DNA of 32,000 bases, from the NCBI RefSeq assembly GCF_000092105.1, contig NC_014148.1, forward strand, positions 1,050,001-1,082,000, read 5' to 3'. Positions 1 to 32,000 of the stretch are shown in pieces (position 1 is the first letter of the stretch; the number at the start of each line of letters is the position of its first letter). Source of the stretch: Planctopirus limnophila DSM 3776. GTDB lineage: Bacteria > Planctomycetota > Planctomycetia > Planctomycetales > Planctomycetaceae. Below the pieces are notes generated by a model. It saw nothing but the letters and a program-made list of their open reading frames with translations. It did no database searches and was not told the origin of the DNA. Both the position numbers and the translations under genes were made by a program.

Positions 1-105
1 TATTCAGCCATCGGTCAACAAGTCAGGCGTGATGAATTTGAGGGGGATCTGAACGTGTGGCGCAACGTCGGGGCGAACATCCGTGCTCGACCCGCGCTGC
101 ATCTT
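1..105 (+). CDS. possible 3' end of a CDS entering from the left edge
   Basis: Frame 1 is open from nt 1 to TAG at 103-105 (..YSAIGQQVRRDEFEGDLNVWRNVGANIRARPALHL*). No motif recognised and too short to judge. Confidence 0.2.
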
Positions 106-191
106 TAGCACCTGATCTGAATGGAAGTCCGTCCCCATTGCAGACCAGGCGATCTCCTCAAAGAAAGTTCAGCTTGAATGACAAGGCCTTT

Positions 192-986
192 TCAGGCAGC
201 CACCTTCTGGCGACCTGTCATTGGAATGACAGCTGGCATGTTGCCCATACGGCAAGCACCCACGAATTCCTGGAACAACTGCATGTCGAGAGCACTGGCG
301 GTGTCATCTTCCGGATGCCATTGCACACCAATGCAGAACCAGTCCGGGTCAGTTGATTCATAAGCTTCAATCACACCGTCTGGTGAGCAGGCTGAGGCAC
401 GGAAGCCTTGAGCTAACTGATTGACAGCCATGTGATGATCGCTGTTGACGCGGATTTCACCAGGGCCGTAAACATCCCAGACACGGGTTCCTTCGGTAAT
501 CTCAATAATATGGCGATTACATTTTTCGACCGAATCGCGGTGGTGCAGAGCACGGGGAACTTCTTCCGGAACGTGCTGGAAGATCGAGCCACCCAGCACA
601 ATATTCAGCGTCTGCATGCCCGAGCCGATCGCCAGGATTGGCAGCTTCATTTCGACAGCCATCTTGCAGAGCAAGCGATCAAAATCTTCCCGGCGTTGTG
701 GCATGGGGCGAGTGTGTGGGTGCGGTTCCAAACCCAGGCGAACGGGGTCAAGATCGTGACCACAACCGGCCAGAACCACGCCATCCACCGAGTCGAGAAT
801 CTGCTTCAAATCGTCCGTATCTTCCAGTGGAGGGGTCAGAATCGGTAAAGCACCAGCGGCGGTGACTGAGTCGTAATAGCCGGTGTTAAACCAGCTCAGT
901 GCCGGGCCGTCTTTCTTCTTGGGGCGAAAATCCCCATTGAGCAGAACAACGGGCTTGGAAATAGGTTCAGCAACTTTGCGACTCAT
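192..986 (-). CDS. class I glutamine amidotransferase-like / peptidase C26 (PuuD-like gamma-glutamyl hydrolase) family protein
   Basis: 264-aa ORF. It aligns by eye to E. coli PuuD: LPILAIGSGMQTLNIVLGGSI vs IPIFAICRGLQELVVATGGSL; NSDHH vs NSLHG; GVQWHPE is conserved. The nucleophile Cys position reads Gly (see findings). Confidence 0.8.
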   Translation of the reverse strand: MSRKVAEPISKPVVLLNGDFRPKKKDGPALSWFNTGYYDSVTAAGALPILTPPLEDTDDLKQILDSVDGVVLAGCGHDLDPVRLGLEPHPHTRPMPQRREDFDRLLCKMAVEMKLPILAIGSGMQTLNIVLGGSIFQHVPEEVPRALHHRDSVEKCNRHIIEITEGTRVWDVYGPGEIRVNSDHHMAVNQLAQGFRASACSPDGVIEAYESTDPDWFCIGVQWHPEDDTASALDMQLFQEFVGACRMGNMPAVIPMTGRQKVAA

Positions 987-1003
987 GGCACTTCCTTGTG
1001 CTA

Positions 1004-1020
1004 AGGTTGAACTTCAACCT
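1004..1020. promoter_or_regulatory. 17-bp perfect palindrome AGGTTGAA-C-TTCAACCT, 18 nt upstream of the amidotransferase start codon
   Basis: Read directly from the sequence. It lies in the 437-bp divergent intergenic region between the 192..986(-) gene and tsaE(+). An operator role is inference only. Confidence 0.25.
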
Positions 1021-1423
1021 GAAAAATGCTGGCACTCCCCCCTTAGGAATACCCAGCACGGGGTACGAATCCATTCGATGCAATCAACAGACCACCAATC
1101 AGCAGATCAAACCCTGTTGCCATTCATGGCGAAGACAAACTTGCATGCAGTACACGGATGTCGATTTGATAATGAAGACCGGCTCGAACACTTTGGCCAA
1201 GATTTGAACATTGGCCGAGTGGCAAGAATTGCCGTTGACTGCAATACAAATAATTACAGTTTCGGAAGACTGCAACGATTTCAACGATTTTGCGGCCTTT
1301 GCTGGATAGGCATACTACATCTTGTGTCTTGCAATCTGGTTCGATGGGTTGCAGAAAGTTCTTTTTGAGTCGAATGATGCACGACTTCCGTTTTTTGAGG
1401 CTTCTCTTCCAGGTGATCAATTG

Positions 1424-1909
1424 ATGTTTGAAGAAGAACTTAAAGTGTTTCTTGAAAATGAGTTAGAAACCTTGAAGGCCGGTCGGTTTCTTGGAATGAG
1501 CTGTCAGCAGCCCCTGATCGTATTGCTCTCGGGGCAGCTCGGGGCGGGAAAAACGACACTCACGCGCGGGATCGTGGAGGGATTGGGCGGAGTGATTGAC
1601 GATGTTTCCAGCCCCACTTTCACGCTGATCCATGAATATCAGGCTCGTCTCAGTGTCTATCACCTGGATACTTACCGGCTGAAAACCTCAGCCGAGTTCT
1701 TTGAACTGGGGGTCGATGAACTGCTGGAATCTGAGGCCGTCGTGCTGATTGAATGGCCTGAGCTTGTCAGTGAGTACCTGCCAGCGGATCGACTGGAAAT
1801 CGAGATTGTTCATCAACCCGAAAACACCCGGGAGTTAACGGCCAAAGCGACGGGGCCCACCTCTTGCCCAGTGCTCGAAAGATGGCAGGAACTCTTGGGA
1901 GCCCCGTAG
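1424..1909 (+). CDS. tsaE: tRNA threonylcarbamoyladenosine (t6A) biosynthesis ATPase TsaE
   Basis: P-loop GQLGAGKTTLTRG, SPTFTLIHEY and YHLDTYRL motifs typical of TsaE/YjeE. The ATG at 1424 gives 161 aa, the usual size. The tracked ORF start at 1322 adds 34 residues that do not look protein-like. Confidence 0.9.
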   Translation: MFEEELKVFLENELETLKAGRFLGMSCQQPLIVLLSGQLGAGKTTLTRGIVEGLGGVIDDVSSPTFTLIHEYQARLSVYHLDTYRLKTSAEFFELGVDELLESEAVVLIEWPELVSEYLPADRLEIEIVHQPENTRELTAKATGPTSCPVLERWQELLGAP

Positions 1910-1931
1910 ATCCTGAGTGGTCTTCAGGTCC

Positions 1932-1949
1932 CATTAACCCGCGTTAATG
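1932..1949. terminator. weak hairpin (CATTAAC-ccgc-GTTAATG) between convergent tsaE and the 1990..2487(-) gene
   Basis: 7-bp AT-rich stem with a 4-nt loop, read directly. There is no flanking T/A tract, so terminator function is doubtful. Confidence 0.2.
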
Positions 1950-1989
1950 ATGACGAATTCCGAGGGGGCGTCTTGCTGGAGTTGGTCAG

Positions 1990-2487
1990 CTATTCGGTCA
2001 CTGCCGGATGCCAGTAGATGTCAACGGGTTTGAGGCCCGCTTCTGTGAGTGCTGCACTGAGTCTGGCCTCATTACTCGTTCGAGATGAGGCTTTGCGATA
2101 AATCTTGACTCGCGGGCCTTCGTTCGAGGGTGTGGTCAATAACGCCTGTTGAATCACCTGATCGAGCGGTATGACAGCCGGTTCGATGGCATAAGTCTGG
2201 CTGTTGCGGAAGTGAAATCCCGCATCGTCGATAATGATATCCAGCACTGGAGGTGCTGCCTGGGTTTCTGGTCGAGAATCCGTGGATGAGGCCAACGTGG
2301 TGGAGGCATTGGTTTTTGATAACGTCTGATCGACGTCTTCGTCACTGACTTTGGTCTGTTGTGTCGAGACCTGCACGCCTGGAAACTTGGAGTCTCCCAG
2401 CCCGAAGCCTTTGAGCCAGCCGCTGATCCAAAGGCCAAACAGAATGCCGCCAGTCGCCACCACGCCAAGTGTGCGTCCCATTTTCAT
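1990..2487 (-). CDS. hypothetical membrane-anchored protein (single N-terminal TM, Ser/Thr-rich linker, small C-terminal domain)
   Basis: 165-aa ORF. N-terminal hydrophobic helix LGVVATGGILFGLWISGWL, a low-complexity linker, then a globular-looking tail. No family recognised; at most a remote ExbD/TolR-like architecture. Confidence 0.55.
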   Translation of the reverse strand: MKMGRTLGVVATGGILFGLWISGWLKGFGLGDSKFPGVQVSTQQTKVSDEDVDQTLSKTNASTTLASSTDSRPETQAAPPVLDIIIDDAGFHFRNSQTYAIEPAVIPLDQVIQQALLTTPSNEGPRVKIYRKASSRTSNEARLSAALTEAGLKPVDIYWHPAVTE

Positions 2488-2673
2488 GTCAGGGTCTCCG
2501 GGTTCATGACGAGGGCTCGTTGGCCATGGAAAAGAGTGATTCTGCCTCTTGCCAGTCGAAGCAGCGCGAATGACTGGTCCGTGTTTAATCAGGGTTCAAA
2601 GGCAATATTTATGGCCAATGTAACTGGAAAGAGGACTTTCTGTCAGCCCGGAATTTGAAGGTTTGCAGAATGC

Positions 2674-3324
2674 TTATTTCCACTTCTCCAGCCCTCGCCG
2701 GGCTCTTTGCTGATTGAGTAGCACAAAGGCCGGCGGAAACTTCTTCAACAACTTGATGAGCTGGCTGGTAGAACAATCGAGTTGCAGAGCTGCCCGCTGA
2801 GGTTCCCACGCATTTTCGGCGAGAACGTCCAAAGCTTCGGAGAGCAGTATGGGGAAATCAAAATGTTCGTCAGAAACGATAATTTTCTGTTCTCGAACGC
2901 GTGATTTCCAGAGTGGAGAAGGGGCCTCAAGAGCAGACTTTTGACTGCGGATTTCCAGTGCCAGTTGCAGCCTGAGACGTTTGAGGGCTTTCGACTGGTT
3001 CTCTGCCTGACTGCGACGTTCGGTGGCCTGAGCCTCGACTCCTGTGGGAGTATGCTTCAGAAAAACTCCCGTTTCGACTTTGTTGCGATGCTGACCACCG
3101 GGGCCAGAAGTTTTCTGGCGACGCGCTTTGCACTCGCTCAGGAGTTGCTCATGGCTCAGTAACACGGGGTGTTTCCATCCTTGAATCTGCGAAGCGTGTG
3201 GCTGAGTCTGTGGATCAATTTCCACAGGTTCAAAGTTCTCCAAGGGTTGCAGACTCTCGGTTGTTTCTGATGAAGTCATGTTCATTTTGGTGCGTGGATG
3301 GTTTCCAGAATCCTCTCGAGTCAT
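2674..3324 (-). CDS. GGQ-motif peptidyl-tRNA hydrolase / class I release factor domain protein (ArfB-like core with a non-canonical C-terminal domain)
   Basis: SGPGGQHRNKVETGV; the GGQ codons lie at 3091-3099. This is followed by ERRSQAENQSKALKRLRLQLA, typical of the RF-1/ArfB domain. The start is ambiguous: ATG at 3324, 3285 or 3279. The tracked ORF start at 3522 adds sequence that does not look protein-like. Confidence 0.75.
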   Translation of the reverse strand: MTREDSGNHPRTKMNMTSSETTESLQPLENFEPVEIDPQTQPHASQIQGWKHPVLLSHEQLLSECKARRQKTSGPGGQHRNKVETGVFLKHTPTGVEAQATERRSQAENQSKALKRLRLQLALEIRSQKSALEAPSPLWKSRVREQKIIVSDEHFDFPILLSEALDVLAENAWEPQRAALQLDCSTSQLIKLLKKFPPAFVLLNQQRARRGLEKWK

Positions 3325-3709
3325 GATGTTGCCGGCGGGTGGATGAGTTTCGGGACGAACCTTTTGGGGAAAAACTTCTGACAAGTGTGCATGGTTTGTG
3401 GCAAAGCGATTGGCGGCTTGGGATTCCCTTTGGAAAGAGATGCAACTTTGAATCAAAAGTTCATGCTTTTGAGGATAGCAAGACCATGAAAAGTTGAGTC
3501 TACTATCAGCAAGAAAGCGCACTGCGAGCCAACTGGCTTCAAAAACCGAGTTTTATTTCGTATTCGCAGCATAATCACTGATTGTAGACATCTCTCAACA
3601 GGAAGTAACTCACTTGGCGCTGACATCAGCATCGTCGAATTCTCCCGAGGCGGAGACAGAGACTGGTGGCTTACCTGCCTTGACTGGGAGTGCGGCAGCC
3701 TCTGAGAAA

Positions 3710-5272
3710 ATGCTTTCAATGACGCAGTCGGCAGCAGCAAGCACTGCCACATCTCCGGCCAGTCAGGCGCAAGCGGCAGCTGCCAGAAATCTGAGTTTTC
3801 GCAATCAGGCTCCCGGACGGCTGGCTTTGCCAGTCAGTGCCTTGATTGCCCTGGCTGTCGCAGGTCTATTGCTGCTGGGCTACTTTGTGGCCTCGCCAAT
3901 TACGGCCCGCTGGTCATCGCTCACACGCATGACGTTTTTTGTAGCGATTGGCGTATTGATCCTGTTCAGTCTGCAGACCTTTGTGGAAGACTGGATTCGC
4001 AAACAATCGGCCAGTATGCGGAAAATGCCCGTGTTTCAGCGAAACCGGGTGCATATTCCCAAGGAAGGGCTGATGTATCTGGGAATCATGATTGTGCTGC
4101 TGGTGGGCTCGATGCTGGGCCAGTCGAATATGATGATGCTTGTTTTTGCGGTAATGGCTGGCCCGTTTGTACTCAATGGCTGGGCGGCCTTTACCGCTCT
4201 GCAAGGCTCGAAGGTGTCGCGCACCTTACCCAAACGAGCCATGTGTGGTGAGCAGTTCAGTGTCGAAGTGAGCTTCCGGAATGATCGACCACTTTTATCC
4301 GCCTGGATGATGCTGGTGCGGGATCAGGCACGGCCAGCCAAAGCGAGACACTCTCAGATAGCCGCTGTCGCCAGTGTCCTTTTTACACGCGTGGGGCCCA
4401 AATCGATTCAACTGGCCCATTATCGCATTCGACTGGGGCATCGCGGCCGGTACATCTTCGGGCCACTGAGTGTCTCCAGTCGCTATCCACTGGGATTGAT
4501 TGAACGCGGGCTGGTGGTGAATGCTCATGAAGAAATGCTGGTCTATCCCATCATTGGCAGATTGCATCCCCGCTGGAAACGTGAACTGGTCGGTGCCTCT
4601 GAACTTGTGACATCGAGCCAGTCGAGGGGCGGGATTTATAATGATGATTTTCATCATCTGCGCGAGTATCGCAGTGGCGATAACCCGAAGGCGATTCACT
4701 GGCGAAGTTCTGCCCGCCGGAATGAACTGATTGTCCGCGAGTTTCATCAGAATCGCGAACATCATCTTTCGGTCGTGGTCGATCTCCATCGATCGGCTCA
4801 TCCGACTCCCGAGGAAGACCTGCAGGCTGAACTGATTCTGAGCTTTGTGGCGACACTTTGTGCCGAGCATTCGCAGACATGCCGGGAATCGACAGTGCGT
4901 CTGGCCATCAGTGGTGAGTCGGCTACGGTCTACGAAGCAGCCGCTTCACCTGCCAATCTTGAATTCCTGCTCGATCAGCTGGCATTGGCCGAACCTGGTG
5001 CAGCGACCACGACCACGTCGATGCTGGCAGAAGCCCAGAGAATTCTCAGTGCGAATACAAGACTGGTTCTGGTGACATCCAGACTACACGGAAAAACCAC
5101 AGAGAGCGATCTGAGCCATGCCCAGACGGGGCGAGCTCAGGTGATTCATATTGATCCATCAACCTATGCCGATTATGTCGTGCTGGATCAGGATTTTGCT
5201 CCCCGAGGAACTTCGATACTGGCTGAAAGCGATGCGGAAGAAGCGGAACTTCTGCCAGACGATGATCTGTAG
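3710..5272 (+). CDS. DUF58 domain-containing membrane protein
   Basis: DUF58 signature FHHLREYRSGDNPKAIHWRSSARRNELIVREF. Several N-terminal TM helices (LPVSALIALAVAGLLLLGYF, FFVAIGVLILFSL, LMYLGIMIVLLVGSML). The first ATG is at 3710; the tracked ORF begins at a TTG at 3614. Confidence 0.85.
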   Translation: MLSMTQSAAASTATSPASQAQAAAARNLSFRNQAPGRLALPVSALIALAVAGLLLLGYFVASPITARWSSLTRMTFFVAIGVLILFSLQTFVEDWIRKQSASMRKMPVFQRNRVHIPKEGLMYLGIMIVLLVGSMLGQSNMMMLVFAVMAGPFVLNGWAAFTALQGSKVSRTLPKRAMCGEQFSVEVSFRNDRPLLSAWMMLVRDQARPAKARHSQIAAVASVLFTRVGPKSIQLAHYRIRLGHRGRYIFGPLSVSSRYPLGLIERGLVVNAHEEMLVYPIIGRLHPRWKRELVGASELVTSSQSRGGIYNDDFHHLREYRSGDNPKAIHWRSSARRNELIVREFHQNREHHLSVVVDLHRSAHPTPEEDLQAELILSFVATLCAEHSQTCRESTVRLAISGESATVYEAAASPANLEFLLDQLALAEPGAATTTTSMLAEAQRILSANTRLVLVTSRLHGKTTESDLSHAQTGRAQVIHIDPSTYADYVVLDQDFAPRGTSILAESDAEEAELLPDDDL

Positions 5273-5339
5273 TTTCGGCCCTGCAACACTCTTTTGTCTG
5301 CAACACTCTTGTCCAGAAGTTGGTCGTCCACTGCCAGTA

Positions 5340-5831
5340 CTAGCCAATACTGACGGCAGGCAGACCACGGAAGCGTCGCCAGGCACTCAACTGGCCCAGG
5401 TGAATGGCTTCGTGCGTCGTGAGCAGGTGGGCCATGAGATCGCCGGTGGAGGGGTAGTTTTTCACCAGAAATTCCACCGGATTTGGCTGAGCGGCCCACG
5501 CTTCGTTCACGCTGGGTAACAAGGTGGTGATGTCGACGTGTCCGGCATGCACCGCAGCGAGAAGTTCTTCCATACTGGCGGTAATGCTCTGCTCATTTCC
5601 AGGGATCGAACCTGGGCCAAAGGCTTTGTGCCAGGCGGGAGGACATTTCAGCTCTTCCCCTAGAAGTTGCCGGGCATAGTCTGTGGAAATCGCGAGATGG
5701 CCTGTAATCCAGAAAGGAGTATTCAGTCCGGGCATCGGCTGAATTTTAGCCTCCTGTGTACTGATACCGCTTACGAGTGATTGCAGATACTTTTGATTGA
5801 CGCCATACAGGACGAGGTCGCGTGCAAACAT
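5340..5831 (-). CDS. DinB-family (DinB_2-like) metal-dependent four-helix-bundle protein
   Basis: The ATG at 5831 gives 164 aa (MFARDLVLYGVNQKYL...). His residues in ITGHLAIS and MAHLLTTHEAIHLGQL match the DinB His-triad pattern. The upstream 117 codons of the tracked ORF do not look protein-like. Confidence 0.75.
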   Translation of the reverse strand: MFARDLVLYGVNQKYLQSLVSGISTQEAKIQPMPGLNTPFWITGHLAISTDYARQLLGEELKCPPAWHKAFGPGSIPGNEQSITASMEELLAAVHAGHVDITTLLPSVNEAWAAQPNPVEFLVKNYPSTGDLMAHLLTTHEAIHLGQLSAWRRFRGLPAVSIG

Positions 5832-6161
5832 GAGGATCTCTGTCAGCTTAAGTGTTTTGGTGGTGTCGCAGATAGCTGCTGAATCGTGGTAGTGCTTCCT
5901 GGTTCGACATGCTGGCCAGCGTAGCGATTCTTCCGGCCAATGCGAATTGTGGAATCGTTCCTCGTCGCTTTTGGATCTTTTCCTGGTTGAGATCTTTTCC
6001 GGGCTGGCAGGTGACAAATTCTTGAACTTGCCTGCTGAATTGTGATTGTCGATTTGATTCGACCCTTCCAAACAGGCACAATCCGTAACGACCAGCGATA
6101 GACCGCAGGATGTGGATTGCCGGAATAAACACTTTGACGACTGAACATCAAGGAGATCCGA

Positions 6162-6752
6162 ATGGCTTGGAAGATGCAGCACCTGGGTATGGCACGCGGC
6201 GCTTTGTGTTCACTATTCGGGGCCATGTTGCTTTCGGGGATTTCCATTGCGGTGGCGGCACTGCAGGAAGAAAAGTCGCCAGAAATTGCCTTCAGTTCGG
6301 AAACAATCGATGTGGGTCTGTGTGTGAGCAATATGCAGGCGTCGATCGATTTTTACACCAAGGCCATCGGCTTTCAGGAGTTGCCTGGATTTTCAGTCCC
6401 CGCTGACTATGCCCAGGAGGTTGGGTTATCTGACGGTCAGGTGCTGGATGTCAAAGTGTTGACTCTCGGAACGGGGCCAACGGCCACCAGATTGAAACTG
6501 ATTCAGTTTCCCAAAGTTCCGGGAGCGCGGGTCGATCAATCGTTTATTCAGTCCACCTATGGCATTCGGTATCTGACGATTCATGTCAAAGATGTAAATG
6601 CCTCGCTCGAAAAATTGAAGCAGCACAAAATCAAGCCGATCGCCAGTTCGCCCAAGCTGCTGCCAGCCGGTTTTCCAGAAGGTGTGGGGCTTTGTAACTT
6701 GCGCGATCCCGATGGAAATCTGGTCGAACTGGTGGGGCCATATCGTCCGTAA
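6162..6752 (+). CDS. secreted VOC (glyoxalase/bleomycin-resistance/dioxygenase) family protein
   Basis: AAGGAG lies 6 nt upstream of the ATG at 6162. There is an N-terminal signal-like segment (LCSLFGAMLLSGISIAVAA). The VOC-like core includes IDFYTKAIGF and a C-terminal LRDPDGNLVELV. Confidence 0.75.
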   Translation: MAWKMQHLGMARGALCSLFGAMLLSGISIAVAALQEEKSPEIAFSSETIDVGLCVSNMQASIDFYTKAIGFQELPGFSVPADYAQEVGLSDGQVLDVKVLTLGTGPTATRLKLIQFPKVPGARVDQSFIQSTYGIRYLTIHVKDVNASLEKLKQHKIKPIASSPKLLPAGFPEGVGLCNLRDPDGNLVELVGPYRP

Positions 6753-6806
6753 ATCATACAGTATGTGAGAAACTGGTTTCTGGCACTGGCGAGAGAAGAG
6801 TGATTC

Positions 6807-8384
6807 ATGGCTGGCCGCATGATCGGACCATTTGAACTGGGGGATCGACTGGGTGTCGGTGGTATGGGGATTGTCTACCGTGCCACCTACACCAAGACGG
6901 GTGCTCCCGTGGCGATCAAGATTCTTTCGCCGGATCTCAGCCAGGCAGAATCATTACAGAAGCGGTTTGAACGCGAAGTCGCCATTCTGAAGAAGCTGCA
7001 GCATCCGCATATTGTGCGCTACTATGGCGGCGGGAAACTGGGGACACAGCGCTTCTATGCGATGGAACTGGTCACGGGTGGTTCCATTGAGGGCTACTTA
7101 AAAGAACACGGCCAGCTTCCGTGGAAAGAAGTGCTCGACCTGGCACTTCAGATTGCCCAGGCGCTGGAACATTCTCACGCTGCCGGTGTAATTCATCGCG
7201 ATTTGAAGCCTGCCAACCTGTTAAGGGCCAAAGACGGCACACTCAAGCTGACAGACTTCGGTATTGCGCGTGATACCACAGCGACGGCACTGACGGCTGC
7301 TGGCCGAACCGTGGGCACATACTCGTATATGGCCCCTGAGCAGATTCGCGGCAAGCCGCCGGTTGATCGTCGTACGGATCTGTATGCACTCGGCTGTGTG
7401 ATGTTCGAGATGATTACGGGAGAGACTCCCTTTCGCGGAGACAACGCGGGCGAGATGCTGATTATGCATCTGCAGGAAGATCCTCCGCGCCCGTCATCGT
7501 TGAACGCAGAATGTCCGCAGGTTGTCGAAGATCTGATTCTCAAACTGTTGGCCAAAGATCCCGAGGATCGATTTTTCGATGCGCTCGCAGTGCAGGTGGC
7601 GATTGAACAGATTCAGGAACAACTCACAAAGCCGGTCGAAGCGATCTCGCCAGAGGCAGCCAAAACTGCTGAAGCCAATGTTCCCAAGAAGAAAAAACGA
7701 AAAAAATCGGCCAAAGTCCCCTTTTATGAACGGGCGTGGTTCCTCGCTTCAATTCTGGTGACGATCCTGTTTCTGGCCACAATTCCGTTCTGGCCGATGT
7801 CGGAAGATCAGTTGTTTGCCCGGGCGGAAGCACTCATGAAGAGTGAAGAGCCCACCGATTGGGGAGATGCCTACGACAAGTATCTGAAGCCTCTTCAGCA
7901 GAAGTTTCCTCAAGGCAAACATGCCGGCCAGGTTCAGCAATATGTCGATCAGGTCGAGATGCATCAGGCGGAGCGCAGGGCCCGGGCCACTGCGAAAACC
8001 GGGCGAGATCCGAATTCTGAAGCGGAGCGATTGTTCCTGGAAGCTGACCGATACGAAAAGTTTGGCGACCGTATTTCGGCTCTGGAAAAGTATGAGAGCA
8101 TGGTCGTGCTGCTGAAAGATCGAGAGCAGGACCGGGCCTTCGTCATGCTGGCCAAAAAGCGGATTCAAGAGATCGAAGCCGCTGGTGGCGACCCGGTCGA
8201 TCGAGTGCAGATGGTTGATCAATCACTGGCAAGAGCTGATGAACTGGCCCAGCAGGGGAAAACGATTGAAGCTCGCACCATCTGGAACAGCATCATGACG
8301 CTCTATGCGGGAAATCAGGAGTTGGAAGTCCAGGTGCGGCAGGCGAGGCAAAGACTTTCCGAGAAACGCAGTTCATCGGAATGA
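6807..8384 (+). CDS. Hanks-type serine/threonine protein kinase with Lys-rich linker, one TM helix and a helical (TPR-like) C-terminal domain
   Basis: GVGGMGIVYRA, VAIK, HRDLKPANLL, DFGIARD and YMAPEQ. Then KKKKRKKSAK, TM helix AWFLASILVTILFLATIPFW, and about 190 aa of helical repeat-like sequence. Confidence 0.95.
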   Translation: MAGRMIGPFELGDRLGVGGMGIVYRATYTKTGAPVAIKILSPDLSQAESLQKRFEREVAILKKLQHPHIVRYYGGGKLGTQRFYAMELVTGGSIEGYLKEHGQLPWKEVLDLALQIAQALEHSHAAGVIHRDLKPANLLRAKDGTLKLTDFGIARDTTATALTAAGRTVGTYSYMAPEQIRGKPPVDRRTDLYALGCVMFEMITGETPFRGDNAGEMLIMHLQEDPPRPSSLNAECPQVVEDLILKLLAKDPEDRFFDALAVQVAIEQIQEQLTKPVEAISPEAAKTAEANVPKKKKRKKSAKVPFYERAWFLASILVTILFLATIPFWPMSEDQLFARAEALMKSEEPTDWGDAYDKYLKPLQQKFPQGKHAGQVQQYVDQVEMHQAERRARATAKTGRDPNSEAERLFLEADRYEKFGDRISALEKYESMVVLLKDREQDRAFVMLAKKRIQEIEAAGGDPVDRVQMVDQSLARADELAQQGKTIEARTIWNSIMTLYAGNQELEVQVRQARQRLSEKRSSSE

Positions 8385-8427
8385 ACGATAACCATCACTT
8401 CAGCACAGCCAGTCGATCAGTGCCGCT

Positions 8428-8456
8428 TTGACCAGATGTTGTGCTCACGATAAAAT
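8428..8456 (+). promoter_or_regulatory. sigma70-like promoter TTGACC-17 nt-TAAAAT upstream of the 8519 gene
   Basis: -35 at 8428-8433 and -10 at 8451-8456, read directly. It sits about 60 nt upstream of the ATG at 8519 and overlaps the tracked GTG start at 8441, which argues against that start. Confidence 0.45.
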
Positions 8457-8518
8457 CTGCGAGAAATCAAGCGTTTTTATCATCTGACAACAACTCGGGC
8501 AACAACACTGGAGTTCGC

Positions 8519-9262
8519 ATGCAGAAGTATGCCCATCTCGCGGACGACTTCTACGCGAATTTGAATCTTCACACAGAAATGCCTCTTCCCGGGAGCCGGG
8601 AAACGATCCTGGGGTTTTTCGAGAGGCTGCAGAAAACCTATCCTTCGATGAGGAATTTTCATTCGCGCGAGGGGAAGGATTACATCCTCGAATCGGATAA
8701 AGATCAGGAGCAGCAGAGGTGGGTTTCGATGGAAACCAAACGCATCTCGAGTGGGCTGATCAATCCGCTGGATCTGGATGAAGCAGCTGCCCAGCATGAA
8801 CTGGTGCTGCAACTGGCCCCGTATATGCTTTCAGTCTCGCCGCTCGATTGTGAAGCACTGGACTATATGCTGGGGTTCGATTTCGCTTATCGAGGTAACC
8901 ACGATGCTTTGCTGGCGGAAGTTCTTTCACCCGGCCCGGCAATCGAAAATCTGCTGGCCTTGCCCGGGGCCCAACCCTTGAGCTATCAGCCGGGAATTGT
9001 CATGGCCCTGGATGATACATGTCGTCGGCATGCGCGATTGAGTGTCGAAACTCGAACCAATCCTTACCAGGTTCGTAAAGGTGAGTTTGGTGAAGACCAG
9101 ATCAGTGTCTATTTTTGTGTGCGGCAATATGGCAGTCTGGATGCTTCTTCAAGTTACGATACAACCTTTCGCCAGTTGAGATCGATCTGCGAAGAACTTG
9201 TCGATCGATGTGTGGTTGAACAAATCCTCAAGCCCATTCAACAGGCGATTGATGCACGTTAG
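8519..9262 (+). CDS. hypothetical protein (no family recognised), first gene of a putative hyp-DUF58-vWA operon
   Basis: 247 aa from the ATG at 8519 (MQKYAHLADDFYANL...). Composition looks like a soluble protein. The same-strand DUF58 gene follows 64 nt downstream. Confidence 0.65.
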   Translation: MQKYAHLADDFYANLNLHTEMPLPGSRETILGFFERLQKTYPSMRNFHSREGKDYILESDKDQEQQRWVSMETKRISSGLINPLDLDEAAAQHELVLQLAPYMLSVSPLDCEALDYMLGFDFAYRGNHDALLAEVLSPGPAIENLLALPGAQPLSYQPGIVMALDDTCRRHARLSVETRTNPYQVRKGEFGEDQISVYFCVRQYGSLDASSSYDTTFRQLRSICEELVDRCVVEQILKPIQQAIDAR

Positions 9263-9326
9263 ACTCTTGTGGAAGACTCGCCAGAGCCGACAAACAGAGA
9301 CCAGGTTCTCGTATTGAGAGTACCCC

Positions 9327-10223
9327 ATGGCTAACGCCAGACAATTGACTTCACTGGTCTCGAACAGCGCACTTTCTCGAGCGGAGAATCTGCGACTGGC
9401 TCCACGATTCCGCAAAACCAACCGCATGCGGGGTGAACATCTGGCTGGTCGCGGTGGTTCAAGTACCGAGTTTGAAGACTTTCGAGATTACAGCCCTGGT
9501 GATGACATCCGGTATGTCGACTGGAATATCTTTGCCCGTCTGCATCGCCCTTATCTGAAACTGTACCGACACGAAGAAGAAATGCATGTTGTCATCCTGC
9601 TGGATGCTTCCAGTTCGATGAAGTTTGGCGAAAAGTTTGATCGAGCCCGGCAGGCTGCCGCACTTCTGGCCATGATGGGGCTCATGAATATGGAGCCAGT
9701 CTCGATCTACGCCTTGGGCAGCCGGAATGAGGCCACGCATCAGATTCGACGACTGCGCGGGAAAAGTTCTTTCCGCAAACTTTTTGAGTTTCTCGAAAAC
9801 CTGCCAGTTGGGGGTGATGCCGAGATTGACTTTACCATCGACGCTGCACTCCGGCAGCACTCGGGTCGCGGGGTGGTCATCTGCCTGTCAGACTTCCTGA
9901 CGTTTGGCCGAATTGATCAGGCCATCAGCCGGTTGTTTGGAGCTGGTCTGGAACCCTGGGCCATTCAGATTTTATCCAGCGACGAGCATAACCCTGAGTT
10001 AGAACAGGATGTTCGTTTTGTCGACTCCGAAACGGGAGAAACGCTGGATGTGACAGCCGGGGGAGATCTGTTGCGAATTTACGAGGAATACCGGTTGTCA
10101 CTCGAACGAGAACTGGAGCAGGTCTGTCGGCAACGTGGCGGGCGGTCGTTGTCATTCAACACCAGCCAAAGCGTGGACAACATCGTCTTCGATACACTCC
10201 TTCGTAAAGGCTGGGTGCGATGA
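9327..10223 (+). CDS. DUF58 domain-containing protein (vWA-like fold)
   Basis: FEDFRDYSPGDDIRYVDWNIFARLHRPYLKLY signature. VVILLDASSSM is a DxSxS MIDAS-like motif. The stop overlaps the next start (ATGA at 10220-10223). Confidence 0.9.
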   Translation: MANARQLTSLVSNSALSRAENLRLAPRFRKTNRMRGEHLAGRGGSSTEFEDFRDYSPGDDIRYVDWNIFARLHRPYLKLYRHEEEMHVVILLDASSSMKFGEKFDRARQAAALLAMMGLMNMEPVSIYALGSRNEATHQIRRLRGKSSFRKLFEFLENLPVGGDAEIDFTIDAALRQHSGRGVVICLSDFLTFGRIDQAISRLFGAGLEPWAIQILSSDEHNPELEQDVRFVDSETGETLDVTAGGDLLRIYEEYRLSLERELEQVCRQRGGRSLSFNTSQSVDNIVFDTLLRKGWVR

Positions 10224-12190
10224 GTTGGCCTGGCTTTGCATCACTTTCAGCGGCCTGGTATCTGCTGCTCCTGGCACCGCTGATCCTGTTTTATTTTCTC
10301 AAGCTGCGCCGACCGAGAGTCGAGATCCCTTCGTTGGCCTTATGGCAGCAGGTGGTTCGCGATTCTCGCGTCAACTCTCCGTTTCAAAGGTTCCAAAGAA
10401 ACCTTTTGCTGCTGGCACAGATTCTGTTGCTGTTGGCTTTGATACTGGCAGCCATGCAGCCCTTCTGGCCGGCTCGTTCGCAAACCGCACGGTATCTGCC
10501 TGTGATTATTGATATCTCGGCCAGCATGGAAGGTGTGGAGAAAGCGGGTGGCCAGACCAGACTGCAACTGGCGAAACAGGAAGTGACCAAACTGATCGAT
10601 GGTCTTATGGCCGATCAGAAAATCAGCCTGATTGCCGCCTCTGACTCGGCCCGTCGATTGACGGATTTCACGAATGATCAACGCATCCTCAAAGCAGCAC
10701 TTGATCAACTGACGATTTCTGAATCGACAAGTCAGTTGGAAGATGCCTTCCGCATGTCGATCGCTTTGGCACGCACTGTGCCTGTCGAGACGGTTGTCCT
10801 TTTCAGTGATGGAAATGTCCCTCCAGAATTCGATCTGGAGCTTCCTTTTCGAGTGAGCTTTCAGAAAGTCCCAGCGGCAACGTCGAATGTGGGGATCACC
10901 GAATTCAATGCCAGAAAATCACGCGAGAACTGGGAGGTCTTTGCCCGGGTCGAGGCTTCGTCAAAATTTGCCGGGCTCACTCAAGTTGAATTCTTCGAGA
11001 ATGGAGAACTCCTGAGCAGTGAGTCGATTTCATTGGCTGGCGGATCCGCAGAGCGACTGATTTTTCGCACTTCTTCGCCAGAAAGTACGGAGGTGGCTCT
11101 GCGCCTTGTTCCGGATGGTGTGGATGCGGTTGGCAGTGATAATGAAGCTTTTCTCGTGACTCCGCAGGTCAGGCCACTGAGTATCTATTGCCCTCCCGAA
11201 CTGACGACGTTTCGTCATGCCCTGGCTGCCATGAAAGACGTGGTTGTCTTTCCCGCTGAAGGGGCTGCGACACCATCCTCAGTGGATCTTGTGATTTCTA
11301 ATCAAGTGGCTGATGCCGAACGTGATGCGCGGGTCATTTTGACCGTGGGTTTGGTTCCCGCCGAGCTGGAATCATTTATTTCGACGGAAGAAGTGGCCAC
11401 AGGTTCGGGATTGGCAGAGGTCACGGACTGGTTAAGGACAGATCCTCTCCTGAGGCATGTGCAGCTTTTAGATGTGCAGATTGGCGGGGCACCGCAATTG
11501 AAGGAAGGTGAGTCCGACCGCACCATTGAAGCGGCAGGTTTTCAGGTGGTAGCGACATCCACAGGAGGCCCGCTGGTTGTGTCGAGGCCCTCGGGGGCAC
11601 AGCAGCGCTATCATATTTTGTTTCCGATGGAACGTTCGACGCTGCCCTTCCGTGTCGGGTTTCCCATCCTCGTGGCCAATGCCGTTGATCTGGCTCAGAA
11701 TCTGGCAGGCTTGAATGAAACCAAAGCACTCCGGACGGGTGTCTTCCCCCCGTTGACACTTCAGCCGGAGACCCGCTATCGCATTGTGGGGCCGGTCGAA
11801 CCGGAGTGGAAACTGGCTGCAGGGAGTTCGTTACGATTAAGCCCGATGGCTGCCAATGGTCGCCAGCGCACCACAGCGCGAACCACAGAATTGACGACAG
11901 ATGCCAACGGACAACTGGCAGGTGTGGCAGCACCGGCTGTGGGTGTCTACCAGATTTTTGATGGTGGAACTCTCGTCAAGCAGATCGGCGTAGCGCTTCA
12001 GAGTGTGCAGGAGACATCTCTGTTCGTGCAGCAGGACTTAAGATTTTCAGAAGCCAAAGTTTCCGCAGCCGATGAGAAACTGGCTGTCGAAACACCACTC
12101 TGGCGCTGGTTTGCCTGGGCAGCGCTGCTTTTTCTGCTCTGGGAATGGTGGCTGTTCCAGAAACCAGCACTGCCTCTCAAACGTGCTTAG
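10220..12190 (+). CDS. BatA-like membrane protein: aerotolerance-regulator N-terminal double-TM domain + vWA domain + C-terminal TM anchor
   Basis: The N-terminus AWYLLLLAPLILFYFLKLRRPRVEIPSLALWQ matches the BatA_N pattern. LPVIIDISASM is a DxSxS motif. The C-terminal helix is WFAWAALLFLLWEWWLF. Translationally coupled to the DUF58 gene. Confidence 0.9.
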   Translation: MSWPGFASLSAAWYLLLLAPLILFYFLKLRRPRVEIPSLALWQQVVRDSRVNSPFQRFQRNLLLLAQILLLLALILAAMQPFWPARSQTARYLPVIIDISASMEGVEKAGGQTRLQLAKQEVTKLIDGLMADQKISLIAASDSARRLTDFTNDQRILKAALDQLTISESTSQLEDAFRMSIALARTVPVETVVLFSDGNVPPEFDLELPFRVSFQKVPAATSNVGITEFNARKSRENWEVFARVEASSKFAGLTQVEFFENGELLSSESISLAGGSAERLIFRTSSPESTEVALRLVPDGVDAVGSDNEAFLVTPQVRPLSIYCPPELTTFRHALAAMKDVVVFPAEGAATPSSVDLVISNQVADAERDARVILTVGLVPAELESFISTEEVATGSGLAEVTDWLRTDPLLRHVQLLDVQIGGAPQLKEGESDRTIEAAGFQVVATSTGGPLVVSRPSGAQQRYHILFPMERSTLPFRVGFPILVANAVDLAQNLAGLNETKALRTGVFPPLTLQPETRYRIVGPVEPEWKLAAGSSLRLSPMAANGRQRTTARTTELTTDANGQLAGVAAPAVGVYQIFDGGTLVKQIGVALQSVQETSLFVQQDLRFSEAKVSAADEKLAVETPLWRWFAWAALLFLLWEWWLFQKPALPLKRA

Positions 12191-12213
12191 TTTGATCAAG
12201 ACCTCCCCTGTTT

Positions 12214-12234
12214 GTGCCATGCTTGCGGCTCTGA
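12214..12234 (-). repeat. inverted copy (21-nt core) of the TCAGAGCCGCAAGCATGGCAC element
   Basis: GTGCCATGCTTGCGGCTCTGA is the exact reverse complement of 15822-15842 and differs at one position from 13630-13650. Confidence 0.85.
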
Positions 12235-12247
12235 GCAAGCATGTTTT
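12218..12247 (+). terminator. rho-independent terminator of the BatA-like gene
   Basis: CATGCTTGC-ggctctga-GCAAGCATG forms a perfect 9-bp stem with an 8-nt loop, followed by TTTT. It begins 28 nt after the stop at 12190. Confidence 0.7.
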
Positions 12248-12684
12248 CGCATTCCACACACCCTGTAAATGACCACGCCCTTACGCAAAGCCTCCAGGGT
12301 CGTGCCACCCAAAACAAAGTCAAGTCTGGGGGCAGGGCCTGCGCATCGCGTGGCTTCTTGTTGTCGCGGAACTGCACGACAACCCGGACACAAGTTGGCC
12401 GGGCTACCCGTTAAGAATTTCCGGAAAACAGCTTCTCCCGCGTGAATGACTGATGGCCGAGGTCGATAGAATTTTCAACTTTTCCGCATGCGGCCTGCAT
12501 GAAAGTCAGCTTGTTAAACAATCTGACAGTTCTGTTGTGTCTCTGCCGATAGTTTTGAGCAGGCGGTGAATCTTGAAGGCCTGTGATTTCATCAGGTTCG
12601 GACTGTCTTCGGCAGAAATTGCCGCTGGATCGATGAGGCCTGTTCAAGTGAGTTGGCAGCGCGTCTCTGCAGTGAGTGACTGGA

Positions 12685-13560
12685 ATGCCCCTAAACTCCT
12701 TACGATGGACAGCATTCACGCTCGCTCTGCTGAGTCTGGCGGGTTGGCCTGACTGTGCGTCAGCTCAGGAAGCGGGTTTTCTGGATCGCTCTCTGCTGGC
12801 AGATCCGTCGATCGTTTTCAGTCCAACGTCTGGCGATGAAATCGAAACCGATCGCGACTCATTTACACCGGCAACGACAGTGGTGGGCCACCACAAAACG
12901 ATTGTCGAAGCGGCTTACTCGTTCATTGATAATCCCTCCAGCCGGGAGACACACAGTTTCCCGGAATTGCTGGTTCGATATGGCGTGAGCGACCGCATTG
13001 AAATCCGGCTGGGATGGAACTACGAGACGGGTGGTGGCGGTTCCGTCAGTGGGAATTCTTCGTTCATCGAAGAAGAACCATTGGTTGATGAGATCGAGAA
13101 CGACGGAGATCTGCTCTATGGATTGAAGCTGTTTGTGAATGAACAGGCCGACTGGCTGCCTCAATCCTCGCTTATTGTGCAGGCCAATACTCCGACATCC
13201 GGGAGTCTGAATACGACACAATTCACACTCTGCTATGTGGTGGGTTGGGAATTGCCGAATGCGTGGACGATTGACGCCGCCATGCGCTATTCAGCCACCG
13301 CCGAAGAGGAAGATCATTTCAATCTGTGGGCTCCGTCTGTGGTGCTCAAAGTTCCTGTCGGAACAAAATATAAAGCCCATATCGAATACTTTGGCATCTT
13401 CTCGGATCAGCAGGAGACAGCGCAGACCTCACAATACATCAGCCCGGGAATCCACTATCTCATCACACCAGATCTGGAAATCGGAATTCGTGTGGGCTGG
13501 GGACTCAACAGCGACTCAGCACGATTCTTCTCGAATGTCGGTGCCGGCTGGCGATTCTAG
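12685..13560 (+). CDS. outer-membrane beta-barrel protein, MetA-pathway-of-phenol-degradation-like transporter family
   Basis: Signal peptide LRWTAFTLALLSLAGWPDCASAQ. ETDRDSFTPATTVVG..VEAAYSF motif. Alternating beta-strand pattern and a C-terminal GAGWRF with terminal Phe. The ATG is at 12685; a GTG at 12676 is an alternative start. Confidence 0.75.
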   Translation: MPLNSLRWTAFTLALLSLAGWPDCASAQEAGFLDRSLLADPSIVFSPTSGDEIETDRDSFTPATTVVGHHKTIVEAAYSFIDNPSSRETHSFPELLVRYGVSDRIEIRLGWNYETGGGGSVSGNSSFIEEEPLVDEIENDGDLLYGLKLFVNEQADWLPQSSLIVQANTPTSGSLNTTQFTLCYVVGWELPNAWTIDAAMRYSATAEEEDHFNLWAPSVVLKVPVGTKYKAHIEYFGIFSDQQETAQTSQYISPGIHYLITPDLEIGIRVGWGLNSDSARFFSNVGAGWRF

Positions 13561-13629
13561 TGAAAAGTAGGGCAGGCTCCCGCGTACTTTGCATCCAGCA
13601 CTTCTGTTCGATTGGCAAAGTCTGCTTGC

Positions 13630-13656
13630 TCAGAGCCGCAAGTATGGCACGGATCA
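13630..13656 (+). repeat. left 27-nt direct repeat flanking the low-GC islet (attL-like)
   Basis: TCAGAGCCGCAAGTATGGCACGGATCA is 25/27 identical to 15822-15848 in the same orientation. Preceded by TGCTTGC, which pairs with GCAAGTA to form a hairpin. Confidence 0.85.
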
Positions 13657-13698
13657 CCGAGAGTTTTGAACTCCTCATCTCCCTACCGCCCAACTAAT

Positions 13699-14052
13699 TC
13701 ACCTACTCCTCTCGGGGGAAATCTCTAAATCACCAAGTGCCTCGTAAATGGAAACATATCGCGGTCGAAGTTCCACCGCCTTTGCAAGCATCTGCTCAGG
13801 ATCTCTAGTATCCGCCATAAACACTGACGGATCAGGAAGAAAATCTAGAGGTTTGACTTTTTCGTCAAAATAGCAAAGCATCTCTTTCTTGATCGTCACA
13901 GGTAAGCCGTCAAGTATCTCTGTCGCAGAAGTGTCGCGACGATGCACAAGTTTAAAAACAATATTCTCAGCACATTGCCTTTTTGTGATATTCCCTTCTT
14001 CAAAGCCATTAACAAGAACACCCCAAGTCGCGTAGCCCTTGTCTGATTCCAT
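13699..14052 (-). CDS. hypothetical small acidic protein (117 aa), islet gene 2
   Basis: The ATG at 14052 is preceded by GGAGAG 5 nt upstream (minus strand ..ATAGGAGAGTATCAATG). MESDKGYATWGVLVNGFEEG... No family recognised. The tracked ORF start at 14079 adds 9 codons. Confidence 0.6.
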   Translation of the reverse strand: MESDKGYATWGVLVNGFEEGNITKRQCAENIVFKLVHRRDTSATEILDGLPVTIKKEMLCYFDEKVKPLDFLPDPSVFMADTRDPEQMLAKAVELRPRYVSIYEALGDLEISPERSR

Positions 14053-14425
14053 TGATACTCTCCTATAAATTCCGACCACGCATCTATTGCGCGAGTTATA
14101 AAACGGAAGTGTCTCCTCATTGAGGCAGGCAAAAACCAGGCTCTTCGCAATACTTCGAGCATGCAGAACAACACACGGCAGTGTACCGCCGGATGACCCC
14201 GGTTGAAATTCTTTTTTCTACCGGGGCGGTGAGGACACAGAAGGATGGACGGCTTGCCTGATTCAGTTGAATATGAACTCTTTTTCAAATTCACCGGAGG
14301 GAACTTCTGCCGACAGTGCCTCCTTTATCACGACACACAAGTAGCTTGCGACACTCAACCTGTGCTACCGCGCGATACCAAGCATTTTTTTCTTAAGACA
14401 GCAGCAGCATTGCGCAGCCGTCATT

Positions 14426-15703
14426 TCAGTAACCTAATCTTCGACTCCATAGAAGGCGAACGAGAAAAATTGAACTCTCACACATTGCGGATATAGCGGC
14501 TGCATAGAGGATTACAAAGCCCTCGTCACGCGTTGGATGGTCTGCTGCCCACTTAAGATATGGCCAACCGCAAAGTAGTCCAAGCAAGACAATGAGAGAC
14601 ACGCCAATACCTGGAATCGACCATGACTTGACTTGATGGAAATAACTGGTGGCGCCGTGTGCTGTAACCACTTTTGCTCGTAATGAATAGAGAGCCATTC
14701 GAACTTTGAGGAAATTATTAATCCCAAGAAAATCCACAATACGCTGCTCTTGAATTTCGCACACTTGTGGGAATTTTGCTCTTATGTTTGCCCAGCGTAG
14801 AAGTTGCAACTTCTCAACTAAGTGAGTTAATGATTTGACGTAATCTATATACTCTAGCTGAAAAGTTGTTAGCACAAACGGTGCCCAGAGAACATTTCGT
14901 GCATGTTCTCGCAATTCTTCTTGAAGGTAGTGCTCCGAATCTAGCGCCAATTTGATTTTTGAAACTGCTTCGTTGAGTGAAAGTTCTTGTGGAATTTCAA
15001 GGTGCCCGCTTGACTTGTACTTTTCAAAGGACTCCAAGAACCAGATTGATCCATTGGTCCCATAACCATACTCAACAATTGCGCCTCCGGAGGAGCGGAG
15101 TTTATCAACAGCTCTAAGGACGCAATTCGCACATATAACGGCTTCGTGCAGAAAGCGAATCTGCTCCAGTTGAACACCCGTGTGATTGTGGTGACTAAAG
15201 GGGGAGTGTGAGATTTGGTACCATGCGCCGTCCCATTCGGGGCGGTATACGTACCAACCATTGTTTGTCTCTCTTGGATCATACTGTTTGAAGAGTAGTG
15301 TTGCCACTCCTGGTCGTTGCAGCGTTCGGAGGCGATATTTGGAGCTCTTTAATTTGTGTCTTGTTGGTCCACTAGCGAAGAACTTCGAGAAGAAGGTAGA
15401 CACAGACGTTGTTATTTCAGTGTACAAAGTTGAGAGAATGTCTGATCCATCGTAAGAAGTGAGGCTGACGGTTGTACCAATAAGTAAAACGCCTACGACA
15501 AGCGCGAGAACTTGGCCCAGAAACTGAATTGAGTCTTCGAGGTCGGCTGCTGTAACGTTGGACGGTAGCCATTGTTTAAGGCCTAGGTACATTGCTATGA
15601 AGACGAAGATAGTAAGTATATGCACTAAAGCAGGGTGAGGCGATAGTGGGCTTTTGTGTAGAAGTTTTCGAAAGAATGGTCTTTTCATGTTACTTGGTGG
15701 CAT
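14426..15703 (-). CDS. hypothetical 4-TM membrane protein with ~280-aa soluble central domain, islet gene 1
   Basis: Long ORF in an AT-rich context. Numbering on the 441-aa tracked ORF: TM helices at about 41-58, 77-97, 379-399 and 411-435, and a His-rich patch HSPFSHHNH at 182-190. The start is ambiguous: TTG at 15751, ATG at 15703 or ATG at 15688. No family recognised. Confidence 0.7.
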   Translation of the reverse strand: MPPSNMKRPFFRKLLHKSPLSPHPALVHILTIFVFIAMYLGLKQWLPSNVTAADLEDSIQFLGQVLALVVGVLLIGTTVSLTSYDGSDILSTLYTEITTSVSTFFSKFFASGPTRHKLKSSKYRLRTLQRPGVATLLFKQYDPRETNNGWYVYRPEWDGAWYQISHSPFSHHNHTGVQLEQIRFLHEAVICANCVLRAVDKLRSSGGAIVEYGYGTNGSIWFLESFEKYKSSGHLEIPQELSLNEAVSKIKLALDSEHYLQEELREHARNVLWAPFVLTTFQLEYIDYVKSLTHLVEKLQLLRWANIRAKFPQVCEIQEQRIVDFLGINNFLKVRMALYSLRAKVVTAHGATSYFHQVKSWSIPGIGVSLIVLLGLLCGWPYLKWAADHPTRDEGFVILYAAAISAMCESSIFLVRLLWSRRLGY

Positions 15704-15821
15704 TTGATGTTTTTGTTTTCTGTAGTAAGTAGTTGATGAGTAGCCTCTCAACTGCCTTGATTAGACTTTTTGCATCTCATTGGCATTCGGCTCAGTTGAT
15801 CCTTTGGCACATTATGGCTCG

Positions 15822-15848
15822 TCAGAGCCGCAAGCATGGCACGGATTA
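15822..15848 (+). repeat. right 27-nt direct repeat flanking the low-GC islet (attR-like)
   Basis: TCAGAGCCGCAAGCATGGCACGGATTA. The sequence to its left (TATGGCTCG) does not match the left flank of the 13630 copy. Confidence 0.85.
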
Positions 15849-15893
15849 ATGGCTGCTGTGTTGCCCAGGTTGATCCCCAATAGCCCATCGAGC

Positions 15894-16556
15894 TCAACTC
15901 GTCTTCTTCTGGAAGAACGTGGGTTCGGTGCCGGCGCGGAGGCGGGCGAGGTTGGATTTGTGGCGGTAGACAATGAGGATGGACAAGACGATCGCCATGA
16001 TCGCCTGCGGAGTGGTCGCTCCTTGAAGACCGTCTGATTGCCGGAACGCCAAAGGAACCTGCCAGCAGATCAATTCAAACGCCAGGTATCCCGCCAGTGC
16101 CATGAGCGAACTGAGCGAAACAATCTTGTTGATTGCGAAGCTGCCAAAGAAGCAGACGGTCGCGACAAGCAATCCCCAGGGAGAAGCCGCTCCGAGAGCT
16201 CCCAGTGAAGTCGCAATCCCTTTGCCACCTTTAAAGCCGAGCCAGATCGGGAACATGTGACCGATGACTGTCGTCATGGCCGACATGGGAATCACCCACT
16301 CGCTGGCTGGGCCTGTATCGCCTCCCAAACCAACAATCCCCGGAAGAAAGAGCGGGGGCAAGTAGCCTTTGAGGGCATCGAGTACAAGGACCACCAGCCC
16401 CCACTTTTTGCCGAGTGAGCGACTGACATTGGTGGCACCAATGTTGCCACTCCCCTCCTGGCGAATATCAATCCCGCGAATAACCCGCGCCAGCAGCAAT
16501 CCGAAAGGGATCGAACCTGCCAGATAGCTGGCCACAATCAGTAACACCCAGGGCAT
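15894..16556 (-). CDS. plsY: glycerol-3-phosphate acyltransferase PlsY (acyl-phosphate dependent)
   Basis: YLAGSIPFGLLLAR, GSGNIGATNV and FKGGKGIATSLG motifs. 220 aa and multi-TM. Confidence 0.95.
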   Translation of the reverse strand: MPWVLLIVASYLAGSIPFGLLLARVIRGIDIRQEGSGNIGATNVSRSLGKKWGLVVLVLDALKGYLPPLFLPGIVGLGGDTGPASEWVIPMSAMTTVIGHMFPIWLGFKGGKGIATSLGALGAASPWGLLVATVCFFGSFAINKIVSLSSLMALAGYLAFELICWQVPLAFRQSDGLQGATTPQAIMAIVLSILIVYRHKSNLARLRAGTEPTFFQKKTS

Positions 16557-16741
16557 GAACCATCTTCCCCAACAAAAGTCGGACCGGCAGAACCATCTCT
16601 ACATCAAGCAGCAGGAAAGTACAAAGTCCGGCGGAGGATGGAAACATCAGGGGGGAGAAATGCCATTCTGTTGCCATGATCGAACTCTGCATGCCATGAT
16701 TCGATGATGAACTATCGGGAGATAGTTTTTCCCTGTGAAGA

Positions 16742-17242
16742 ATGTACTTCTCTATTGTGAAAGAGCTTTGCGTTGTGAGTGATCCCACCGAATCTGACCA
16801 TGAAGTTCCAGCCGACGAAAAGCCGCCGGAAGCCAGTGAGTGGTACTCGGCCGGGCTGAGGTTTCATTGCACGCAGTGCGGCAACTGCTGCACGGGAACA
16901 CCCGGTTATGTGTGGCTCAGCACACAGGAGATGATCGAGATCGCCGAGTTCCTGAGCATTTCCACAGGTGAACTGCGCCTCATGCATACGAAAGTCGCTC
17001 AGGGGAAACTTTCTCTCGCCGACCACGCGAATGGCGATTGTGTCTTTCTGGATGGGGCTACACGCAAATGCCGCATTTATCCCGTGCGGCCTGCCCAATG
17101 CCGCACATGGCCCTTCTGGGAGAAAACCATTGAAACTCCCGAGGCGTGGCAAGCCACATGTGAAGTCTGCCCCGGTGCTGGAAAGGGAGAACTTGTGCCG
17201 CTTGAAATCATTCGGGAGAGTGCCCGGCAATCGCGGCTATGA
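16742..17242 (+). CDS. YkgJ-family cysteine-cluster (UPF0153, Zn/Fe-chelating) protein
   Basis: HCTQCGNCCTG (CxxCxxCC) plus GDCVFLDGATRKCRIYPVRPAQCRTWPFW. The exact start is uncertain. Confidence 0.85.
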   Translation: MYFSIVKELCVVSDPTESDHEVPADEKPPEASEWYSAGLRFHCTQCGNCCTGTPGYVWLSTQEMIEIAEFLSISTGELRLMHTKVAQGKLSLADHANGDCVFLDGATRKCRIYPVRPAQCRTWPFWEKTIETPEAWQATCEVCPGAGKGELVPLEIIRESARQSRL

Positions 17243-18592
17243 CGACTTTCCGCCATTTTCGGCTGCACCGATTTGCGGATCGTAGCCGTACTTGTCAAAG
17301 AAATCCTTGAGCCGGCTGTAGATCATCTGCCGGGTCTCGTCGTCCATGATGAAGCGATTTTTTTTGTACTCTGACATCGCCTGGGCTTCGCGTTCAAAGA
17401 TCGGTTTCATGCGATCCCAGCCATCGAAGCCCAAGGTCTCGTAGACGCGCTGCATTTGTTCGACGGGATGAGCTTCGAGATCGGTATAGCGAATTTCCAC
17501 GAGATTTTTCTCGGGGATCATGTCCCGGGTTTCTTCGTAGGTTTTGAGGCAGGTATCGAGTGTTTCGAGGGTATCTTGGTAGAGCATCTCCTCACTGGGC
17601 TCGATAAAGCTGTTCTCCATGTACATCGTGCGCCGCAGGTGTAGGCTCGAGGAAAAGACGGCGTAAGGGTCACGATGAATGTAAACGAACCTGGCATCCG
17701 GGAAGAGTTCGAGCAAAGTCGCCACTCGATAGGTGTGGGAGGGCGATTTCATCACGATGGGCTTGTCGGCACGAACAGTCAGCTTTTTGACGAAGTTGAC
17801 GAGTGAGCGTTTCCACTTCGCCTGATCGCCGGGGGACATGTGCCGGACATCGAAGGTGTGGCCGTAGTATTTCCGCTCATTGGGGAAGGCGACCATCAGA
17901 TAGGGGGAAAGCTGTGTTTCGATCAGCAAGGCCACTTCGTCTTCCTGTGGCAATTTCCAGCCGGCGGGCATGTTGTCCATAGGCCGGGTTTTGGGAAGGA
18001 AGGGAGCTGCTAATTTGGAAATGACACTTTCTGTCAGCAGGAAGTGCTGCGGGTACATGACCTGATACAAGTTGGGATACGTGAACTGCGAATCGAGCGT
18101 CATCAGGTTGTGGAGCAGGGTGGTTCCACTCCGCCAGTGCCCCAGAATAAAGATTGGGGGCTTGGTCACTTGAGTCTGTTGGATTTTGCGACCGTAAATC
18201 AGGCCGGAAATCATGCTGTAGATCGAATTGAACGGGCAGATAAAGAACAGCGAAACCAGCCTGAGTGCGCGGGAATAATGCATCCGCGGGCGTTTGGCCA
18301 TTAACTGCAACAGCCCGCCAAAAGTCAGACCGTGCCAGACGGTAAATAGACCCTGGCCAGTCGATTTGAGCTTGGTGACTTCTTTAGAGGTCTCGGCTTT
18401 TTTCGCAGCGTTGTTTGACTCGTGCGAGTGATGATTTCCGCCCGATGAGGCCGCTTTGTTTGTAGATTTCAACTGGCTGTCCAACGCTTGTTCGACAACT
18501 TCCGCCGGGGGATGGGACAGAGCAGAGCGAGCCTCGGGAGTTGTCGTCACTGGTGCTGTTCTCCTGGGCCGAAACCGGGGTGACCCCTTCAA
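17237..18592 (-). CDS. sulfotransferase family protein with N-terminal low-complexity and hydrophobic extension
   Basis: 5'-PSB-like ILGHWRSGTTLLHNLM. 3'-PB-like region VMKSPSHTYRV...YIHRDPYAVFSS. 451 aa. Confidence 0.85.
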   Translation of the reverse strand: MKGSPRFRPRRTAPVTTTPEARSALSHPPAEVVEQALDSQLKSTNKAASSGGNHHSHESNNAAKKAETSKEVTKLKSTGQGLFTVWHGLTFGGLLQLMAKRPRMHYSRALRLVSLFFICPFNSIYSMISGLIYGRKIQQTQVTKPPIFILGHWRSGTTLLHNLMTLDSQFTYPNLYQVMYPQHFLLTESVISKLAAPFLPKTRPMDNMPAGWKLPQEDEVALLIETQLSPYLMVAFPNERKYYGHTFDVRHMSPGDQAKWKRSLVNFVKKLTVRADKPIVMKSPSHTYRVATLLELFPDARFVYIHRDPYAVFSSSLHLRRTMYMENSFIEPSEEMLYQDTLETLDTCLKTYEETRDMIPEKNLVEIRYTDLEAHPVEQMQRVYETLGFDGWDRMKPIFEREAQAMSEYKKNRFIMDDETRQMIYSRLKDFFDKYGYDPQIGAAENGGKSS

Positions 18593-18813
18593 TAATTCTT
18601 GTCGCTTTGATCCACGCGGAAAGTGGACGAGCGCTCTCCTTTGCGAATTGAATACCGGTATAAGTCAGTTCTGCGTTTGTCGCAACCGCAACCCCGGCTT
18701 CTTTTCTGCAACAGGCCCACTGGCGCGCAAATTGCCTCATACTTTCTGGCAGCCTTAATCAGAGCAGAAATGTTGCCAAAGCACCTCAATTTTGGGGAAA
18801 ATGACAACAGGCG

Positions 18814-19263
18814 ATGCCAGGAGACAACGCGATGTGTCAAAAAAAACGATCAGCCCTCAGCTTCGCAGATTCTGCACGTTGTGAATCCCTGGCGAAATCG
18901 TCAACTCTGTCACAAACTGGTTTCTGGCAGCACAGTGTGGCTGCTGAGCCACCAGTCATTCGTTTTCGCCGGATCTGTTGGGGGCTGATGGCTCTCTGTG
19001 GGGCGATGCTGTTTGCCACACCGACGGTGCGAGCCGAAGACTGGATGTTCAAGAGGTCGTACTTTTCCCACCTGCCGCCGGAAGGAACACCTCAAGAAGC
19101 CTGGCTGCCGAGAAGCCGTTCGGCGTACCGCACTGCTTATTATCAGGAACTTCCTTCACTGAGTTTCCGCAGTGAATTGCGCATTAACAATCGCGTGATC
19201 CAGGTTGGCCCGAGTACTGACCGTTCGATTCAGGCCGAGGGTTTCATTCAGATTCAGCCTTAA
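18814..19263 (+). CDS. hypothetical small secreted protein
   Basis: Signal-peptide-like RFRRICWGLMALCGAMLFATPTVRA|EDW. The real start is probably internal (GTG at 18937 or ATG at 18988), because the first ~40 codons are not signal-like. No family recognised. Confidence 0.5.
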   Translation: MPGDNAMCQKKRSALSFADSARCESLAKSSTLSQTGFWQHSVAAEPPVIRFRRICWGLMALCGAMLFATPTVRAEDWMFKRSYFSHLPPEGTPQEAWLPRSRSAYRTAYYQELPSLSFRSELRINNRVIQVGPSTDRSIQAEGFIQIQP

Positions 19264-19314
19264 AGGCAAAGAAACTCTGGGGTGAGTGGAGTTTCGACCT
19301 ACGCCGGAAGATCA

Positions 19315-20094
19315 TCAGGCGAAGAGCGCAGTCAACTTCTCAGATGACGAGATGGAGCCTTGGGCTAAGCCCAGGTTCTCGCACAAGACGTTGAGCACTC
19401 TGCCTTCAATGCCGTCGAGTGGCCAGGATGGTGTATCGCCAAAGCCATTTTCAGCTCGGAATTTGAACGTCTTCTGGCTCCACAAGCTTCGATCGCTCTC
19501 AGGAACAACAGTTCTTACGAGATCCCCAATTGTGACACAGCCAGCTGGCAGAGAGGTCTTAGATGACGCCACACCCTGGCTGATGCAATAGACCGTAAAC
19601 ACAAAACTCGCCGAGCCGAGCAAATAGACGCTCAATCCCAGTGCTCCACCCACGACATAGGCTGGCCAGAGTAGCATCAGCAAAATTATCAAGGCGAGCC
19701 ATGCGGCTCCATCGGGTGAAGGATGCTGGAGCTCTGGAAGAGGAATCCCCGCTTGAATCTGCCATTGCTGCCAAAAGGATTTGAGGCGTGGAGCCGGCAG
19801 CAGTTGATCGAGACGGGTGCTGGGACGCAGTCGGTGAAAAGAAACTGGTAGAGAGCTTTTGATTTGAGTCCACATCCGGAACTCGGGCAACATCGTCCAA
19901 TTCAAATTCGAGATTTTGCGAAAAGCATTCGATTCATCCCAGATTCTGCCTTCAGCAGCTAATTGATCCCGAATAATGATTGCCAAATCGCGTGGTGTTT
20001 TGACTGCTGAAAAATGTTTGTCATCCAGTTTGATGTCGAAGGTCTCTTCAAGATCCATGACGAATTCAACATAATCGAGTCCCATAGTGGCCAC
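19315..20094 (-). CDS. hypothetical membrane protein with N-terminal acyl-carrier-protein-like helix II/III segment lacking the Ser attachment site
   Basis: MGLDYVEFVMDLEETFDIKLDD resembles ACP [24 protein letters not shown]. C-terminal TM helices are AAWLALIILLMLLWPAYVVGGALGLSVYLLGSASFVFTVY. 259 aa. Confidence 0.65.
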   Translation of the reverse strand: MATMGLDYVEFVMDLEETFDIKLDDKHFSAVKTPRDLAIIIRDQLAAEGRIWDESNAFRKISNLNWTMLPEFRMWTQIKSSLPVSFHRLRPSTRLDQLLPAPRLKSFWQQWQIQAGIPLPELQHPSPDGAAWLALIILLMLLWPAYVVGGALGLSVYLLGSASFVFTVYCISQGVASSKTSLPAGCVTIGDLVRTVVPESDRSLWSQKTFKFRAENGFGDTPSWPLDGIEGRVLNVLCENLGLAQGSISSSEKLTALFA

Positions 20095-20166
20095 GCTCCT
20101 CTTGAGAGGTTGTCGAATCCAGAATGAGAAGGCCGTTTTGGAATCTGATGTTCTTCAGCCAATAGT

Positions 20167-21231
20167 TCACTCAATCCTGGCTGACTCGCGGCTCTTGGTC
20201 ACAATCTCATTCCAGCGAGATTGGCTCAGTTCGTCAAAGATTTCTTTGCGGGCGTCTTCGATACCCAGTTCACCCGGGCGGATATCGGTGACTTCGATCA
20301 AATGAATCCCCAGTGGCGATTCGACGGGTTGCCCCACTTCTCCCACTTGTTGCAAATAAGCGGCTCGACTGACTGCCGCCGGTAGCCGACCGCGATAGCC
20401 GAACCAGCCCACGTCTCCCCCCTGGCTCGCCGACTGAGATTCGCTGTATTGGCGGATCGCGGCTTCCATACTTAACTGCCCTGCCTGAATCTTCGTTTTG
20501 ATCTCAGCCATTTTTTCGCGAGTGGCTGCATCGGGCTGACCGGCGGGCCATTTGAGAAACAACTGCCGGGCACGCAATCTTGTACCATTCCAGCGTGCGG
20601 GCTGGCGTTTGAACTCGGCTGCAATGGCTGCATCGTTGATCTGAGATTGGCTGTAGACATACCACGCCAGAGGTGTCGTGATGTCGGCAGTCCACGCTGG
20701 TTCGGCTAACCCCCACGATTTCGTGATCGCGGGCAGATCGTAGCCAAAGTTTTTCCATTGCTGAATGAACTGTTCTTTACGTCTGGCGATATCAGCGTCG
20801 GCCACAGTGACCTTCTGCCGGGCGAGGAATTCCCGGATCAATTCGTTATCGACGAGTGTTTCCGTCAATGATTTGTGTGCTGCGGCAGCATCCTGGTCAG
20901 TGATGCCTCGTGAAATCCGCAGGAATTCCACTTGTGCCAAAGAAATCGGGCGGCCATTCACCCGGCGAACAATCACCTGATGCAGCGGCGTCTGCTTGCC
21001 CACCGACGTAGCCTGTGACTCCTGCTCACTGGCAACAGCTTTCCTTCCATTATCGGGAAGTTCTCCAAGTGCCAGAGTCAGACAGAGCCCCACCCATAGA
21101 ACGGCGGTCGTTTGGAAAAGTTTTTGGGTGTGCTGTTGTGGCCATGTCCTGAGGGAGGTTGTTTGTGAGAAGTCTGGTTGACGACGGGCAGGAAGGACGG
21201 CCAATCGAGGGAAAGAATGCAAGGAGGGCAT
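20167..21231 (-). CDS. parvulin-type peptidyl-prolyl cis-trans isomerase (SurA/PpiD-like), N-terminally anchored
   Basis: Parvulin domain RARQLFLKWP...GGDVGWFGYRGRLP...GIHLIEVTD. N-terminal hydrophobic segment AVLWVGLCLTLALG. Confidence 0.85.
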   Translation of the reverse strand: MPSLHSFPRLAVLPARRQPDFSQTTSLRTWPQQHTQKLFQTTAVLWVGLCLTLALGELPDNGRKAVASEQESQATSVGKQTPLHQVIVRRVNGRPISLAQVEFLRISRGITDQDAAAAHKSLTETLVDNELIREFLARQKVTVADADIARRKEQFIQQWKNFGYDLPAITKSWGLAEPAWTADITTPLAWYVYSQSQINDAAIAAEFKRQPARWNGTRLRARQLFLKWPAGQPDAATREKMAEIKTKIQAGQLSMEAAIRQYSESQSASQGGDVGWFGYRGRLPAAVSRAAYLQQVGEVGQPVESPLGIHLIEVTDIRPGELGIEDARKEIFDELSQSRWNEIVTKSRESARIE

Positions 21232-21361
21232 AGAACGTTACCAAAATCTTGAACTGCGGCAGAAGCATGTCGATCACCAGTGAAACTCTCGAGAGCAGAA
21301 AGACTATCACTCTCAAAGGGAATCAGAAAGATGGAAGCTGCTTCGCCAATAGATCAGACTC

Positions 21362-21418
21362 AAAAAAACAGACCCGGAAGCAGCCATCCTAGGGGGGCGA
21401 AGGATGACTACTTCCGGG
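21362..21418 (-). terminator. orphan rho-independent terminator (compound hairpin + U7 tract) on the minus strand
   Basis: The minus strand reads CCCGGAAG-uagu-CAUCCU-ucgccccccu-AGGAUG-gcug-CUUCCGGG followed by ucugUUUUUUUg. That is an 8-bp outer stem and a 6-bp inner stem. It lies 130 nt upstream of the PPIase ATG. Confidence 0.6.
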
Positions 21419-21615
21419 GCGATCGGAGTCGATATTGAAGCTGTATCTTCCTGAGAAGATTTGTGCTTCGATGTGTGCGGTTTCAGCGGATTGGAAAAGC
21501 CATCGCCGAGCATCCATGCCAGCGATGGCGCGTGTCGGGCTGAGGGATCAGCCTGACCAAATCGAAGAAGGAAAACCTTCTTTGCCTGTGCAGCACATCC
21601 GTGTGCGTTCCAGGC
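21362..21615 (-). ncRNA. candidate ~250-nt structured RNA (stand-alone sRNA or cis-regulatory leader of the PPIase gene)
   Basis: Bracketed by a sigma70-like promoter (21623-21651) and the terminator above. Extra hairpins: 21565-21582 (7 bp), 21534-21557 (10 bp with 1 mismatch) and 21499-21529 (8 bp). No Rfam family recognised. Confidence 0.35.
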
Positions 21616-21622
21616 GAGGCGA

Positions 21623-21651
21623 AACATAGGGATGACTTCCAATCAGGTCAA
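21623..21651 (-). promoter_or_regulatory. sigma70-like promoter TTGACC-17 nt-TATGTT on the minus strand
   Basis: -35 is the reverse complement of 21646-21651 and -10 the reverse complement of 21623-21628, read directly. Confidence 0.35.
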
Positions 21652-22060
21652 CAGGGAGTTGAGGAAACTTGTTCGGGCAAATTCTGCCGATGCTCCCGAC
21701 GAGCATGAGCAGCCTGAATTCCCATTTGTATGGGGCCAGTATCTGCAGGTCTCGCGAATCGAGGTTTTCAGGTAGATATTCGTTCAGTGGGACTGGCCTG
21801 CTACTCAGCTCGCGAATCTTGTGATGTCAAAATTTACGGGTTGTATCATTCACGCAAAATCGACTGGCAAGCCGATGGATGAATTCAGAGTCTGTCCGCA
21901 GGCTGAAGGTTGCAGCAACGAGCCAGCCTGATGCCAGAACGAGGCCAGACAACAGACAGAACGGGATGTTTCAAATCCTGTGGGCGGGATAAATCTGGAA
22001 TCGAAAACCAGTCATTCGTCCTGACAAAGGATTTGCATCGTCTCTTTCGATGAAGCCACC

Positions 22061-22090
22061 TTGACACTTGGGCAGAGCCAGACCTACAGT
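22061..22090 (+). promoter_or_regulatory. sigma70-like promoter TTGACA-18 nt-TACAGT upstream of the DegT-family gene
   Basis: Perfect -35 at 22061-22066 and -10 at 22085-22090, 36 nt upstream of the ATG at 22126. Confidence 0.4.
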
Positions 22091-22125
22091 TCGGCACTCT
22101 CAAATTCATCGCGAATGGAGTCGCA

Positions 22126-23316
22126 ATGACCGCTACGATCTCGCTCTCTTCGGGTTTAGTTTCATCGGTACCCTTTATCGATCTTGTGCCGCAGCACAAT
22201 GCCATTGCTGACGAGGTGATGGCAGCCGTCCAGAAAGTCTTCGCGGAACAGCGATTTATTCTGGGCGAAGAAGTGGTGGCGCTCGAAAACGAAGTGGCGA
22301 CTTATTGCGATGCCCGATACGCCATTGGCTGCAACTCGGGAACAGATGCTCTGATCATCGCTTTGCAGGCGCTGGGACTGAAGCCTGGTGATGAAGTCAT
22401 CACTTCGCCATTCTCGTTCTTTGCCACGGCCAGTTCGATTGTTCGTGCAGGTGCCAAGCCTGTCTTCGTGGACATCGACCCTAGAACGTTCAACCTCGAT
22501 GCACAAGCTGTTGAAGATGCGATCACTCCCAATACCAAAGTGATCATGCCGGTGCATCTGTTTGGCCAGTGCTGTGATATGGAAACTCTCAATCGTCTGG
22601 CAACCAAGTATGGTCTGTCGATTGTGGAAGATGCCGCTCAGGCGATTGGTGCGGAGTACCAGGGTCGTAAAGCGGGTGTTCTCGGAAATGTCGGCTGCTT
22701 CAGCTTCTTCCCGACCAAAAACCTGGGTGGTGCTGGTGACGGCGGAATGATGACGACTGATGATCCCGAACTGGCAGCGCGACTCAAGCGATTGCGGGTG
22801 CATGGCGATATCGGTCAGTACGAACATATTGAAGTGGGTATGAACAGTCGTCTGGACGCACTTCAGGCTGCGGTTTTGCGAGTCAAACTGCGGCATCTCG
22901 AATCGTGGACTGTCGCACGTCAGAAAAACGCGAAACGATATGCTCAAATGCTGACTCAGGCTGGTCTGACCGATTCGCTGGTCATGCCCTCCAGCGATGC
23001 CACCGGCCGCCACGTTTACAATCAGTACTGTGTGCGAGTGAAAGATGGCCGCCGCGATGAAATTCTGAAAGAGCTTCGCGGTCGTCAGGTCGGCTGCATG
23101 GTCTATTACCCGAAACCACTGCACCTCCAGACCTGCTTTGCCCCACTCGGATATCAGGCTGGTCAGTTCCCGGAAGCGGAAAAGGCCTGCCAGGATATTC
23201 TCGCACTCCCGATTTATCCCGAACTTCCCGCTGCCCACCAGGATCGTGTGGTTTCGGCTCTCGTCGAAGTTTGTCACGGTGTGAGCGAATCTCAGGTCAT
23301 TCGCAAAGCTGCCTAG
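22126..23316 (+). CDS. DegT/DnrJ/EryC1/StrS-family PLP-dependent sugar aminotransferase
   Basis: FILGEEV..LE.E, AIGCNSGTDALIIAL, GDEVITSPFSFFATA, and FSFFPTKNLGGAGDGGMMTT (PLP Lys). 396 aa. Confidence 0.95.
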   Translation: MTATISLSSGLVSSVPFIDLVPQHNAIADEVMAAVQKVFAEQRFILGEEVVALENEVATYCDARYAIGCNSGTDALIIALQALGLKPGDEVITSPFSFFATASSIVRAGAKPVFVDIDPRTFNLDAQAVEDAITPNTKVIMPVHLFGQCCDMETLNRLATKYGLSIVEDAAQAIGAEYQGRKAGVLGNVGCFSFFPTKNLGGAGDGGMMTTDDPELAARLKRLRVHGDIGQYEHIEVGMNSRLDALQAAVLRVKLRHLESWTVARQKNAKRYAQMLTQAGLTDSLVMPSSDATGRHVYNQYCVRVKDGRRDEILKELRGRQVGCMVYYPKPLHLQTCFAPLGYQAGQFPEAEKACQDILALPIYPELPAAHQDRVVSALVEVCHGVSESQVIRKAA

Positions 23317-23340
23317 TATTCGCTGGATGACGACAATTTT

Positions 23341-23385
23341 CGAGAGAGGTGCCCGTTGTACCAACTGGCACCTCTCTCGCTTTTT
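23341..23385 (+). terminator. strong rho-independent terminator of the aminotransferase gene
   Basis: CGAGAGAGGTGCC-(13-nt loop)-GGCACCTCTCTCG forms a perfect 13-bp stem, followed by CTTTTT. Confidence 0.85.
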
Positions 23386-23575
23386 GTATCGCATCCCGGT
23401 GGCCACAACGCGAACAATCCATCGATCGGTCGTGTCCACTCACAACTTGCCTAGGGCGATTGGGCTCTGTGCACACGGCCTCATCAGCGGGTAACTGTCG
23501 CGAATCGTTTGCATTCCGCACCTCTGTTGTCGATAGTTGCAGGAAAATTGAAGGTCTTCGAAAGAAAAATTTGAA

Positions 23576-25039
23576 ATGTCAGACACTCCTGAGCATCTGC
23601 TGGCCGCCCGTCTTGAAAAGCTTGAGCGAATGGAAGCCCTGGGGCATGATCCCTGGGGGCAGCGTTTCGATGGACACATGCACATTGATGCCGCCCGGGC
23701 CAAGGCACCGGAAGAAAAGGGAATCGATGGCGAAGTGGTGCGTGTGGCCGGTCGCGTCATGCGCTGGAGTGATTCGGGCAAGCTGCGGTTTGGGACAATT
23801 CAGGATTACACCGGTCGTATTCAGGTGATGATCTCGAAGAAGGACATTGCCGAAGACCAGTGGGAACTGATGGAATGCTTCCAGACGGGCGACCTGCTGG
23901 GGGTGGATGGAACGTTACGCCGCACCAATACGGGCGAAATTTCTGTTTTTGCCACGAAGCTGCATGTGTTAGGTAAGAGTCTTTCACAGCCGCCGGAAAA
24001 GTGGCATGGCCTGCAGGATATCGAGACACTCCTTCGCCAGCGTTATCTCGACCTGATCTATAACGATGGTGTTCTCGCCCGTATGTTGCGGCGATTGAAG
24101 ATCATCGATTCGATCCGTCAAACGCTGCGAGGGGAAGAGTTTTTCGAAGTTGAAACGCCTGTTCTGCATGCGATTGCCGGGGGGGCTGCAGCACGGCCAT
24201 TTATTACGCATCATAATGCGCTCGACATACCGCTTTATCTGCGGATTGCCCTCGAGTTGCATCTCAAGCGACTGATGGTGGGCGGGATTGAGCGGGTTTA
24301 TGAAATTGGCCGCGTCTTCCGTAATGAAGGTGTTGACGCCACGCATAACCCGGAATTCACCATGATCGAGCTGTATCAGGCTTATGCCGATTACAACATC
24401 ATGATGGAACTGGCTGAGAAGATTATTTCCGAAGCCTGCAAGGCTGCCAATGATGGCAAGACGGTTGTCGAGTGGGGAGACAAGACGCTCGACTTCACAC
24501 CACCATTCCAGCGGGCCAAGTATGGTGATCTGTTCCTGAAGCATGCTGGCTGCGACATGCACGATGCGGCGGCAGTGGCTGAAGTTGCCCGCAAGCTGCA
24601 CATTCCTACCGAGGGGCGGCATCATGATGTGATTGTTAACGATGTCTTTGAAGCGACCGTGGAAGATCATCTCGAAGGCCCGGTGTTTGTGATTGATTAC
24701 CCATCGAGTATGTGCCCGCTGACTAAGCGAAAGAACGGCCAGCCCGAGATTGCCGAACGATTTGAACTCTTTATTCATGGTCTCGAACTGGCCAATGCCT
24801 ATACCGAATTGAACGATCCCAGGTTGCAGGAAGATCTGTTCAAGACACAGCTGGCAGGTCTGGCAGAAGAAGACTCGATGGCGAAGATGGATCATGACTT
24901 CGTGCGTGCTCTCAAGGTTGGTATGCCTTGTGCGGGTGGTATGGGGATCGGTATTGACCGGCTCGTCATGCTCCTGACCAACACTAAGACCATTCGTGAT
25001 GTGATCTTCTTCCCGCTGCTGAAGCCCGAAGTCGAGTAG
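23576..25039 (+). CDS. lysS: lysine--tRNA ligase, class II
   Basis: N-terminal OB-fold region, FRNEG (motif 2), and [15 protein letters not shown] (motif 3). 487 aa. Confidence 0.97.
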
Positions 25040-25233
25040 TCTTTTTTCGAGTGGTGCCCGGTCAATCAACCCTGATCTGCGACGGGATAATGTGCTGTCG
25101 CCCATTCAGTTTTTGTAAGACCCTCGTATCGCTGCTATGATGTCGAGTAGGGTCAGGATTCGTGAGTGGCAGAGATCCACTTGAAGAATCTGACCATGAC
25201 TGATTTCGAGCAGCGACGCGGTTTGAGCACAAT

Positions 25234-27624
25234 ATGGTCTTGCCTGACTGGCTGAAAGAACTGGGCATCTGGTACTTCCTGGGGGAATCACCGGCTGCAC
25301 AGCCCGGCAAAGCCAACAGCGCCGAGATGAGCCTCGTTTATCAAGACCCCTGGAGTTGGATTTTTGGATCGAGTCAGACAACGCTGTTTGGCTGGCTGGC
25401 GCTAGTGGTTGTGGGGGGCTTCTTTTGCCTGCGTTTCTGGAGTCGGTTGGCACCACTTTCGACAGCCAAAAAGAGCTTTCTCGTGGGCGTACGGGTGGCC
25501 TCGCTGCTGTTGATCATCGGGCTGCTGTGCCTGCCGGCCCTGGAAATTCGTGAAGTCGGGCTCCCACTGTTACCTGTGCTGATTGATACCTCCGGCAGCA
25601 TGTCGATTGCCGATGTTCCGGTGAACGAAAAGACTTCTGCGGATCGTGCTGACGTTGAAAAGCATTCCCGACTGGCTGCGATTCGCGAGGCACTGACGCG
25701 TGATGATTCACAATGGCTGCGGCGACTTCAGAAGCGATTTGATCTCAGGCTGTATCAATTCTCTCATGAAGCAACACCCATCGAATGGCCACCCACTCCC
25801 TCACAGGGATTCACTCTTGAAGCCACCGGGCTGACTTCCCGGATTGGCCCCAGTGTGCAGCAGGTGATGGACGAACTGCGAGGGAGCCCGCTCGCGGGTG
25901 TCGTGGTGCTGACCGATGGTGTCCCCAATCCGTCGTCGGCAGAGGCACTCTCTGTGGTCGGCAGTCTGCTGGCATCACGTTCGATTCCTGTTTTCCCCGT
26001 CGCGGTGGGGAGTGATCGCGAAGTTGCAGATCTCGAACTGGTCGAATTGAACTCGGACGACGTCGCCTTTCAGAATGATCCACTCATCGTGGCGGCTCAA
26101 GTTAAAGGACGCGGGATTCTCCCACAGACTGTGAAAGTCACATTGAAGGACGGTGCCTCAGGGAAGGTGCTTGAGACACGCGATCTGTTTCTTAACGGAA
26201 GTAAAAAGTTAGAAACGGTCGAGTTCTCCTGGATTCCTGAATCGCCGGGCGAGTTTTCACTGGTGGCGGAAGTGGCGCCACTGGCTGATGAACCTGATCA
26301 GGAAAACAATCGCCAGACGCGTAAGGTCAAAGTTCGAGGAGATAAGCTGCGTGTCTTACTTGTCGAATCGACGCCGCGCTACGAGTTTCGATTTCTGAAA
26401 CAGTTTCTCGAGCGGGAACCTTCTGTCGAACTGCAGACACTTCTCCAGGAAGCGGATCTCGAATATGCAAAAGAGGATCGCACCGCGATACGGAACTTCC
26501 CGATTCGACGGGAAGATTTTGCGGCACTCGATGTCCTGATTCTCGGCGATATTGATCCCCGGCTGCTGAGCCCATCGAGCCTGGAGTTGATTGATGACTT
26601 CGTTCGCAATCAGGGGGGCGGGTTGATTGTGATCGCTGGGGAATTGAATAACCCTTCCAAGTGGAGTGGTTCGTTACTCGAAAAACTGCTGCCATTCCGA
26701 GTCAGTGATGCCCAACTCCCCGAGCGTGCGGAGACTCCCTTCCAGCCACTATTAACATTCGAAGCGACGCGTGGCTCGCGATTGTTTCGATTCGCGCAGT
26801 CTCCAGCCGAGAATCAGTCGATCTGGAATGAGTTAGCTCCGTGGTTCTGGAATCTGCAGATCAGTGCCCTTAAACCCGGGGCTGCGGTGCTGGTTGAACG
26901 TCAAGATCGCGGCCAGCGAACAGCTAATCCACTGATCATTTTGCAGCGTGTGGGAGTCGGGAAAGTTCTGTTTCTGGCGACAGATGAAACCTGGCGCTGG
27001 CGATTCCGCCAGGGTGACCACATTTTTGGCAAGTTCTGGGTTCAGGCGATTCGGTTTATGAGTCGCCGGCAGAACGATGACGAAGAACCTGTTCGCTTTT
27101 TGGCAGATCGTGCGACCTATGAAATTGGCCAGAAAGTTCACCTGACTCTCGAAGTAAATGATGAACGGGCCTTACCACAGGGAACCGAAAAACTCATCGC
27201 TCAGGTCGAATCTGCCGAGGGACAACGAGAAACCATTGAACTCCGAAGGACAGGACAATCCGCGGCTGTTTTCGAAGCGGACTGGACTCCCATTCGTGAG
27301 GGGCCGTATCGCCTGCAGATGGTCGATGACAAATTGCTGGCCAAGCTGCCGCTACTCTCGATTCTGGTCACAGCGCCGCAGAAAGAACTTCTGGCGACAG
27401 CCGCCAATACGGCGGATCTGAAGCTGGCGGCAGAAGCGACTCGTGGCCAGTATCTGCCGATCGATCGAATCGAGGAACTTCCCGAGCTGTTGCCTCGCAG
27501 CCAGTTGTTGCCAGTGGCGACGATTGAATCGGTAAGAATCTGGAATCGCTGGGAGTTATTGATTCTGCTGGGAAGCTTGATCTGTCTGGAATGGGGGCTG
27601 CGCAGGCGCTGGCAGACGCTATAA
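25234..27624 (+). CDS. BatA/BatB-like membrane protein: N-terminal double TM, vWA-like domain, GATase1-like (DUF1355-type) domain, C-terminal TM anchor
   Basis: TM helices LFGWLALVVVGGFFCL and VASLLLIIGLLCLPAL. LPVLIDTSGSM (DxSxS). LRVLLVES..FDVLILGDID..GGGLIVIAGE is typical of the GATase1-like module. The C-terminal helix is WELLILLGSLICLEWGL. An alternative start is the ATG at 25327. Confidence 0.85.
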   Translation: MVLPDWLKELGIWYFLGESPAAQPGKANSAEMSLVYQDPWSWIFGSSQTTLFGWLALVVVGGFFCLRFWSRLAPLSTAKKSFLVGVRVASLLLIIGLLCLPALEIREVGLPLLPVLIDTSGSMSIADVPVNEKTSADRADVEKHSRLAAIREALTRDDSQWLRRLQKRFDLRLYQFSHEATPIEWPPTPSQGFTLEATGLTSRIGPSVQQVMDELRGSPLAGVVVLTDGVPNPSSAEALSVVGSLLASRSIPVFPVAVGSDREVADLELVELNSDDVAFQNDPLIVAAQVKGRGILPQTVKVTLKDGASGKVLETRDLFLNGSKKLETVEFSWIPESPGEFSLVAEVAPLADEPDQENNRQTRKVKVRGDKLRVLLVESTPRYEFRFLKQFLEREPSVELQTLLQEADLEYAKEDRTAIRNFPIRREDFAALDVLILGDIDPRLLSPSSLELIDDFVRNQGGGLIVIAGELNNPSKWSGSLLEKLLPFRVSDAQLPERAETPFQPLLTFEATRGSRLFRFAQSPAENQSIWNELAPWFWNLQISALKPGAAVLVERQDRGQRTANPLIILQRVGVGKVLFLATDETWRWRFRQGDHIFGKFWVQAIRFMSRRQNDDEEPVRFLADRATYEIGQKVHLTLEVNDERALPQGTEKLIAQVESAEGQRETIELRRTGQSAAVFEADWTPIREGPYRLQMVDDKLLAKLPLLSILVTAPQKELLATAANTADLKLAAEATRGQYLPIDRIEELPELLPRSQLLPVATIESVRIWNRWELLILLGSLICLEWGLRRRWQTL

Positions 27625-27686
27625 TCGACTGTTGCTCCAGAAGCGTGAGCGACCGATTTCCCACGGATGGATGGGAGCGATGAGGT

Positions 27687-30600
27687 GTGTTGATGGCCGG
27701 CCAATCACGAAATGCGGGATGGTCTGGCGAACTTTCGGGGACAGAGCGCTCTCGAAGATCCGCTCCGGCCACATTCGGAAAATCCTCTGCGCAAAAGATT
27801 CTCGAAACGTTCGCAGATCTGCAGCGATTCATTACCTGGCATCGAGCGATTCAGGGGTTTTGTCTGCTGATCATCTGGTGGAGCCTGGTGACTCTGGTCG
27901 GGGGAATGTTTGACTACTGGCTGCGTCCAGCCGACTGGCCATCTCGATCGTTATGGCTGATCGTCTTTCTGGGAGTGGGAAGCTATGGGATTCGAACGCT
28001 CTGGCGAAGTTCATCACTTCAAACCCTGAGTGCTGTCGGGCTGGGGCTACAACTGGAGCGGAAGCAACCACAACTGGTCGATCGACTGGCCAGTGGAGTC
28101 GAATTTTCATCGCGAGCTTTTGATCGGGATGCCGGTTCGGTGGCCTTGCAGAAATACGCGATCGATCTGGCTGCCAGCAAACTTCCCCGCAAGCCTGCCG
28201 AACTCGTCGTCAATTCTGGCCACACTTTACGTCTGGCAGTCATGGCGGTGACGTTCCTGACTGTGCTGGGTGGTTTCGCCATGACGCGCCCGGTATTGGC
28301 ACGCACGGCTCTGGCTCGCCTGTATACGCCCTGGCTGGCGGTCAACTGGCCGGAAAATGTCCACCTGCAGATTCTTTCGGCGAAAGATGGTCTTCCGACA
28401 TCACTCTCGCACAAGCTCATGGATCCGGTGCCGTTTTCCCACCTGACGAGTGCAGAGCAGATTGAATCTGCTCCCTCCAGTGAAGAAGTTCCGCTTGATC
28501 ACCGGCTGGGGAGCACTCTGGATGTTCTGGTCTATAACCGCCGCGGAAAGCTACCCGACAATTTACAGCTTGAGACCACCACGTCAGAGCCAGTGGATGC
28601 GCAGTCAATTCAAAATGTGACGCCGATGATTCCTGCCGGTGTGGCACTCGAGATTCCCGATCCTCGCCCACTCGAAAGATTTCTGCCCAAGCAGATTTCA
28701 CCCGTAGAAGTCAAAAACGGTGTGTTGAACCGCTTCACGGAGATGGCACTTTTTCAGTTGCCGGTCACTCAGAACCGCATGTGGTTTCGTGTTGCCGGTG
28801 GAGATCATGCGACAGCGTGGCGGCTGATTCGAGGGATTGAACCCGTTCGTCTGGAGCGATTTCAGATTCGTTTAGAACCACCCACGTATTTGCAGCAAAC
28901 TCATGTGACACTTCCTGAGAATGTGGGGAGCTTTGAGGCTCCTGTGGGTTCGAGAGTTTTTTTCGAGGGAACAACTTCACGCCAGACCACATCGGCCCGC
29001 TTGCGATTCGGCGATGGAAAATCCTTAAAGCTGCGGCTTTTGCCCAAGACACAGGAAGTTCAAGGCGTCTTCGCACTTACGCAGCCTGGAAATGGTTCAT
29101 GGACGATCGAGCTATCTGATGCCACCGGCATTCAAGAGATCGATCCCACTCGATTCCCTTTTCGAGTGATTGCCGACCAGGCCCCCATCGTCACGCTTGA
29201 AGCGCCGGAAACCGATCTGACAGTCACCATGCAGGCGATGATCCCTTTAAGGGCTCGTGCGCGTGATGATCACAGCCTGGCACTGACTGGATTTGCCTAT
29301 CGCTGGAATGGAACAGCTCAGTGGGAAACGCTGGCCTCATGGCCTGTGAGCTTCGACAATCAGGGAGCTGAGCTTGCTTCAGCAGAAAGACAATCTCAGT
29401 TCGAAACCACTCTCGATCTTGCCAAGTTGACTGTTCCAGAATCTTCCCCAAGGGAAATGAAAATCTCGGTCATGGCGTTTGCTCGAGACCGCTTTCATCT
29501 GGGAACTGCGCCCGAAGATGCCGATGGAGACGAACTCGGTCATGAAGGCCGCAGCACGATTCGCTGGATTACGATTCTGACCCCAGCGGAAAAGCAGAAT
29601 GAACTCGCTGAGCGTGTATTGAGTCAGATCGAAGCTCTCAGGAGAGTTCGCGAGCGACTGGAAAAAGGTCGGCAGACTGCCACCGAATGGGCCACAACTC
29701 AGCGGCGGCTCCAGGAGGAAAAGTCGAATGTTCCTCCCGACGCCACACTTCAGGAATTGGGGCGACAACTGACGCAAGCCAACGAACAGGCCCGCCAGCA
29801 GGTGGAAGCGAATATTATTCCCGAGTTCGAGCGAATCCGTCGGGAAGGGATGGAAAATCAGGTCATCGATGAAACGCAAGCGAGAGAATGGCAAGCGGTA
29901 AAAGAGGAACTCCGGGAACTGACGACTGGCCCACTGACCGATTTAGCAGAGCTTTCCTCGAAAGCCTCACAACCCATTTCTCAAAAGGAAACGACCCCTG
30001 CGAAAGATGATTCTGATCCATCCCAGGCTGACCCGTCTCAGACGCTGGCTGAGGCTCTCCGTCAGAACCAGGAAGCGGCCATCGAGACGACCAGCGCTCT
30101 GATTTCTCGATTGAGTCAGTGGGAGGGGAAGCGGGGATTGCAGCGGGAACTTGATGAACTGCAAAAGCAGCAAGCCGCTCTGCAGAAGGAATCGGCTGAG
30201 CTTGCGACAGAAACGATTGCCCGTGGTGAAATGGAGTTGAGCAGCCAACAGAAAAGCCAGTTACTCACGTTGAAAGATCGTCAACGGGCCTTGGCAGGAC
30301 GTGTGGAACAATGGCGAAAAACGCTTGGTCAACTGCAAGCGGGAACTCGATCAGCCAAAGCAGAGATGGACCTTGAAGATCGCCAGAGCCTGAAGAGTTC
30401 TCAACAGATTTTCGATCAGGCCGCACTCCAGGAGCTGGCTCTGGATGCGGCTGAACATCTGGCTGAAAACCAGCTGGGAAAGGCCGCGGAAAAACAGACT
30501 CAGCTACTCAATGGCATGGAGAAACTTCGTCAGGAATTTCTGAATCGACCGCCTGCAGCCGATGAGTTATTGCTGGGGAAAATCGAAAATCTCGAACGGG

Positions 30601-31721
30601 ATGTTCAGGAAGAACTCCTCAAAACATTGAGCCAGCCCGACCAGAACAGTACCGATGAAGAACAACTGCAAAAACGGACGCGTGATGAGGAACTCTCTGC
30701 CAGAGCCGGCAAGCTGGGTTTGAGACGAGCCGCTGCGACACTCGAACAAGCGGCGGAGGTGACATCACCTCGCGACAGAAAAAGTTCTGATGCTTCTCGC
30801 AAAGACGAGGAGCCAGACGAACTGTCCCCCGAGGAACTGACACTCCGGCGCCAGCGGGAAGAGCAGCGGCGGGAACTGATGGAACAGGCCACTCGGGAAA
30901 TTGCTCAAGAACGCCGCCTGTTGCAGGAAAAGCTGCTTGCCGAGAAGATTTCGAAAGTCGTGGATCAGCTTCAATCGTTGCTGGAGCGTGTGCAGGGACA
31001 AGATGCAGAAATTCAGCGATTGGCTCAGATTGGTGGAACGGCGGGCCAATTCAGCAGATCACAATTGAAGACGTTAATTGGTGTGGCAGAAGCCACAACA
31101 TCGATTCGTGATGAGTTAGGTGCGATTGCGGAGAACGTGGCACCGGCAGAAATTTTGTCGTGGAGCATTCGTCAAACTTCTGAGCTGGCAGGTCATGTCG
31201 CTCGCGATTTGCGGGAACGACAGGTTGAGCCAGCAGCCCGGGAGCGCAGCCAGCAGTTGATCAAACGACTCACGGCCATCGTGCAGGTGCTCCGTGAATC
31301 GTCCTCAAGCCAGTCACAGACCGGGTCTGGTGGCGGTCGTTCCACCGAGAATGGGCCCGCAAATCAGGAAGGTAGCGGCCCACCCGGTGAAGCGATATCC
31401 AAGCTGGTGCAACTGCGGCTCATTCGCGACTTGCAGCAGGATCTCATGGCGCGAACCAAAGAGTTTGAGGCGGACGGTGCTCAGGGAACAACAGACGTTC
31501 AACGAGAACAACTCGCCCGGGAACAGGCGGAACTTCGTGAGCTGCTTTCGAACCTGCTGGATCAACTTTCTTCGCAGGCTTCAAGTCGTCCCAGCGAGAA
31601 TCGTCCCAGCGAGAAGCCACTTTCGGAACAGCCGGCACCGAGTCCTCCGCTCAAAGACTCAACAGACAGGCCAATCGATCGTCCATTCAATGGGCCTGCA
31701 GACGAAGGGAGTCAGCCATGA
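27687..31721 (+). CDS. giant (1344-aa) membrane-anchored protein: N-terminal TM helices, beta-rich middle, ~650-aa charged coiled-coil C-terminal half (DUF4175-like architecture)
   Basis: TM helices FCLLIIWWSLVTLVGGMF, LWLIVFLGVGSYGI and LAVMAVTFLTVLGGFAM. From about nt 29580 there is E/Q/R/L-rich heptad-like sequence, then a Ser/Pro-rich tail. GTG at 27687, ATG at 27693. The stop overlaps the next start (ATGA). Confidence 0.85.
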   Translation: MLMAGQSRNAGWSGELSGTERSRRSAPATFGKSSAQKILETFADLQRFITWHRAIQGFCLLIIWWSLVTLVGGMFDYWLRPADWPSRSLWLIVFLGVGSYGIRTLWRSSSLQTLSAVGLGLQLERKQPQLVDRLASGVEFSSRAFDRDAGSVALQKYAIDLAASKLPRKPAELVVNSGHTLRLAVMAVTFLTVLGGFAMTRPVLARTALARLYTPWLAVNWPENVHLQILSAKDGLPTSLSHKLMDPVPFSHLTSAEQIESAPSSEEVPLDHRLGSTLDVLVYNRRGKLPDNLQLETTTSEPVDAQSIQNVTPMIPAGVALEIPDPRPLERFLPKQISPVEVKNGVLNRFTEMALFQLPVTQNRMWFRVAGGDHATAWRLIRGIEPVRLERFQIRLEPPTYLQQTHVTLPENVGSFEAPVGSRVFFEGTTSRQTTSARLRFGDGKSLKLRLLPKTQEVQGVFALTQPGNGSWTIELSDATGIQEIDPTRFPFRVIADQAPIVTLEAPETDLTVTMQAMIPLRARARDDHSLALTGFAYRWNGTAQWETLASWPVSFDNQGAELASAERQSQFETTLDLAKLTVPESSPREMKISVMAFARDRFHLGTAPEDADGDELGHEGRSTIRWITILTPAEKQNELAERVLSQIEALRRVRERLEKGRQTATEWATTQRRLQEEKSNVPPDATLQELGRQLTQANEQARQQVEANIIPEFERIRREGMENQVIDETQAREWQAVKEELRELTTGPLTDLAELSSKASQPISQKETTPAKDDSDPSQADPSQTLAEALRQNQEAAIETTSALISRLSQWEGKRGLQRELDELQKQQAALQKESAELATETIARGEMELSSQQKSQLLTLKDRQRALAGRVEQWRKTLGQLQAGTRSAKAEMDLEDRQSLKSSQQIFDQAALQELALDAAEHLAENQLGKAAEKQTQLLNGMEKLRQEFLNRPPAADELLLGKIENLERDVQEELLKTLSQPDQNSTDEEQLQKRTRDEELSARAGKLGLRRAAATLEQAAEVTSPRDRKSSDASRKDEEPDELSPEELTLRRQREEQRRELMEQATREIAQERRLLQEKLLAEKISKVVDQLQSLLERVQGQDAEIQRLAQIGGTAGQFSRSQLKTLIGVAEATTSIRDELGAIAENVAPAEILSWSIRQTSELAGHVARDLRERQVEPAARERSQQLIKRLTAIVQVLRESSSSQSQTGSGGGRSTENGPANQEGSGPPGEAISKLVQLRLIRDLQQDLMARTKEFEADGAQGTTDVQREQLAREQAELRELLSNLLDQLSSQASSRPSENRPSEKPLSEQPAPSPPLKDSTDRPIDRPFNGPADEGSQP

Positions 31722-32000
31722 AACCATTCCGGAATTCTGTTCTAAGGAAGACGATGGCAAGTTGGCTGCTACCTGGCTGCATGCTGCTTTCGGTAGGGAA
31801 TGCCGTATTAGCGGGTCAATCGGAACCTGACGGAGGACTCTCTCCAGATGCGAACCGGCCGGTTGCAACCCCGCCTGACCAGCCGGTGAAATCATCTGCA
31901 ACCGGCCTGTCACCGCAGCAACTTTCGGCGGAACTTCTCAAGCAGATCGATCAATCGGAGGCGGCACTGCGATCTGCAAAACCAGTTCGCCCCGGAGCCA
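31718..32000 (+). CDS. partial CDS (5' end), secreted protein, translationally coupled to the giant protein gene
   Basis: My translation: MKPFRNSVLRKTMASWLLPGCMLLSVGNAVLAGQSEPDGGLSPDANRPVATPPDQPVKSS... It is open to the window end and is not in the ORF track because no stop is reached. The N-terminus is signal-peptide-like. Confidence 0.6.
   Translation, partial: MKPFRNSVLRKTMASWLLPGCMLLSVGNAVLAGQSEPDGGLSPDANRPVATPPDQPVKSSATGLSPQQLSAELLKQIDQSEAALRSAKPVRPGA

Follow-up and report, generated by a model that had tools for sequence, protein, structure and literature searches.

The function of REP/RAYT repeats is still debated, and these repeats are usually treated apart from immunity and defence arrays. 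In Neisseria, the minimal mobile elements (MMEs) are whole-gene cassettes that differ by strain between conserved genes and that carry no mobility genes. The biology of mobile elements is little studied in Planctomycetota. Two large REP superfamilies are defined by a GTAG or a CGTC tag (PMC3733652). The Imm11 and SUKH families are described as immunity proteins against polymorphic nuclease toxins and as typical of polyimmunity loci, those of planctomycetes included (PMC3482391). In this study, we analysed a window of 32,000 nt (the whole stretch of DNA examined) from Planctopirus limnophila DSM 3776, and we show that a low-GC interval of 2.2 kb is accessory DNA at a strain-variable Planctopirus site. 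We propose, with a probability of about 0.6, that this interval represents, in P. limnophila, one allele of a REP-bounded cassette slot that is turned over by recombination and that probably collects immunity or defence genes.

The interval is enclosed by two convergent genes, plsY and an outer-membrane barrel gene (Table 1). It is delimited by two 27-mers (13630-13656 and 15822-15848) that are identical at 25/27 positions, lie in the same orientation and start 2192 nt apart; 100 dinucleotide-preserving shuffles gave 0 matches for such a pair. The sequence between them (13657-15821) has a GC content of 0.455 versus 0.537 in the remaining window and is the lowest-GC stretch of 2165 nt in the window. 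Its tetranucleotide deviation is also the highest, with 0.395 versus a mean of 0.201 (sd 0.043). GC3 reaches 0.67 in plsY and 0.57 in the barrel gene, against 0.43 in ORF-A and 0.41 in ORF-B. Pfam detected neither an integrase nor a transposase among the ORFs of the cargo, and the gene lists of P. limnophila, P. ephydatiae and VFQR, covering ~10 kb on either side, contained none; the same holds for ~10 kb towards plsY in P. hydrillae. Searches of the whole window with Rfam (gathering thresholds) and for tRNA and tmRNA returned zero matches. A sequence-only reading of the window had given the same coordinates, orientation, spacing and identity for the 27-mers, and had also recognised the low GC, the two flanking genes (confirmed by Pfam) and a cargo of two minus-strand ORFs of no recognised family with no integrase or transposase; Pfam, PADLOC and NCBIfam searches agree with this description of the cargo.

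Table 1. Features of the slot and its surroundings in the P. limnophila window
Feature	Position	Strand	Description
Third H copy	12212-12243	+	CATGCTTGC-GGCTCTGA-GCAAGCATG then TTTTCG; inverted relative to the 27-mer pair
Outer-membrane barrel gene	12676-13560	+	Pfam Phenol_MetA_deg; conserved flank
Unit 2 (barrel side)	13561-13675	-	'pre' motif, full hairpin and 3′ flank
Unit 2 full hairpin	13621-13652	-	CCGTGCCATACTTGC-GGCTCTGA-GCAAGCAGA
Unit 2 'pre' motif	13653-13675	-	AGGAGTTCAAAACTCTCGGTGAT
ORF-B	13699-14052	-	117 aa; Plim_0826; predicted all-helical
ORF-A/ORF-B spacer	14053-14425	-	Module boundary and 317-nt ORF-B leader
ORF-A	14426-15688	-	420 aa; Plim_0828, annotated as 388 aa
Unit 1 (plsY side)	15735-15848	-	Diverged copy of the ~110-nt spacer unit
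plsY	15894-16556	-	Pfam G3P_acyltransf; conserved flank

The 27-mers are the best-conserved part of a spacer unit of ~110 nt that occurs twice, and whose core, H, is a hairpin with a 9-bp stem and an 8-nt loop. The left repeat falls in unit 2 and is the only one of the two to keep the full hairpin; the 3′ flank of this unit reaches the barrel stop codon and contains a decayed GC-rich hairpin. The right repeat corresponds to the first 27 nt of unit 1, with the 5′ flank, the left arm and the loop GGCTCTGA. There, near-identity stops directly after the loop, and the right hairpin arm is decayed, with CGAGCCATA in place of GCAAGCATG. Outside the 27-mer, the two units agree at 24/42 positions, and overall 67 nt can be matched at 73%, an extension whose binomial probability (P ~4e-5) has to be read in the light of its having been selected for. 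Alignment with the sister genomes showed that the sequence to the left of the right repeat is a diverged full copy of the ~110-nt unit; its closest counterpart is unit 1 of P. hydrillae (67 matches in 87 columns, with an insertion of ~25 nt in common). In VFQR, the two units share 90% identity across 71 nt. The gapped identities of the 3′ flanks of the units are too gap-dependent to date the duplication firmly. Whole units do not fold more stably than shuffled sequences (z -1.8 to +1.0) and yield three separate small hairpins, meaningful structure being confined to these local hairpins. A hammerhead-like CUGAnGA at the right repeat was also considered, and nothing supports a ribozyme reading. 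The third H copy of the window lies 22 nt past the stop of a BatA/VWA gene (10220-12190) and is kept at the orthologous position in stretches L015 and L017; all three copies are intergenic.

Beyond this locus, H occurs dispersed in the genome, with copies numbering in the tens and most of them directly 3′ of genes. At least 34 near-identical copies were found in 30 stretches, 28 of which come from one Planctopirus-containing assembly where they are spread over ~26 contigs. The loop is invariant and the stem is preceded by a conserved (N)GTGCC. As read from the position listing, a co-oriented gene ends no more than ~216 nt upstream of the H copy in about 21 of 30 evaluable cases, and singletons behind core genes are the majority. 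H copies often sit between convergent genes, cluster, and form mosaics with other motifs; a MITE-like element has inserted into one copy, and a TIR effector-like gene adjoins a copy of H. A scan of positions 12100-16700 for sigma-70 promoters and terminators gave sites no more numerous than in shuffled sequence, and H was not called as a terminator because most copies have no T-run behind them.

The comparison of sister genomes revealed that the slot exists in several states. An empty site with a single hairpin is found in the two closest relatives by plsY (97% and 96.4% nucleotide identity). Of the two stretches concerned, L050 spans plsY and the barrel gene within a single contig, and L012 extends to the last codons of the barrel gene. 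In this empty state, the spacer between plsY and the barrel gene (~150 nt) holds one H and a GC-rich hairpin. P. ephydatiae and P. hydrillae (L015, L016) harbour an Imm11 gene (33 bits, cutoff 22.1) in the slot, and VFQR (L017; VFQR01000909, GCA_006365015.1) a P-loop gene, an ORF-B homolog and a SUKH gene (SMI1_KNR4/SUKH, 41.8 bits, cutoff 25.4). All cargo genes of the slot are co-oriented with plsY, and the barrel gene adjoins the slot in L015, L017 and L050 too. H-containing units in direct orientation flank the cargo on both sides in P. limnophila, P. hydrillae and VFQR, and the 'pre' motif and hairpin of unit 2 are also present 3′ of the different cargo of L015, L016 and L017. No repeat unit separates ORF-A from ORF-B, or the P-loop gene from ORF-B. 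The P. ephydatiae slot is devoid of unit 1, and the boundary of the SUKH cassette is the GC-rich hairpin and not H; junctions differ between alleles, and there is therefore no single crossover point. Stretches L011, L013 and L014 (82-83% plsY identity) are not syntenic and were uninformative for this comparison.

Since the two-unit state occurs with different cargo in at least three species, and since P. hydrillae provides the best match to unit 1, the locus looks, from these alignments, like a cassette slot of long standing and not like the product of a single site-specific insertion into P. limnophila; the empty sites may have arisen secondarily by deletion. The single-copy empty sites had been anticipated by the sequence-only reading, which described the interval as a horizontally acquired cassette inserted at a specific site. 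The foreign composition and the polymorphic site uphold its status as accessory DNA, but a single site-specific insertion into P. limnophila is not supported, and the 27-mers, as members of a REP-type hairpin family, do not qualify as a plain attL/attR core. Likewise, the left copy alone keeps the full hairpin, as claimed, but the sequence to the left of the right copy turned out to be related and not unrelated. The same reading had envisaged that a 27-mer scattered across intergenic regions would make the flanking copies coincidental: the family is indeed scattered intergenically, but coincidence does not account for the flanking copies, given that the duplicated sequence reaches into spacer DNA specific to this locus.

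ORF-A and ORF-B do not form a conserved pair but belong to separate modules. The module common to VFQR begins at position 14369, 57 nt past the ORF-A stop, and from 13569 to 14369 the window is 91.6% identical to L017. The ORF-B leader is 88.7% identical to L017 and contains no conserved ORF. ORF-B was found beside none of the ORF-A homologs elsewhere, and a two-gene system made of both ORFs was rejected for this reason. ORF-B itself is a genus-restricted ORFan, with only one homolog cluster in 5.8 billion sequences. It matches no entry of Pfam, PADLOC or NCBIfam, its AF2 model is marginal and without fold match, and its pN/pS of ~1.3 (14 differences) gives no sign of purifying selection, which counts against a conflict-related payload.

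ORF-A represents a real four-TM protein family with a confident predicted structure and without recognised relative. The protein has four hydrophobic helices (about 20-38, 56-76, 357-377 and 390-410) enclosing a helical domain of ~270 aa. Residues R149, D153, H181, E182, H253, E257, E258 and H262 are among those invariant across the 18 sequences first aligned for the family (alignment A1). The family is very rare (55 representatives in 1.84 billion proteins) and its members are scattered across unrelated gene contexts. One homolog sits in a defence island, between PD-T7-5 (382 bits) and an AbiJ-like gene, together with GajA (776 bits), GajB (699 bits) and a methyltransferase. A direct repeat near an ORF-A homolog in L005 was considered as tRNA-like, and ARAGORN finds no tRNA there. 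ORF-A has no match in Pfam, PADLOC or NCBIfam, nor by Foldseek against PDB and BFVD; Pfam searches with 28 family members and a profile search against PDB sequences were also blank. At E<=1, PADLOC-DB 2.0 yielded 0 families for ORF-A and ORF-B, its matches being confined to neighbours of the ORF-A homolog in the island (GajA, GajB, PD-T7-5). The guess of a conflict module made by the sequence-only reading gains contextual support from the Imm11 and SUKH genes of the sister slots and from the defence island of the ORF-A homolog, but the cargo of P. limnophila itself matches no immunity or defence family and no known fold, which counts against a conflict payload. We consider a new role of ORF-A in defence or immunity a reasonable hypothesis.

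In the slot that we propose, recombination at the repeated units would account for the gain, loss and exchange of cargo. Cargo arriving together with a unit, on a DNA circle or an incoming fragment, would recombine with the resident unit to give a unit-cargo-unit arrangement, and recombination between the two units would delete the cargo and restore the one-hairpin site. Homologous recombination is the simplest candidate process, with a trans-acting recombinase as a possible alternative. The payload of the slot is probably conflict-related, and ORF-A would then act in immunity or defence as a membrane-embedded protein. Several observations count against this turnover: neither a recombination intermediate nor an enzyme was observed, no cassette is shared by two H loci in the 472 kb of sequence compared, and the junctions are not uniform between alleles.

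These last two points also weigh on an integron-like system, in which a trans-acting recombinase (RAYT/Y1 HUH or an unlinked integrase) would move single-gene cassettes among H sites, and which we regard as unlikely. Co-oriented cassettes with hairpin units between some of the genes are in its favour, as are the partial left-arm copies that adjoin several H copies. In L045, an array of small low-GC ORFs lies between composite units of ~250 nt that contain H; two of its three ORFs are read like the transporter gene upstream of them and the third in the opposite direction. Genes are also bracketed by a direct H pair in L023 (1772 nt, lower GC) and in L029, and these pairs, like the L045 array, equally favour the slot turnover that we propose. 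Direct pairs within 3 kb are far more numerous (at least 6) than the ~0.7 expected from a rough estimate with ~35 random copies per 5.4 Mb. Moreover, in L025 a bona fide RAYT (NF047646, 116.9 bits, cutoff 80) lies 160 nt from an H copy at which the contig terminates, which is in favour of slot turnover too. However, this RAYT is flanked by its own inverted repeats of ~55 nt, of the GGTGGCCCAGACGT type and not H, which counts against slot turnover as well. H is mostly a singleton behind core genes, no IntI is nearby, and a motif search found no attC core pair (GTTRRRY/RYYYAAC) in either unit of the window or in VFQR unit 2. We hold as equally tentative the broader proposal that H units are the recombination sites of an integrase-free, genus-wide cassette system, in which a RAYT-type Y1 transposase or another trans enzyme would redistribute immunity or defence genes, one at a time, among many loci behind core genes, and in which ORF-A would be a membrane-embedded immunity or defence effector of a new kind.

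It is less likely still that the interval is what remains of a genomic island once carried by an integrase, with the 27-mers as attL/attR core and the integrase and most genes later lost. Direct repeats around DNA of foreign composition, the one copy left in empty sites and the end of near-identity directly after the loop in P. limnophila are what such a remnant would leave. Against this, the four occupied alleles and the ~10 kb around them show neither an integrase nor a piece of one, the window has no tRNA or tmRNA, and one slot accommodates different small cargoes with differing junction positions. In addition, the 'core' is a multi-copy REP-like element and not a unique att site, and the right copy corresponds to a complete, though diverged, unit and not to a clean half-site. 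Two other types of element were rejected: an IS, transposon or MITE, given that there is no transposase, that the ends are direct and not inverted repeats and that the duplication spans 27 to ~110 nt; and a 28-nt Xer/dif-type site (IMEX or pdif-module), the 27-mer being multi-copy and having no 11-6-11 palindrome. Finally, a mere coincidence of two independent REP copies around native genes of gene-specific low GC is very improbable: H usually follows genes in gene orientation, so that successive co-oriented transcription units would get same-orientation copies, but the empty and alternative-cargo alleles of relatives largely refute this reading, the duplication includes locus-specific spacer sequence, the composition of the interval is the most extreme in the window and ORF-A relatives occur in scattered contexts.

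If REP-like units do mediate the gain and loss of single genes, the slot would link REP/RAYT repeats with the assembly of immunity and defence arrays, and REP-unit gene turnover would be shown in Planctomycetota. Were the slot an ordinary recombination hotspot, it would be well-documented but unremarkable strain-variable accessory DNA. Whatever the mechanism, ORF-A belongs to a very rare four-TM family found in a variable slot and in a Gabija/PD-T7-5 island.

Among known systems, H resembles the REP/BIME repeats with their RAYTs and the dRS3/NIME repeats of Neisseria, being a short, conserved, multi-copy and extragenic hairpin that is usually 3′ of genes, and a RAYT gene exists beside an H copy in the same population. 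It differs from REPs by the absence of a GTAG or CGTC tag, replaced by the conserved GTGCC before the stem, by its invariant 8-nt loop and by copies in tens and not hundreds. Furthermore, the RAYT is flanked here by other inverted repeats and H units bound variable protein-coding cargo. With integrons and CALINs, the slot shares ORFs that are small, co-oriented, promoter-poor, low in GC and ORFan, with a hairpin repeat behind the cargo though not between ORF-A and ORF-B; it has neither IntI nor the R′′/R′ core motifs of attC, and its repeats are simple 9-bp hairpins, not bulged attC sites, mostly found as singletons behind core genes. The slot is also reminiscent of polyimmunity loci (Zhang et al. 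2012; Bacteroidales acquired interbacterial defence clusters) by the stand-alone Imm11 and SUKH genes that its sister alleles hold with no toxin alongside, and by unrelated small genes side by side, strain-variable content and repeats between genes. In contrast to these loci, it is very small (1-3 genes), has no associated recombinase and, in P. limnophila, carries genes that match no immunity family. As for the MMEs of Neisseria, cassettes vary between the same two conserved genes, and homologous exchange via the flanks is plausible; the slot differs from them in that its cargo is also bounded by duplicated hairpin units, which would offer an internal route of loss and gain.

Between two conserved convergent genes, an outer-membrane barrel gene and plsY, Planctopirus limnophila DSM 3776 carries a strain-variable slot bounded by a duplicated spacer unit built around a REP-like hairpin (H). 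The cargo of this slot is foreign in composition, and in sister genomes it includes immunity-family genes. We infer that cargo turns over by recombination at the units, and that its genes probably act in conflict, for immunity or defence.

The two 27-mers that flank the slot are in direct orientation with an identity of 25/27, none being expected by chance. GC between them is 0.455 against 0.537 across the remaining window, and no other 2.2-kb stretch in the window has a lower GC or a more deviant tetranucleotide composition; GC3 is 0.41-0.43 in the two genes of the interval, ORF-A (Plim_0828) and ORF-B (Plim_0826), versus 0.57-0.67 in the flanking genes. The repeat pair, convergent flanks and low GC described by the sequence-only reading were thus borne out by coordinates, Pfam and window-wide comparison. 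That reading had also seen unrelated sequence beside the right copy, which is not so: alignment of all units places the right repeat at the head of a full but diverged unit. The true repeat is therefore the entire spacer unit, near-identity surviving in its first 27 nt only, which accounts for a 67-nt extension at 73% identity. Within the units, the left copy of H is complete and the right one is reduced to 5′ flank, left arm and loop. The third copy in the window is kept at the orthologous site in P. ephydatiae and in VFQR01000909 (L017), a contig of a Planctopirus-containing assembly (VFQR). No attC core motifs are present in the units.

Coordinates of the slot, of hairpin H and of related loci (the P. 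limnophila window unless a contig or stretch is named)
Feature	Position	Details
Outer-membrane barrel gene	12676-13560 (+)	Pfam Phenol_MetA_deg
plsY	15894-16556 (-)	converges on barrel gene
Left / right 27-mer	13630-13656 / 15822-15848
ORF-A	14426-15688 (-)
ORF-B	13699-14052 (-)
Unit 1 (plsY side)	15735-15848	~114 nt; right repeat is its conserved head
Unit 2 (barrel side)	13561-13675	includes left repeat and 'pre' motif
H, left copy	13652 down to 13621	CCGTGCC-CATACTTGC-GGCTCTGA-GCAAGCAGA, read on minus strand
H, third copy	12212-12243	inverted relative to the other two; 22 nt past BatA/VWA gene stop, then TTTTCG
RAYT gene	L025 (VFQQ010067699) 820-1566	NF047646; own ~55-nt inverted repeats, each with CCCAGAC...GTCTGGG hairpin
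Direct H pair	L023 (VFQR01002683) 2361-4133	1772 nt apart; lower-GC 390-aa gene without family match inside
Direct H pair	L029	1357 nt apart; brackets gene(s)
Cassette-like array	L045 (VFQR01001914) 10990-14356	behind SNF-family transporter gene; four to five ~250-nt composite units
TIR-domain gene, CAP12/Pycsar-type	L026 (VFQR01024667) 846-1697	284 aa, GC 0.43; PADLOC PDC-S35
Defence island with ORF-A homolog	L004 1658-11798	type II methyltransferase, GajB, GajA, PD-T7-5, 127-aa zinc-ribbon protein, P0006 (the homolog), polysaccharide lyase, AbiJ/Abi_C-like protein

The 27-mers had been read as attL/attR; they belong to the dispersed H, of which a slightly degenerate 26-nt pattern recovered 34 near-identical copies, spread over 30 metagenome stretches. 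Of these stretches, 28 come from one assembly (VFQR01), on about 26 contigs. When representative genomes were scanned for the exact 21-nt core, single copies turned up at four places, belonging to P. hydrillae and a Planctomyces MAG, and none of these places has a protein in common with the window. About two thirds of the copies, judged by eye, lie at most ~216 nt downstream of a same-strand gene, typically between convergent genes. A distance of 160 nt separates one copy from a genuine gene for a RAYT (REP-associated tyrosine transposase; 116.9 bits, cutoff 80); this copy lies just outside the gene's upstream inverted repeat, where the contig stops. Multi-copy, mostly 3′ of genes and in one case next to a RAYT, H is a REP-type dispersed hairpin that occurs in tens of copies per genome. 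One H copy in P. hydrillae (L009 342-850) is interrupted in its loop by a MITE-like insert of ~460 nt, whose ends, CTGTCCATTACATACATC / GATGTGTGTAATAGACAG, are inverted and whose 10-nt target, CGGCTCTGAG, is duplicated. Window positions 12301-12409 show 76% identity to part of this insert, including a GGTGGCCCGGCC-type palindrome.

Six further alleles were obtained from relatives through the plsY cluster at ≥90% identity. Empty sites with one repeat copy, which the sequence-only reading had proposed to look for, are present in two of them (MAG D1_MAG_00040, or L012, and L050). There, a single complete H lies between the two genes, in the order plsY stop, ~50 nt, H, ~65 nt with a GC-rich hairpin, barrel gene; both flanking genes are on the same contig in L050, and the L012 contig stops in the final codons of the barrel gene. 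In P. ephydatiae a 188-aa Imm11 gene is followed by the 'pre' motif AGGAGTTCAAAACTCTTGGTGAT with a full H, ahead of the barrel gene, and there is no hairpin on the plsY side. P. hydrillae has a full unit, that Imm11 gene again (79% nucleotide identity to the former) and 'pre' with a truncated H where the contig ends. From the plsY side, VFQR01000909 carries unit 1, a 173-aa P-loop gene, an ORF-B homolog, 'pre' with unit 2, a 172-aa SMI1_KNR4/SUKH gene, a partial unit and the barrel gene. Cargo in every occupied allele reads in the plsY direction. The Imm11 and SMI1_KNR4 matches are above Pfam cutoffs; the literature treats both families as immunity proteins against polymorphic nuclease toxins and as characteristic of polyimmunity loci, planctomycetes included (PMC3482391).

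Gain would proceed by Campbell-type entry of cargo with one unit and loss by recombination between units, which together would recreate the observed empty site. Host homologous recombination would be the simplest candidate, possibly assisted by a hairpin-specific enzyme. The sequence-only reading had proposed a horizontally acquired cassette flanked by attL/attR. Accessory DNA at a polymorphic site was indeed found, but a single site-specific integration that left the repeats as att scars is argued against by junction positions that vary among alleles and by the lack of a recombinase in the cargo or within about 10 kb; the repeats are better described as REP-type cassette-slot units. Coincidental flanking repeats are made unlikely by the empty and alternative-cargo alleles and by a duplication that extends into locus-specific sequence. 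As for the direction of turnover at the units, plsY nucleotide identity to P. limnophila is highest in the empty alleles (97% and 96.4%) and lower (94.4%) where two units are present, in P. hydrillae and VFQR. The closest match of P. limnophila unit 1 is that of P. hydrillae, with a ~25-nt insertion common to both, and the two look orthologous. The two-unit slot may be old, in which case the empty sites would be secondary deletions through unit-unit recombination; alternatively, a single gene, plsY, may not reflect the species tree well.

Other loci are bounded by H in a similar manner. By a rough estimate, chance placement of ~35 copies over 5.4 Mb would yield fewer than one pair no more than 3 kb apart, and at least six were observed. 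The L023 pair has a ATTCAAAATTCT 'pre'-like flank common to both copies. In the L045 array, H occurs in three composite units, and the units separate low-GC ORFs of 146, 130 and 196 aa without a Pfam family. The TIR-domain gene of L026 adjoins an H copy and a diverged inverted copy. In the 472 kb of sequence compared, no cassette occurred at more than one H locus.

ORF-A is most plausibly 420 aa long, as alignment of the family favours a start at the ATG at 15688. Public annotations disagree on its start (388, 293 and 441 aa, within 14426-15751), and the 388-aa GenBank version loses most of the first hydrophobic/transmembrane helix. Four hydrophobic helices, two per end, enclose a helical domain, and the AF2 model is confident (pLDDT 80.5, pTM 0.73). 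As the sequence-only reading had supposed, the protein has no recognised family: there were zero matches in Pfam, PADLOC, NCBIfam, PDB sequences, and PDB and BFVD folds. The family is real, if very rare, with 18 clusters among 5.8 billion sequences searched and 55 representatives among 1.84 billion; R149, D153, H181, E182 and E258 are among its conserved polar residues. On metagenome contig L004, its homolog sits between PD-T7-5 (382 bits) and an AbiJ-like gene, adjoining GajA (776 bits), GajB (699 bits) and a type II methyltransferase. In L006 (1212-4016), a homolog occurs with a 117-aa membrane protein and a glyoxalase-like 112-aa protein, separated by 53-nt REP-like repeats in both orientations with the core TAGCCGGCGTATTTATTGC; these form a family separate from H, in another organism. 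The context in L005 is uninformative.

ORF-B has one homolog cluster only, the VFQR copy (L017 11794-12147), from which it differs at 14/354 nt (codon positions 4/7/3, pN/pS ~1.3). Identity is 96% in the ORF and lower, 88.7%, in its 317-nt leader. The AF2 model is marginal and a fold search gave no match; ORF-B may encode a small, rapidly evolving protein, or it may be no gene at all. The module shared with VFQR (13569-14369, 91.6% identity) begins 57 nt past the ORF-A stop and ORF-B was never found beside ORF-A homologs elsewhere, so that the two are separate modules.

The interval had also been proposed as a home for a conflict module, which is plausible given the immunity-family genes of the sister alleles, though ORF-A and ORF-B themselves match no family. 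H differs from described REP superfamilies in being without their GTAG/CGTC tags. Altogether, the slot can be likened to a core-gene-flanked hotspot, to REP-associated variation and to a small polyimmunity locus.
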